A stretch of 64,000 nucleotides of DNA from assembly GCA_963803975.1 (NCBI GenBank), contig CAWDOY010000020.1:17088-81087 (forward strand). Reading direction: 5' to 3'. The DNA is from an uncultured delta proteobacterium. GTDB taxonomy: Bacteria > Desulfobacterota > WTBG01 > CAIYCZ01. The translations under genes and the position numbers were made by a program. Numbering within the stretch: the stretch's first letter is position 1; each line of letters opens with the position of its first letter. The notes under the pieces are model-generated. The model was not told the DNA's origin, ran no database searches, and saw nothing but the letters and a program-made list of their open reading frames with translations. Shown piece by piece: positions 1 to 64,000 of this stretch.

Positions 1-61
1 CACGTTCTGCAGCAACCAGCACCAGAAATAAAACAAAAAACGGCTGAAGATTATAATGCAT
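1..61 (-). CDS. Partial membrane protein N-terminus (MHYNLQPFFVLFLVLVAAER...), possibly isoprenylcysteine carboxyl methyltransferase family; runs off the window
   Basis: Manual translation from ATG at 61 just downstream of the ACP gene; hydrophobic stretch followed by ER. Only 20 codons are visible. Confidence 0.3.
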   Translation of the reverse strand, partial: MHYNLQPFFVLFLVLVAAER

Positions 62-82
62 AGGCAGTTCAGTCGTTCCGCA

Positions 83-331
83 TCAGCAATGGTTTGTCTT
101 TTTTAAGATTAACTCTACTGCATCATTGACTGTCTTAATTGCCTGCATCTCTTCTTCCGTTACTGATATATGGTATTCATCTTCAACAGTGTTCACAAAC
201 TCCACAGCCCCCATGGAGTCCATTCCAAGGTCATCAGCCAGATTATTTGCCGGTTCTATTTTAATGTTCTTGGACATTAAAACCTGTCTGATGATATCCG
301 ATACTTTCTGCACAACCTGTTCTCGTTCCAT
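83..331 (-). CDS. acpP: Acyl carrier protein
   Basis: DLGMDSM phosphopantetheine-attachment motif, acidic ~82 aa, GGGAGG RBS before ATG at 331. Confidence 0.9.
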   Translation of the reverse strand: MEREQVVQKVSDIIRQVLMSKNIKIEPANNLADDLGMDSMGAVEFVNTVEDEYHISVTEEEMQAIKTVNDAVELILKKTNHC

Positions 332-356
332 CAATCAACCTCCCTTGTCTGCGCAT

Positions 357-1592
357 TCACAACGTGCCAACAATCATGCACGCATTGGTGCCGCCAAAAC
401 CGAAACTGTTGGTTAAAACTTTATTGAGTTTTGCATCCCTGTTCTGTCTGACAATAGCATAATCCACAAATGCTGGATCAAGTTCCTCAATATTAACAGA
501 TGCAGTGATAAATCCGTGTTTCATCATCAGCAGGCAGTAGATAAGTTCATGGGCGCCGGCAGCACCGATACCATGACCTGAAAGAGCCTTGGTAGACGAA
601 ATAGGAACCCTGTAGTCACCAAAAGCCCTGTTGATAGCCAGGCACTCAGCAAGGTCTCCTGCCGGTGTTCCGGTACCGTGAGTATTAACATAATCTATTG
701 TTTCAACCGGAGACTGTGCCATTTCCAATGATTCCCGCAAGCACCGGTACGCTCCATCTCCCTGAGGATGGGGCTGGATTATATCATGGCCGTCTGAGCT
801 TGCGCCATACCCTATAACCTCGGCATATATGGGCGCTTTGCGCTTTCTGGCATGTTCCAATTCTTCAACGATAACAATGCCGGCGCCGCCGCTTATCACA
901 AAGCCGTCTCTTTTCTTATCATAAGGCCGTGATGCTTGCTGCGGTGTCTTGTTAAATGCAGTGGATAGAGCTGAGCGCATACCATCAAAATTTGCCGTCA
1001 TAATGGCCGACACTTCATCAGCCCCGCCAGCCAGAGCCATGTCACAGCGGTCGCTACAGATCAGTTCACAGGCATGGCCGATGTTATGCAGAGAGGTGGC
1101 ACAGGCTGAGCTTATGGAGTAGCTCCTGCCTTTAATACCATAAAAGTTAACCAGATTAGCGCTGCAGCTGCTGGTCATGCTCCTGGTTACACCATAGGGC
1201 GTGATTTTGCCATTATTTGAAAAAAGTTTTGCGCCTGCCTGATAGATTGGCTCTGTATTGGACACTCCGCTCCCCACAATACAGGCAACACGCTCAGAAG
1301 AAAGGTCTTCCAGAGCCAAACCACTGTCAGCAATAGCTTCCATTGATGATAAGGTAGAATATAATGCTGACATATCCATATATCTTGATTTTAATCCGAT
1401 TTTTTCCCTGGCAGCATCAATATCAAGCCCTTTTATGGTCCCGGCTACACAGCTTTTGAAACCCAGTTCAGCCCACTCCGGAACATAGGATAATCCGGAT
1501 TTATTATCTCGAAGTGACTGCAATACTTCCTGACAGTTATTGCCAATGCTTGAGATAATTCCGCACCCGGTTATTACTGCCCGTCTTTTCAT
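357..1592 (-). CDS. Beta-ketoacyl-ACP synthase (FabB-like)
   Basis: SSACATS catalytic Cys, NTHGTGT and SGHGIG His motifs, NSFGFGGTN C-terminus. Confidence 0.9.
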   Translation of the reverse strand: MKRRAVITGCGIISSIGNNCQEVLQSLRDNKSGLSYVPEWAELGFKSCVAGTIKGLDIDAAREKIGLKSRYMDMSALYSTLSSMEAIADSGLALEDLSSERVACIVGSGVSNTEPIYQAGAKLFSNNGKITPYGVTRSMTSSCSANLVNFYGIKGRSYSISSACATSLHNIGHACELICSDRCDMALAGGADEVSAIMTANFDGMRSALSTAFNKTPQQASRPYDKKRDGFVISGGAGIVIVEELEHARKRKAPIYAEVIGYGASSDGHDIIQPHPQGDGAYRCLRESLEMAQSPVETIDYVNTHGTGTPAGDLAECLAINRAFGDYRVPISSTKALSGHGIGAAGAHELIYCLLMMKHGFITASVNIEELDPAFVDYAIVRQNRDAKLNKVLTNSFGFGGTNACMIVGTL

Positions 1593-1644
1593 TCTGCATG
1601 CCCTTATCTGAAGTTACCCATTTTATTTTCAATGATTTGATATG

Positions 1645-1673
1645 CTTATAAGTTCTCTTGCCAATTTTGTCAA
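1645..1673 (-). promoter_or_regulatory. Putative sigma70 promoter for the KS-ACP operon
   Basis: TTGACA-N17-TATAAG on the minus strand ~50 bp upstream of the start at 1592. Confidence 0.55.
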
Positions 1674-1756
1674 TAAATTTTCTTTTGCTAAATTTTATGC
1701 TCCAAAACAAAACATGGTTAACTAATTTGGCAAATAAAATAAACTAAACATTTTTA

Positions 1757-1808
1757 TTGACATGCCTTTTTTAAGCTGATAGGCTCTGACAGGTCTGATA
1801 CCTGTTAG
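1757..1808 (+). promoter_or_regulatory. Putative sigma70 promoter followed by an inverted-repeat operator
   Basis: TTGACA-N17-TAGGCT (1757-1785) directly followed by CTGACAGGT-N5-ACCTGTTAG (1786-1808). Confidence 0.5.
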
Positions 1809-1907
1809 CCATTTAAAGATAACAAGAGGTATTAGACCACCCATCACTGCAAAATCTGCTTCAGTCATTCAACTTGTTAATGCAATCTAACTTGAAAGGA
1901 ATGATAG

Positions 1908-2099
1908 ATGGCTTATACAACCAAAGAATTTCTGGAGAAAGTTAACATTTCAGAAGCTACCCTTCGTCGCTGGATCTCTGAGAAGAATCGCGTACCAGAA
2001 CTCAACTCTGCCAAGAAGGATTGGAGAGGATGGAGGATGTGGGAAGAATCACATGTCAAAGCGGTACTTGCTTATAAGGCCAAAAGAGAAAATATATAG
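1908..2099 (+). CDS. Small MerR-type HTH DNA-binding protein
   Basis: ISEATLRRW and RGWRMW pattern typical of MerR HTH; GAAAGGA RBS. Confidence 0.75.
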   Translation: MAYTTKEFLEKVNISEATLRRWISEKNRVPELNSAKKDWRGWRMWEESHVKAVLAYKAKRENI

Positions 2100-2159
2100 C
2101 TATATAGATTATATAAATATGCATATAATTATTTCTCTTACTATACATCAGGAGGTGCT

Positions 2160-3416
2160 ATGAATAATAATTACCGTGATCGAAGAGTGGTCATAACAGG
2201 CCTCGGAGCAGTAACGCCCATCGGGATCGGCATTGAGGCTTTCTGGAATTCCCTCAAAGAAGGGAAATCCGGCATCGGGCCTGTTTCATCTTTTGATGCT
2301 TCCACCTTCCCTTCAAAGGTTGCCGGAGAAGTGAAAGACTTTGACCCCACTGATTACATGGACCCTCAGAGCGCTAAAAAGATGGATCGTTTTGCCCAGT
2401 TTGCTGTGATCAGCTCCCAGATGGCGATTGCTGATGCGGGAGTAAAGATTGATGAAAGCAATGCTTATAAAATCGGTATTATAGTCGGTTCTGCTATGGG
2501 AGGGATTCCTCTGGCCGAGCACCAGCATACTATCTTTCTGGAAAAGGGTCTTAAAAGAATCAGCCCCTATTTGAACAGCAGTCTTTTCCCTGGCGCGGCA
2601 GCAAGTCAAATTTCTATAGTGCTTGGCATTAAAGGATTCAGCAATACTATTGCGGGCGCATGTTCCGCAGGATCGGACTCGGTCGGCTATGCCTATCAAT
2701 GTATTCAAAATGGTATTTTAGACGCTTGTTTGGTGGGCGGATCAGAGGCACCGATTGCACCGTTAACGCTCGGGTCTTTCTGTGTCATTAATGCAGTATC
2801 AACGCTCAACGATCCCCCGGAAAAAGCTTCCCGCCCGTTTGATGGTATGAGAAATGGCTTTGTGCTGAGTGAAGGTGCAGGTATCATGTTTATGGAAGAA
2901 CTTGGCCATGCCCTGAAACGTAATGCTTATATTTATGGCGAAGTAATGGGGTATTATACAACCTTTGACGCTCACCATATGGTACAGCCGTCACCTGATG
3001 GCGAAGCTGGAACCTATTGCGTACGCAGTGCTCTTGCAGTTGCAGGCATACATCCGGAAGAGGTCGATTATATAAACGCCCACGGCACCTCAACACCGCT
3101 CAATGATAAAATGGAGACCAGGGTGGCAAAAAATGTTTTTGGCGACCGGGCCTATAAGATAGGCATCAGCTCCATTAAGTCCATGACCGGCCACTCCCTG
3201 GGGGCTGCGGGGTCAATCGAAGCAATAGCTTCTCTTCTCACCATAAAGCACCAATTTTTACCTCCCACCATTAATTACGGAAACCCTGACCCGGAGTGCG
3301 ACCTTGATTACATCCCGAATGTCGGCCGGGCTGCTGAAGTACATACCGTACTCTCAAATTCATACGGGTTCGGAGGGAAAAATTCAGCACTCATATTCCA
3401 AGGGTATAATCAATGA
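2160..3416 (+). CDS. fabF: Beta-ketoacyl-ACP synthase II
   Basis: RVVITGLG, AGACSAG, NAHGTST, TGHSLGAAG, NSYGFGG motifs; AGGAGG RBS. Confidence 0.9.
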   Translation: MNNNYRDRRVVITGLGAVTPIGIGIEAFWNSLKEGKSGIGPVSSFDASTFPSKVAGEVKDFDPTDYMDPQSAKKMDRFAQFAVISSQMAIADAGVKIDESNAYKIGIIVGSAMGGIPLAEHQHTIFLEKGLKRISPYLNSSLFPGAAASQISIVLGIKGFSNTIAGACSAGSDSVGYAYQCIQNGILDACLVGGSEAPIAPLTLGSFCVINAVSTLNDPPEKASRPFDGMRNGFVLSEGAGIMFMEELGHALKRNAYIYGEVMGYYTTFDAHHMVQPSPDGEAGTYCVRSALAVAGIHPEEVDYINAHGTSTPLNDKMETRVAKNVFGDRAYKIGISSIKSMTGHSLGAAGSIEAIASLLTIKHQFLPPTINYGNPDPECDLDYIPNVGRAAEVHTVLSNSYGFGGKNSALIFQGYNQ

Positions 3417-4403
3417 AAACATTAGTCACCGGTGCTACCGGATTTATCGGGACACATTTAATCAAAGCACTTGTGAATGAAGGACGGGATGTTAGATGTC
3501 TTACAAGAACACCGGACAATAAAAAAAAATAGAGGAACTTGGCGCTGAAGCTTTTGTTGGTGATTTGCTTAAAACCAATTCTTTGTCTGCAGCATTAAAA
3601 GGTGTCAATGTAATATATCATCTCGCAGGAGAAGTATATTCCCGGAATGTTAAGGACTATGTCGCGGTCAATGTTGCGGGAACGCAAAATCTTTTAGAGT
3701 GCTGTCGCAACAATGGAATAGAAAGGTTTATTCACTGCAGCAGCATTGCAGCAGCCGGACCAAACCCCGATATAAACACCCTGCTTACTGAAAACCTATC
3801 CCTGCAACCCCATAACGCCCTACGGACAAAGCAAACTTGAAGCTGAAAAAATTGTCTTACACTATTACGAAACATTCAAACTCCCTGTCGTCGTCATCAG
3901 ACCTCCCACGGTGTACGGGCCGGGGCAATCAGATGCCATTACTGAGTTTTTCCGGCAGGTAAAAAAGGGGAAATTCTATATCATTGATGACGGGCAGTAT
4001 CTGAGAAGCCTTTGCTATGTAACAAATCTTATAGACGGATTCATTCTTGCAGAGAAAAAACGCGAGGCAGTGGGTGAAATATTTTATATATCTGACAAAG
4101 AGGTATATACATTCAAGGAAATAGCCTTGAAGATTGCTGAAGCAGAGAATATAGAACTTGTTTTTGTGAATTTACCTTCCGCGATTGCAGACACTGCAAT
4201 GTTTACTTTCAATTTTTTACAAAAATATTTCAATTTAAATCATTTTAAAACTATACACCATTGGCACTCTGAAAATAAATTTAGGCTGCAGCATATTAAA
4301 AGCTGAAGAAATACTATCTTTTAAACCGAATATAGACTTAAGAGAAGGAGTTCAAAGAACACACCAATATCTTGTAATCAAAAAACGCAGTATAACAGAA
4401 TAG
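3413..4403 (+). CDS. NAD-dependent epimerase/dehydratase (frameshifted, probably sequencing errors)
   Basis: Manual translation: MKTLVTGATGFIG Rossmann motif from ATG overlapping the fabF stop; YGQSK catalytic motif; fragments 3565-3840 and 3911-4306. Confidence 0.8.
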
Positions 4404-4432
4404 AATTTTTCACTCGTATTAATTTAACTAAA

Positions 4433-6572
4433 ATGTTTACTGCACTATTGCTTCCACATATTACGATAATGTTGTCGTCCCTTATATTGGGGGCTTTGTT
4501 TTTTTTAAAAACAGACGCGGACTCGTTAACAAGTCATTTTTTTATGTATGCCTCAGCATCATCATATGGACCTTTGGGTTGCCTGCAACGATTACCGCTT
4601 CCAGCATTGAATCTGGAACATTCTGGGGAAATTTCTTTATATTGGCGCTATCTTTATACCGGTTTATTTCAACCGTTTCATTCTCGCGCTCATTAATCAA
4701 ATTACCCGAAATCAAAACTTTTCCTCGCTGGTGAAATACTGTTATGCGGATTTCTTCTCTTTCTCCTGAAAACCGGGTGGTTAATTGAAGGCGTAAACCC
4801 CTCTTCTATTTACAAATATTATGATGTGCCAGGTAAAGCCTTTCCCCTGTTTATCATTTTTTTCGCCAGCTATATTTTTTATTCCAATTATAAATTAGTC
4901 CAGGCCTTAAAAAAGTCTTCAGGCATAGTAAGAATCAGATTAAGTATGTTTTTATTGCCTCTGCTGTTGGTTTTGGGGGTGGAGCTCTCACCTTTATACC
5001 ATTGTATGGAATCAATTTTCCTCCTATCGGCGGTCTATTTGCTTGCCGCTTTTCCGGTAATCTTAGCCTACTGCAATCGTAAAACATCGCCTCATGGACG
5101 TAGAGTTTGTCATCAGAAAGGGAGTTATTTACGCTTATGCGTCTTTCCTGCTGCTCATTCCAATCTTTTTATTGACTGTGGGGGCCCAGCTGTATACATT
5201 TCAAAAAACGAACCTTGCTTTTTCCTGCTTTGTTTTCCTGTGCATGATCATCGCAGCGTACCTTTTCCCTAAAGTGCGGCTACAGGCAGAAACAACCGTA
5301 GAACAATACATTTTTAAAGATAAATATGACTACAAAAAAACCATCAGCGATCTCAGCAGGGCGATGGTTTCTATCCTCGATATAAATGAACTGTGTAGAA
5401 AAATCATCTCAACAACAACTGAAGCTCTGAAGGTGGCTAAAGCTTCGGTCTTTATCTTCAATGAAGAAAAAGATGCCTTTCTTTTATGCGACGCCCGCGG
5501 GCTTGAAGGGTATACCATTGCGAACAGCTATCGAAAAGACGACCAGTTTTTTAAACTGCTTGAACGACGCCGGGAAATCACTATCCGTGAAGAGCTGGAA
5601 CGCTATCAACATAATCCTGATATGCAAACCATTTACCAGATGATGACCCGGATGGGAGCAGAGACCTGCATCCCGTTAATTGCAAAGCAGCGGCTGATAG
5701 GCATTGTCAACCTGGGCATGAAGGGCAACAAAAAGATGTATACCCATGAAGACCTGGAACTGCTCACAACGCTTGCTAACAGCGCCACCATTGGAATTGA
5801 AAATGCCCAGCTCTATGAAAATCTGAAAAACACGAAAAAGATCATGCTCCGCGCGGACCGCCTTGCCTCGCTCGGCACCCTTGCCGCGGGTCTTGCCCAT
5901 GAGATCAGAAATCCTCTGGTCGCCATTAAAACCTTTACCCAGCTGCTGCCCGAACGGTTTGATGATGAAGAGTTCCGCAACTATTTCACCACGGTGGCAG
6001 CCGGGGAAATTGACCGGATTTCTACGCTCATCACAGAACTTCTCGAATTCTCCAGGCCGTCCGGGCCGTTCTTTCAGCAGGAAAACCTCAATGATATCCT
6101 TGACAAAATGATAACCCTCATAAAAACCGAGGCAAAGCAAAAAGAACTGACAATTGAAGCGACACTTGCTGACGATCTTCCTACCGTCACCGTGGATAAA
6201 GAGCAAATGAAGCAGGTATTCATTAATATCCTGCTCAATGCCATACAGGCAACCCCGGAGAAAGGCACCATTTTAGTTGCAACCAGAAAAATCGTCAAAA
6301 GCAATGGCGGCCCCGGGTTTGTGCAGGTGGAAATCAGTGACACGGGCATCGGGATACCAGAGGAGGAACTGGATAAAATCTTTACACCGTTCTTCACCAC
6401 ACGAGCTAAAGGAAGCGGCTTGGGCCTGGCAATTTCACACCAGATCATACAGGAGCATGAAGGAACCATTGATGTAAAAAGTGTAGAAAAAAAAGGAACA
6501 ACCTTTACCATAAATCTTCCCACTAATCCGCTTATTCTAAAGCATAACAACAATGACCGACAAGTTAACTGA
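4433..6572 (+). CDS. Sensor histidine kinase with multi-TM N-terminus, GAF, HisKA and HATPase (N-terminal part frameshifted)
   Basis: H-box AHEIRNPL, N-box NILLNAIQA, DTGIGI, GSGLGL; hydrophobic fragments at 4433-5272. Confidence 0.85.
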
Positions 6573-8134
6573 CCCTGGTTCTGCTGGCCGCACACAATCC
6601 TCAGAAAAGGCATATGCTCCGGCAACGTCTTTTCTGCCGCCGTTTATCTCGCACCGGGAAATTCCCCCCGAGGCACTTTTTCCTCCTGCAGCACTTTTGT
6701 TGATACATAAAATTGCCCGCACAGCACTGCCGCTCCTTGTTACAGGGGAACAAGGACTGGGACAAGGCTATCTATCAAGGCTGCTCCATACAACAGGCTT
6801 TACCAAAGGCGAACCGTTTCTGGAACTGCACCTGTCAGCGGATAAAAGCGAAAATGCCGTGGAGGCGCTCTCTCATCTTCTGCAAACAATACATTCAGGG
6901 AACCCGTTTAAAGGCACGCTGCATATCCACGGCCTTGATAATGCCTCTTACCTCTTACAAACATGGCTCGTATCCATGCTTGAACACGAAACCGTGCGTT
7001 TCCCTGATGGCCGGCAGGTCCGTTTTGAAGGCCGTATCGCGGCAAGCGTCTTTCAACCGCTGGAACAGGTGTTAGCCCACAGCGGTATGGTGCCCGCACT
7101 GATCTATAAAGTAGCCATCGCGCCGGTACTGCTGAAGCCCTTACGTGAACGCAGCAATACCATTCCGCATCTCGCTGATATCTTTATAAGAGCCTATGAA
7201 AAGCGCCTCCTGGTAAACACGAAGAAAACTTACCCCGCAAGCGATACAGTGCCTTCAGGACTATCCCTGGCCGGGGAATGTGAGCGAGCTTGAAAGTGTG
7301 GTGTATCGCTCTCTCCTGTTTTCATCTTCTTCATCTCTGGGCGCAGAAGATATTATATTCGAGATGGAACCACAGCGCACCGTTCCCGCTGACGATGCCG
7401 CAACGCTTGCACCGCAACATGATCCCCTGCCTGAGCATCAGGTCACGGCTGGCTCGACACTTGAACTTTCAATAGCCAATCTGGTTGCAGAACTTTCCCA
7501 TGAAATTAAGAACCCGCTCGTGGCTATTAAAACGTTTATTCAACTCCTGCCCGGTCATATTAATGACCCTGAATTTCTGTCAGATTTTTTTGGTGTGGCA
7601 GCAACGAGCATTGATCGCATCGACTATTTAACTGAGCGGATGCTTGAATTTGCGAAGTTGAGTCAGCCCCGCGCTATGAGCATCCAGCTTGCTGCGGTGC
7701 TGCAGGAAGTCATGAAAAAAATTGGCTCCCTGACGCCGCCCCTCCAGATCAACTGGAACCCTGATGCATTTGAACATATACCTTCCCTGGATGCTGACCA
7801 GGAGCAGGTATGCTATGCCCTGGAAAACATATTGTTTCATATTGCCCACAATGCACCAGCCGGACAGATGGTTGAGTTTCGCGTGGATGAAACTCCCGCA
7901 GCCATAGCCCTGAGCATGTCCTATGCCGGGGAAAAGCAGGCGCAGGGACTTGCGTTCTCAAGTGCACAGGGTGAAATGATAAGCGATCTTAATGGCCTTG
8001 ATCTGTTTCTTGCACACCAGGTCTTGCAAAAAAATGCCATTCGCTGTACAAAGGATACTGAACATACTAAGACCATCATAACCATCCAGTTCCCCCGTGC
8101 CATGAAGATCGCAGAAGGAGATAGCTCGAGATGA
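6553..8134 (+). CDS. Degenerate sigma54-activator AAA+ domain fused to a HisKA and a degenerate HATPase-like domain (frameshift near 7230-7280)
   Basis: LVTGEQGLGQ, PLRER and (Y)PWPGNVSELE bEBP remnants join across the frameshift to SHEIKNPLVAIKTF. Confidence 0.65.
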
Positions 8135-9510
8135 AAACAATCCTCATTGTGGATGACGAACTCGCAACCCGTGAATCGCTGAGAATGATACTCAAGCGCC
8201 AGTACGATCTCATGCTGGCTGCAAGTGGAGAGGAAGCACTGATAATGCTTGAGACCGTGCAACCCGACCTTATTCTGCTGGATATCATAATGCCGGGCAT
8301 TGACGGCATGGAGACCCTGAAAAGGATAAAAGAGAAAAATCGTAAGCAGCAGGTGGTAATGATTACTGCCACCAAGACCGTGAAGACCGCAGTTGAAGCA
8401 ATGAAGCTGGGGGCCTTTGATTATCTCGAAAAGCCGTTTGACGTGAACGAAATAACCCGGGTGGTAGAGGAGGCAACCAAAAAGGAAGCGGCGCGGCGCT
8501 TCAAGGTCATCTGTGACCGATCGCAGATTATCGGCGAAAGCCAGCCCATGCAAAAAATCTTCGATATCATCCAGCACGTGACAGATCGGAAAACGACCGT
8601 ACTTATTTCCGGAGAAAGCGGTACGGGGAAAGAGCTGGTTGCCCGAGCCATCCACTTTAATGGGCCGCGGCGCGATAAACCGTTTGTCGCAATCAATTGT
8701 GCCGCCATACCGGAAACGCTTATCGAAAGCGAGCTCTTCGGCCACGAGAAAGGTTCTTTCACCAACGCCTATGAGCGCCGCATCGGCCATTGTGAGCTGG
8801 CGCATCAGGGCACGCTGTTCCTTGATGAAATAACCGAGCTCTCACCCTACACCCAGGCAAAGATACTGCGGTACCTTCAGGAACGTGAGTTCATGCGCGT
8901 GGGCGGCAACAAGCCCATATCAGTTGATACCCGGCTGATAGCAGCGACGAATCAAAATCTTGAAGAGGCGTTGAAAAATAAAAAGATCCGTGAAGACTTC
9001 TATTACCGAATCAACATTGTGCCCGTGGTACTGCCGCCCCTCAGAGACCGCAGAGAAGATATACCCCTCCTGGTGGACTATTTTCTGCATAAATTAACTG
9101 CAGATGAGGGACGAGAGCCTCTGGAAATAACGGCAGATTCAATGGAAATTTTCAAAAACTACGATTGGCCGGGCAATGTCCGGGAAATGGAAAACCTCAT
9201 CGAGCGGCTTGTTGCCCTCTCCCTGGATGGTGTCATAACGCCGGCAACCATTCCCCAGCATATCTGCCAGAATAATGGGCCGGTCGTAACTGATAAATTT
9301 AATGATACCTATAATCAAGATGTGCTGAATGGCAGGATGTCACTTGAAGAAGCGGAATCTGAATTTAACCGCGATATTATTTTAAATGCGCTGGAGAAAT
9401 CTGATTACGTCCAATCACGGGCAGCCAAGATGCTCGGTATTACCCGAAGAATTCTCAAATATAAAATGGACAAACTGGGGATCAGCAGTCCGGATGAGGA
9501 AGCATTATAA
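8131..9510 (+). CDS. Sigma54-dependent response regulator (NtrC/AtoC family)
   Basis: REC domain, [31 protein letters not shown]-terminal Fis HTH. Confidence 0.95.
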
Positions 9511-9561
9511 TGTGTTCATCTCTGCACAAATAGGTTTTTAGCTGTTTTATGAAGTTTATTC

Positions 9562-9592
9562 AATTGGTTATAAATTTATAACCAATTTTTTT
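9562..9592 (+). terminator. Perfect 26-bp palindrome plus T-tract: intrinsic terminator or activator binding site
   Basis: AATTGGTTATAAATTTATAACCAATT followed by a T run. Confidence 0.5.
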
Positions 9593-9719
9593 GCGCAAAA
9601 ACGTAGATTAACTTCAGTTTATCACTCTTCTTCCCTGTCACCCTCCACGACCCGTCATAAAATTATCATTATATTTCAGCAGGTTAGAACAATTAAATAT
9701 TAATACTAACTCTTTTACT

Positions 9720-9737
9720 TTGGCAAACTACTTGCAA
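9720..9737 (+). promoter_or_regulatory. Sigma54 (-24/-12) promoter
   Basis: TTGGCAAACTACTTGCA: GG-N10-GC consensus ~80 bp upstream of 9814. Confidence 0.75.
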
Positions 9738-9813
9738 AGTCTTCTGTTGTGATTAAATAACCCATGCCTCATCTCATTTCCTTAACATCTAAAAAAGGCG
9801 AGGAGAACTAAAA

Positions 9814-10917
9814 ATGACAGAAAAACCCAACATCCTGATTGTTGATGATGAACTTGGCCCCCGTGAATCATTGCGGATGATATTAAAGCCTTCCTATAAT
9901 GTCTTGATTGCTGAGGATGGCTACCAGGCCCTTGAAATAATAAAACAAGTACCCATTGATTTGATTACCCTTGACCTGAGGATGCCCGGGCTTTCGGGTA
10001 TTGATGTTTTAAAGGAGGTCAGAGAATCCAATAAAGATATCCAGGTAATTGTTATTACTGGTTATGGGTCATTGGGAACGATAACCACGGCAAGTCAGTA
10101 CGGAGTGTATGACTATATTTCCAAGCCGTTTAATGTTTCCGATGTGACGATGGTGGTACAAAAATCACTTGATAAAAAGAGATGCGGCACTGACATTAAA
10201 AAGCTCCTGGAAGATATCGGGACACTGCGTGGACTATCTAAAATAGACCGGACAAAAAAGATATTCGAGAAGTGTGCCTCCTTCATCAGGGATTTAGCAA
10301 AACAGGGCGTTACCATACGTAATGCCCAGGATAGGGCAAACGACCTGGACTGCATCAAATTTTTAAAACTGCTTTCAGATATTCTGCAAAACAAGACCCA
10401 CGTTCTGGCAGAACACGCAGAACGCATTCATTATTATACATCATTGTTTTGTAACGCTCTGCACCTTACCAATGAAGAAAAGGAAGTACTCGAGGTTGCC
10501 TCCTATTTTCATGACATTGGCAAGATAGGCATTGAGATTGAATATGCTGAATCTGACAAATATTGTGACGACAAGCAATCCCAGGAGTGGAGACAACATC
10601 CGGAACAGGGAGTTGCCATTCTTGCTCCCGTAAACTTCGCACCTGCAGTTCTTTCCGCCATCCTTCATCATCACGAGCGCTATGATGGCAAAGGTTTTCC
10701 TGATGGCCTCAAGGGCGATGAGATTCCTCTCGGTTCAAGAATTCTCAGAATTGCAAATGTATATGATGCCCTGCTCCTCGCAAAACCCTATCCTGAAACA
10801 TGTTCAAAACAAAATATAGCCCGGGAGCTTAACGGATACGGAGAAGGCGAACTTGATCCCCACCTTCTCCAGATATTTCTTAAAGCCATACAATGTAACG
10901 ATGAGAGGTTACAATGA
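9814..10917 (+). CDS. Response regulator with HD-GYP-like phosphodiesterase domain
   Basis: N-terminal REC; HDIGK, HHERYDGKGFP (GFP variant), IANVYDAL. Confidence 0.85.
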   Translation: MTEKPNILIVDDELGPRESLRMILKPSYNVLIAEDGYQALEIIKQVPIDLITLDLRMPGLSGIDVLKEVRESNKDIQVIVITGYGSLGTITTASQYGVYDYISKPFNVSDVTMVVQKSLDKKRCGTDIKKLLEDIGTLRGLSKIDRTKKIFEKCASFIRDLAKQGVTIRNAQDRANDLDCIKFLKLLSDILQNKTHVLAEHAERIHYYTSLFCNALHLTNEEKEVLEVASYFHDIGKIGIEIEYAESDKYCDDKQSQEWRQHPEQGVAILAPVNFAPAVLSAILHHHERYDGKGFPDGLKGDEIPLGSRILRIANVYDALLLAKPYPETCSKQNIARELNGYGEGELDPHLLQIFLKAIQCNDERLQ

Positions 10918-11624
10918 ACAAATTAGTCCGCTGCAAGGTTTGTAATGCTGTTTGCGAAATAACGCCTTTTGATCAGTGCCCGGAATATCATTATTCAGAG
11001 GCTGCTGGTGAATACTATGCCAAAGAACGAGATGACAAACTCGATTTTATCCAAAAGCACCGGGGGCACCGGATAGAGGAGCTTACCATCCTTGAGAACC
11101 CCATGTACAGTGAGGGGCCCTATGCTGACCCGCAGCGGACACTGTACTTTGAAGCGACCAATGGCAAAGAAACATTTTTAATTAAACGCTGGAGAAACTC
11201 GGTGCTGGACCCGGTCCGTTACGATGTCGTCCCCGGAAGACTTGAAGTTAAAAAGACCGTAGATATCCAGAAGGGAAGTCTTGAAAAACAGATACGGTAT
11301 GAACTGAGGAATCCCTCTCTTGCAGAGGCTAAGGTGAGTCAATTCATAGAGATCGTGCAGGATACCGCATTGCAGTATAATCCTGATCAAAGCTCCGCAA
11401 CCATGTATGAAAGCAATGATGCACAGGTTGATTATCTTCCTTTAGATGAAGATCAGATTTCCAGCATTCTCAAAAAGAGCCGCACTATTTTTACTCAGGA
11501 CGAATTACAAAAGATTGAGCGTTTTATCCGGAATAACTGTACCTATAATGGGGTTATGGCCCTCGTGCTTAAGAAAACCCCGGTATTTCATCCCGCATCT
11601 CTATCAGAACCATTATCTAATTAG
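10914..11624 (+). CDS. Hypothetical protein (N-terminal CxxC)
   Basis: 236-aa ORF coupled by an ATGA overlap to the previous gene. Confidence 0.6.
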   Translation: MNKLVRCKVCNAVCEITPFDQCPEYHYSEAAGEYYAKERDDKLDFIQKHRGHRIEELTILENPMYSEGPYADPQRTLYFEATNGKETFLIKRWRNSVLDPVRYDVVPGRLEVKKTVDIQKGSLEKQIRYELRNPSLAEAKVSQFIEIVQDTALQYNPDQSSATMYESNDAQVDYLPLDEDQISSILKKSRTIFTQDELQKIERFIRNNCTYNGVMALVLKKTPVFHPASLSEPLSN

Positions 11625-12601
11625 AGCGCCGGGCAATTCATTAAGCATAGGTAAAACCCTATCAAGCACTGTTGCGGGTCTAATCCACTGCACCCCTGCG
11701 CCTTCCTTTGAAGCCCTCTTTAAAACTTTCACTTTTTCCCCTCTCGGTCCCCAGATACGCTGGTCAGTCGGGCCAAAAATTGCGACAACAGGAATCCCCA
11801 TGGCCGCAGCCAGATGGGTAATGCCCGAGTCATTACCAATAAACAACGTGCACTCTTTAAGGATGGCAGCCAGCACCGGAAGTTCAAGTGATTGCAGCAT
11901 GACCGGGGAAATACCTGCAAGGTTCCTTCTTTAATTGAGATACGTTGTTCCCATCAGCAGGCCCTTCTATGAGCAGTATGGTGCCACGTACGGTGCGGTA
12001 GATTTCATGTACCAGCGCGGCATAACAATCAACCGGCCAGTTTTTCTTTGAGCTGCCGCTGCCCGGATGAATAGCGATGAGCGGAGGAAACGGTCCCTTA
12101 AGGTTTTGCCGGGTATAAAAAGTTTTGAGCCTCCGCAAAATCTTCAGCCCGCAAAAAGAGCCGGGGAATTTTCAGTGAAGTATCATAACCGAGAGCATGC
12201 AGTTGTTCCAGTTGAAAATCAATAACGTGTTTATTTTCACCTGCCGGGAACGTCTTGATATGAATAAGTTCAGGGCCATGCAGCGATGCCAGATTTTGCA
12301 TGGCTATTTTTTGCGCATTTCCTCCAAAGATAAATATCTTTTCAAATCTCTCAATACTGGCAATGAGATCAGGGTGAACATGGCCCTGCTCATTATACAG
12401 AGAAGCCATCTCAGCTCTGTCCACAGAGCATACGGTTTCGGCATAGAATCGCTTATTGATCAGGCTTAACGTTGACGGGTATCCCATGACCTCAACTATA
12501 GCATCCGGAAATGCCCTGCGGATTGCATAGAATGAAGGAAGAGATACTATGAGGTCACCAATTGCTCCCTGGTGAATAAGGAGGATATGTTTTACCGGCA
12601 T
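11613..12601 (-). CDS. Glycosyltransferase family 9 (heptosyltransferase-like), frameshifted
   Basis: GAIGDL, IHPGSG..KNWP, GNDSGITHLAAA, FGPTD motifs across three fragments. Confidence 0.85.
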
Positions 12602-12638
12602 AAATAAGAATCACCGCTACTTCGTGCTCAGCTCTTTT

Positions 12639-13275
12639 TCACACGCCCCGTCTTCTATCCGGCCAGATATACCGGTGTATCTGCAGCTGCAAACGCACAT
12701 TCAGTTTTTCCTGAAGAATCCATTCAGCCAGTTCTTGAGGATGTAATCTGTCAGACACAGGTGAAAAAAGAACATGTGCCCTGCCCTGCATCTCATGCTG
12801 CTTTAAGATTTCTAATGCCCATTCAAAATCTTTTCTGTCCGAGATGACAAACTTAATCTCATCCCTTACGGTAAGATAGTCAACATTTTTGAAGATTCAT
12901 GTATTTATCCATTCCGCTCCCGGGGCATTTCAAATCCAGAATCCGGTGCACCCGCTGATCAACATCTTTTATCAATATGCTGCCATTCGTCTCCAGGAGA
13001 ACAGTGACCCCTGCGTCAAGTAAGCGTGAGCAGAGGATATAGGTCTCATCCTGCAATAAAGGCTCCCCACCGGTTATTACAACTCGCGAGACAGCTCTCT
13101 TATTAACTTCAGCAACGACCGCATCAAGAGAGTATTCTGTGCCTTCTTCATATGCATATTGTGTATCGCAATATGAACAGCGCAGATTACAGCCCGTGAG
13201 CCGCACAAAGGTAAACGGCAGGCCGACAAATGAAGTCTCTCCCTGAATGCTGGTGAAGATTTCGCTTATTTTCAT
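12639..13275 (-). CDS. queE: 7-carboxy-7-deazaguanine synthase (radical SAM), frameshifted near 12885
   Basis: EIFTSIQGE, CNLRCSYCDT, TGGEP; the shifted frame continues DEIKFVI...LQLQIHRYIW. Confidence 0.85.
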
Positions 13276-13362
13276 AGTATGAAACCATTAATCTATTGAC
13301 ATTGATTGATGGGGAAACTATACCAATTTAAACCTTTTCAGAAAAGACTTTTCCCTTTTATT

Positions 13363-14289
13363 ATGCGACATAAACCTGCCTGGGTTGAGATTAAAGTTGC
13401 GGTTTTGCCATCTGAAGCCGATGCGGTGGCAAACTTTCTTATTGAGCTTGGAAGCAATGGCATTGTGGAGGAGAGTGATAATCTCTCCGCCGCGTCCCCG
13501 CGCAATGAGGGTTTGTTAGTATTAAAAGCATATTTAAATAATGATGTTAATATAAATAGTTGCGTTGATAGCATCAAAAACTATCTTATATCACTCCGCA
13601 GTATGGAAAGGGCCTTTGTAAATCAAGAACCTGAACTTCTGGTTACTGAAATTGAGGATGAGGATTGGAATGAAAAGTGGAAATCATTTTTTCAGCCTAT
13701 TAAGGTTACAAAAAATATCGTCATAAAGCCTTCCTGGAGAAATTACTGGAAAAAAGAGAATGAAATGGTGATTGAGCTTGACCCGGGGATGGCGTTCGGG
13801 ACCGGCACCCATGCATCTACCCGCTTATGTCTTCAGGCACTTGAGGATTTGATTGAGGATTCTCCTGACAGTAGAAAATGCTTCCCTGCTCGACGTTGGC
13901 ACCGGATCAGGAATACTCGCTATTGCGGCTGCGCTGCTTGGCGTGAAACAGGTAGTGGGCATTGATATAGACGTGCAGGCAGTTGCATGCGCGAAGAAAA
14001 ATGCCGCGGTTAATGCGGTAGCCGAACAGATGCTGTTTGAAAGCACCCCGTTACACAAACTCCCCGGCTCGTTTTCGACAGTGGTGGCCAATATTTTACC
14101 CAGACCCTCATCGATATGAAAGATGATCTTATCCGTCATCTTGAGCCTTCTGGGTATCTCATGCTTTCCGGGATTATTCAGGAAAGAGCACGGGATGTTA
14201 TAGATGCATTCAGGAGTGAACTCGTATTTAAAAAAGAAACACAGGAAGAGGAATGGTCGTGCCTTATCTTCCAGAATAAAACCTGCTAA
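13363..14289 (+). CDS. prmA: Ribosomal protein L11 methyltransferase, frameshifted
   Basis: DWNEKWK, LDPGMAFGTGTHAST, LDVGTGSGILAI, VVANI. Confidence 0.9.
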
Positions 14290-14396
14290 TATCTTCGCGC
14301 AGGTGCCTGCTTCGCTTTTAATGAAGCTTTCATGCTTCTGTTCAGGGTACAATTTTCTTTCTATTTACCTGATATTTTGCCGCCTTTTCTTTTACT

Positions 14397-14936
14397 TCAA
14401 ACCCGATTTTCCGTTTGGGCATATCGGGTGGACGGTTCCGCTGAAGCCATTAATTTTCTCACCTCTCCTAAAACATGTACAATCGCTCTTTCATGGACGT
14501 TAAGCCGATCAGTCAGTTTCTTTTCAAGTTCTGCCAGCTTTAGCGCCAGTGCTTTATTATTGGCAAGTGTCTCGCGCATTTTAATGAATGCACGGACCAC
14601 AAAAACACTCATCTCTATGGCCTTTGGACTATTGAGTACCGTAGCTGCCATAATAGAACCGTGTTCTGTAAAGACATAGGGAAGATAGCGCCTTCCGCCA
14701 TGCAAACTTGAGGTCGCAAATTGCGACCTCAAGTTATTCGTTTCCTCTTCAGTTAATTGGAAAACAAAATCTTCTGGAAAACGGGCAGGGTTTCTTTTTA
14801 TCTGTTCATTCAGCCGTTTTGTAGGCACACCGTATATTTTTGCAAGATCAGCGTCTAAAATTACTTTTAGTCCCCGAATCGTAACAATACGAGGCTCCAA
14901 ATTGGTGGTTGCCAATGTTTTTAATTTTGTAGTCAT
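14397..14936 (-). CDS. ORF6N (KilA-N-like) domain DNA-binding protein
   Basis: LDADLAKIYGV, RFPEDFVFQLT, GGRRYLPYVFTEHG. Confidence 0.85.
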   Translation of the reverse strand: MTTKLKTLATTNLEPRIVTIRGLKVILDADLAKIYGVPTKRLNEQIKRNPARFPEDFVFQLTEEETNNLRSQFATSSLHGGRRYLPYVFTEHGSIMAATVLNSPKAIEMSVFVVRAFIKMRETLANNKALALKLAELEKKLTDRLNVHERAIVHVLGEVRKLMASAEPSTRYAQTENRV

Positions 14937-15109
14937 AATGTATCTCTTATCTTTTTCCTAGTTGAAGCTGGGAACAGCGCCCTTTACTGAACCTCCATGC
15001 GCCATCCGCCCGGTTGTGCCGCGCACTGCCTTTGAGGCCCCCGCCCGGCTCTATAACCAAGCATGCTTCATGGGTTAAAAAAGCCCGCAGTACCATGCAC
15101 CTTGAAGTT

Positions 15110-15285
15110 TTACAATATTCCTTTTTTGAGTCGGTCCCGAATCTGTTTTGACTTCCTGGGCATGGCAGTATGGTAAAACTCCATCTGCATTTCCAGCCAT
15201 TTAAGCTTTTGAATCGCGGGGAGCTTTTTGTGGGCGGAAATCTGATCAAGCGTTCGATAGTACAGGAGAGTGTTTTTTTGCTCAT
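15110..15285 (-). CDS. Small hypothetical protein (frameshifted), possibly antitoxin-like
   Basis: Reconstructed MSKKTLSCTIER/DQISAHKKLPAIQKLKWLEMQMEFYHTAMPRKSKQIRDRLKKGIL with GAAGGA RBS. Confidence 0.35.
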
Positions 15286-15324
15286 CGCTCCATTCCTTCC
15301 TTTTTTTTGCAGGTGGTAAACTTA

Positions 15325-16641
15325 TTATCCCGCCTGCAAAAAGCCGTCTTCCATGCGGATGTACATAGTCCTGCCGCGCACCAGTGTGAGCTTTTCAATA
15401 TTCCGCAGCGCCTTCTGCAGGTTTGCTTCACGCGCTTCATGGGTGAGCATGAATATGGAGACCGCGCCGCCACGCGACCGCCTGCCCCGCTGCACAACCG
15501 AGTGGATGCTTATCTGGTGGCGGCCCAGAACGCCGGCTATTTTGGCAAGCACCCCCGGCTTATCGACGGCTGAAAGCCGGAGATAGTATCTGGTTTGTAT
15601 ATCCTGTATTCCCCTTATTTTAATTTCTTTTAACTTTCCCTGACTAATCGGCTCTATCCGCTGCGTTATCCCTTTGATGATATTGCGCGACAGTTCCATG
15701 ATGTCAGCTACCACCGCGCTGCCGGTCGGCATCATGCCGGCGCCTTTGCCATACAGCATGCAGGGACCAACCGCATCGCCCTGAAGAAAAATAGCATTAC
15801 CGGTTCCCTCGATCCGTGAAAGCAGATGACCGTCAGGGATAAGCGTCGGATGGACACGCACATCTATCTCGCGCTCGTTGCCGCGGCAGATAGCAAGCAG
15901 CTTTATTTTGTAGCCAAGTTCCCTGGCGAATTCTATGTCAAGAGGTGTTATCTTTGAAATTCCCTCTGTGTAAATTTTCTCAAGGTTTATCTTCTTTCCA
16001 TATGCCAGGTGCACCAGTATTGCCAGCTTATGTGCCGTATCAATGCCCTCGATATCCAGGGTTGGATCTGCCTCTGCATATCCCTGCACCTGGGCATCCT
16101 TTAGAATATCCTCAAACTGCCCGCTCTCTTCCGTCATCCTGCTGAGTATATAGTTTGATGTGCCATTGAGGATGCCGAAAATACCGAGAATATTGTTTGC
16201 TGCGAGCCCTTCCCGCAGCGCCCGGATAATGGGTATGCCGCCTCCCACGCTTCCCTCAAATGCCACGTCAACGCCGTACTCGGCAGCGGCTCTGAAAATT
16301 TCAGCGCCATGCTCTGCCAGCAGGGCCTTATTTGCCGTAACGACGTGCTTGCCGTTTTTTATGGCCCGCAGGATAAATTTCTTTGCCGGTTCAATGCCGC
16401 CCATGAGCTCGATGACAATATCAATCTCCGGATCATCAAGCACCTGCGCTGCATTAGTTGTGAGCAGTTCCCTGCGCACAATGACGTCTCTGGCAGTGGT
16501 TATATCAAGGTCCGCGATCCGCTGCAGTTCAAGAGACGCTCCCAGCCGCTGGCGTATGACAGCGCTGTTCTTCTGCAGTATTTTCACCACGCCGGTACCA
16601 ATAGTACCGAATCCGATAAGACCGATTTTAATCCTCTTCAC
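15325..16641 (-). CDS. hom: Homoserine dehydrogenase with C-terminal ACT domain
   Basis: GFGTIG, VTANKA, GILNGTSNYIL, YAEADP, DKPGVLAKI. Confidence 0.95.
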   Translation of the reverse strand: MKRIKIGLIGFGTIGTGVVKILQKNSAVIRQRLGASLELQRIADLDITTARDVIVRRELLTTNAAQVLDDPEIDIVIELMGGIEPAKKFILRAIKNGKHVVTANKALLAEHGAEIFRAAAEYGVDVAFEGSVGGGIPIIRALREGLAANNILGIFGILNGTSNYILSRMTEESGQFEDILKDAQVQGYAEADPTLDIEGIDTAHKLAILVHLAYGKKINLEKIYTEGISKITPLDIEFARELGYKIKLLAICRGNEREIDVRVHPTLIPDGHLLSRIEGTGNAIFLQGDAVGPCMLYGKGAGMMPTGSAVVADIMELSRNIIKGITQRIEPISQGKLKEIKIRGIQDIQTRYYLRLSAVDKPGVLAKIAGVLGRHQISIHSVVQRGRRSRGGAVSIFMLTHEAREANLQKALRNIEKLTLVRGRTMYIRMEDGFLQAG

Positions 16642-17807
16642 TACAGAACTCCTTTTATACCGCGTACCGCCTGCCTGATTCTGTGTTCATTTTCAACCAG
16701 GGCGAATCTGACATAGCCCTCGCCGTATTCACCAAAACCGATCCCCGGCGAAACCGCCACTTTGCCTTCTTTTAAAAGCACTTTGGAAAAATCAAGTGAT
16801 CCCATCTGTTTGAACTTCTCAGGGATCGGCGCCCACACAAACATGGTTGCCTTCGGCTTTTCTATTTCCCATCCTATCTTATTGAGCCCCTCGACCAGCA
16901 CATCCCGCCGGTTCTTATATACTGCGGTGATTTCCTTAACCGCATCCTGGATTTCGTTCAGGGCAATGATGGAGGCAATCTGGATCGGCTGGAACATGCC
17001 GTAGTCAAAGTAGCTTTTCAACCGTGCCAGTGCCGCGATCATCCGCTGATTGCCCACCGCAAACCCGACCCGCCATCCGGGCATGCTGTAGCTTTTGGAC
17101 ATGGAGAAAAATTCAACGCCGATATCTTTTGCCCCGGGCACCTGCAGCAGGCTGGGCGCCCGGTAGTCATCAAACACCAGGTCTGCGTAGGCAAGGTCAT
17201 GGATGACAAGACATTTATTATCACGGGCAAAATCAACAATCTTTCTAAAAAAATCGAGATCCACCACGGCGGTCGTCGGGTTGTGGGGAAATGATATGAT
17301 GAGCAATTTTGGCTTGGGCCAGGTTCTTTTGACCGCCTTCATGAGCTGTTCAAAAAAATCATAGCCCGTGCCTATGGGAAAGCTCATGAGATCACCGCCG
17401 GCAATAACCACTGAATAGGGGTGGATGGGATAGGCGGGATTCGGCACCAGCACGACATCTCCGGGACCCACAAGGGAAAGGGCCATGTGGCTCAGGCCTT
17501 CTTTTGCGCCCATGGTAACAATAGCCTCGCTGTCCGGATCCAGATCCACATTATAATTTCTGCGGTACCAGTTGGTGATGGCAAGCCGCAATTTATAGAT
17601 GCCCCGTGACACTGAATAGCGGTGGTTTTTGGGATTCTGCACGGCTTCTATCAGTTTATCCACGACCGGTTTCGGCGTCGGGAGATCCGGGTTACCCATA
17701 CCAAGATCTATGATATCTTCTCCTTCACGGCGCGATTGAAGCTTCAAATTGTCTATGATGCTGAAAATATACGGGGGTAGTCTGTTAATCCGTCTGAATT
17801 CTTCCAT
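16641..17807 (-). CDS. PLP-dependent class I/II aminotransferase (AlaC-like)
   Basis: [33 protein letters not shown]. Confidence 0.9.
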
Positions 17808-17856
17808 TTTTTTACACCCTTTGTTTCGCGGTTTTTCTTTTTCAATAAAGATTTTA

Positions 17857-17906
17857 CTTGAACCCTTGAACCCTCAAATCCATGAACCCTCGGCCCCTTG
17901 ACCCCT
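17857..17906 (+). repeat. Short imperfect 8-mer tandem repeat (TTGAACCC-like)
   Basis: ttgaacccttgaaccctcaaatccatgaaccctcggccccttgacccc. Confidence 0.5.
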
Positions 17907-17939
17907 ATTTTTCAACATTACCGTACATTATTTTCTCTG

Positions 17940-19328
17940 TCAAGCGCAGCCTTCCCAGGGTATTTGCTCCCGGCAGCATTTTACAAAACCCTCAGCAAAC
18001 GCCGGGTTTGAAGCAAAGTGCAGATGAATATAGCTGGCCAGCACATTGCGCACGGTATAGCCTTCAAGAAAAGCCGGGCGGTTTTTCCGCTGCTGCACGC
18101 GGTAACAGCGGGCAAGGCTTTCCGGCAGCCCGGTGATATCCGAGTAATGAAATTCATGCCCCCGCAGCTTTTCTCCTGCAGCTGCAAACGGGCAGCCCTG
18201 CAGAACTGCACACTCAACATAGCCCAGGCGCTGCAGCCGCGTGCGCATCCGTGCTTCTGCAGGGAACACACCCGCCATCTCATGCTGCGTTCCCTGTTGA
18301 TCAGTAAGTGCTGCTAACAGGTACAGAAATCCTCCGCATTCGGCATAGACCGGTCTTTCGGAATTGCAGAACGCGTGCACTTCGCGCTTCATGGATACAT
18401 TAGCGCTCAACACCCGGGCATGGAGTTCAGGATACCCGCCGCCAAGATACAGCCCGTGAATCCCTGCCGGGAGGTGATGGTCATGCATGGGGCTGAAATA
18501 GCGGATTTCAGCTCCGCACGCTTCCAGCAGTTCAAGATTATCCTGATAATAAAAACAGAATGCCTCATCCCGGGCAACGCCGATGGTTACCGCCTTTGGT
18601 GCTGACGGAGTAGGTGCTGCAGGTTCTTTCAAAACAACAGACGGCGCTTGAGCCAGTTCAATGATCCTGTTCACCGATACGGTCTTTTCAATATGGCGCG
18701 CCATGGCATTGATTTTTTCCTGCAGCGCTACGGTTTCTTCCGCCATGACCAGGCCCAGATGCCTCTCCGGGAGTTCCCAGTCTCTGGTGCGGGGCACATA
18801 ACCCAGCACTTCAGCCGCGCACCTTCCCTGAACCCCGTCTGCCAGATACCTGAAGTGCGTCTCCCCTGAAACATTGTTGAAGATAACACCGGCAATAGGC
18901 ACGTCTTTATCATAGCTCTCAAAGCCAAGCACCAGCGCCCCTGCACTGCGCGCAAAAGCCCTGCCGTCAACAACCAGAATCACCGGCAGGTTCAGCCATT
19001 TGGCCATTTGTGCGGTTGAGCCGTCTTCACTGGTACCGTCATAGCCGTCAAACAGTCCCATCACTCCTTCAATAACCGCAAGGTCCATGTCCCGGCTGTG
19101 TTTGGCAAAGGAGTCAATGCAGTACGGTCTTCCCATCATCCAGCCATCAAGATTGCGCGCAGCCCTGCCGCTCACTGCCGCATGATGGCCCGGGTCAATG
19201 AAATCCGGGCCTACCTTAAAGCACTGAACTTTCAGGCCCCTGTTTATAAAACACTGTACCAGCGCGAGGGTAATGGATGTTTTACCTGCCCCGCTCCGCT
19301 CACCTGCTATGATAATTCCTTGTGTCAT
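17940..19328 (-). CDS. cobB: Cobyrinate a,c-diamide synthase
   Basis: SGAGKT, FKVGPDFIDP, EGVMGLFDG, AECGG, GHEFHYS, SYIHLHF. Confidence 0.95.
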   Translation of the reverse strand: MTQGIIIAGERSGAGKTSITLALVQCFINRGLKVQCFKVGPDFIDPGHHAAVSGRAARNLDGWMMGRPYCIDSFAKHSRDMDLAVIEGVMGLFDGYDGTSEDGSTAQMAKWLNLPVILVVDGRAFARSAGALVLGFESYDKDVPIAGVIFNNVSGETHFRYLADGVQGRCAAEVLGYVPRTRDWELPERHLGLVMAEETVALQEKINAMARHIEKTVSVNRIIELAQAPSVVLKEPAAPTPSAPKAVTIGVARDEAFCFYYQDNLELLEACGAEIRYFSPMHDHHLPAGIHGLYLGGGYPELHARVLSANVSMKREVHAFCNSERPVYAECGGFLYLLAALTDQQGTQHEMAGVFPAEARMRTRLQRLGYVECAVLQGCPFAAAGEKLRGHEFHYSDITGLPESLARCYRVQQRKNRPAFLEGYTVRNVLASYIHLHFASNPAFAEGFVKCCREQIPWEGCA

Positions 19329-19516
19329 TGTCTGCTGCGTATCCTTGAAATGGTTTTTGTTTAAAAATACTACACGAATCATACGGGAAGCAATACTAAA
19401 AGACGGCAGCGGATTAATTTTCTAATCTTTTTTAATAGTTTTGTTGACAAATCATTCAGTTTTTATGATACTTTTCCATCACCCGCCATCTACAGCAATA
19501 ACCACAGGAGATATCC

Positions 19517-21070
19517 ATGAGCTTTATTACGCAATCTTATGAAGATAGTGAAAAGGGCGGCCTGTATCATGAAATTTCTGAGGACTTTTCCTGCGTCATC
19601 GACAGCGACAAGCATGTGGATGACCAGTTCAACGAAGCCCGTATTTCGGTAATCGGAGCCATGATCAGCCACGATCCGGAGAGCATTGCCGAAGCTGAAA
19701 AGGCGGTTGACACGGTGATGGAGCGCTTTCAAGACAAGACGCATGGCGGCTATTTTTTAAAAGCTGACCGGGAGTGGCGCATTATTGATACCCATAAAAG
19801 CCTGAAAGCAACTGATGGTATATTCGGGATACTCATGCACCTCTACGAGGTGAGCAAAAAGGATGCGTACCTGCTTAAGGCTTTTGATTTTCTGGATGTT
19901 GCCGTCACCAAGGCATGGGATGCGGTACATGGCGGATTCTTCTCCCTGTATCATGAAACCTGGGCTCCGGCAGTAGCTACCAAAGACCTCGCCAGCCAGA
20001 CAGGCATGCTCCAGCACATGAACGGCGCCTGGAAAGACGGGGTTGATTCACCCTATGGCGCCCGGGCAGCGTACTACAGGAAACGGGCGGAAGATTTTGC
20101 TGATCTTATTCTTGACAAAGCTCAGGACCGCAGCCGTGGTGGATTCTACACCTCATTCACCAAAGACTGGCAGCCGCTTGAAACCAGAAAAGACCTGGCA
20201 CAGATTGCCGGCCTTGCCCTTACCCTCTATTTTCAGTATCACAATGCCGGGCCATCCATATGGGGCCCGCGCCGGGGAAGCCATGCATTTACCGGCCGTC
20301 CCTATCCTGCCAGTTACACCTATCTGGGCCCGGCGCCAAGCCTTGACCCGGTAAGCATGAAGGCCTATCGCTACGGCAAAGCGGTTATTGACGCTGCAGA
20401 CCTTTTAATTGAGAAGGGATGGGATGCCGTGCATGGCGGCTTTTACGCGTGCCTCACCGAAGACCTGCAGCCGGCAGATGAAAGCAAGCTCCTTGAAACA
20501 CAGCTTGCGTGCCTGATGGCGCTCAATGTTGCCTTCCGGCTGTCAGGCTTTGAGCGGTTTAAACAGAAAATTACCGCGGGGGTAAAAATAATTGAAGACC
20601 GCTGTTTTGATGAACAGAATGGCGGCGTGTATGCCTCATATGGCCGTGACTGGCAGCCCCGGTCACGCAACAAGGTGTGCGGCCCGAATCTGCTGGTAAA
20701 CGGCATCCTGAGCATGCTCTCGCCCATTGTTACTGATCGTGATGTGACGCGCAATACCCTGCGCATCTGGATTGCTCAGCCGGTGTGCAGCATCAGCCGG
20801 GGCCAGTCAGCACTCGTTTCCGTTACCGTGCAGAATCAGGGTTTTGCCCCAATACACGTCCGCGTCGGTGGATTGAGCACGCCAACCAGATGGATGAATC
20901 CCTCTGAAATGCGTATGGACCTTGCTCCGCACGAGATTAATAACTATCAGCTCAGTATTACGCCGCCTGCAGACATGCCGGCCGGCACCTATCCCTTTGA
21001 GCTCACGGCTGCTCCTGCAGGTGAAGTGTACGAGTATGTGTCTGCAGGAGGGAAGGTAATCATTGAATAA
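19517..21070 (+). CDS. AGE (N-acylglucosamine 2-epimerase)-family alpha/alpha-barrel protein with C-terminal Ig-like domain
   Basis: Repeated WDxxHGGF(Y/F) units; C-terminal VTVQNQG...ITPP..PAGTYP; CAGGAG RBS. Confidence 0.7.
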   Translation: MSFITQSYEDSEKGGLYHEISEDFSCVIDSDKHVDDQFNEARISVIGAMISHDPESIAEAEKAVDTVMERFQDKTHGGYFLKADREWRIIDTHKSLKATDGIFGILMHLYEVSKKDAYLLKAFDFLDVAVTKAWDAVHGGFFSLYHETWAPAVATKDLASQTGMLQHMNGAWKDGVDSPYGARAAYYRKRAEDFADLILDKAQDRSRGGFYTSFTKDWQPLETRKDLAQIAGLALTLYFQYHNAGPSIWGPRRGSHAFTGRPYPASYTYLGPAPSLDPVSMKAYRYGKAVIDAADLLIEKGWDAVHGGFYACLTEDLQPADESKLLETQLACLMALNVAFRLSGFERFKQKITAGVKIIEDRCFDEQNGGVYASYGRDWQPRSRNKVCGPNLLVNGILSMLSPIVTDRDVTRNTLRIWIAQPVCSISRGQSALVSVTVQNQGFAPIHVRVGGLSTPTRWMNPSEMRMDLAPHEINNYQLSITPPADMPAGTYPFELTAAPAGEVYEYVSAGGKVIIE

Positions 21071-22001
21071 GGCTCTGCGTAATAGAACCATGAAATGGCG
21101 CAACATTATTTTTTTTCTCGTCATGCTCTGCTGCTCGCTGAGCTGTCAGCGTTATCTAAAGGGCCTGAGCAGTCCAGCGGTGGTACCGACCATTCCCGGA
21201 GCCTTTTATACCGGCACTGATTCCTGCATACCGTGCCATGATGATATCTACCGGCAGTATAAAAAAACCGTTCACTACCGGATTTCGTCCCGTGAAGTTC
21301 CGTCCGTTGAGCGCGGCTGCGAAACCTGCCATGGTCCGGGGAGCCTCCACGTGAAATCAAAGGGGGCTGTTACCGATATACTGGGCTTCTCCCGTCTCAC
21401 CCCCGCCGAGAGTTCCGAGATATGCCTGCAGTGCCACACCGGCGCACCGACTATGGACTGGCGGGCAAATGTCCATGTGCTCAATGGCGTGGGCTGCAAT
21501 GAATGCCATAAGTCACACAAGGTTACCGCCCCGAAAATGGTCTATCTGGGTGATCCCGAAATCTGCTACACCTGCCATCAGGAAAAGAAGGCCCAGAATG
21601 CATTACCCTCCCATCACCCGGTCCGGGAGGGGAAGATGAAGTGCACGAGCTGCCACAACAATCATGGCTCGGAAAATAATAATTTACAGAAGGACACCCT
21701 GAACGACCTCTGCCTGGAATGTCATGCCGAGTATCAGGGGCCGTTTGTTTATGAGCACGCACCTGCCGTGGAAGACTGCAGTATCTGCCATGAGCCGCAC
21801 GGCACTATTGCCAATAACCTGCTGGTGCAGAATGAGCCTTTTTTGTGTCTGCGCTGTCACAAGGGTCACCAGGTAAACCCGAAAACCGGGCCGCAGCCGA
21901 CCATGGCAGCCCTGCTTACCTCATGCACCCAGTGCCACCCGCAGGTGCACGGAAGCGACCTGCCGTCGCAGCTTCCTCCGGGAAGGGCTTTGACGAGGTA
22001 A
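21063..22001 (+). CDS. Decaheme c-type cytochrome (DmsE/MtrA/GSU2203-like), probable lipoprotein
   Basis: Ten CXXCH motifs counted; N-terminal hydrophobic signal with Cys. Confidence 0.9.
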   Translation: MNKALRNRTMKWRNIIFFLVMLCCSLSCQRYLKGLSSPAVVPTIPGAFYTGTDSCIPCHDDIYRQYKKTVHYRISSREVPSVERGCETCHGPGSLHVKSKGAVTDILGFSRLTPAESSEICLQCHTGAPTMDWRANVHVLNGVGCNECHKSHKVTAPKMVYLGDPEICYTCHQEKKAQNALPSHHPVREGKMKCTSCHNNHGSENNNLQKDTLNDLCLECHAEYQGPFVYEHAPAVEDCSICHEPHGTIANNLLVQNEPFLCLRCHKGHQVNPKTGPQPTMAALLTSCTQCHPQVHGSDLPSQLPPGRALTR

Positions 22002-22095
22002 GCAGGTGCAGAGCTCCGGCTGACGGATCGAAGCGAATGCTCATGTATTGCGGAAAGCACAATACTAATATTTTATGGTGGAGTGAGTACACGCC

Positions 22096-23935
22096 GTGTC
22101 ATATAAAAACATTTTATTGTATCTGACCATATCACTATGCATCTTTTTGGCGACCAATGCAGATGGTGCCGAGGATAAGAAAGCCGCTGCTGACCGGGAA
22201 TTAAGCGTCACGGCCGGTACCGGGTTCCATCAGTTCAATGTCAGCGGTAACCGGAGCACGGTGGGGGAATATGATGATCTCCGGTCCGGGGCTGATGCGT
22301 ATTTCACCCTGCAGGGGCGCGAGGGCAGAAACTTTATTGACGGCAGCGGCCGCTTTTTTTCCGCCAATGACCAGACCTATTCTTTCAACATAGATATGCA
22401 GCGGATATTCCAGACAGCGTTTTCCTATCAAAAATTCACCCACAACCTTGATCATGACCCCCTTTCAAACCAGGACTTTGCAACAGACTTCAATCCTGAC
22501 CAGAGCAACCGTATCCTGATAGAGGAACTGAAAACAGGCAACACCCTGCGGCTGCCCGCGTTTCCCTTTCTGCAATTCAAAATGGACTACCGCAGCTACA
22601 GCAAACGCGGCCACCGCCAGGCAACAACAGTGGCCAAGTGCTCCCAGTGCCATGTCAGCTCACGAAACAAGCGGGTGAACGATACTACCGAAGACCTGAA
22701 ATTTACCGTTGCGGGCACCGCCGGGCCCGCCACCATCCAGTACAGCCATCTGCAGAGGATTTTTAATGAAGGGGCTTCCCCGCCGTACAATAACTACCGT
22801 GACGGTGCTTCATTTTTTCTGGTGAAAGGCTCTGCGCCCTACAGCCTGGTTCCCGACACCAGCAACAGCGTGCACGAAATAAAGCTCCTGACGCGCCTGC
22901 CCCTGTCCTCGTCTCTCTTTGCAAGCTATCAGACCGGAGAGAAAGATAACCGGGATACTAATAATGATATTGATTACAACAACGTAGCAGCGCGCCTCAG
23001 CACGCTCTTTTTCCGCTACTGCACGGCAGATGCGTTTTTTAATCAATACCATATGCACAACTCCACGCCGGGCAGCATTGATCGCAATACCCGGCGCGGC
23101 GGCTTTGACGTAAGCACCAGTTTTATAAAGAAGCTGAATCTTAAATTTTCCTATATCTGGGAAGATATTGACCGGGACAATTTCCAGGTAAATTCAACCA
23201 GGACCCAGACCTACCGTCTTACCGCAAACTACCGGATGCTGCGCAAGCTCAGGCTGCATGTTAAATATCAAAAGACCCGGGTCGGCGACCCGTTCGTCAA
23301 TGAGGACCCGGATGTTCTGCGCCTGGTTCAGACCTCCCTCCCGCAAAGCGCGGATGAGTTCTACAGCTCACTGTCATGGAGCGTGCTGCAGAATTTTTCT
23401 CTCAATTCAAACTTCAGGTATGTTAAAAGCGACAATGACCGCTATCAAGTAGACGAAGACCACTATGAGTGGAACCTGAGTTTCTGGTATGTCCCCGCGG
23501 AAAAAGTCACGATAAGCGGAGCCTACTCGCTTATGGAAACCAGCATTGACTCTCCGCTCTCCTATAAGCGCTATCACCTCAAAGACGCGTCGAGCCTGTT
23601 TTTGTTTAATGAGGCACCCTATGATGACAGCAGCCAGGCCTACTTCCTGTCTGTGAGTTACCTTCTTAATCCAGCGCACCTCCCTTACCGGTGAAGTCAC
23701 CTATACCCGGAGCCGTGCTGAATTTGACTCGCATTTTGACGGTACCAATATAGGGAGCCTTTCTGAACTCAAGATAAACAAGCTGGAAACCGCGTTCGGC
23801 ATCACCTACCTGTACAGCAGGACGATAACGCTGAACGCTAAATACATGTTCCGGGAATATAATGATAAAAATGACCATGGCCTTGACGGGCAGTTCAGCG
23901 GGGTAAGCATGGGGCTCAACTGGTCATTTAATTAG
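22096..23935 (+). CDS. Outer-membrane beta-barrel partner of the decaheme cytochrome (MtrB/PioB- or GSU2204-like) with one CXXCH; frameshift near 23670
   Basis: Signal peptide, VGEYD, HNLDHDP, CSQCH, alternating beta-strand pattern; shifted frame ends GLNWSF. Confidence 0.75.
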
Positions 23936-23946
23936 GAGGCGGACAT

Positions 23947-24540
23947 ATGAAAAAGCACTTTACTCTTTTGTTAGTATGTTATTTTTTTGTCCCGGTCCTC
24001 CCGGCACATGCTGTGGCGGTTAATCTCAGCCCGCAAGCGGTTGAGGAAGCGATTGCTTTTGGCAATACAAACCGCAGCTCTATAGAAAAAGACCTTGACG
24101 GCAGCTATGCTTTCGGCTCGGCAGAGGAGTATGCGGAAGGCGGGGTTGTTCATACCAAATGGTACAAGCTTGCCATTATGTCCGCGCAAAAAGCCCGTCA
24201 GGGAGGAACATTATCCGCACCGGAGCAGGCGGAAATAGTATCTGATCCGTGCCTCCAGATTAATATCAAAGTATATGGCCGCAGCCTTGATTTCGCCAGA
24301 GATTACCAGGTTACTTTGCTGCAGGGTGCCAAAGTAATAAAACCGGAAAAAATACACGCAGACAGCTTTAGTTCTGACACTGCGGCAACCAGGTCAATGG
24401 CTGGTTTCCCCGGGTACTGGGCAATCATGAGAACTTATTTCAGATATGATGCGTTCAACCCTGCTGCACCCGCAATTTTGATTCTGAATAAAAATGGCAA
24501 GGAAAGCCGTTTCAAAATTGATTTCACGCGCTATAAATAA
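23947..24540 (+). CDS. Exported hypothetical protein
   Basis: Signal peptide; AGGAGG RBS. Confidence 0.7.
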   Translation: MKKHFTLLLVCYFFVPVLPAHAVAVNLSPQAVEEAIAFGNTNRSSIEKDLDGSYAFGSAEEYAEGGVVHTKWYKLAIMSAQKARQGGTLSAPEQAEIVSDPCLQINIKVYGRSLDFARDYQVTLLQGAKVIKPEKIHADSFSSDTAATRSMAGFPGYWAIMRTYFRYDAFNPAAPAILILNKNGKESRFKIDFTRYK

Positions 24541-24552
24541 TGGTGACGAGAC

Positions 24553-24927
24553 ATGACGCTGAGCGGTGATTTTATATATCTTATCGCCTATTGCCTATTC
24601 CTCATCGGCGCTGCCAATTCCTTCCAGAACAACGTACCGCAATCATCCATCTGGACCATGAGCGTGGCGGTGGTAATTGATTTTCTGGGCAGCGTCCTGC
24701 CGGTCATGAGAGTTAAATCCCTGGCGATCAATCTCCCGGGGAATCCTGCTATAACAGCAGCGATATTTTTGGGAATACTGGTGTGGCTGCTGTTCCTGTT
24801 TTCACTGTTTATCTGGAAAATAAAAAAAATCCGCCTGTTTCATTTTATCATTCTTTCCATTGAAGTCATCTGGTTCATTGATTATGTACTGCTCCTGTAC
24901 GGTGTCTACAAGGTACCGCTGCGGTAA
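24553..24927 (+). CDS. Small integral membrane protein (about 4 TM)
   Basis: Highly hydrophobic 124-aa ORF in the same operon. Confidence 0.65.
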   Translation: MTLSGDFIYLIAYCLFLIGAANSFQNNVPQSSIWTMSVAVVIDFLGSVLPVMRVKSLAINLPGNPAITAAIFLGILVWLLFLFSLFIWKIKKIRLFHFIILSIEVIWFIDYVLLLYGVYKVPLR

Positions 24928-25042
24928 GAAGCCCGGCCGGGAAAGATTTTAAAATACAGCTGACAGACAACTGTTCCCTGGTGCACGTCTGTAGTGCTCT
25001 ATATTATTTATATAAAACAACTGATCGCAGAGGAAACTACTG

Positions 25043-26419
25043 ATGATTGCTGAAGCATGCAAAAAACATCTTGAAATTTCAAAAACCGGCTTTGAGGCAC
25101 TCACGAGAGTAATCGAGTTCTCCTGCTCTGCCTGCGGGCTGTGCGTGAGCCTCTGCCCGACAGAAGCCATTGCCATGCAGAACAACGTCCCCACCCTGGT
25201 GGGGCAGTGCACCAAATGCGGCTTCTGCTACCAGGGCTGTCCCCGCAGCTTTTCCCCGCTGGGTAAAGTCAAAGAGCGTTTTTTCGGTGCCGAGCAGAAC
25301 GAGGTGGATACCCGTGTAGGCCGGTGCGTTGACCGGTTTACTGCCCGCTCCCTCTCTGATGAGATTTTTGACCGGGGTGCAAACGGGGGTACTGCCACCG
25401 CCCTCCTCTATTATCTCCTGGAGAAAAATATTGTTGACGCAGTTCTCCATCTGGGTAAAATTCATGAGGACTGCTTCATCTGCCATCATGCTAAAACCAT
25501 TATCTCAACCAGGCCTGAAGAGACCCTGCGGGGCTCCAAGTCAAAAAACCAGATCAGCCCGGTCCTGCATGACCTGAAAAAAGTTGCCGAATATCCGCGC
25601 TACGCTGTGGTGGGGCTTTCCTGCCATGTGCAGGCGTTGAGAAAACTGCAGGTGATACGGGATGACCCGGAGCTGAAGGAAATCTTTAAGGGACTGGCAA
25701 AAACTGCGGAAAAGCTGCTGCAGAACCTGAAATTCGTCATTGCCATTAACTGCTTTTCAAACACTAAATACGGCGGTATTGATAAAATTTACCAGAAGCT
25801 CGGCATCAGGGAAGAAGATGTTATCAAGTACGCGGAAGATACCAAAAAGTCTCTCTACCAGTTCCTGAACGAAGGTAAAAACTTCTTCTGGTATGTTCAG
25901 GACAATATCATGACCAGGGATGGAAAGTTTTTCCCCTTCAAGTATACCGACTATCTCGAAGACGTGATCTTTATGGGGTGCATGGTCTGCCCCAGCTTTA
26001 TCGTCTGCAAGGAGGCTGATGTAAGCATTGGCATCACTGCTTCAGAACTCAAGGTCAGTGAATTCGGCTATAACAGCGTCATGGTCAGAAATCCCGAACT
26101 GGGCGCAATATTCAGTGCCATGGCTGCAGAGGGAAAACTTCTCAAGCGGCCCATGTGGGATAACCGGGGCACCTATATGCGAAAGTTTGTTGAATGGGTC
26201 CTTCCGTCCAAAGACCTTATGAATATGAGCGGATATGTGGCAACGGGGAAATGGAATCCATCGGAAGACCTTTTTAAATCAGCGTCATCAGCCCATAACA
26301 CGCGCATCATGGGCTTGCAGCGGCTCTTTCTCGCCCAGACGGTAAAACGGAAGATGATGTTTGAGCCTGCGATGAAAGCGCTCAAGAAGGGCAATAAACT
26401 GTATACGGACATCATTTAG
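25043..26419 (+). CDS. Coenzyme F420 hydrogenase/dehydrogenase beta-subunit family (FrhB/FdhB) with N-terminal ferredoxin
   Basis: CSACGLCVSLCP, CTKCGFCYQGCP, NGGTATALL, VGLSCHV, ADVSIG. Confidence 0.85.
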   Translation: MIAEACKKHLEISKTGFEALTRVIEFSCSACGLCVSLCPTEAIAMQNNVPTLVGQCTKCGFCYQGCPRSFSPLGKVKERFFGAEQNEVDTRVGRCVDRFTARSLSDEIFDRGANGGTATALLYYLLEKNIVDAVLHLGKIHEDCFICHHAKTIISTRPEETLRGSKSKNQISPVLHDLKKVAEYPRYAVVGLSCHVQALRKLQVIRDDPELKEIFKGLAKTAEKLLQNLKFVIAINCFSNTKYGGIDKIYQKLGIREEDVIKYAEDTKKSLYQFLNEGKNFFWYVQDNIMTRDGKFFPFKYTDYLEDVIFMGCMVCPSFIVCKEADVSIGITASELKVSEFGYNSVMVRNPELGAIFSAMAAEGKLLKRPMWDNRGTYMRKFVEWVLPSKDLMNMSGYVATGKWNPSEDLFKSASSAHNTRIMGLQRLFLAQTVKRKMMFEPAMKALKKGNKLYTDII

Positions 26420-26742
26420 GTGCGGGATACTGCGACCGCATCAGGTCGCAGGAACAGGAGCAAATAAGCTTTACATAAAAGCAGGGCATGCACAGGAAAA
26501 AAAGTGACAGAGGTGAATAGGTGCAAAATGCAAGTTTATCTTAGTTAACCTCGTTTGCCTGTTGGCATTTACTGGTACGAACCGAGGGACTGAATCTCCG
26601 AGTTCCTTCCCCCGTGCGCCATAGTAATGACAGCTATATAAATTTTAGGGGGAAAGTCTGTGGAATAATAGGCCCTTGAATTTTTCCATAATTGAGCTAA
26701 AATTGAGCATCTAAAATAAAGATGTAACACACATCAATATAT

Positions 26743-26877
26743 AAGGGGCAGTTGATCATCAGTCCAAGTACCGGACGAGAGGTTATTACGTCCAGGGCGT
26801 CAGGACAGACCTTCAATGGTTTAGAATTCAGTTTACTGAAGCGCCTACCTCCTTTATGACAACTGCCCCTTGTTTTA
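26743..26877 (+). ncRNA. Candidate structured RNA closed by a long terminal stem
   Basis: AAGGGGCAGTTG(A)TCAT pairs with ATGACAACTGCCCCTT around ~100 nt containing further stems; strand uncertain. Confidence 0.35.
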
Positions 26878-26959
26878 TGCTGCATTAATTCTCAACCTGC
26901 TTGCCCCAATGCGCATAGCAACTTTTCAGACAATTCCTGATTTCCTTCTGTAATCTATT

Positions 26960-28927
26960 ATGAACCGACTAAAACGATTATTGCTGGGCGGTGCGCGCGA
27001 CCCCAATGACCCCCACGTCTTCCATAAGCTCACGCTGATAGCCTTTTTTGCCTGGGTAGGCCTCGGCGCGGACGGATTAACGTCCTCATGCTACGGTCCG
27101 GAGGAAGCGTTTATAACCCTGCAGGGCCATCATTTCCTCGGCATCTTCGTGGTGCTGGGCACCGTGCTCACCATAGTTATCATCAGCATGAGCTACTCCC
27201 AGATAATCGAGCTCTTTCCCTCCGGCGGCGGCGGCTACCTCGTTGCCAGCAAACTGCTGTCTCCTTCCGCGGGCATGGTTTCCGGATGCGCGCTGCTTAT
27301 TGACTATATTTTAACCATAACGCTCTCTATCGCCAGCGGGGCTGATGCAATCTTCAGCTTCTTTCCCCTGGAGTGGCTTCCCTATAAGCTGTGGCTTGCA
27401 GTCGGCGGCGTAATCCTGCTTACCATCCTGAACATGCGCGGGGTGAAGGAATCCGTGCTGCCGCTGGTGCCGATATTTTTGATATTTATCGTGACCCACG
27501 CGTTTGTAATTTTTTACACCTTCATTACCCATCTTATAAATATCCCGGAAGTGATAACCGCTACTGCCCGCGATGTGCGGTCAGCACAGAGTGAACTCGG
27601 ATTGGTCGGCATGATTTTTCTGATCCTTCGCTCCTACAGCATGGGTGCCGGCACCTTTACCGGTATTGAAGCCGTGAGCAACGGGCTGCCGATACTGCGC
27701 GAACCAAAGGTGGAAACCGCAAAGCAGACCATGCGCTATATGGCGGGGTCGCTTGCGTTTATGGTGGTGGGCATCATGGGTGGCTACATTCTCTACCGGC
27801 TGGAACCGGTTGCAGGCAAAACCCTCAATGCCGTGCTGCTGGAAAATGTCACCCGGAACTGGCCCGCCAATCTGGGGTATTATTTTGTCCTGATAACGCT
27901 TGCGTCCGAGGCAGTGCTCTTATTTGTGGCTGCCCAGACCGGCTTTCTTGACGGCCCGCGGGTCCTTTCCAACATGGCGCTTGACCGCTGGTTCCCCACC
28001 CGGTTTGCCATGCTCAGCGACCGGCTGGTAAACCAGAACGGCATCCTCATCATGGGCGTCATATCACTGGTCATGATGATTCTGTCAGGCGGCTCGGTAC
28101 GGTTCCTCGTCGTGCTCTACAGCATCAACGTGTTTGTCACCTTCTCCCTTTCCCAGCTCGGCATGGTGCGTCACTGGTGGAACTGCAGGCAGCAAGAGGC
28201 CAAATGGATAAAAGGTTTAAGCATTAACGGCATCGGTCTCATGCTTACCACGTTTGTTCTGATTTCGGTTATTATCCTGAAGTTTTATGAAGGCGGCTGG
28301 ATCACCGTAGCAGTAACCGGTTCGCTGGTTACCATTGCCATCACCACAAAACGGCATTACGCGAACACCGCCAAGCTGCTGCAAAGACTTGACGACCTGG
28401 TGCTCCCCATTGTGTCGACCTTGAAGCAGGATACAGCAAATAAAGTCAAACCTGCTCCGGAATGTAATCTTAATGCCATGACCGCGGTGCTCTTAGTCAG
28501 CGGCTTTAACGGGCTCGGGCTGCATACCATGTTCAGCATCCTGCGGCTGTTCGGCAACACCTTTAAAAATTTTGCCTTTGTGCAGATCGGCTCCATTGAT
28601 GCAGGAAGTTTCAAGGGCGAGTCAGAGATGGAACGCCTGCACACGAGCACAAGACATGACGTGGACCTGTATGTTAAGTACATGAAGGAAAACGGCTTTT
28701 ACGCGGAGAGTTTTTATTCGGTCAGCACCGATGTTGTGGAGGGGATCCTTGCATTAACCCCGGCCATCCTGAAACAATTCCCCCAGGCAATCTTCTTCGG
28801 CGGCCAGCTGGTGTTCCCGGAAGATTCCTTTTACAGCAGGCTGCACCATAACTACCTGGTATTTACCCTGCAGAGAAAACTCTACCATCAGGGCATTCCT
28901 TTTGTTATACTCCCCATACGCGTATAA
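26960..28927 (+). CDS. APC-superfamily permease, KimA/YdaO-like (putative K+ transporter)
   Basis: GADGLTSSCYGPEE, PSGGGGY, TGIEAVSNG, LYSINVF, cytoplasmic C-terminal domain. Confidence 0.8.
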   Translation: MNRLKRLLLGGARDPNDPHVFHKLTLIAFFAWVGLGADGLTSSCYGPEEAFITLQGHHFLGIFVVLGTVLTIVIISMSYSQIIELFPSGGGGYLVASKLLSPSAGMVSGCALLIDYILTITLSIASGADAIFSFFPLEWLPYKLWLAVGGVILLTILNMRGVKESVLPLVPIFLIFIVTHAFVIFYTFITHLINIPEVITATARDVRSAQSELGLVGMIFLILRSYSMGAGTFTGIEAVSNGLPILREPKVETAKQTMRYMAGSLAFMVVGIMGGYILYRLEPVAGKTLNAVLLENVTRNWPANLGYYFVLITLASEAVLLFVAAQTGFLDGPRVLSNMALDRWFPTRFAMLSDRLVNQNGILIMGVISLVMMILSGGSVRFLVVLYSINVFVTFSLSQLGMVRHWWNCRQQEAKWIKGLSINGIGLMLTTFVLISVIILKFYEGGWITVAVTGSLVTIAITTKRHYANTAKLLQRLDDLVLPIVSTLKQDTANKVKPAPECNLNAMTAVLLVSGFNGLGLHTMFSILRLFGNTFKNFAFVQIGSIDAGSFKGESEMERLHTSTRHDVDLYVKYMKENGFYAESFYSVSTDVVEGILALTPAILKQFPQAIFFGGQLVFPEDSFYSRLHHNYLVFTLQRKLYHQGIPFVILPIRV

Positions 28928-29114
28928 TCTCTAAACAACAGCCTACCGGACAAGTCCGAGGAGCGCATTTATGCATGCGACTGAAACACAGCCGAAGCGG
29001 ATTGAGTTTGCGGCTAAAGCAACTCATGACAGCAAAATTTTCTTCAGTCAGAATTTTGATTTTTCGTTCATTTTTGCAGAAACCTAAACTAAGAGCCTAA
29101 CGGAGACCGACAAG

Positions 29115-29834
29115 ATGGTGCCATTCCTGCTGCAAGCCAAGACCATAGCCGATGCCTGGTTTCAGTTGCTTTATAATATTTTTGATCATTGCTATACGCA
29201 GACCATACAGAAGGGCTCTTTTGAGCATGATCAGTATCGCCTCCAGTATCCCGGCATTGCCGTCTTTATAGAGCATCCGGATGAGGACATGATTCCCGTC
29301 ATTCCTCCGGGCCTTGGTATCCCATCGCCGACCACCATGGGGTATATTGAGGACTATTTTGTGAATTACCTGATGAATCCCCGGCTCTCGGAAAATGAAA
29401 CCTACCGCTATGCCAGCAGAGTCCACCACCCCATGCCGCAGGGCGGCACCCAGCTTGAGCGGGCGATAGCACTGCTCAAAGAGACGCCGCTTACCAATCA
29501 GGCTATCGTTGAGATAGGTTCACCGGAAGATTACGACACCTGCATCGGCAAAGACGGCAAGCTTGATCCGCCGTGCCTGCGGCTGCTTGATTTTAAAGCA
29601 ATACCGCAGGGGGATGAGCTGATCCTGTCGGTCAGCTGCTACTTCCGGTCCTGGGACCTGTGGGCGGGATTTCCCACCAACCTTGGCGGCATAGAATTGC
29701 TGAAAAAATATGTGGCTGATGAGGCAGGTCTTAAAGACGGCCCCATCTACGCGTACAGCGCGGGCGCGCATATCTACGGCTACCAGGAAGAGCTGGCCCG
29801 CATACGGACACTGAAACAGAAAAAAACTGGTTAG
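29115..29834 (+). CDS. thyA: Thymidylate synthase (short ThyA-type)
   Basis: DPPCLR catalytic Cys, FRSWD, FPTN, AHIY. Confidence 0.75.
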   Translation: MVPFLLQAKTIADAWFQLLYNIFDHCYTQTIQKGSFEHDQYRLQYPGIAVFIEHPDEDMIPVIPPGLGIPSPTTMGYIEDYFVNYLMNPRLSENETYRYASRVHHPMPQGGTQLERAIALLKETPLTNQAIVEIGSPEDYDTCIGKDGKLDPPCLRLLDFKAIPQGDELILSVSCYFRSWDLWAGFPTNLGGIELLKKYVADEAGLKDGPIYAYSAGAHIYGYQEELARIRTLKQKKTG

Positions 29835-29954
29835 TTGGTGAATCGATAATAGGTGAATCGTTAAATAAAATTATACGCATCCAGTTTTTTTTCACTTCGA
29901 TTTATTTCACTTATTCACTATTCACTATTCACTGTTTATCAGGAAACACACTTT

Positions 29955-31977
29955 ATGGCTTTGAAGAGATTCGTAGAGGAACAGCGGCAGATCATTCTGC
30001 ACACCGAGGGCATGATCTGCTCAACACCGCACCAGTTAACTGGACAGCGAGGAGCTGGAACGGATTGTAGCTCTGTACATTAAAAAGCATGTCAAACAGA
30101 ACTCCCAGCTGCAGGCCATTCTGGACATGGAGGTGTTTAATAAACCCGGCGGGATTACCATCACCGGGCTGCTCAGATTTCTTGCCGACCATCCCCTGGA
30201 AGAGTTCGTCCGCAGCTACCCGGAGGCGCAGCCGTTACTGGAGCCGCGCACACGCAACAGCCTCCTCATCTTTGTTGAAGAGCTGTACAACTTCTGGCGC
30301 ACCTTTGACCGCTTCATGGTGCTCCATTCTGAACCCGGCCCCAGCAGCTTTGATCAGCGCCCCTATCGTTCATTTAATGCCACCATGGGAACACTGACCA
30401 ACCTGATTCGCGGGGTGTACCGGGATGTCTGCGAGAACCTCACCGGGGACCACCCCCGCATTTACCGTCAGGTCACGGCAGGTTGTAATGTCGGGCTCAT
30501 TGCCGTCCCCCGGAACTGCACCCTGCCTGAGCCATACGCTGCCATTTTAGGTGATGTCCCGTTCATCAGGCAGGTGCTGATCAACCCGCCCATGATCATC
30601 GACCCGCCCATGAACACGCGCTCCGGGCAGTTTAAAAAAATCCCGCAGAACCCGCTCAAAAGCATCGTGCTTAATAAAGACAGCTGGCTCTGCTATCCCG
30701 CGCTGGTCGGGCCGCTGGTCATTTTCATCTACGTGCACCAGCGCTTCGTGAGCCTTGGCTGCGCCCTCGCCAACCTGTTTGAAATTGCAACCGACGAGCA
30801 GATCGAAAAAGGTCCGGATGCCGTCTTTGCCTACGGCGTTCCCCCCGAATCCCTGCAGGAATACGGCACCCTGCCGACCGTGTTTTACGATGATGAGGAG
30901 AGCAGGCTGCTGGTCGCCGCCATTCCCGGGGAAGACCGGTTCGGCTACTTCGGCTACTTCAAGAAGATGGTCCTCACCCTGCACAATATCATCATCATGA
31001 AGCAGGGCCGCCTGCCGTTCCACGGGGCCATGGTCCACATCCTGCTTAAAAGCGGCGTTTCAGCCAACGTGCTGATCATCGGCGATACCGGTGCCGGGAA
31101 ATCAGAAACCCTGGAAGCGCTGCGCATCCTCGGCGATGACTATATCAGCGAGCTGCGCATCATCGCCGATGACATGGGTTCCCTTGCCGTCAGCAGGCAC
31201 CACAAGCAGATACTCGGCTACGGGACTGAGATCGGCGCCTTTGTGCGGCTTGATGACCTGCAGAAGGGCTATGCCTTCGGCCAGATTGACCGCACTATTA
31301 TCATGAGCCCGCAGAAGGTGAACGCGCGCGTGGTGCTCCCGGTCACAACCCTTGATGAAGTGCTTCACGGCTATCAGGCGGATATAATCCTCTATGCCAA
31401 CAACTACGAAGAAGTTGACGAGGACCATCCCCTGCTGGATACCTTTTCCTCCTACCAGGAAGCCCTCCACGTATTCCGTGAAGGCACGACACTGGCAAAA
31501 GGCACCACCACCGCAACCGGGCTTGTCCACAGCTATTTTGCCAACATCTTCGGCCCGCCCCAGTATCGCGAGAAGCATGAACACCTTGCTGAGCAGACCT
31601 TCAGGGCTGCCTTTAAATACGGGCTCTATGTGGGGCAGCTGAGGACCAGGCTTGGCATCAAGGGCTATGAAACAGACGGCCCCCAGGAAGCAGCCAAAGC
31701 CCTGTTTGCCCTCATTTCAGAGCTTAATAGAATAACTGAAACATGCATAATTGTTCTTGAATTTCCTGGACGGAATACCACTAAACCTCTCGCTTTGCTT
31801 CACCGATCAGATTCTCATCAGCACGTTTGTCATCTCCTCGATCACCGTGTGGCCTCCCACGCCGCGTCGTACAGAATATCCGGTGCTTGTACCGATCATC
31901 CTCAAACAGCTCCATTGCACTGCTTCTCCGTTGTTCCGGTATGCTTCGGAATGCGCATCGCCACGAACCGCATATAA
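29955..31977 (+). CDS. Phosphoenolpyruvate carboxykinase-like P-loop protein (N-terminal frameshift; true end may be near 31730)
   Basis: YFGYFKKMVLTLHN, PFHGAM, GDTGAGKSE P-loop, IADDMG, GTEIGAFVRLDD. Confidence 0.7.
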
Positions 31978-32114
31978 AAAATAAGGACGGAACCTGTACC
32001 GGCTGCTGCCTGGACAACGCTATTTTAGAAACGGAAATAAAACGGATTGAACAAAAAGAGCCAGTGCTGATTGAGACTCCGGCCACGTTTAAAGACACGG
32101 CCGGTAAAGAACGC

Positions 32115-32153
32115 AAGAAAGGCAGAACCAGATTAATTGGCTCTGCCTTTCTT
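32115..32153. terminator. Bidirectional intrinsic terminator closing the peptide array
   Basis: AAGAAAGGCAGAACCA-N7-TGGCTCTGCCTTTCTT. Confidence 0.7.
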
Positions 32154-32185
32154 ATCTTCAGTATACTACCTTGTATAACTTCTTA

Positions 32186-32299
32186 TTACTGATATGTTGG
32201 ACACGGGCTTGGTGAGCAGGTCTGTGCCGGGCCGAGTAATTCAATTATTTCGTCTTCTGAATACGTGATTACTTTTGGCGCTTCATATTCTTTTTTCAT
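32186..32299 (-). CDS. 37-aa RiPP-precursor-like peptide, copy P1: MKKEYEAPKVITYSEDEIIELLGPAQTCSPSPCPTYQ
   Basis: Manual translation; AGAGGA RBS; near-identical to three other copies with mostly synonymous differences. Confidence 0.85.
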   Translation of the reverse strand: MKKEYEAPKVITYSEDEIIELLGPAQTCSPSPCPTYQ

Positions 32300-32344
32300 G
32301 AGATAACATCCTCTTTCTTATCGCGTTTTACGCTGCACCATTCA

Positions 32345-33228
32345 TTATTTCCCAAACCCGAATATAAGCCGTGGCGTGGCGCTCTTTGGACCGTGCATGG
32401 CTGCAGTGCCGTTCAGGTCGATGTCTTCCAGCTTGTAGTAGTAGGTTTTCTATTCTGTGCATTGTCATCAATAAATTGATACGAAGCACCCACGGCTGCA
32501 CCGGCTTTTGCCGGGATGATAGCATCATTTATTTTTATATATTCTCCATTTTCTGATTTCGCACGTAAAATGTTAAACCCGGCATTATCAATTTCTGTTG
32601 CGGTTTCCCAGATAAGCGTAACTTTATTGTTGCCAGGCTTTGCTTCAAATGATGCAAGAGTAATGGCGGTTGCGACAGGAACTGGGATTCTGCCAGCTTC
32701 TGTGTCGTAATAACCGACACTTAATCCGTCATATATCACAAACTCCGTTGCCGATCCGGTGTATATGAAACTAAATAGCGGAGTGTTCGTCGGGAATGTT
32801 CCGGATTCTTCGGGGCTAGCATTTATCTGTACGGCCTGGTAAGGAGGATCAAAACTTGACCAATCATATCCACCTAAAAAAAGATTACCACTTCCAGAGC
32901 TGCGTTTTCCTAAGTTAGAACCAAGATCTGTAACTGTACCAACTAAAATCTCTCCGGGAGTAAGTAATCGCTCAATAACTTCACCCGGAAGTGGATCACG
33001 CCATATTATTGGTTCAGCAGATATCAATAGGTCAAACATATCCCACTGGTACCAATTATTCTCATCTGCATCTCCAATATTGGTATTGTAAAGGAACGAT
33101 ACAGTGAATGTATCAGGTGCAGACGATCGTTCGATCTTTATTGCATCGGTTATATTGGCTGCGTTTGCCACGCCGCCAACTACCAACATCATCATTACTA
33201 CTGCACAAATTGTAATTAACTTTTTCAT
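32345..33228 (-). CDS. Secreted protein C: signal peptide, variable domain, conserved FN3-like C-terminal domain (frameshift near 32445)
   Basis: MKKLITICAVVMMMLVVGGVANA signal; TAITLASFEA...WETATEIDNAGFNILR...YYYKLEDIDLNG...HGPKSATPRLIFGFGK. Confidence 0.8.
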
Positions 33229-33280
33229 TTGAGTTTTCTCTCCCTGTTCCTTGTTAATGATACAGTTTTTTCTTAACAGA

Positions 33281-33343
33281 TCACTGATATGTCGGGCACG
33301 GGCTTGGGGAACAGGTCTGCGCAGGTCCAAGCATCTCTATAAT
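33281..33343 (-). pseudogene. 5'-truncated peptide copy P2 (IIEMLGPAQTCSPSPCPTYQ)
   Basis: Last 20 codons of the peptide plus TGA, fused directly to the truncated upstream gene. Confidence 0.8.
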
Positions 33344-34068
33344 AAAAATAGGTCATCCTGTTTTTGGCAATGTTATCGGTAAAAACATATTTTGCACCTT
33401 TGGTTGCAGAACCCTTTGCAGGAATTATCTCGTCATTGAGTTTCACATATTCTCCATCCGCTGCCTCTGCACGCAGGATATTAAATCCTGCATTGTCTAT
33501 CTCTGATTCTGTTACCCATTCAAGTTTTACGCGGCTGTTGCTTGCCTTGGCAGTGAATAATGATAACTCTATAACGGTGGGAGTAAATGGATCGGCGCAA
33601 CCACCACCACCACCAAACATATCACCATCAAAGTCAATTTTGATTGCGTTGGCACCTGGGCAAACAAGATTTGCATTAAGGTCTGTACTCTTGCCATATT
33701 CTAATGTCCAGTCTCCACTGCTGGAAAAATTTGAGTTGTAGAAACATTAGCTGGATAAGCCGGAATAATACATGGATAAGGAATACACTCATAATTGGGT
33801 GGGTCATCACAACCTGTATAACAAGTGCCTTCTGAGCTTCACTACCTGTGAAAAAAACCAAACTGGTGCTACCCACACCAGCATAAATATTAAAAGTTAT
33901 ATCACAGCGTCCTCCGATTATATGAGTCTTTGTGACATCTGTGCGGAAATCTGTTGTTGATGTTTCAATTCTAAACAATCTATCCTGCGTAAAGTCATCA
34001 ATAACTACTGCCTGGGCAAATCCTGCTGCACAAAAAATAATAGCTGCTGCGAGTAATAGTTTCTTCAT
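33344..34068 (-). CDS. Secreted protein B: signal peptide, variable domain, conserved C-terminal domain (frameshifted; last ~30 codons deleted)
   Basis: MKKLLLAAAIIFCAAGFAQA signal; PTVIELSLFTAK...WVTESEIDNAGFNILR...KNRMTYFY then breaks. Confidence 0.75.
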
Positions 34069-34130
34069 GCGTCCTCCCCCGTGAGTTAAAATTCGTTGTC
34101 AGTTCTGTTTTAATAGACCTACTGTTTTGA

Positions 34131-34244
34131 TTACTGATACGTTGGGCAAGGACTTGGTGAACAGGTCTGTGCAGGTCCAAGCATCTCTATAATTTCATCT
34201 TCTGAATAGGTGATTACTTTGGGTGCTTCATATTCTTTTTTCAT
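34131..34244 (-). CDS. 37-aa RiPP-precursor-like peptide, copy P3: MKKEYEAPKVITYSEDEIIEMLGPAQTCSPSPCPTYQ
   Basis: Manual translation; AGAGGA RBS. Confidence 0.85.
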   Translation of the reverse strand: MKKEYEAPKVITYSEDEIIEMLGPAQTCSPSPCPTYQ

Positions 34245-34276
34245 GGGTAATTTCCTCTCTTAAATTAATTTATTTT

Positions 34277-35159
34277 TTACTTATCAAATATTCCAAGCAT
34301 AAACTTCGGCGTTGCGCTTATCGGGCCATGAGGTGTACCTACACCATTGACGTCTACATCCTCTAAAATATAGTAATACGTTTTCCTGTTCTTTGCAGTT
34401 CTATCTATATAAGAATATTTTGCTCCATCTGTTGCAGAGCCTTTTGCCGGTATCAACTCAGCATTTATCGGCATATACGTTCCCATTTCTGTTTCTGAAC
34501 GATAGATATTGAATGATACATTATCAATTTCTGATTCTGTTTCCCAATTAAGTTTTACGTGGGCATTGCTTGCCTTTGCAGTAAATGAAGATAATGTAAT
34601 TAAAGTTGTTTGCTGTGTAGCAAAAAATGCACTGTTTGCTGTATACGTAAACCGCCGTCATATGTAAAATCAGCAATATGGGCAGGCAAAGGTATATCCT
34701 TGATTTGTTTTTAACATCAACATCGCCTTCTCGCCAGATCTACCGCAACTGCTGCAAACGGTAAGATAAGAGGATCCTGTCTTGTACCCTCCGGTAGGTG
34801 TCTGTACTCTTCAACAAATATACCAAATTCTGACATGTTCTATATGTCTTTTCATGCCCAGCCAGCTGGCATAGTCAATCAATTTCAAACAATTGGTATT
34901 ACCATTATAATTGAATCCAAACGCCTGAATACCAAAATTTGTCAGCCGGTAATAGGATTGTCTGATTTGCGTCTGCTTTAATTTGACACCATCAGTGCTC
35001 CAGGCAGGTGATTGGGCTGTAGAGTAACAGTTAATCCACCCATATGTTTCCATCAGGAAAGCAGACATTTGACTCATCGATTGGAATGGGCCCAATAACG
35101 GCAAATGCCATGGTGGTGGAAAGAAACATAATCCCTAATGCAATAATAATTTTTTTCAT
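34277..35159 (-). CDS. Secreted protein A: signal peptide, variable domain, conserved C-terminal domain (frameshifted)
   Basis: MKKIIIALGIMFLSTTMAFA signal; TLITLSSFTAK...WETESEIDNVSFNIYR...YYYILEDVDVNG...HGPISATPKFMLGIFDK. Confidence 0.75.
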
Positions 35160-35188
35160 ACTATGTACCCCTCTCTATGTTTGGAAAA

Positions 35189-35311
35189 TTATTGATACGT
35201 TGGGCACGGGCTTGGTGAACAGGTCTGTGCCGGTCCAAGCATCTCTATTATTTCGTCTTCTGAGTAGGTGATTACTTTTGGTGCTTCGTAGGTTGCTTTC
35301 TTTTCTTTCAT
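35189..35311 (-). CDS. 40-aa RiPP-precursor-like peptide, copy P4: MKEKKATYEAPKVITYSEDEIIEMLGPAQTCSPSPCPTYQ
   Basis: Manual translation; GGAGAGG RBS; first gene of the array. Confidence 0.85.
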   Translation of the reverse strand: MKEKKATYEAPKVITYSEDEIIEMLGPAQTCSPSPCPTYQ

Positions 35312-35390
35312 AACTTACCCTCTCCCCTTTGCGTTTGATTGTGGTTGATATTTAGCGATATAAATCTGGATATTTTTACAGTTAATGGCA

Positions 35391-35420
35391 GTTATAATTC
35401 AAAACAATAACTAATGTCAA
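35391..35420 (-). promoter_or_regulatory. Putative sigma70 promoter of the peptide/secreted-protein array
   Basis: TTGACA-N18-TATAAC on the minus strand ~80 bp upstream of P4. Confidence 0.5.
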
Positions 35421-35649
35421 GATAAATTTTGCGACTTTATAATAACAATAAATAAAATTTAGTATAATATTGACTCCAAATATACTCTTTATTGAACGAT
35501 TTTTAAATATTTCGACTGATATTTCTCTTGAAATGATAAAAATCAGAAATAATCAAGCATATTAGATTGCGCACAATGGAGATATGTTTCATAATAAAAT
35601 CAGGTTAGTGAGCAATGCACATTCATCCCGTTTAAAATATTTTTTTAAG

Positions 35650-36501
35650 ATGCGCCTATTAATTAAAATATTCCTGATTATTTTCTTTTGTTTTACCATT
35701 GCTTTTTATGTTTTTAACAAACCCTACATGCCAGGCATTGATGCCATTACCGGAGGGACTAAAATGATAAATTCCTACAGCGCCCAGGCAGGACAAAAAA
35801 AAGAATTACCTCCCATTGATTCCGCCATACCCGCAAAGACAGAAACAGCGACCTTTGCTCTCGGGTGATTCTGGGGACCTGATTCCCGGTTCGGGAGCAT
35901 TGATGGCGTAATCAGGACGCGCGTTGGATACTCTGGCGGCACCAGGAAAAATCCCACCTACTATAGCCTTGGCGATCATACTGAGACTTTCCAGATAGAT
36001 TACGACCCTGCCAGAATAACCTACGGGCAGCTCCTGGATATTTTCTGGCACAGTCACCAGCCGGACAGGAAATCCTGGTCCCGGCAGTATATGGCGGCTG
36101 TTTTTTACCATACGGATGAGCAAAAAAAGCTGGCCCTGCAGACACGTGATCAGGAAGCCAATCGTCTGGGAACAAAAATCTATACTGAAATTCTTCCCGC
36201 GACCGCGTTTTACCTGGCTGAAGCGTATCATCAGAAATACTATCTGCGGCAGGTGCCTGAGCTGGTGAAAGAATTCTCTGTTCTGTATCCCGATCTGAAT
36301 GCTTTTATTGCGTCAACAGCCGTGTCCCGCGTGAACGGCTATATAGGCGGGTATGGTTCATTGCAGAGTCTGCAGAAAGAAGCAGCTGGCCTCGGCCTTT
36401 CGCCGGCTGGAAGTAAAAGGCTCTTTGAAATTGTTCAGGCACTGGACAAAAACAGCCGCTATGCTGCGCGCGGCAGCGCTTTCTGCCCAGTCCCTTTGTA
36501 A
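35650..36501 (+). CDS. msrA: Selenocysteine-containing peptide-methionine (S)-S-oxide reductase with N-terminal membrane anchor
   Basis: In-frame TGA (35866-35868) in ALG-U-FWG replaces the catalytic GCFWG Cys; the frame continues TRVGYSGG, DHTE, AEAYHQKYYL; selA present in the window. Confidence 0.9.
35869..35905 (+). promoter_or_regulatory. Putative bacterial SECIS element
   Basis: Hairpin TCCCG-GTT-CGGGA starting ~15 nt after the UGA. Confidence 0.55.
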
Positions 36502-36514
36502 TGCGCAGCGCTGA

Positions 36515-36829
36515 TTAAAACCTGCCGCGTTTTTTAAAGCCGCCACCACCGCCGCCTGGCCGTCCCGGCTTTCTTTCTTCATCCCGCGGCCTGGCTTCGT
36601 TTACGACAATGCTCTTGTCAGCGAGTTTGCCGCCGTTGAATCTCTCGATGGCTTCCTGGGCTTCTTTTTCAGTACCCATCTCAACAAAGCCGAAGCCCCG
36701 CGAGCTGCCGGTAAATTTATCTTTAATGATCACCGCAGACACAACTTTTCCGACTTTTTCAAAGTTTTCTTTCAGGTCTTCCTGCGTCACTTCCGGTGCC
36801 AGATTGCCGACATATAGATTCTTACCCAT
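36515..36829 (-). CDS. RRM (RNP-1) RNA-binding protein with Gly-rich tail
   Basis: LYVGNL (RNP2), RGFGFVEM (RNP1), VNEARP. Confidence 0.95.
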   Translation of the reverse strand: MGKNLYVGNLAPEVTQEDLKENFEKVGKVVSAVIIKDKFTGSSRGFGFVEMGTEKEAQEAIERFNGGKLADKSIVVNEARPRDEERKPGRPGGGGGGFKKRGRF

Positions 36830-36871
36830 AATATCTCCTTAGCTCGTAGTGCTGGTTATGGTTATTTATGT

Positions 36872-36937
36872 AAAACAAAAGCCCGTGGACCGATAGCAAG
36901 TCCATGGGCTTATAAAAAGCTTTCAAGGGCTTCTATG
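36872..36937 (-). promoter_or_regulatory. Conserved leader motif and terminator hairpin upstream of RRM gene 1
   Basis: CATAGAAGCCCTTGAAAG...AAGCCCATGGAC-TTGCTATCG-GTCCACGGGCTTTT; paralogous copy at 39272-39334. Confidence 0.7.
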
Positions 36938-37063
36938 TCATTATGAACTGTACATCCGCAACCTGCCGAATGTTATTATAAAAAAGGTATCATTAATCCC
37001 CCTGCATGTCAAATTATTATACCGTGCAGGTTTTTTCGTGTGTTTCTATAATAAAATTATGTA

Positions 37064-37332
37064 TAGTGGCTGACAAGTGTTACAACATCGTGGACACCAT
37101 GAAGTGCCAAGAGATCGAAGACTCTTTCTAATATTCTTCATAGAAAAAGGCCATAAATTTCCTGGATTCCTGCTTTCGCAGGTATGACGTAACAACTGAA
37201 ACGTGCTAAAAAAGAGGTCATTCCAGCGAAAGCTGGAATCCAGTGTTCTTGTATTGCTGCAGGGGAATCTATAAAACCTCTTGAGTCAATGCAGTTTGTC
37301 CACGATGTCGTGACACTTGCAAGTAGCCATTA
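37064..37332. mobile_element. MITE-like element with ~33-bp imperfect terminal inverted repeats enclosing an inverted REP-like pair
   Basis: CAAGTGTTACAACATCGTGGACA ... TGTCCACGATGTCGTGACACTTG; inner CTGGATTCCTGCTTTCGCAGGTATGAC (37162-37188) and GTCATTCCAGCGAAAGCTGGAATCCAG (37217-37243). Confidence 0.6.
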
Positions 37333-37337
37333 TTGCA

Positions 37338-37420
37338 CCTAACCCGGACAAGCTGGAACCAAAGCTCGCAAAGCTAAAAACACAAAATTTTCCTGATTTC
37401 TTGAGTTCCAGATTTTTAAT
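37338..37420 (+). repeat. Dispersed repeat, copy 1 (CCTAACCCGGACAAGCYGGAACCAAAG...TTCCTGATTTCTTGAGTTCCAGA)
   Basis: Both ends match the reverse complement of 44489-44620. Confidence 0.75.
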
Positions 37421-37443
37421 TCTCTTTTCAATCCAATGATTTT

Positions 37444-37668
37444 ATGACATTCAGAGAAAGCCTGTTCAGAGTGATGGCAGCGCTGTCCATCATTAACCCG
37501 GTGATTTTTTTCATCTACATAGTTGTTACGGTAGAGTTCAACCGCTCAGATCCAAAGGAATGGGCACTGCTGCTTCTTTACAGCGGCATCGTGTGCGGAA
37601 TGACCTGGGGCATTTACTGGGGCATTAAATATGGCATGGACGTTTACGCCGGGATGAAACAGCGTTGA
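37444..37668 (+). CDS. Small 2-TM membrane protein
   Basis: 74-aa ORF with two hydrophobic segments. Confidence 0.55.
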   Translation: MTFRESLFRVMAALSIINPVIFFIYIVVTVEFNRSDPKEWALLLLYSGIVCGMTWGIYWGIKYGMDVYAGMKQR

Positions 37669-37720
37669 CAGGTCAGTATCTCCTCCAGCCCTGGCAGCAC
37701 ATAAACGCTAAACTTAGCTC

Positions 37721-38118
37721 TTGCATATAGACGAAATCATGCTATACTCAATTTAACCCTTCGCTGACTTAGAATGCCAATTGTTCTTTTTCCCCCCTCA
37801 CAAGGCCTTTGTTGGCGAAGGGTTTTATCATATATAAATTTTTCCTCCATTACATCTTCATTACTCCAAGATTACCGTTTTGTAATCATCATCTCATCTG
37901 CTTGCGCTTATAAAATAATGTTATATACTCTACTCATAATAACCCCTGTTAAACCCCCCGACGGTTTCCCCCTCCATTTTCCGTCGGGGGTTTTTTATTT
38001 TTAAAGTTACGAGTGAAGGTGTCGATATGTAAACTATGCCCCCGGCACGAGAGCATATGTCATTGAACGGCCCCCCCTCCCTATTCCGTGACATACCCCT
38101 CGCCGAGGGTTTTTTATT
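37721..38118 (+). ncRNA. Three tandem candidate sRNAs, each a promoter-like motif plus hairpin with C-rich loop plus U-tract
   Basis: Hairpins 37755-37828, 37951-38002, 38038-38118; -35/-10-like hexamers at 37721-37748, 37902-37929, 38007-38035. Confidence 0.45.
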
Positions 38119-38131
38119 CAGCACCTTATAA

Positions 38132-38171
38132 AACAAACCCCTCAGAAGAAATAACCTCTGAGGGGTTTGTT
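38132..38171. terminator. Intrinsic terminator
   Basis: AACAAACCCCTCAGA-N10-TCTGAGGGGTTTGTT. Confidence 0.7.
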
Positions 38172-38249
38172 GATTTACAATCAGTGAGCTTGTTAATTTA
38201 ATAAAACATGCCCATGGTATCTAATCTCAATTCCAATCCGTTCATCACC

Positions 38250-38405
38250 TCAGCGTAGAAATGATGAAAGTTGAACTGATAACAAATTGTTATTTATCAG
38301 CATGACGGCCCTTACCAATGTTGCTGCCATGGTAATAAATCCCAGAAGAAATAAATAATCCTCTGGTGTGCTGTTGTCTCTAAAATAGGTAACTAACGTT
38401 TTCAT
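38250..38405 (-). CDS. 51-aa single-TM protein, loosely Flp-pilin-like
   Basis: MKTLVTYFRDNSTPEDYLFLLGFITMAATLV...; GAGGAG RBS. Confidence 0.45.
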   Translation of the reverse strand: MKTLVTYFRDNSTPEDYLFLLGFITMAATLVRAVMLINNNLLSVQLSSFLR

Positions 38406-38871
38406 TATTATACAATTCTCCTCTAAGTAAATTTTTACATTTGATTTTAAATAGCACTCTAAACTCGCTGCGGCCTCCAGGTATTTCACGGTATATCCGG
38501 TGAATTTCCGGCCTGTTTAAGATACCATTGATGCCGAGCGTTCCAAGTTGCTAACCGACTGACAAGACGCTAATATTTATAATTCTACCTTTTGAATAAA
38601 CCCCCATTCCTCTAAACAAAACATGGCTTCAGCAACATCCCGGCGCTGCTGTTGCAGCCGGGGAACTGGGGCCAGTCTTACGTTTAGCTTTGGTTAAAAA
38701 TTATTCTGGATGGCTATAAGAATAATTTACGTGGTGCGCGGTTCCTGACCACTCAATCGTATGCGTGGAACATGTGTTGAGGATAGTGAAGTAGATGCGG
38801 GAAGTGAACGTGCCGGAAAAACTTCAAAATAAATTATCAGGTCCTTTATTACTAATACCGGTAGCAGCAAA

Positions 38872-39171
38872 TTAATATCTGCCTCGTTTTCCAGAACCTG
38901 CTCTGCTGGTGCCGCCACGTTCCGGCCGGGGCCTGGCTTCGCTTACGGTGATCTTTTTCCCGCCCAGCTCTCCGCCATTAAATTTCAGTATCGCTTCCTG
39001 GGCGGCTTTTTCCGAAGCCATTTCAACAAATCCAAATCCCTTTGATTGGCCGGTAAATTTATCTTTAATGACTGCTGCGGAAACAACATCTCCGAACTGC
39101 TTAAAGTTGTCTCTCAGGTCTGCTTCAGTCACTTCATCGGTCAAATTACCAATAAAAATATTTTTTGACAT
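38872..39171 (-). CDS. RRM (RNP-1) RNA-binding protein
   Basis: IFIGNL, KGFGFVEM, VSEARP. Confidence 0.95.
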   Translation of the reverse strand: MSKNIFIGNLTDEVTEADLRDNFKQFGDVVSAAVIKDKFTGQSKGFGFVEMASEKAAQEAILKFNGGELGGKKITVSEARPRPERGGTSRAGSGKRGRY

Positions 39172-39271
39172 CTTGCTTCTCCTTCTTCAGTTTTTTACCC
39201 GTGTTAGTTCTTAACCGGATAGCATGGATTTTCACCCTGATCCAGGCAGTGTTTAACCATGCCGCACAAAT

Positions 39272-39334
39272 AAAAAAGCCCTCAGACTTATAGCAAGTCC
39301 GAGAGCTTTCATTGCACTTTCAAGGGCTTCTATG
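39272..39334 (-). promoter_or_regulatory. Conserved leader motif and terminator hairpin upstream of RRM gene 2
   Basis: CATAGAAGCCCTTGAAAG...AAGCTCTCGGAC-TTGCTATAA-GTCTGAGGGCTTTTTT. Confidence 0.7.
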
Positions 39335-39480
39335 CCGGATATGTACGCCCGTGCATATTAAATTCTATACAGCGTGCGTTTTTTAGTTAATAAGGAAAAT
39401 AGCACAATCCTTCCTGCCTGTCAAATTTATAATTCACACACCCACGGGCGCCCGCGTATCATTATCCATGAGAAGATATG

Positions 39481-39714
39481 CTAAGTCGCTTGAATCCTTT
39501 CAATTATCTTCTTCATCGGCTCCCGGAACACTGTGCATTGCGGGCATTTTGCCGCCATAAACTGTTTGGCCTGCTCTCGCTCCTGCTGCGGCATGCCCTG
39601 GAACATGGGCAGCCAGTCATACTCCCAGCAGTTTTTGCCGGCATCGTAAGCCGGACACTGTATGTTGTTTTTCATCATACATTCAGGATTTAATTTCGAG
39701 CACTCATTGGCCAT
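39481..39714 (-). CDS. Small Cys-rich protein (CPA...NCWE...CxxC)
   Basis: Six Cys in 77 aa; GGAGAGG RBS. Confidence 0.65.
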   Translation of the reverse strand: MANECSKLNPECMMKNNIQCPAYDAGKNCWEYDWLPMFQGMPQQEREQAKQFMAAKCPQCTVFREPMKKIIERIQAT

Positions 39715-39817
39715 AGCACCCTCCCCTATTTATTATTTATACATGGAACACTGAGAAACAATTTTTCTAACCCCGATCCCCAAATCCCTAACCCCGATTA
39801 ATGCCTCTATCCAACCA

Positions 39818-42800
39818 CTACAGCGCCACCGTTACAGTCATTTCCTGCGTCGTGCCGTCCTTCTGTTTGCGCTGCACACTGACCTTGACGATTCCTCCCC
39901 GCTGTTTGCCTAAAAGCAGTATCTTTATATCATCTATATCAGTGATTATCCTGCTGTCAATAGCTGTAATCACATCCCCGTCCTTTAGCCCTGCCTTCTG
40001 CGCCGGGCCGTCTTTCATGACTTTCTCGATTAACGACCCCGCTTTTCTCTTTCTTCAGCAGCACCTGGAGCTTTGGACTCTCCGGGGCGGGAATTGGTTC
40101 TGGGAATAATATATAATCTGCCAGGCTTTGATCAATCCCCTGGCCTGAGTCATTGAGGATAAGTGCGCTTGTCGCGCCAATCAGGCGCTGCACCCGTGCC
40201 GGAATACCCCATGCGTACTGCAGGTGGCCGCTGCCGGCAAGGACCACCATCCGGGCATCGGGATATTTTTGCAGGGCCTCTGCTATGCTGTGGGCCATGG
40301 TTTCATCCCACAGGATTTGCGAAAAATAGAAATTATCAAAGCACGTTTTTTTGCTCTGCTCGTGCTGGTAGTAAACCTGCTTCAAGTACTCCCGGTACTG
40401 CTCATTGGTCAGGTCAAGATCAGCCGGCAGCTCTGCCCGCTCCCCGGCGGTCAAAGCATCCATGCCCTTTTCTGAAACCTTTTCTGTGATTTCCCTCCTG
40501 ACATTTAAAGCTATTACCGGGATGGTGTTGGCCCGGGCAAATTGCAGTATGTCCCGGTAGAGGTTATAGTCATAAGCCCAGCGGGGGAAATATTCCGACT
40601 TCTTTAAAAACTCCTCCTCCGTGATTTTTTTATGAACATACTGGTCGAGGTATTTCTGAAACGGCCGCTGAAACATCTCCATGCCGATTATGAGCGGCCG
40701 CTTCTCCTGCAGCATGCGCCGTATTATTTCAAGCTGCATCAGGTGGTCTGCGTAGGTGGTGTGCGATTCACCGATATAGATAATACGCTTATCCCGCACA
40801 TCTTTTATAATAGCATCCAGATCAAGTGAGCTTTTTGTTTTAATGCCGCTGGCGGCAACATGCAGGTCTTCCACGATTCCCTGCTCGGTAGCAGCGCGCT
40901 CTTCTCTGCTGATTTTACCCTGCTCAAAAACGAGCAGCGAATAGTTTCCGTACCTGAATATCTTCCGGTACACGGCTTGTGCTTCACCGGCATTGCGTGC
41001 TTTAAAAACCATAACCACTTTTTTACTGTTCAGGGGATTTTTAGACACCTTCACGACGCACCCGCCTGCAGGCAGTGCCCGGTCAGCAAAAAGCTTCCGG
41101 TAAAAGCTGCCGCTGTCGGATAGAAACAGCACGGAATGTTTTCTCGATATCCGCAAATGTTGTTTCTTTTTCACTTTTAACCGTATAGCCCTGCGCTTTT
41201 AAAAAGCCTGCTGTTTCCCGGTACATTCTTTCGTCCTGGGCTGGTGTGATAACGATACTCTCGCGGTTTCCGATAAAGGCGGATATAACAGGAGCTGCCT
41301 CAGCATCTGTAAGCCTGCGCATCACATCATACTGTTCATCAAGGATTATTTTTATCGGCCGCCCCTTGAATGCTTTCTCGTAATGGGTTACTGCTGCAGC
41401 AGTCTCGATCAGGATTTTCTCTTCACCCTGGTCGGTTATGACCCGGGCAGGCAGTGAGCAGGCAAAAGGCTCTTTATCCTGGAAAATATCAAAGGTTAAC
41501 AGAAAGGCGCTCTCTCTGAAAACAACCTGTGCGTGGGCAAGGGAAAATCCGGGACGCCTTTCCTGTCGAGCCATTGCTGGAAAAAGGATTTCAGATTCTG
41601 TCTGCTGACAGACGCGAAAACGTCACTGATACTATCCCAGGAGGCTTCCTGGTATTGAAATGACGCAATCACATCTTTTAACGACTTGAAAAATAGTTCA
41701 TCCCCCAGCTTCATCCGCAGCATATGGAACACCATGGCGGACTTTCCGTACCCGACAGCTCTTGATGCATAACTGTCAGGCCCTCTGAAGCTGCGCAGCA
41801 AGATTTCATTTGCAGGAGTCACGTAGTTCATGTAGTCGCTGAGCATTTTTTTGCGGTACTCAGCACCGCTGCCTTTAAGATGGCTGTACCACTGGTCAGC
41901 AAGATAGGTGGTGAGCCCTTCCGACCAGTTGCCCCCGGCATAATGTACATACACATGGTTACCAAACCACTGGTGAAGTATTTCATGGCCAAGCGAAGTC
42001 TCAACAATAAACGGGAGCCTTATAACCTGGGAGCCGAGCAGCGTGTAGGTGGGGAGGGAATAGCCGGTCTGGAACCGGTTCTCCACAATGGCAAATGTTT
42101 TATAGGGAAAGGGTCCCAGCAGTGCTTCATATAATTCGATATAGCGTTTTGTATGCGCGAGATAATTATCAGCCAGTTCCCGGTCTTCGGCAAAAAGTAA
42201 CGTTTTCAGGGCAATGCCGTGAAAGGTCTCGGTCCGTGTTACGTATGTTCCTGCTACCAGAGTTATTCCGGGAAGCGGGTGCGGAAAATCAAAAACGATA
42301 TTCTTCAGTCCGTTGCTGGATTTCACCGTTGTTGTTTCAGATTCAGACACTGCTTCAAAATGTTCCGGCACCTCAGCCGTTAGTTTGTAAAAGCACCGGC
42401 CGCCTATTGCCGGGTACCAGTCATGCAGGAGCATAACCCCTTCATTGGATATACTATTGGGTGCCGGTGAGTTTAGAAAGTCACCCTTTTGTTCTGCTGA
42501 ACCAGGAGCAAAGGAAGCGTTATACTCAATCTCAACTACAGTATCGTTTTGCGTATCCCTGATATCGATGATGCCCTGAACAGGGCGCGCCTCTCGTTTG
42601 TTGACGAGAAGTTGCTGAATGGTAAAATCAAGAATATTGATTTTACAGGCTGCGCCTTTCGGCACGCTTATACGCGCGGAGCCCCGGATGGTATGGCCGG
42701 CAGGATCAATGCTGACAATAAGCTCATATACCGGGAGCTGCTGCCCGGCACGCACGGTACCCGGTGCAAAACAAAGAAGCATGAGCACCGCGACTATGCT

Positions 42801-42821
42801 ATAATTCCTGCATCTGAACAT
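39818..42821 (-). CDS. Exported M1 aminopeptidase - ChaN-like - PDZ fusion protein (several frameshifts)
   Basis: HEILHQWFGN...WSEG zincin motif; YIGESH, GMEMF, WDETMA, LAGSGH ChaN motifs; PAQKAGLKDGDVI PDZ motif. Confidence 0.8.
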
Positions 42822-42919
42822 GAAGTCCTCTCTTTGTACATAATTTATCTTTGATAGTAGCTTGCGTGGGAATATACATTCAATAGTACTATAGCACGCA
42901 TAACAGGACTCAGGCATCT

Positions 42920-43757
42920 ATGAAAATAATTATCTATTATATTATTGCTCTGCTCGTATCGCCGCCTCTGTGCAGCGCTCTCGACCTCGGTGATATAGGT
43001 AAAACGCTTGAACAAGCCGGTGTTTCAGATGTGCTGAAATCGTCCGGCATTGACCTTGGCCGCATCACCGACTATCTGAACTGGGAAGCCATCAATGTCT
43101 CCCTTGTTTCAGATTTCACCAACGTGACCGAGCTTAAGCGGGGCAAGGCGGTCATAGACGGCAAGGTGTATAAGAGCGGCATCAACAGCCTGCGCGTTGA
43201 TCTGAAAAGCGGCATTGAGGTGCCAGGTAAAAATGCCGTGCGTCTCACTGACTGCTACGTAGTGTATCATATATTGAAGAAGCAGGCATTTGTGGTCTTC
43301 CCCCGGAAGGATGCGTATATCAAAATTGACCCTGATGAAGCGCGTGACCTGATCGGCTCCTTTGCTTAAAAACCGCGACGGCAAGCCAAAGATAGAGAAA
43401 AAAGAAGACCTGGGCATGGAGACCATCGACGGCCAGGAGTGTAAAAAGATTGCCGCCCTCATGAAATTCCCGAACAACACAAAAAGCAACATCACGGCAT
43501 GGCTGGCCCAGGGGATGAAAGGATTTCCCGTTAAAATTCTGGCTGATTTTAAAACCCCGCAGGGAATAGCAGGAACCAACACCACCACCTTTACCAATAT
43601 AGAAAAGACCGATCCTGATGAATCCCTGTTTGCAATCCCCAAAGACTATGTTAAATATAATAATCTGGTAGAGGTGGCGTCAGAAGGCAAGCTCGGATCA
43701 CGGCTTGAAAAAAAGCCTGCGGGGAAACGGAAATTGTTTAAAGGACGTCAGGATTGA
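42920..43757 (+). CDS. Exported protein, DUF4412-like (frameshift near 43360)
   Basis: Signal peptide; LGMETIDGQECKK and SLFAIPKDY motifs. Confidence 0.65.
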
Positions 43758-43769
43758 ATATAGCAATCA

Positions 43770-44489
43770 ATGAAAGGATGTGGTGATTACATGTACATTA
43801 TTAATAGATTATGCATACGCGCCGGTTTTCGTGTCTGGATAGCAATTCTCCTGCTTTTGGCACTGGTGAGCTTTGTTGCTCCCGGTCCGAACGCCCTCGC
43901 CTCTCCGCGTACCCCCACAGATCTCATTGAGGATTCATGCGGAGGAAGCGTTACAGGAGGAAAACGCATTCTTATTGCCTATGACACCATACATGGCTCA
44001 ACCGCGGAAGTCGCGAAAGAGATCGGCACTGCATTATGCGCGCGCGGCTTTCAGGTTGATATCCGTTTTGTGGGCAATGTACCCGCTCTTCAGGACTATG
44101 ACGCGGTGATCCTGGGCAGCGCCATCTATGAATTCCGCTGGCTGCCTGATGCGATGGCATTTCTCAAGAACAATACCGCCGCGCTTTCTGCTATGCCTGT
44201 CGCATATTTTATTGTCGGTGCCTCGCTCTTTCAGGATACGCCGGAAAACCGGGATGCCGTTAAAAAATCATTTATTGACCCGGTGCTTACGGAGTACCCG
44301 GATATCAAACCGCTGTCCATAGGTCTCTTTGGCGGGGCTGTTGATTTTAAAAAGGAGCAATACAACCTGTTTGAAAAATTTGTTTTGCGGATTCTCGGAT
44401 TAATCGTTGGTTTCAAAGACAGCGCTGACTGGCGTAACTGGGAATATATAAACAGCTGGGCCAATGAGTTCGGTGACCAACTGCAGTAA
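43770..44489 (+). CDS. Flavodoxin-domain protein (HemG-like) with N-terminal signal/anchor
   Basis: ILIAYDTIHGSTAEVA, YDAVILGSAIY, DWRNW. Confidence 0.8.
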   Translation: MKGCGDYMYIINRLCIRAGFRVWIAILLLLALVSFVAPGPNALASPRTPTDLIEDSCGGSVTGGKRILIAYDTIHGSTAEVAKEIGTALCARGFQVDIRFVGNVPALQDYDAVILGSAIYEFRWLPDAMAFLKNNTAALSAMPVAYFIVGASLFQDTPENRDAVKKSFIDPVLTEYPDIKPLSIGLFGGAVDFKKEQYNLFEKFVLRILGLIVGFKDSADWRNWEYINSWANEFGDQLQ

Positions 44490-44620
44490 TTAAAAGTCTG
44501 GAACTCAAGAAATCAGGAAATTTTTGTTTTTACCTTTTTGAGTTCCTGGCTGCCAAATTCAATCTTCTTTGTTTTTTTAGTCTTTGCGGTTAACTTTGGT
44601 TCCGGCTTGTCCGGGTTAGG
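44489..44620 (-). repeat. Dispersed repeat, copy 2, overlapping the 3' end of the DUF1460 gene
   Basis: Reverse-complement match to 37338-37420 with ~50 bp of extra internal sequence. Confidence 0.75.
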
Positions 44621-45412
44621 TCTCAATATTATTACGCCAGGCTTATGCAAAAGGTAGGTTTTTAAATCTTCATCTATCACCTTGCGATACTTTTCTTGTG
44701 ATGACGCGTGGCGAAATAATATTCGTGCTCCTTTTCTTATGACAATACCGACATGCGATACATCCAGGTTTGCCTGAGCTGTATATACGCCAAGGTAATC
44801 CCCTGTTTTTAACTGCGCTAAAATCAAATCATCGACGAACTCAGACGGGATATAGGTAATCTCCCGTCTCCTGACGGTTATGCCGGGTAGCAGCGTCTGG
44901 CCCCCTTCTGCGGCATTCAGTGTCTTTACAGTTTTTTTTGCTTTTCCCGCGCCGATCTGACCGGTGACATCATCTATAAAGCCCGCGTTAAACAAAGTCC
45001 AGTCGCTGAAAAAATGATTGCGGTGTTTATAATCAACCACTCCATTCTGGTAACGCACCTTCCGCAGGTTCTCCCTGAACTCAGCAAAAGAGCCTGAGCG
45101 TCGCATTGCCTCCACATAATCAAGAAAGGTAAAGCAGTCCACCCCTGCCATGTTTATTACCAGCGCTTCCTGCGTTTGCTGATCTCCGATCAGTGTCGCT
45201 GCTTTATACGGTATGCCTGAAAACTGGCTGGAAATAAAATCGATACGTTCAGATGTGCCGCTTATTTTGGAAGCACGGGCAAGAAGATTATCCAGCTGCG
45301 GGATGTTCCATGAGCCGGTATTGATTACTTCTTTATAATTACCGGAATCAGCATTGAATGGAGCGGCAAGAATTGCGATTAGGAAAAACAGTGCGAGTAA
45401 ATATTTATTCAT
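44513..45412 (-). CDS. DUF1460 / AmiA-like NlpC/P60 amidase
   Basis: VDCFTFLDYVEA, RNHFFSDW, LDVSHVG, RHASS. Confidence 0.85.
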   Translation of the reverse strand: MNKYLLALFFLIAILAAPFNADSGNYKEVINTGSWNIPQLDNLLARASKISGTSERIDFISSQFSGIPYKAATLIGDQQTQEALVINMAGVDCFTFLDYVEAMRRSGSFAEFRENLRKVRYQNGVVDYKHRNHFFSDWTLFNAGFIDDVTGQIGAGKAKKTVKTLNAAEGGQTLLPGITVRRREITYIPSEFVDDLILAQLKTGDYLGVYTAQANLDVSHVGIVIRKGARILFRHASSQEKYRKVIDEDLKTYLLHKPGVIILRPNPDKPEPKLTAKTKKTKKIEFGSQELKKVKTKIS

Positions 45413-45562
45413 AAAAGCCCGTGCAGCAAGGAGCAGTTATGTTATTAATAACCATGGTATACTCTGATAAAAACTGGTGCAGATTCTACCCGCGTATCTC
45501 TCTATCAGGTTGTTGAAAAAGGAGTTTTCTCCCAGGCTGGTTTTAAAAGAAAGGGGACCACT

Positions 45563-45727
45563 ATGACCTGGTTTAAATGTTCAGGGTGCGGCTATACGCT
45601 GCAGACTGATAATCCGCCGGATGAATGTCCGTCCTGCAAACAAAAGTGCCTTTTTGTTGACTGCACCTGCTACACGCCCGACTGCGGCGGGCCCGGAAAC
45701 ATTGACCCGAAAGTGACCGGCAAGTAG
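45563..45727 (+). CDS. 54-aa rubredoxin-like Cys-rich protein (not in ORF track)
   Basis: MTWFKCSGCGYTLQTDNPPDECPSCKQKCLFVDCTCYTPDCGGPGNIDPKVTGK; AAGGGG RBS. Confidence 0.8.
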   Translation: MTWFKCSGCGYTLQTDNPPDECPSCKQKCLFVDCTCYTPDCGGPGNIDPKVTGK

Positions 45728-45736
45728 CGCGCCCGT

Positions 45737-45898
45737 TAGCAGGCTGTTGAAAAACACCCATCTGCTTCGTTGCGCTCATCCTTCGTCATTGCGACGTACG
45801 GTAAAGTACGCCTCATTCCTCTTGATTTCGCGCGCCTTGCATCTTGATGTTTTTGACCAGCCTGAGAGAAAACTACTACTTTTTCAACAACCCGTTAG
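45737..45898. mobile_element. MITE-like element with terminal inverted repeats GGYTGTTGAAAAA
   Basis: TAGCAGGCTGTTGAAAAA ... TTTTTCAACAACCCGTTA; partial inverted copy at 45506-45541. Confidence 0.6.
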
Positions 45899-46758
45899 AT
45901 CCGCCGGGCAATCACCGCGCGGTTGTGGCCGGCGTAATCCTTAACCGTCGTAACATCAGAAAATCCCGCGTCGCGAAAAAACTGCGACACTGTTAAAGCC
46001 TGCTCAGAGCCGATCTCAAGAACTGCCCGGCCCTCCCTGCGCAACAAAGCGGGCATCTGCGGTATCCACTGCCGGTAGAGCCTGAGCCCGTCCTCTCCGC
46101 CATCAAGCGCCTGCTGCGGCTCATGGTCTTTTATTTCAGGTGCGAGCGTTTCCATATCACGGCTGCATATATACGGCGGATTGGAAATAATCAGGTCAAA
46201 TAATTCACTCTGCTTAACGGGGGCTAAGCCATTACCGCACACAAGCCGTATCCGTTCCTTAAGTCCCTGTGCTTCAATGTTACCCCGTGCGACTTCTAAA
46301 GCAGCCGGAGAAATGTCAGCAGCATAAATCACGCTGTTTTTTATTTCTCTGGCCAGCGCGATTGCGATAGCGCCGCTTCCCGTCCCCAACTCCAGAATAG
46401 CAACTTCCCGGTCCCCTGGTTTGAGGAGCTTGATTGCTTCCTCAACCAGCAGCTCAGTCTCCGGCCGCGGTATGAGCACGCCCTTCTGCACCTTGATTTT
46501 CAGAGACCAGAATTCCCGGTATCCCGTCAAATAGGCAACCGGCTCACCAGCTGCCCTGCGCCTGACCATGTCCCTGAAGAGAGAAAGCTCAGCTTCCGTC
46601 ACCGCCCGCTCAAACGCGATATACAGCTGAATCCGCTCTATGTTGAGACAGTGCGCAAGCAGCAGCTCGGCATCAAGGCGCGCGCTCTCTATGCTCTTTT
46701 TTTTAAAATAGCCGGTTGTCTCATTGATGAGTTCAAGAATCGTCCAGATTTTATTCAT
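45895..46758 (-). CDS. prmC: Release factor glutamine methyltransferase
   Basis: LIPRPETE, ELGTGSGAIA, SNPPY, ALDGG; downstream of prfA. Confidence 0.95.
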   Translation of the reverse strand: MNKIWTILELINETTGYFKKKSIESARLDAELLLAHCLNIERIQLYIAFERAVTEAELSLFRDMVRRRAAGEPVAYLTGYREFWSLKIKVQKGVLIPRPETELLVEEAIKLLKPGDREVAILELGTGSGAIAIALAREIKNSVIYAADISPAALEVARGNIEAQGLKERIRLVCGNGLAPVKQSELFDLIISNPPYICSRDMETLAPEIKDHEPQQALDGGEDGLRLYRQWIPQMPALLRREGRAVLEIGSEQALTVSQFFRDAGFSDVTTVKDYAGHNRAVIARRI

Positions 46759-46957
46759 ACGGCAGTTTCAAAGGTTCATTCATAATAGAGAATTACTCCG
46801 CATATCCTGAGAGCGTTCGGGACGGGACGTGCGAGGCATGAAACCGGTCAAACTAATACCAAAATTCAACATATAAAGAAAGATTATTCCAGAGATATCA
46901 GGGTAGAAAACAAGGTGCGCTGTGCGGTTGCGAGGCGGGTAACACAAAAAACCGGGA

Positions 46958-48061
46958 TCACTGGTAATGCGGCTTGCCGAATGAATCAAGTCCTGATTCC
47001 TGGAGAGCCTGCGACTGGAAATGGGTGGTGAGGTGGTCGATAATCTCCTGGACGTCGCCTTCCATGATTGCTTCAATGCGATACAGGGTGAGCCCGATGC
47101 GGTGATCAGAGACTCTGCCCTGGGGAAAGTTATAGGTGCGTATGCGCTCGCTCCGGTCACCGCTGCCAACCTGGCTTTTCCGTTCCTTGGAGATCTGGTC
47201 CTGCTGCTCTTTGATCGCCGCGTCCAGAAGGCGTGACTTGAGCACTTTAATGGCCTTTGCTTTGTTTTTATGCTGGGATTTTTCATCCTGGCAGATGACC
47301 ACCAGCCCGGTCGGAAGATGGGTAACCCGTACTGCAGAGTCCGTGGTATTAACGCTCTGACCGCCGGGGCCGGACGAGCGATATACATCTATTTTCAGGT
47401 CATCAGGATTGATCACGATATCAACGTCTTCTGCTTCCGGAAGCACTGCCACCGTTACCGCAGAGGTGTGAATGCGGCCCTGGGTTTCTGTTTCAGGAAC
47501 CCGCTGCACCCGGTGAACACCGCTTTCATACTTGAGCTGGCTGTACACCCCGTCCCCTTCTATGGATGCAATCACTTCCTTAGCGCCTTTCAGGCCGGTA
47601 ATATTCTGGCTTAATATCTCTACCCGCCACCGGCGCCGCTCTGCAAACTTCGCATACATGCGGAACAGGTCCATGGCAAAAAGCGCTGCCTCTTCTCCGC
47701 CCGTACCGGCGCGTATTTCAAGAATGACATTTTTTTCATCACGGGGATCTTTCGGCAGCAGCATCATCCGCAGGCGCTCTTCCAGCTCTTCAAGCTCTTT
47801 TTTAAGGGCGGTGATATCCTCTTTAGCAAGCTCTTTTAAGGCTTCATCATCCCCGTGGAGCAGCACTTTATTACCTTCTATTTCATCAGTTATTTTTTTG
47901 TAGCGCTGGTAGCTCTCTACCACAGAGGCAATCCGCGCCCGCTCGCGGGTTAGCTTCTGATAGCGCTCCATGTCCTGAAAAATGGCCGGATCGCTGAGTG
48001 ACTGCTCAAGCTCACGGTATTTTTGCTCGACTTCTTCCAGCTTATTAAATATTGAACTCAT
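46958..48061 (-). CDS. prfA: Peptide chain release factor 1
   Basis: [28 protein letters not shown]. Confidence 0.97.
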
Positions 48062-48146
48062 AGTAATGACAAAGAAAGAGCCCGTGGCTGGACAGTCCGC
48101 CAGTCACGGGCGATGCACTTGTAACGTCTCGGGGAATGCGCTTTCG

Positions 48147-48374
48147 TTACGCTTTGGGTTCAGACTTTTTAATGCCCTTATTGGCATACTTCTTATTGAA
48201 CTTCTCAACCCGGCCTGCTGAATCCACCAGCCTTTGCTTGCCGGTAAAGAAGCCGTGGCAGCTGGAACATACCTCAACCTTGATCTCTTTTCTTGTCGAG
48301 CGGGTTTCAAAGGTATTGCCGCAGACACATTTTACGACTGACTTCTCATAGTTGGGATGAATCTCTTTCTTCAC
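48147..48374 (-). CDS. rpmE: 50S ribosomal protein L31 (Zn-ribbon type)
   Basis: [24 protein letters not shown]. Confidence 0.95.
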
Positions 48375-48397
48375 GTGGCCTGCTCCTTTCCCATATA

Positions 48398-49651
48398 TTA
48401 CTTATTCATAGAATTAAGGAATTCAACATTATTATCTGTTTCGCGCATTTTTTCAAGTAAAAATTCCATGGCATCAATGGTGTTGAGCGGCTGGAGGACT
48501 TTGCGCAGCAGCCATATTCTGTTCAAGCTTTCCGGCGGCAGCAGCAGCTCCTCTTTACGCGTACCGGAGCGGTTAATGTCAATTGCCGGGAAGACGCGCC
48601 GGTCGGCAAGCTTGCGCTCCAGGTAGATTTCCATGTTGCCGGTGCCTTTGAATTCTTCAAAAATAACTTCATCCATTCTGCTGCCGGTATCAATGAGCGC
48701 GGTTGAGACAATGGTGAGGCTGCCGCCTTCCTCGATATTGCGGGCAGCGCCGAAAAAACGTTTCGGCTTGTGCAGCGCGTTGGAGTCAACACCGCCGGAG
48801 AGCACCTTGCCGCTCGGCGGCACTACCGTGTTGTAGGCCCGTGCCAGGCGCGTTATGCTGTCCAGCAGGATGACGACATCCTTGTTGTGCTCCACCAGGC
48901 GCTTTGCTTTCTCGATGACCATTTCAGCCACCTGCACATGGCGCTGGGCCGGTTCATCAAAGGTTGAGCTGATGACCTCTCCTTTGACCGAGCGCTGCAT
49001 GTCCGTCACCTCTTCCGGCCGCTCATCAATCAGCAGCACGATCAGCATGACTTCCGGGTGGTTCTTGGTAATGGAGTTGGCTATGGTCTGCAGGAGCATG
49101 GTTTTTCCGGTGCGCGGCGGAGAAACAATGAGCCCGCGCTGGCCTTTGCCGATGGGGGTAAGCAGGTCCATGACCCGGGCGGACATATTATCCTTGTCAT
49201 GCTCGAGCCGGAGCCGTTCCATGGGATACAGCGGGGTCAGGTTGTCAAACAGAATCTTATCGCGGGCCGATTCCGGGTTTTCATAATTAACCGACTCTAC
49301 TTTCAGCAGGGCAAAATAGCGCTCTGATTCTTTCGGCGGCCGTATCTGGCCGGAGACAGTGTCGCCGGTGCGCAGATTAAATCTGCGTATCTGTGAGGGT
49401 GAGACATAAATATCATCGGGTCCCGGCAGGTAGTTGTAGTCCGGCGCCCGTAAAAATCCAAAGCCGTCCGGCAGAATCTCCAGCACCCCCTCGCCGTATA
49501 TAAGCCCGTTTTTGTCAATCTCCGACTGCAGCAATGCAAAAATCAGGTCCTGCTTGCGCATGCTGCTGTAGCCTTCCACATTCATCTGCTTGGCAGCGTT
49601 CATCAGGTCGTTAATCTTCTTTTCCTTGAGTTCTTTGAGGTTCATGCACAT
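48398..49651 (-). CDS. rho: Transcription termination factor Rho
   Basis: [39 protein letters not shown]. Confidence 0.97.
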
Positions 49652-50209
49652 GTCTCCTTGACAGGTTTCATGCCCCGCACGCCCTGCGGTATAAAGCAGA
49701 GGCCGGAGGCAGGTCGCTAAAATGAAAGATTAAACTCCGGGAAGCCCTGTCCCGCAAGCCTTCGGGATAAGCAGAGAACTTCTTTGCGGTAGTTTTTATT
49801 GACTATTTCGGTTGTGTGTGTGCGGTTGTGAAATAAAAACAGCATGCAATCAGCTTAGGATTTACAGGCAAAACAGGGGATATTTTATCTATGTTAAAAA
49901 GAGCTCGGTATGAGAAGCAACATCTGCAGCCTATGCCGGGGTCATTATGGTCTGGAAGGAACGTCACTACGTATCGTTACAACGTATATGAGCTTCTCAG
50001 CATTTGGTTATCTCTGCGGGTACCTCTGATGGTTATTAATAGCGCTAATCAGTAAGGATATGCTGGTTATTTTAAAAGAGATGCTCACAGGAGAGAACAC
50101 TACAGGAAATCTATAAACTTTTATTATGGATTATTTTTGGAGAGTTTTCTCTGTAAAAAAATATAACCGGCTTTCTGATGATTGTCAAGCTATTTATTCC
50201 AGCGTTTTG

Positions 50210-50824
50210 TTATGATGATCTTTTCCTGTCACGCGTCAGGTGCAAAAAAAACTTTTCCACCTGCTCTGCGGTTTTCTCCCGGTCCGCATCGTTTTCCACC
50301 ACAAAGGTCGCGCACTCCCTCTTCTGATCAAGCGGCAGCTGGGAAGCAATGCGTTCCCGCGCGTCTTCCTCACGTAACCCGTCCCGTGCCATGAGGCGGG
50401 CGATCTGCGTTTCACGGGGCGCCCAGACTACCATAACCTCATCAAAATCGTTTTGCATGTCGCATTCAATCAGCAGCGGGACATCGACCACCACTACTGC
50501 ATCAGGGGCTCTGGCTTGGATAGCGGCAATCTGCTCACCGACGGCCCTGATGATGAGGGGGTGGAGGAGGCTGTTCAAGATTTCCCGGCGCCCGGCATCG
50601 GCAAAAATGATGCTTGCAAGCTTTGCCCGGTCAATCGTGCCGTCTTCAGCAAGTATCTGCGGCCCGAACTCTGTAACCACTGCCTGCCAGCCTTCAGTGC
50701 CCGGCACGACCACGTCCCGGGCAATAGCATCGGTATCAATCACCTCGCAGCCCAGGCGCCTCAATATCTGCGCAACGAGACTTTTCCCGCTTGCAATTCC
50801 CCCGGTTAATCCGACGGTAATCAT
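50210..50824 (-). CDS. coaE: Dephospho-CoA kinase
   Basis: GLTGGIASGKS, DVPLL, RLMARD. Confidence 0.95.
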   Translation of the reverse strand: MITVGLTGGIASGKSLVAQILRRLGCEVIDTDAIARDVVVPGTEGWQAVVTEFGPQILAEDGTIDRAKLASIIFADAGRREILNSLLHPLIIRAVGEQIAAIQARAPDAVVVVDVPLLIECDMQNDFDEVMVVWAPRETQIARLMARDGLREEDARERIASQLPLDQKRECATFVVENDADREKTAEQVEKFFLHLTRDRKRSS

Positions 50825-51774
50825 GCTGCAGTCCTCACGGCCTGTAATACCCTGATAAAATCTTCAGGCGGCGGCACTGCAAATTCTACCAGTGCCTGCG
50901 ATTCCGGATGGGTGAACTGAAGATACCCGGCATGAAGCAGCGGCCGGTCAATCTCACTGAGAGCTTTCCGCACTCCCGGCAAACAAATCTCCTTGTTCCT
51001 CTTGCCTGCTCCGTACACCCCGTCCCCAACCACGGGATGTCCCATGCTTGAGAGATGGACCCGCACCTGGTGGGTTCTGCCTGTTTCCAGCGTTACCTCA
51101 AGCAGCGTCAGGCCGGCAAACTCCTCGGCAACCTTCCAGTGGGTGACGGCCTGCCGTCCTCTGCTGGGCAGGGCTGACATCTTCTTCCGCTGGGTCGGAT
51201 GCCTGCCGATGAGTGTCTGTATCGTACCTGCTGTTTTGTCCATGCTGCCATGAACCAGGGCCTGATATTTTCGCACAATGGTGTGCAGCTTAAACTGCCG
51301 GCTGAGGCCCTGGTGGGCAATATCATTTTTTGCTACCACCAGAATTCCCGAAGTTCCCTTGTCCAGCCGGTGAACAATCCCGGGCCGTAAGACCCCGCCG
51401 ATTCCGGAAAGCGTGGTACAGTGATGGAGGAGCGCATTTACCAGCGTGCCGGTGTAATTGCCGCATGCCGGATGCACCACCATGCCCGGGGGCTTGTTAA
51501 CCACCATCAGGGCCGCATCTTCATAGAGAACTTCCAGGGGTATATTTTCAGCCTGACCCTCAAGCGGCACCGGGTCAATGAGCACTACTTCGATACGCTC
51601 TCCGGCGCGCACATGGTATGATGCCTTCTGCAATACCTGATCGACCCGGATGCGGCTGTCTTTGATGGCCCGTTGCACCTGCGACCGGGTAAAAAGAGCC
51701 TGCCGCTCAGCCAGAAAGATGTCAAGCCGCTTCCCGCTGTCCTGGACGCTTACCGCAAACGCAACTGTTTTCAC
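50821..51774 (-). CDS. rluD: RluA/RluD-family 23S rRNA pseudouridine synthase
   Basis: S4 domain, VNKPPGMVVHP, HRLDKGTSG, TGRTHQVRVH. Confidence 0.9.
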   Translation of the reverse strand: MKTVAFAVSVQDSGKRLDIFLAERQALFTRSQVQRAIKDSRIRVDQVLQKASYHVRAGERIEVVLIDPVPLEGQAENIPLEVLYEDAALMVVNKPPGMVVHPACGNYTGTLVNALLHHCTTLSGIGGVLRPGIVHRLDKGTSGILVVAKNDIAHQGLSRQFKLHTIVRKYQALVHGSMDKTAGTIQTLIGRHPTQRKKMSALPSRGRQAVTHWKVAEEFAGLTLLEVTLETGRTHQVRVHLSSMGHPVVGDGVYGAGKRNKEICLPGVRKALSEIDRPLLHAGYLQFTHPESQALVEFAVPPPEDFIRVLQAVRTAA

Positions 51775-51796
51775 CGTATAGAATATATATTATGTA

Positions 51797-52396
51797 TTAT
51801 GTTTCAAGCAGCTCTGTATGCCAGTAGGAGAGATCCACCATGGTGAGGAACGGCAGCCATTCCTTGCGTTGAATCTCCTGTACGGGAACCCTCATAAACG
51901 GAGACCAGCGGGGCTTGCGGGGATGGGAGAGCAGCTTCATGTACGCCTCTGCCGGGGTCTGTCCGCCCTTTTTCTTGTTGCACTGATAGCATGCGCAGAC
52001 AACATTTTCCCAGGTGCTCTTGCCTCCGTAGGCGCGGGGGATGACGTGATCAATGCTCAGTTCATTGCGGGGAAATGTCTTGCCGCAGTACTGGCAGCGG
52101 TTTTTATCCCTGCGGAAAATGTTGATCCGGGTGAAACGCACCTGTCCGTTTGGCACTTTATCGTAGGTGAGGAGCAGGATGACGCGGGGGATGCGGATGG
52201 CCCTCTCTACCAGCCCGATGGTTTCATCCTGGGCATGCACACTGAGTTCTGCCCAGCTTTCAAAGTCAAAGGTCTTGTACTGCTCGTCGATGGCCCGTGC
52301 TATCCCCTGGTAGAGCAGCACAAATGCCCGCCTGACCGAGGTAATGTCAACCGGCAGGTATGACCTGTTGAGAACAAGAACACTTGAGTTAAGCAT
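51797..52396 (-). CDS. HNH endonuclease family protein
   Basis: VLVLNRSY, RDKNRCQYCG, DHVIP, WENVVCACYQCN. Confidence 0.9.
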   Translation of the reverse strand: MLNSSVLVLNRSYLPVDITSVRRAFVLLYQGIARAIDEQYKTFDFESWAELSVHAQDETIGLVERAIRIPRVILLLTYDKVPNGQVRFTRINIFRRDKNRCQYCGKTFPRNELSIDHVIPRAYGGKSTWENVVCACYQCNKKKGGQTPAEAYMKLLSHPRKPRWSPFMRVPVQEIQRKEWLPFLTMVDLSYWHTELLET

Positions 52397-52469
52397 GGGC
52401 TCTATACAGCATCCGTTCTATGGTTACGGTGGTACTTTACTATACATTACCGGCAAATTCAATATCGCA

Positions 52470-53892
52470 TTATGCAGTTTGCGTAAAAAGCGCAATAATG
52501 GCCTTTGCAACCATCCCCGCTTCCTCGGGGAATAAGGTACGCGTATCTATGATGACCCGCTCCCGGTTAATGCGCACAATTACCGGAGGAGTGCCGGTGC
52601 GCAGCTTGCGCTCAAGATCCTGCGGTGACATCGTCTGCGGCGCCAGGGACACTGCCCAGGTCGGGAGATCATGCAGGGGATAGGAACCGCCGCCGATTTT
52701 GGAACTATCCTGCACCACGGCTATGTCCATGGGTATTGCATGTTTTTTCAATGCCCGTGCTATCGTCCGGGCGCATTTTTTCAAGGTGTTTTCTGCAACA
52801 GAGAGCATGCTGAGAACCGGTATGTGTTGGAAGCAATCAGGATCGCAGGAGTATAGCCTGAGGGTGGCCTCAAGTGCTGCAAGCGTCAATTTGTCTATGC
52901 GCAGCGCTCTGGTGAGGGGATTCCGGGCAATGGCGGTGATAACGCCGGTTTCTCCCAGTATGATACCCGCCTGCGGTCCTCCCACCAGTTTATCGCCGCT
53001 AAATGTTATGATGTCAGCACCCTGGTTTACCGCCTCCTGAACCGTCGGTTCATCCTGCAAGCCAAACTGCTGCGGCGGGACGAGATTGCCGCTGCCCATA
53101 TCAAACATCACCGGCAGGTGAAATTCTGTGCCGAGCTGTTTCAGATCGCGCAATGAAACATCTGCGGTGAAACCAACCAGCTGATAATTGCTGGGGTGCA
53201 CCTTAAGAATAAGTGCCGTATGTTCAGTAATTGCCTGCCGGTAATCACTGAGGTGGGTCCGGTTGGTTGTTCCAACTTCCCGCAGCTGTGCCCCGCTCTG
53301 CTCCATGACCTCAGGGATCCGGAACGACCCGCCGATCTCAATGAGTTCACCCCGGGAGATGATAACTTCCCTGCCGCGGGCAAGCGTGCTCAGGCACAGC
53401 AGTACTGCTGCGGCATTATTATTAACAACAAAAGCATCCTGGGCGCCGGTGATCTGCTGCAAAATCTCTCGTACATGGACATAGCGAGAGCCCCGCTCTC
53501 CCCGTTCAAGATCAAATTCAAGATTGCTGTAGCGGGAGGCGGTTTCTGCCACCAGGCGGAGCGCGTGTTCGGCAAGCGGCGCCCTGCCCAGGTTGGTATG
53601 AATGACCACGCCGGTGGCATTTATAACGCGCTGCAGTGAGGGCCTGCCGGTTTTTTGTACTTGAGCGATCACCTGTTGCTGTATATCCTGGAGAAAGACA
53701 GTCCCCGTCTCCCGGGGCTTCGTCAGCAAGCGCCAGCAGGGTGCGCCTGGTTTCCGCAAGGACCCTCTGCACCGCACTGGTAACTGCTGCGCGGGGAAAG
53801 CGCGCGCACAGTTCCTGTATATCCGGCGCCCTCAGCAGTTCATCAACCGACGGTATTTTCCTCAGATAGTCCTGTTTGGAAAGCGGCTTCAT
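52470..53892 (-). CDS. selA: L-seryl-tRNA(Sec) selenium transferase (frameshift near 53700)
   Basis: LRKIPSVD, VINATGVVIHTNLGRA, SRGELIEIGGSFRIP, FSGDKL. Confidence 0.95.
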
Positions 53893-54055
53893 AGATGCGG
53901 TTTGGCAACCATTGGCTTAATTTTTTTCTTTTTAGCACAATTTATTTTCCATAGCAATCTTAAGTTATTCAGATTTCTCTCTTATTTAATTGACTTTCAA
54001 TGATACCTTGCATTAGAATTTTCCAATACCTGTCAAACAACCATGGAGACGTAGT

Positions 54056-55033
54056 ATGAAAATAGTCCTAACCGGGGGTGCCGGCTTTATTGGTTCACAC
54101 ATAGCCGATCTGCTCATAAGCGAAGGGCATAAAGTGGCCATTGTTGACGACCTCTCATCAGGCACGATAGAAAATATTCCACCGGAAGCTGCATTCTACC
54201 AGATAGACATTCGTGACCCGTCCGTAGGCGAGATTTTGCAGCGGGAGGCTCCTGAAGTCATAATACACCACGCAGCTCAAATATCTGTCCGTTGCTCAGT
54301 TGAAGACCCCATCCATGACCTGGAAATAAATATCCGGGGCACGCTCAACCTCCTCCAGGGCGCGGTGCAGCATAATGTCAAAAAATTTATTTTTGCCTCA
54401 ACCGGCGGCGCCATCTATGGTGAGCAGGACTATTTCCCCGCTGATGAAGAACATCCGCAGCGGCCCATCAGCCCCTATGGCGTAGGGAAGCTTGCTGTTG
54501 AAAAATATCTCTATTGCTATTATACTGTATATGGGCTCAGCTATACGGTTCTGCGCTACAGCAATGTCTATGGGCCGCGTCAGGACCCCCATGGTGAGGC
54601 GGGTGTGGTGGCGATCTTTGCGCTCAAGATGCTTGATAAGGGCAACCCCGTCATCAATGGAACCGGTGAGCAGACACGGGATTTTGTGTATGTCAAGGAT
54701 GTGGCCCGGGCCAATCTCCTGGCGATTAACAGTAATGTTGCCGGAGCAATAAATATTGGCACGGCGCAGGAGACGTCGGTAAACCAGCTCTTTTCCCTGT
54801 TAGCAGGGCTCACCGGCTCTCAGGCGCCGCAGCCCCACGCCCCCCCGATTCCCGGCGAGCAGCTGAGAAGCGTTATCTCCTGGGAGCGGGCCCGCACGGT
54901 TCTGGGCTGGTCACCGCAGGTGGCCCTCGAAGCCGGGTTGAGCGAAACCGTAGATTTTTTTAAAGCAGCACGCGGAAAAAACTCCCGGAACAATAATGGC
55001 TTTGCAAACGTTAAGGGTACGGTATCGCCATGA
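54056..55033 (+). CDS. NAD-dependent epimerase (UDP-glucose 4-epimerase-like)
   Basis: TGGAGFIGSH, STGGAIYG, YGVGK, NVYGPRQDPHGEAGVV. Confidence 0.9.
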   Translation: MKIVLTGGAGFIGSHIADLLISEGHKVAIVDDLSSGTIENIPPEAAFYQIDIRDPSVGEILQREAPEVIIHHAAQISVRCSVEDPIHDLEINIRGTLNLLQGAVQHNVKKFIFASTGGAIYGEQDYFPADEEHPQRPISPYGVGKLAVEKYLYCYYTVYGLSYTVLRYSNVYGPRQDPHGEAGVVAIFALKMLDKGNPVINGTGEQTRDFVYVKDVARANLLAINSNVAGAINIGTAQETSVNQLFSLLAGLTGSQAPQPHAPPIPGEQLRSVISWERARTVLGWSPQVALEAGLSETVDFFKAARGKNSRNNNGFANVKGTVSP

Positions 55034-55320
55034 CTAATAAACTCCCTGAACATTCCAATATTGTAAACCTGAACGAAATCAGGGCTCACAAAAAGCCCGG
55101 CATTATCCAGTTATTAAAAGACTCCCGCAAAACTGCTCAGGCAATTGCAGCACACGTCTGCCTCATCTGTAACAGCAATAAAATGTGCGTCAATAAAACG
55201 GGCGTTTGTGCCTCGTGCTATGATACGGTGTTGAACCGGGAAGAAAAAAAGGTTGCTCAGGAAGAAGCGCAGCACAAACAAATTAAAATTACGGTAACTG
55301 ATGATCGCTGGGAAGATTAA
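55030..55320 (+). CDS. Hypothetical protein with CxxC..C..CxxC motif
   Basis: ATGA-coupled to the epimerase; CLIC, CASC. Confidence 0.6.
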   Translation: MTNKLPEHSNIVNLNEIRAHKKPGIIQLLKDSRKTAQAIAAHVCLICNSNKMCVNKTGVCASCYDTVLNREEKKVAQEEAQHKQIKITVTDDRWED

Positions 55321-55702
55321 ATGCGTCGAGATCGTTTTTTAAATGCCGGCACGGTTATAGCCGTATGTTTCATGATTGTTGTTTGCTTTTCCTCTTGAGA
55401 ATGGCTGGTGCTGGTGGTTTCAGCAGTCTGATGAGGCCCTTCTGCAGAGTGCCTTGAACAGTGATAACCCCCGAAAGGTCGAAAAATGCCTGGACACCTT
55501 CATTAAGAAAGAAAATTATTCAGCTATACTGCAGATCAAGCAGCATGCAAAAAGGATGCTTCAGGTGGAGCGTGGCGCGCTCGCCCAGCAGCAACAGATT
55601 AATGCTGCGGTCATTAAAAAGCGCCTTGCCCCGTGGAAACAGATAGAGCAAAAGGCAGACCGGTTTTTTAAGCGAACCACGGTACAGCCGCAGGGAAAGT
55701 AA
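55321..55702 (+). CDS. Exported hypothetical protein (5' end probably frameshifted)
   Basis: ATG immediately after the previous stop; ORF 55376-55702. Confidence 0.45.
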
Positions 55703-55746
55703 CATGCTGCACCATACAGGGATGCACCCGCATCAGGAGAGGCACA

Positions 55747-56403
55747 ATGCATAGAAAAAGCATCATTATCATAGCCGCCATTATACTGTTTGCTACCGTC
55801 TATCAGGCATTTGCCGATTATTACGTTATTCGGCTTAAAAATGGCAAAGAGATTGCGGTGCAAAAATACTGGGACGAAGGCCCTAAAATCAGGTTTTACC
55901 GGGACGGGGGAAGTGTCGCTATTCCCAAAGAGGACATAAAGGCCATTGAAAAACAGGGCGGGACTCCTGCCGCGGAGCCCCCGGGAGCAGATGCAGCCGC
56001 GCTGCCGAACATAGCGGAAACTGCAGGAGACCAGAATCCTCCCCCGTCCCCGACACCCCCGGCAAAGACACAAGAAAATGAACAGGCAGAGATTAAAGAA
56101 CGGCTTGACATCATACAATCAAATATTACAACCTTCAACGAGAGAAAAAATTCTTATCTGAAACAGAAAAATGCTGCCCAGGAGGTAAAGGTAAACGCTG
56201 AAGTGCGCATCGAAAAATACCGCGCAGATTCCTACATGACCTCCGAAGATCGCAAGCAGTCTATTGCCAGTGAAGAGCGGAAAATAAATGATGCTGAAAC
56301 AAAAATCAGGGAGGCTGACCGTCAGATTGGTTCTCTTGAAGAAATGATTGGCAATCAGGAATCAATAAGGAATAATTTAGAAGACAAACTGAGCCAGCAA
56401 TAA
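55747..56403 (+). CDS. Exported protein with Pro-rich linker and C-terminal coiled coil
   Basis: Signal peptide, IRLKNGKEI, coiled-coil tail; AGGAGAGG RBS. Confidence 0.7.
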   Translation: MHRKSIIIIAAIILFATVYQAFADYYVIRLKNGKEIAVQKYWDEGPKIRFYRDGGSVAIPKEDIKAIEKQGGTPAAEPPGADAAALPNIAETAGDQNPPPSPTPPAKTQENEQAEIKERLDIIQSNITTFNERKNSYLKQKNAAQEVKVNAEVRIEKYRADSYMTSEDRKQSIASEERKINDAETKIREADRQIGSLEEMIGNQESIRNNLEDKLSQQ

Positions 56404-56419
56404 AATTGCTATGCTGCCA

Positions 56420-56466
56420 CAATAAAACGGCACAGAAATAACAGCTATCCCTGTGCCGTTTTATTG
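56420..56466. terminator. Bidirectional intrinsic terminator
   Basis: CAATAAAACGGCACAG...CTGTGCCGTTTTATTG between convergent genes. Confidence 0.75.
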
Positions 56467-56490
56467 CACATAAATCCCGCGTTCAGCTGT

Positions 56491-56763
56491 TTATTCGCTG
56501 TTCATAAAAAACAGGTAGATGATAAACACCGCCGCGAGGCTGAAGCCGATAAAAAGACAGAAAACATCAAAAAACTGGATATTCATGATGCTGCTTCCGC
56601 CCTGAGGGAACTGTTTCATGAGGCTCCAATATAAGGCAATGCTAAAAGTAGCTACAAGCCCCAGCTTGAGACGTGCGGAGATGATGCAAGCCAGCGCAAT
56701 GAGGCCGAGCAGAATAACCTGCCACAGCGGGATTGAAACTTGAATTGATTGCAAGGCTTCCAT
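56491..56763 (-). CDS. Small 3-TM membrane protein
   Basis: 90-aa hydrophobic ORF; possible sigma54-like site TTGGCATAATAATTGTA at 56821-56837. Confidence 0.6.
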   Translation of the reverse strand: MEALQSIQVSIPLWQVILLGLIALACIISARLKLGLVATFSIALYWSLMKQFPQGGSSIMNIQFFDVFCLFIGFSLAAVFIIYLFFMNSE

Positions 56764-57057
56764 AACAAATACCCCCGTTTAAAGCGGTTTTTTCAATTAT
56801 TTCTATATCATATTAATAAATACAATTATTATGCCAACGCGCAGCGCTATCTATCATGCTGTTTTTACTATTTAATTTACTTTGCTATGATGAAACCACT
56901 ATATTATCCGATTAGGTATTACAAAATAAAACATACTGCTGCGCAAAAGCGAACTGGAGCCCCGGCCAGGGCAGAACAGGTGATATACTGGTAGTGAAAA
57001 CAGCTCCCTTGGCCTTTTACATGAATAACGGGTTAATGGTGAATTACAGGGAAATGT

Positions 57058-57438
57058 ATGAACAAAGAAGCTAAAGAGAAAAGAATATCTTCCAGAGGAG
57101 CGTTACAGGTAAGTGCCCGCTGCAGGCTGAAAAACAGACAGAGAAAATGTTATATGACCAATCTGAGTGTGGGCGGCTGCCTGATCTACTGTTATTCTTC
57201 TGCTGCTATCCGTGCCGGTGAAACACTGGAAATTTCCTTCAGGCTTAATAATGCCTCTGAGGAGATCGTGGTCGAGGGCACGGTTGCCCGGGCTATGCCG
57301 TTTAACCGTGGCGCACAAGATATTAATCACACCCTGGGAATACGATTCTCTGACCTTACGGAAAAGCAGAAGAAGGCAATAGTCAATTTCATTCATCAGT
57401 ATCTTGTTGATATGAGGCAGGACCAGGCGGTCAGTTAG
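57058..57438 (+). CDS. PilZ domain protein
   Basis: RxxxR (KRISSR), NLSVGG, GIRF. Confidence 0.85.
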   Translation: MNKEAKEKRISSRGALQVSARCRLKNRQRKCYMTNLSVGGCLIYCYSSAAIRAGETLEISFRLNNASEEIVVEGTVARAMPFNRGAQDINHTLGIRFSDLTEKQKKAIVNFIHQYLVDMRQDQAVS

Positions 57439-58450
57439 CAGGCACCTGAGACCTACCTGACTGCTGTATAGCGCCGAGGATCTCTTGTGCAAGCTGCTCT
57501 CCGGTTTGAACGTTTGAGAGACCGGTAACGCACACTATATAATTTCCCATCAGTGCCGCGACAATATTTTTCTGATACTGCTCGTGCGCAGTAAAGCTTT
57601 TCTCCCCAACTCCCGCACGGGGAATAACCTTTTCACCAGCACCTGCCAGGTATTTATTATACTCCACAAATGCAGCGCCTGCCTGTGCTGCAGCGGGAAA
57701 GAGCACGATATAGGCTTTAATCAGCTCCTGGTTACGCTGGTAGTCACGCGCAATTCCCCTGGGCAAAAATGCATGGCCGAGAACTCCACCCACCATATAG
57801 TTTTCCGAGCCGGGCACGTGGCCGGTTGCGGGGAAAAGCCCCAGTATCTCAGGCTTGGAGTTCCCCCCCGGAATCCTGTCAGCAACCATGCGGGCAGCAG
57901 TTTGCGGCACTGAGCGGTTTCTATCGCCAATAATGCGCGCCTGTATTTCAACGTAAAACCGGCCCTTGTAAAAAACAGCAAGCTGTTCATTGCCAAACGA
58001 TTCAGCACCGATGCCAAGCCCTGCGCTCGCGGGATCTTTCTTGGAAGTAAACATGCCGAAGGCACTGAGCGCGCTTCCCATATCATAAATATCAACCGTG
58101 ATGCCTTCCTTCTGGTCTGCAGTGCACACATACTCAGCACCATGCAGCTTCACAAAGCCGTAGGCAATAAACTGGTCTGCCGCACCGTCTATGTAGGTGT
58201 ACAGCTTCTCAGGCGTATAGGCATAGGATGCACCGCTGCGCTGCCAGCCGCTGATTTCATTAATTCCCGGCAACATATTTTCAAGTGACCCTGCGGCGCC
58301 CTTCCCTGCCGCTTCAGCATAAAGCTGCAGCAACAGGAAGAGCATTGAGCCGTACAACAACCCGAAAGCCAGCAGCCTCCGGAACAACAGCCGCCGTTCA
58401 TGCCAGCAGGCGGTGGGCATAGCGCATCCTTTCAGCCAGGTTAATACCAT
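57431..58450 (-). CDS. Exported protein (DUF6599-like)
   Basis: LYTYIDGAAD, DIYDMGS..AFG, FYKGRFYVEI; start uncertain. Confidence 0.65.
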   Translation of the reverse strand: MVLTWLKGCAMPTACWHERRLLFRRLLAFGLLYGSMLFLLLQLYAEAAGKGAAGSLENMLPGINEISGWQRSGASYAYTPEKLYTYIDGAADQFIAYGFVKLHGAEYVCTADQKEGITVDIYDMGSALSAFGMFTSKKDPASAGLGIGAESFGNEQLAVFYKGRFYVEIQARIIGDRNRSVPQTAARMVADRIPGGNSKPEILGLFPATGHVPGSENYMVGGVLGHAFLPRGIARDYQRNQELIKAYIVLFPAAAQAGAAFVEYNKYLAGAGEKVIPRAGVGEKSFTAHEQYQKNIVAALMGNYIVCVTGLSNVQTGEQLAQEILGAIQQSGRSQVPAN

Positions 58451-59607
58451 TTACGCAGCGGCAGGTGCGGTCGCGGCAGGTTGCGCAGGACCGGGCATTT
58501 TCTTCGCACCCGAGGTCCCGGTACGTGGCGCGGGCAAGCTCTGTGTTGCCATATCCTTCATGATACATAAGTGCCCGGTTAACGATCGGAATCGCCGTCT
58601 CATACGGGCAGGTCCCACGGCATTCCCCGCACCTGAGACAGTAGCGATCCTTAATTGAGCTGTAATAGGTGTCAAGCACCTTCCGTTCACTCCAGCCGAG
58701 TTTCTTGCCCACAGCTCCGGTATTTTCCACGACCTGGTCTATATTCACCATCCCGGGTATCGCACAGTCAACAAAATCCTTCTGCAGCACCCAGCTCAAA
58801 GCGGCCTGGTACGGGCTTAAAGAGCCGCGCCGCGCATCCTGATAGCCGCCGGCCTGCGTTTTCATGGCAATGATGCCGATGTTCTTCTGCCGCGCCTTTT
58901 TCAGGGCTGCAACATGTTCCGGCGGACTTTTAAAATTAAGCGCTGCTAAAAAAACATCATAGCATGGTGCCTGAAGCCCGGCATTTACCACATCAACCAG
59001 GGTTTTTCCGTCATGGAATGAGATGCCGACAAAGCGCGCCTTCCCCTGCTTCTTCATCTTCTCAAGAAATTTCAGCATCGGCTCATAGGTTGCCCACTCC
59101 GGCTGCACAATATTATGCAGGAAGAGCACGTCCACATAATCTGTCTGCAGCCTTTTCAGGCTCTGGCCCATTTTCTCTTCCATTTTTTCGGGCTTTTCCA
59201 TGGGCATCGTGTCCTTTGCTCTGAAGCTGTAAACCGGCGCAATCTTGGTGGCGACAAAAACTTTTTTTCTGCCGTAATCCTTTAATACCTTCCCGAGCAG
59301 CTCCTCGTTTTTGCCATTCTGGTACATCCAGGCGGTGTCAAAATAATTAATGCCCCGGTCCAGCGCCTTGAAAAGCACCGCCGGGTCAGTCAGCGTCATG
59401 ACCCCGAAGCTCACCGCTGACACCTTCATGCCGGTTTTCCCCAGGTCGCGGTATTCCATGGTCGCCGTGCTGCTGCTCTGCGCGGCAGCATGGTACTGCG
59501 GCACGTGCGCTGGCTACATCAAGGGCATTGAGCACCAGACCCGCCCCTGCCACTGAAACGCTCATATCCCGTAAAAACTGCCTGCGGTCTATTCTCTTCT
59601 GCTTCAT
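58398..59607 (-). CDS. Tat-exported aldo/keto reductase with C-terminal Fe-S domain (frameshift near 59505)
   Basis: DRRQFL Tat motif; LGKTGMKVS, DTAWMY, ATK, AMKT; CLRCGEC...CP. Confidence 0.85.
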
Positions 59608-59707
59608 ATGCACCTCGTAGTGATAGTAGATGATTGTGTATGGGTACCTGCTGATATATGTAATATATTGTCCTTTAAACGGGAAGTAAAAAATTATCTA
59701 TGCACGT

Positions 59708-59810
59708 TCGGGACTCGTGAACAGTGAACAGTGAAAAGTGAAAGGTGTAAGGTGAAAAGGCTAAAAGGTCAAAAGGTTAATAGGCCAAAAAACTAAACCT
59801 CTTCACCCTA
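59708..59810 (+). repeat. Low-complexity 7-8-mer repeat element (GTGAACA/GTGAAAA); inverted copy at 63332-63420
   Basis: CTCGTGAACAGTGA...AATAGGCCAAAAAACTAAACCTCTT matches the reverse complement downstream of carB. Confidence 0.6.
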
Positions 59811-60056
59811 AATCAGTGACCAGTGACTCGAACTCATCTTTGTGCCTCTGATCACTCGCCTACTCACGCTACCTTTCACCAATTGATTTGCCTTTTCACC
59901 TCTTCACCTTTTACCTCTTTACCTCTTAACCCCTTCACCGATTCACCGATTTGCATATTCCGATTGACACTTGCAGGTAAAATCTTATATCCTCACAGTC
60001 CCAAACATACAGCTCACTCCATTTATATATTATTGATAGCTCTGAAAGGACAGCCA

Positions 60057-63000
60057 ATGCCAAAGCGAAATGACATAAAAAAGGTAATGATAATCGGTTC
60101 CGGCCCCATCGTCATCGGTCAGGCCTGCGAGTTTGATTATTCGGGCACCCAGGCATGCAAGGCCCTGCGCAAACTCGGATATAAAATTGTGCTCGCCAAC
60201 TCAAATCCCGCTACCATCATGACCGACCCCGGCATGGCTGACGCCACCTATATCGAGCCGCTGACCGTGGCTGCCATGGAAGACATTATTGCCAAGGAGC
60301 GGCCTGATGCGATACTGCCTAACCTCGGCGGCCAGTCAGGCCTTAACCTGACCTCAGACCTGGCCCGCAAGGGGGTGCTGAAAAAATATAATGTACAGGT
60401 AATCGGGGTCCAGGTTGATGCTATCGAGCGCGGGGAAGACCGGCAGGCTTTTAAAGATACCATGAACCGGCTCGGCATCGAGATGCCGCAGAGTAAAATT
60501 GCCTACAGCATCGAAGAGGCGGAAGCCATTGCCCAGGAGCTTGGCTATCCGGTGGTGGTGCGTCCGGCCTACACCATGGGCGGAACCGGCGGCGGTCTCG
60601 TCTACAACCAGGAAGAGCTGCAGGTGGTGGCCAGCCGCGGCCTGTCCGCAAGCCTGGTCGGCCAGGTGCTGATCGAGGAGTCGGTGCTCGGCTGGGAGGA
60701 GCTGGAGCTGGAAGTGGTGCGCGATGCCAAAAACCAGATGATTACAGTCTGCTTCATCGAAAATATCGATGCCATGGGCGTGCATACCGGTGACTCCTTC
60801 TGCGCGGCACCCATGCTGACCATAGACCCGAAGCTGCAGCAGCGCCTGCAGAAGTATTCCTATGATATTGTCGAAGCCATCCAGGTCATCGGCGGCACCA
60901 ACATCCAGTTTGCCCATGACCCTGAAACCGGCCGCGTGGTGGTGATTGAAATCAACCCGCGCACCTCGCGCTCCTCAGCCCTCGCCTCAAAGGCAACCGG
61001 CTTTCCCATCGCCATGGTGTCGTCAATGCTTGCCGGCGGGCTTACCCTTGATGAAATTCCCTACTGGCGTGAGGGGACCCTGGAGAAATATACCCCCTGG
61101 GGTGACTATGTGGTCATAAAGTTCTGCCGCTGGGATTTTGAAAAATTCAAAGACGTTGAGGACAAGCTCGGCACCCAGATGCGGGCGGTCGGCGAGGTCA
61201 TGAGCATCGGCAAAAACTACAAGGAGGCGGTACAGAAATCGATCCGCTCCATTGAAAAGGGGCGCTACGGGCTCGGGTTTGTCAAAAACTTCAACCAGTT
61301 ATCGCGCGAGCAGCTGCTCAGGCTGCTCTCCGAACCCACAAGCGAGCGGCAGTTCATCATGTACGAGGCGCTGCGCAAGGGCGCAGGCGTTGACGAGCTG
61401 TTCCAGCTTACCTATATCAAGCCGTGGTTTATTCAGCAGATGAAGGAGCTGGTGGAGCGAGAGGAAGAAATCCTGAAACACAAAGGCACCATGCTGCCGG
61501 ATGACTGTTAATAACAAGCCAAGAAGGACGGATTTGCAGACCGCTATCTGGCAAAGCTTCTCGGACATTCCTGAGGCCACGGTCAGGGAGCGGCGCAAAG
61601 CCCTCGGTCTGAAACAGAGCTATTGCGCGGTGCCGGTGAGCGGCGTGGAAAATGCCGCATATTATTACTCAACCTACAATGCGCCGGATGAAGTTCCCAC
61701 CAGCGACAGGAGAAAAATCATGATCCTGGGCGGCGGCCCGAACCGCATCGGCCAGGGCATTGAATTTGACTACTGCTGCGTGCATGCGGCATTTGCCCTG
61801 CGGGACGAGGGCCTTGAAACCATCATGGTCAACTGTAACCCCGAAACCGTCTCCACTGATTACGACACCTCGGACAAGCTCTATTTTGAGCCCCTCACCG
61901 TGGAGGATGTGCTGAGCATCTATGAGAAGGAACAGCCCGAGGGCGTGATTGTGCAGTTCGGCGGGCAGACGCCGTTAAACATTGCCAATGAGCTCTATGC
62001 CGCAGGGGTTAAAATTTTAGGGACAACGCCTGAGACCATAGACCTTGCCGAAGACCGCGATCGCTTCCGCAAGGTGATGAAGAAGCTGGGCATACCGCAG
62101 CCTGCATCAGGGATGGCGAAAACCTTCGATGAGGCACTGGAGATTGCCCATGAGATCGGCTATCCGCTCATGGTCAGACCCTCCTATGTTCTGGGCGGGA
62201 GGGCAATGGAAGTTGTCCATGACGAGCAGATGCTGAAACACTACATGGAACGGGCGGTCGATGTAACGCCTGAGCGCCCCATCCTTATTGATAAATTCCT
62301 CGAGAACGCCATCGAGGCCGAAGCTGACGCTATCTCAGACGGCACTGATGCGTTTGTGCCGGCAGTCATGGAGCACATCGAGCTCGCGGGCATCCATTCA
62401 GGTGATTCCGCCTGCGTGATACCGCCGGTGAGCATCCCGCAGAAGCATATTGAAACCATAGATGAGTATACGCGCAAAATCGCGCTTGAGCTGCACGTGG
62501 TAGGGCTCATAAACATCCAGTACGCGATTGCAAACGATACGGTCTATATCCTTGAGGCAAATCCCCGTGCATCACGCACCGTGCCGCTGGTCTCCAAGGT
62601 CTGCAACATTCCCATGGCGCGGCTGGCAACCCAGGTGATGATGGGCAAAAAACTTTCTGACCTCAAGCTCAAGCGCAGGCCCATCCCGCACTTTGGCGTG
62701 AAAGAGGCGGTGTTCCCCTTTAATATGTTCCCCGAAGTTGACCCGCTGCTGGGACCGGAGATGCGCTCAACCGGTGAAGTCCTGGGCATGGCTGATTCAT
62801 TTGGCCTGGCCTTTTACAAAGCCGAGGAAGCTGCCAATCAGCGCCTCCCCGTTGAAGGCACGGTGCTTATTACCGTCAGCGAAGAGGAGCGGCCTGCGAT
62901 CCTTGATGTGGCCCGGCGCTTCCATGACCTTGGCTTCAGCATCGCAGCAACAGACGGCACACAAAATTTTCTTGCCCAGAACGGCATCGAGGCAAAGCAG

Positions 63001-63258
63001 ATCAAAAAAATCCAGGAAGGCCGTCCGAACATTGTTGACGCTATGACCAATAAAGAGATACAGCTCATCATCAACACCCCGGTGGGCAAGCTGAGCAAGC
63101 ATGATGACTCTTATATCCGCAAGTCGGCAATTAAATTTAAGATTCCCTACATAACAACCATCGCTGCCGCCCTTGCCGCTGCCCGCGGAATTGAAGCATT
63201 TAAAAAGGGGCGCGGTACGGTAAAATCCCTGCAGCAGTATCACGAAGATATTAAATAG
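60057..63258 (+). CDS. carB: Carbamoyl-phosphate synthase large subunit (frameshift near 61500-61560)
   Basis: MPKRNDIKK, GQACEFDYSG, GPNRIGQGIEFDYCC, LGPEMRSTGEV. Confidence 0.97.
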
Positions 63259-63428
63259 GGGGAGGCAATAGGCAGCAGGCAATAGGCGAAGAGTAGGAGT
63301 CGGCAATGGTGAAGCGGTCAAGAGGTAAAAGGTAAGAGGTTTAGTTTTTGGCTATTGACCTAGCTGACGTTGACTTTCACTTACATTCACTTTCACTATC
63401 ACTGTTCACGAGCCCCGAGTCACGAGTT

Positions 63429-63970
63429 ATGCTTACGATAGACAACACGGCTTTAATTATTATTGATGTGCAGGAAAAGCTTTTCCGTGTGATTGACAAC
63501 AGAGAAGCGCTGCTGGAAAATCTGCAGAAGATTATCAGCGGTGCCCGGGTGCTCGGCATTCCCCATGCTGGTTACCGAGCAGAACCCGGCTGGTCTTGGC
63601 GCAACAGTACCTGAACTTAAAACCCTTCTTGCGGATATTCAGCCCATCAGCAAGTTCAGCTTCAGCTGCTGCGGGGAAGAGCGCTGCATGGAGGAGCTCT
63701 CCTGACCTGAAGCGCACGCAGCTTCTGCTGGCAGGCATTGAAACCCACATCTGCGTCTATCAGACCGCGCTTGATCTGTTGGATCAGGGCTATGAAGTTG
63801 AAGTGCTTGCCGACTGTGTCGGATCACGTACCGTTGAGAACAAAAGCCTGGGGCTGGAGAAGATGAAGCAGGCCGGCGCGCAGATAACCGGCATTGAGAT
63901 GGCGCTGTTTGAGCTGCAGCGGGTTGCAAAAGGGGAAGCGTTTAAAGAACTCAGCAAACTGGTGAAGTAA
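63429..63970 (+). CDS. Isochorismatase-family cysteine hydrolase (frameshifted)
   Basis: LIIIDVQEKL, TEQNPAGLG.TV, KFSFSC, GIETHICVYQTALDL. Confidence 0.85.
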
Positions 63971-64000
63971 AAAATATAACGCAGAGCGCGCAGAGAAATT

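Follow-up and report, generated by a model that had tools for sequence, protein, structure and literature searches.

A RiPP-like peptide family associated with secreted proteins bearing an Fn3-like C-terminal domain and with a PorU-like C25 peptidase

The DNA analyzed here, a stretch of 64,000 nucleotides from the genome of an uncultured delta proteobacterium (assembly GCA_963803975.1, contig CAWDOY010000020.1, positions 17,088 to 81,087; hereafter the window), contains a minus-strand array in which genes for nearly identical small peptides alternate with genes for secreted proteins that resemble each other only at the C-terminus. This arrangement raises the question of whether peptide and secreted protein take part in one process, and if so in which one, or whether they are neighbors for some other reason. 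A preliminary description of the array gave its order as P4-A-P3-B-P2'-C-P1, and this order was confirmed by the open reading frames (ORFs) and by one gene remnant.

Intact peptide ORFs number three: P4 (35189..35311; 40 aa, MKEKKATYEAPKVITYSEDEIIEMLGPAQTCSPSPCPTYQ), P3 (34131..34244; 37 aa), and P1 (32186..32299; 37 aa). These lengths agree with the 37-40 aa originally given for all the peptides, whereas P2' (33281..33343) is a remnant of 20 codons (IIEMLGPAQTCSPSPCPTYQ followed by a stop) that is missing the first 17 codons. The three proteins, encoded at 34277..35159 (A), 33344..34068 (B), and 32345..33228 (C), each start with a Sec-like signal peptide (MKKIIIALGIMFLSTTMAFA, MKKLLLAAAIIFCAAGFAQA, and MKKLITICAVVMMMLVVGGVANA, judged by eye), continue into passenger regions that are unrelated to one another, and share a C-terminal domain of about 105 aa. 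This domain is located at 34298-34606 in A (tail ATPKFMLGIFDK) and at 32354-32673 in C (tail ATPRLIFGFGK), and is cut off in B (33342-33581). The build claimed for the proteins is thus present, but in frame-broken form and with a truncated domain in B. Four gaps between peptide and protein genes, read in both directions, measure 27-62 nt. Of the one promoter and one terminator that had been proposed, the terminator is represented by an intrinsic-terminator-like hairpin downstream of P1 (32114..32154; 17 pairs, T-rich tail), while the sigma-70-like match upstream of P4 (TTTAAA-17-TATATT, 35479..35507) is a weak call because it agrees with only 9 of 12 consensus positions and because 19 promoter-type matches were observed in the region versus 11.9 expected. 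The block is, as first described, richer in AT than its surroundings, with a GC content of 0.36-0.43 versus 0.52-0.59 in the left flank and approximately 0.50-0.53 in the right flank. No Rfam match was obtained across the whole window.

None of A, B, and C forms a single open frame in the assembly. A contains at least three frame changes (tblastn of intact homologs from two relatives switches through frames 2, 3, 1, and 3), B contains at least two, with its domain ending at about residue 80 of 104, and C contains one frameshift at 32446-32449. Since all three cargo genes are frame-broken, the locus itself may be dead, and it is a serious possibility, albeit a somewhat improbable one, that the three protein genes are genuine pseudogenes, leaving only the peptide genes, or nothing, still at work here. 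The total of at least six frame changes along with the truncation in B is in keeping with such a graveyard, as are the stops or frameshifts in about 10 of about 38 C-terminal domains across the whole genome and the broken state of other accessory genes, namely those for an HprK-like protein, a second C25 peptidase, and a NiFe hydrogenase. The housekeeping genes of the window, however, are intact, the break junctions resemble the single-base doublings expected of unpolished repeats, and relatives possess intact versions. An intact 296-aa homolog of C with 92% identity (P0095) is present in public data, and contigs of other runs, from other organisms, read NRKTYYY in frame at the 32446-32449 site. 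The contigs of four public runs, when compared with the array, contributed only short pieces of relatives; the highest share of the array's words in any public run was 0.13, and no RNA run was listed among the public runs matching those words. It should be noted that decay, where it has occurred, concerns the window locus and is compatible with the explanation preferred below for the system as a whole; the array is best explained as a locus at the margin of a conserved system, either decayed in part or poorly assembled.

Homologs of the peptide form 69 public clusters, none of which is named. The peptide follows the consensus K..Y..P...TY.E..I....GPA.T and ends in a short, variable tail of Ser, Thr, Pro, and Cys residues. 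When the seven paralogous copies in the genome were compared over codons 5-37, 282 synonymous versus 44 non-synonymous codon positions differed (sums over the 21 pairs); the peptide gene is thus present in several copies, translated, and held under strong purifying selection. The paralogs differ synonymously at 9-20 of 37 codons and hardly at all at the protein level and are therefore old and selected, rather than homogenized by recombination.

The domain shared by the secreted proteins (hereafter the C-domain) is predicted to fold as an Fn3-like sandwich (pLDDT 90.5), with matches to Fn3 structures, and always forms the last part of the proteins that carry it, which are exported by Sec and whose passengers are many and unrelated. 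Its public homologs number in the hundreds, with 589 in one length band alone, and 107 of 120 homologs carry a tail composed of ATP[RK], 6-8 mostly hydrophobic residues, and a Lys. This tail is too short for a transmembrane helix in the lineage of the window; in four distant genomes (G216, G328, G274, and G084), the C-domain is followed by a transmembrane helix and a cluster of Arg and Lys residues at the C-terminus, judged by eye. By analogy, the Fn3-like domain appears to be placed as sorting domains are. Donor-strand complementation of the domain by the peptide was considered and dropped, as the predicted sandwich is already complete, and a prediction of the complex between C-domain and peptide (score 0.00) gave no verdict and weighs neither way.

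Is the pairing of peptide and C-domain found beyond the window? Among 41 genomes of relatives, 14 encode the peptide, 14 encode a C25 peptidase (see below), and 13 encode both. The C-domain was detected in 26 of the 41, including all 14 with the peptide, at 3-48 copies per genome where the peptide is present and 1-7 elsewhere; of the 27 relatives that lack the peptide, 12 carry the C-domain as well. Across 301 genomes of the phylum, the peptide was found in 12, a strong C25 match in 17, the C-domain in 20, and C25 along with the C-domain in 16, such that 4 genomes carry the C-domain without C25. Neither C25 nor a radical SAM enzyme was found in the peptide-rich genome G008 (93% complete). At the level of loci, 25 of the 45 peptide matches in 40 relatives directly adjoin a C-domain gene, 11 upstream and 14 downstream of the cargo. 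Only 9 of 79 C-domain loci in named MAGs, in turn, have a peptide within 250 nt downstream, and in the genome of the window, with about 47 C-domain matches versus 7 full peptide genes, a peptide gene lies beside about 5 of about 40 C-domain genes. Because most C-domain genes lack an adjoining peptide gene, a logic of one peptide per cargo is not general, and the alternation is a local feature.

Loci from other phyla, retrieved with the C-domain alignment as query, extend this association. In Ca. Brocadia and one Planctomycetota MAG, the order is C-domain protein, peptide, HprK-like protein, and C25 peptidase, while a Chloroflexota MAG shows no match to the peptide at a locus that encodes C25, an HprK-like protein, NTP_transf_5, an S24-like peptidase, and a C-domain protein. 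C-domain genes also adjoin C25 in distant families. At two loci of G216, the C-domain, a transmembrane helix, a basic cluster, and the peptide are fused in frame; the peptide would then face the cytoplasm, which fits its maturation rather than a role as a simple periplasmic acceptor. A search for longer fused forms of the peptide returned 6 matches, of which one (P0195) is a real fusion of a C-domain tail with half a peptide; the complete fusions were recovered by searching genomes. The strict one-to-one alternation asserted in the preliminary description is not supported by the counts from this genome and from the MAGs, and the functional link between peptide and C-domain that it proposed is supported by adjacency in relatives, by the loci in other phyla, and by the G216 fusions.

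Enzymes that could act on the two partners are encoded in trans. Contig C3 (L029) of the same genome encodes a PqqD protein, a radical SAM/SPASM enzyme with its own N-terminal PqqD domain, an HprK-like kinase, a C25 peptidase, an S24/S26 peptidase, and an ABC-2 exporter (family matches: PqqD, 1.9e-9; HprK_rel_A, 8.9e-16; Peptidase_C25, 1.9e-90; T9SS_sortase, 6.7e-86). Of the co-inherited genes suggested earlier as candidates, PqqD/RRE and radical SAM/SPASM were thus recovered, while a B2 peptidase and an asparagine-synthetase-like protein are absent among the cluster proteins. The C25 peptidase is PorU-like, with a signal peptide, a length of approximately 1000-1100 aa, and an intact His/Cys pair; its motifs NYTGHGS and LNCLNG align to their equivalents in PorU (6za2) and RgpB (1cvr), and hold the catalytic His and Cys of clan CD/C25. 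In 10 relatives, one peptide copy lies inside the enzyme cluster. For comparison with radical SAM RiPPs of the sactipeptide or ranthipeptide type, a radical SAM/SPASM enzyme with an RRE beside a Cys-bearing precursor was looked for, and this arrangement is present in 7 of the 14 peptide-positive relatives. The radical SAM enzyme and this Cys go together: in 10 of 10 clusters with the enzyme, a Cys directly follows GPA[QH][TA] in the peptide, whereas M, I, V, or G usually takes that position where the enzyme is absent. The best named models for the radical SAM enzyme remain far below their cut-offs (StsB, 141 bits versus 625; PapB, 117 versus 340).

Several described systems share parts of this inventory. 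Type IX secretion is similar in its exported C25 enzyme; the one here is about 1100 aa long, is built like PorU, and retains the His/Cys dyad. The cargoes are similar too, being exported by Sec, unrelated in their passengers, and terminated by a beta-sandwich of about 100 aa. Type IX secretion differs in its hosts, which are here Thermodesulfobacteriota, Planctomycetota, and Chloroflexota, and in having no RRE, kinase, or peptide genes. The C25 peptidase clearly matches Pfam Peptidase_C25 without reaching the NCBIfam PorU cut-offs; the orthologue in G003 scored 288.9 bits versus 420 for NF033707 (T9SS_sortase) and 239 versus 450 for NF052324 (PorU_rel_Nterm). Neither NCBIfam nor Pfam gave a match to a T9SS CTD model (type A or B) for any cargo sequence searched, these being 6 intact and 7 distant cargoes along with 8 pieces from the window. 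For PorV (NF033710), the genome of the window (G000) gave no match, the control matching only below the cut-off and in one genome, and SprA (TIGR04189) had no match, its control matching nowhere either. Membership in type IX secretion was rejected on the lack of a CTD-model match and of a detected PorV. PorU itself is a transpeptidase able to use peptides as acceptors (PMC4560394).

A second resemblance is to the clusters for phosphorylated lasso peptides (paeninodin type; bsf of Bradymonas sediminis). Common to both are a discrete PqqD/RRE, an HprK-like kinase, an ABC exporter, often NTP_transf_5, and a leader in which YxxPx[LV] is followed by a Thr close to its end (PMC10368454). The N-terminal part of the peptide resembles such a leader, with YxxPxV and a conserved Thr. 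The Tyr lies 22 residues before this Thr, so the spacing differs from the Tyr(-17) and Thr(-2) of lasso leaders (PMC10368454), and the match to the lasso_cyano model is below the cut-off (E 0.014, 15 bits versus 33). Moreover, the cluster proteins searched include neither a B2 peptidase nor an asparagine-synthetase-like cyclase, the tails of 4-14 residues are too short for a lasso core and mostly lack the ring-forming Asp or Glu, and the C25 and S24/S26 peptidases and C-domain proteins are additional here. Identity as a lasso peptide was rejected on the missing cyclase and B2 peptidase and on the short tail. The SynChlorMet cassette likewise combines a PqqD relative, an HprK-related protein, and radical SAM/SPASM enzymes, and its models gave weak matches that stayed far below equivalog cut-offs (ScmC, 12.5 bits versus 125; ScmD, 21 versus 100; ScmE, 127 versus 400; ScmF, 86 versus 400). 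This cassette is not known to include a C25 peptidase or sorting-domain proteins; no paper on it was found in open-access PMC and bioRxiv. Finally, LPXTG/sortase, PEP-CTERM/exosortase, and MYXO-CTERM resemble the present case in ending many secreted proteins that are otherwise unrelated with a region of homology, in the helix and Arg/Lys cluster that follow the C-domain in distant lineages, and in co-occurrence with one candidate processing enzyme. Unlike in those tripartite signals, the signal here includes a whole Fn3-like domain, the hydrophobic stretch in the lineage of the window is only 6-8 residues long, the candidate enzyme is a C25 peptidase, and a small peptide, putatively matured, belongs to the system. 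Neither Pfam nor NCBIfam holds a model for the peptide or for the C-domain, and no paper on the combination of peptide, enzyme, and C-domain genes was found in open-access PMC and bioRxiv, consistent with the early remark that the architecture was not recognized as that of a described system.

We favor, with an even measure of confidence and doubt, the explanation that a conserved, undescribed system couples RiPP-style maturation of the peptide to sortase-like processing of the secreted proteins. In such a system, the RRE would bind the leader, the HprK-like kinase would phosphorylate Ser or Thr at the start of the tail, the radical SAM enzyme, where present, would modify the Cys that follows GPAQT, and the S24/S26 peptidase would remove the leader. 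A precedent for the kinase step is the RRE-dependent phosphorylation of Ser3 of a lasso core by an HprK-like kinase (PMC10368454). The exported C25 enzyme would cut the C-terminal signal of the cargo and transfer the cargo to an amine acceptor as PorU does; when deprived of its usual acceptor, PorU joins peptides or amino acids to the C-termini of cargoes (PMC4560394). We propose the peptide in its mature form, or a structure made from it, as the acceptor here, and peptide genes behind cargo genes may raise the supply of a partner that is consumed. In its most specific form, which is speculative and at present rather unlikely, an RRE-guided kinase, aided by a radical SAM enzyme where the cluster has one, would mature the peptide into the covalent acceptor or anchor on which a PorU-like C25 transpeptidase loads proteins with Fn3-like signals, without the type IX translocon.

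The peptide could instead be the precursor of an ordinary RiPP natural product that is phosphorylated, modified at Cys, and exported as an antibiotic, signal, or metal binder, with S24/S26 and C25 as leader peptidases and the C-domain proteins as neighbors for another reason, for example envelope co-regulation. The standard parts for this are in the cluster (RRE, radical SAM/SPASM, kinase, peptidase, and ABC-2 exporter), multi-copy precursors encoded in trans are known from other RiPPs, and a second subfamily of the peptide with tails rich in Gly, His, and Arg does not adjoin C-domain genes. The presumed core, however, would be a tail of a few, poorly conserved residues behind a nearly invariant leader, the enzyme cluster contains or adjoins C-domain genes in several phyla, in-frame fusions link the peptide to C-domain proteins, and an exported, PorU-like enzyme of this size would be odd as a leader peptidase. 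We consider an ordinary RiPP doubtful.

The preliminary description also offered an alternative in which the constant block of C-domain and peptide is a recombination handle that lets passenger cassettes duplicate or swap, alternation being a by-product without biochemical meaning. Some local features agree with it: the cut-off domain of B abuts P2', one base out of frame, joining a truncated domain to half a peptide gene; P0195 links the tail of a C-domain with the second half of the peptide; the DNA of close relatives matches only in the constant parts, their passengers being different; and the block is AT-rich. It does not account for the recurrence of the pair, along with these enzymes, in other phyla where DNA similarity is low, nor for the age and selection of the peptide paralogs, and as the explanation of the system it is improbable. 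That the peptide ORF is a regulatory leader (a uORF or attenuator) for the next cargo gene is very improbable, even though the peptide precedes a C-domain gene in 11 of 45 cases and the cargo frame is open back into the 3' end of the peptide in three, given its strong conservation at the protein level, the copy beside the RRE and modifying enzymes, the 14 of 45 copies that come after the cargo, the terminator behind P1 as the last peptide of the array, and the lack of an Rfam match.

If the coupling of peptide maturation to protein processing holds, the C-domain would be a new C-terminal sorting domain, present in tens of copies per genome and without a database model, and would gain a candidate processing enzyme outside Bacteroidota. 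RiPP machinery would then serve protein sorting rather than a free natural product, the role of PorU-like enzymes outside type IX secretion would become directly testable, and many surface proteins now listed as "hypothetical" in anammox bacteria and in sulfate reducers of sediments would be easier to annotate. Should the peptide prove to be the acceptor, this would be a natural protein-RiPP conjugation system common to sulfate-reducer-type bacteria, anammox Planctomycetota, and Chloroflexota.

Peptide genes and genes for exported (cargo) proteins alternate on the minus strand of the window from 35311 to 32186 in the order P4-A-P3-B-P2'-C-P1, as the preliminary description had it. Three of the peptide genes, all on the minus strand, are intact small ORFs (P4, 35189-35311, 40 aa; P3, 34131-34244, 37 aa; P1, 32186-32299, 37 aa) with the common ending YEAPKVITYSEDEIIE[M/L]LGPAQTCSPSPCPTYQ, whereas P2' (33284-33343, minus), which had been counted with them, is a remnant of 20 codons. 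The three genes between them each open, by eye, with a Sec-type signal peptide and have in common a domain about 105 aa long, as described, but none is a single open frame. The four gaps read between peptide and protein genes, in either order, measure 27-62 nt. The block has a GC content of 36-43% versus 52-59% and 50-53% on its two flanks, in agreement with its reported AT-richness. Of the one promoter and one terminator claimed for it, the latter corresponds to one strong terminator-like hairpin 3' of P1 (32114-32154), and the former to a weak consensus match only.

Compared with intact homologues from two relatives, A contains at least three frame switches as assembled. B contains at least two, and its domain, cut short at roughly residue 80 of 104, runs directly into P2' with a frame offset of one base. 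C contains one frameshift as assembled (32446-32449), which is spanned by an intact 296-aa public homologue (P0095) with 92% identity and at which NRKTYYY is in frame in contigs from other samples. Most of the junctions inspected are single-base doublings rather than long homopolymers, and in no public run did the share of the array's words that was present exceed 0.13. A dead pseudogene array would explain the window locus, though only that locus, and would fit with the stops or frameshifts in about 10 of the about 38 domain copies of the source genome (G000), where other accessory genes are broken too; the intact long housekeeping genes of the window argue against it. Fragmented genes in G000 include a second paralogue of the PorU-like Peptidase_C25 (C25) in at least four pieces, adjoining a gene with the shared domain (contig C18, L030 5772-9272), an HprK-like gene split in two (L029 9098-10268), and a NiFe hydrogenase (L001 10868-12376). 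Additionally, the cargo frame can continue upstream without a stop as far as the 3' end of the peptide gene ahead of it, where it reads a different frame of the peptide (MDLRRPVPQARARHIS..., LVRHRLARQAHV...), as at 32413-33330 of the window (minus), L034 883-1821, and L037 1419-2504, and the public peptide entries P0063, P0067, and P0069 contain the peptide's 3'-end region read in a shifted frame; this may reflect chance or indel errors.

A gene for methionine sulfoxide reductase A with an N-terminal membrane anchor (35584-36501, plus strand) diverges from the array's promoter region. It probably encodes a selenoprotein, because a single in-frame TGA (35866-35868) falls in its catalytic motif (FALG-U-FWG); a Pfam match to the selenoprotein MsrA helical domain was also obtained. 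The solitary peptide copy on contig C3 of G000 (L001 8019-8913, about 110.0-110.9 kb) precedes, in the same orientation, an MsrB-like gene that encodes a signal anchor and is broken into two frames, and thus exported Msr genes adjoin two of the seven complete copies of the peptide gene. Elsewhere in the window, about 3 kb (36900-39950; GC about 0.40-0.45) contain no ORF above 100 aa besides two genes for RRM-type RNA-binding proteins (36515-36829 and 38872-39171, minus), and gave no Rfam match. A multihaem cytochrome with paired CXXCH and MtrC/MtrF-like domains, followed by an MtrB/PioB-type porin (21063-23694, plus), is a possible extracellular electron-transfer module.

By tblastn, the seven full peptide copies of G000 are spread over the window (three) and contigs C3, C38, C15, and C57 (one each); further matches were P2' and, on C53, a weak relative with a broken frame. 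Between paralogues, 9-20 of 37 codons differ synonymously and 0-6 non-synonymously, and over codons 5-37 there are 282 synonymous and 44 non-synonymous differences when summed over 21 pairs, which are not independent. On sequence grounds, these copies are old and under selection. Homologues in public protein sets form 69 clusters, all named 'hypothetical' bar one evident misnomer. Across genera, K2, Y5, P8, T12, Y13, I18, G23, P24, and A25 are invariant and E15 and T27 nearly so, and the last 4-14 residues are variable and rich in Ser, Thr, Pro, and Cys. The leader gave sub-threshold matches to lasso and tryglysin precursor models, and no Pfam or NCBIfam model exists for the peptide. A second subfamily combines the same leader with an extended tail that contains many Gly, His, Arg, and aromatic residues (e.g., ...GPANTCGSPGLHEPHGHAWGWRRRHR); its copies, at L006 9305-9523 (contig C53 of G000, frame-broken in appearance) and at L047, L048, L049, and L050 in relatives, are in some cases near sulfite-reductase-like genes and in none beside a gene with the shared domain. 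In genus g10 (L061 752-2117 and L021 14395-16208), the peptide ends in a sequence (...GGPRGVEFD, ...GGPAGIEYP) similar to the last residues of the secreted protein encoded next to it (...SPEGVEFD, ...NPIGIELD), which is without the Fn3-like domain and is followed by the HprK-like gene.

AlphaFold modelling of the shared domain (nine sequences) yielded a beta-sandwich with a mean pLDDT of 90.5 and a last ten residues of low confidence, to which the closest solved structures are Fn3 domains. As for the peptide, nothing in Pfam or NCBIfam matched, models of the T9SS C-terminal domain (CTD) included. Homologues within one length band numbered 589 at E<=1e-5; among the 120 listed, 107 have [AT][TAV]P[RK] 5-15 residues (mostly 7-8) before the stop, and K or R is the last residue in 92 of those 107. 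The passengers ahead of the domain include many unrelated Pfam domains, among them DUF1566, LRR, FG-GAP/VCBS, PQQ propellers, DUF4114, and TSP3, and some of the proteins carry the NCBI name 'choice-of-anchor'. In distant families, a hydrophobic helix and an Arg/Lys cluster follow the domain, which is the classic anchor layout. Its position and diverse passengers are the pattern of a C-terminal sorting domain, of which G000 has about 47 matches.

Among 41 genomes (G000 and 40 relatives), the peptide was found in 14 and C25 in 14, with both in 13; the exceptions were G008 (93% complete), in which nine peptides and no C25 were found, and G018, whose only C25 is weak and different. The domain was detected in 26 of the 41, including all 14 peptide genomes, with 3-48 matches per genome in those 14 versus 1-7 in the other 12. 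Of 45 peptide matches outside G000, 14 follow a domain in the same orientation, at a distance of no more than 347 nt and usually 50-140 nt, 11 lie just upstream of a domain-protein gene (two with one gene between), and 10 in an enzyme cluster; four belong to the second subfamily, and six are in other contexts, several adjoining HprK-like or PqqD genes. Chance adjacency is negligible because there is one domain per 100-300 kb. A functional link of the peptide to the domain proteins is supported.

In five relatives, a conserved cluster adjoining efp and epmA encodes a PqqD protein (106 aa), one peptide copy, a radical SAM/SPASM enzyme of 465 aa that bears a further PqqD domain at its N-terminus, an HprK-like protein (384 aa), the C25 peptidase (about 1100 aa), and an S24/S26-type peptidase (181 aa), near an ABC-2 transporter pair and, in one case, an NTP_transf_5 nucleotidyltransferase. 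Contig C3 of G000 carries the same enzyme cluster; the leader-binding domain (RRE) and the radical SAM enzyme named as candidates for co-inheritance are thus present. The 165-nt gap between PqqD and radical SAM genes on C3 contains no peptide gene; therefore, all precursors of G000 are encoded elsewhere, the window array among them. In the C25 protein, which carries a signal peptide, the motifs NYTGHGS and LNCLNG are retained and line up with the regions of the catalytic His and Cys in PorU (6za2) and gingipain R (1cvr). All named NCBIfam matches, including PorU, PorU2, StsB, PapB, anSME, Scm proteins, and HprK-related kinase A, were below cut-off. Only 7 of the 14 peptide genomes have the radical SAM orthologue. 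Cys directly follows GPA[QH][TA] in all ten radical SAM-bearing clusters seen, and mostly M, I, V, or G does in clusters without the enzyme. One G015 copy and G201 depart from this, and in the 17-kb locus of G201 no radical SAM gene was seen.

Across 301 genomes sampled evenly from the phylum, among which related genomes are not independent, the peptide occurred in 12, strong matches to C25 (E<1e-60) in 17 (weak ones in 4 more), and the domain in 20. The domain and strong C25 coincided in 16, with C25 alone in 1, the domain alone in 4, and neither in 280. A domain gene lies directly beside C25 in distant families (G274, G084, G328, G171, G245, G131, and G201) and beside the second C25 of G003. 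In one family, the Fn3-like domain is part of C25 itself (residues 245-352 of 1305; G131 contig C16, L070 4056-7973), and in another, the C-terminal part of C25 is a CFI-box-CTERM domain (G084, L066 5133-8411; NF041770, 97 bits versus a cut-off of 40). Two G216 proteins (394 and 464 aa) carry the peptide as an in-frame fusion after the hydrophobic helix and basic cluster that follow the domain, and a third G216 peptide match lies inside an 817-aa open frame. Beyond the phylum, Ca. Brocadia carolinensis encodes PqqD, a domain protein, the peptide, HprK-like, and C25 together; a Planctomycetota MAG, three domain proteins, the peptide, HprK-like, NTP_transf_5, and C25; a Chloroflexota MAG, HprK-like, C25, a domain protein, an S24-like peptidase, and NTP_transf_5, with no peptide match in the locus; and two Coatesbacteria-like contigs, a peptide between two domain proteins. 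Of 79 domain loci in named MAGs of other phyla, only 9 are followed by a peptide within 250 nt, and a further 4 have one about 1 kb upstream; strict one-to-one alternation is therefore not a general rule.

Synteny with the enzymes across phyla, together with old, selected paralogues, bears on three further explanations. Deletions do occur at the domain/peptide block, as the B-P2' junction and the public entry P0195 show, and the block could act as a recombination handle; the synteny and the paralogues argue against this as a full explanation. They likewise argue against a plain RiPP product with the cargo genes as mere neighbours, and against a regulatory leader ORF, as full explanations.

Leaders of the form YxxPx[LV] are bound by PqqD-type RREs, and Cys is a common target of SPASM radical SAM enzymes, which the covariation of Cys with the radical SAM gene fits. 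From the observed gene content, co-occurrence, synteny, fusions, selection on the peptide, and fold, we infer further steps according to the families involved. The S24/S26-type peptidase, by eye without an N-terminal anchor, is a candidate leader peptidase. In lasso clusters, an HprK-like kinase phosphorylates core Ser3 with the RRE's help (PMC10368454). PorU is a transpeptidase that removes the CTD and joins the new C-terminus to an amine or, without the normal acceptor, to peptides from the medium (PMC4560394). These precedents lead to the proposal that the C25 enzyme would process the Fn3-like signal of the cargo, with the matured peptide as its partner, most simply the acceptor. Speculatively, the conserved basic residue of ATP[RK] would suit gingipain-like specificity. 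The idea of one peptide per cargo is weakened since the majority of cargo genes are not paired with a peptide gene, the domain is also present without the peptide, and the fused peptide would be on the cytoplasmic side.

The system, known here from its genes, resembles sortase or PorU-type sorting joined to a kinase-bearing, lasso-like maturation set, and it is a member of neither. For T9SS, no CTD model matched and the PorU score was below cut-off; PorV was not found in G000, and the PorV control matched only below cut-off, in one genome. For lasso peptides, no cyclase and no B2 peptidase was found among the cluster proteins, and the tail is too short for a lasso core. No description of this gene combination was found in open-access PMC and bioRxiv. 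What the window adds is the tie of the peptide gene to sorting-domain genes, the definition of the domain, and the fusions.
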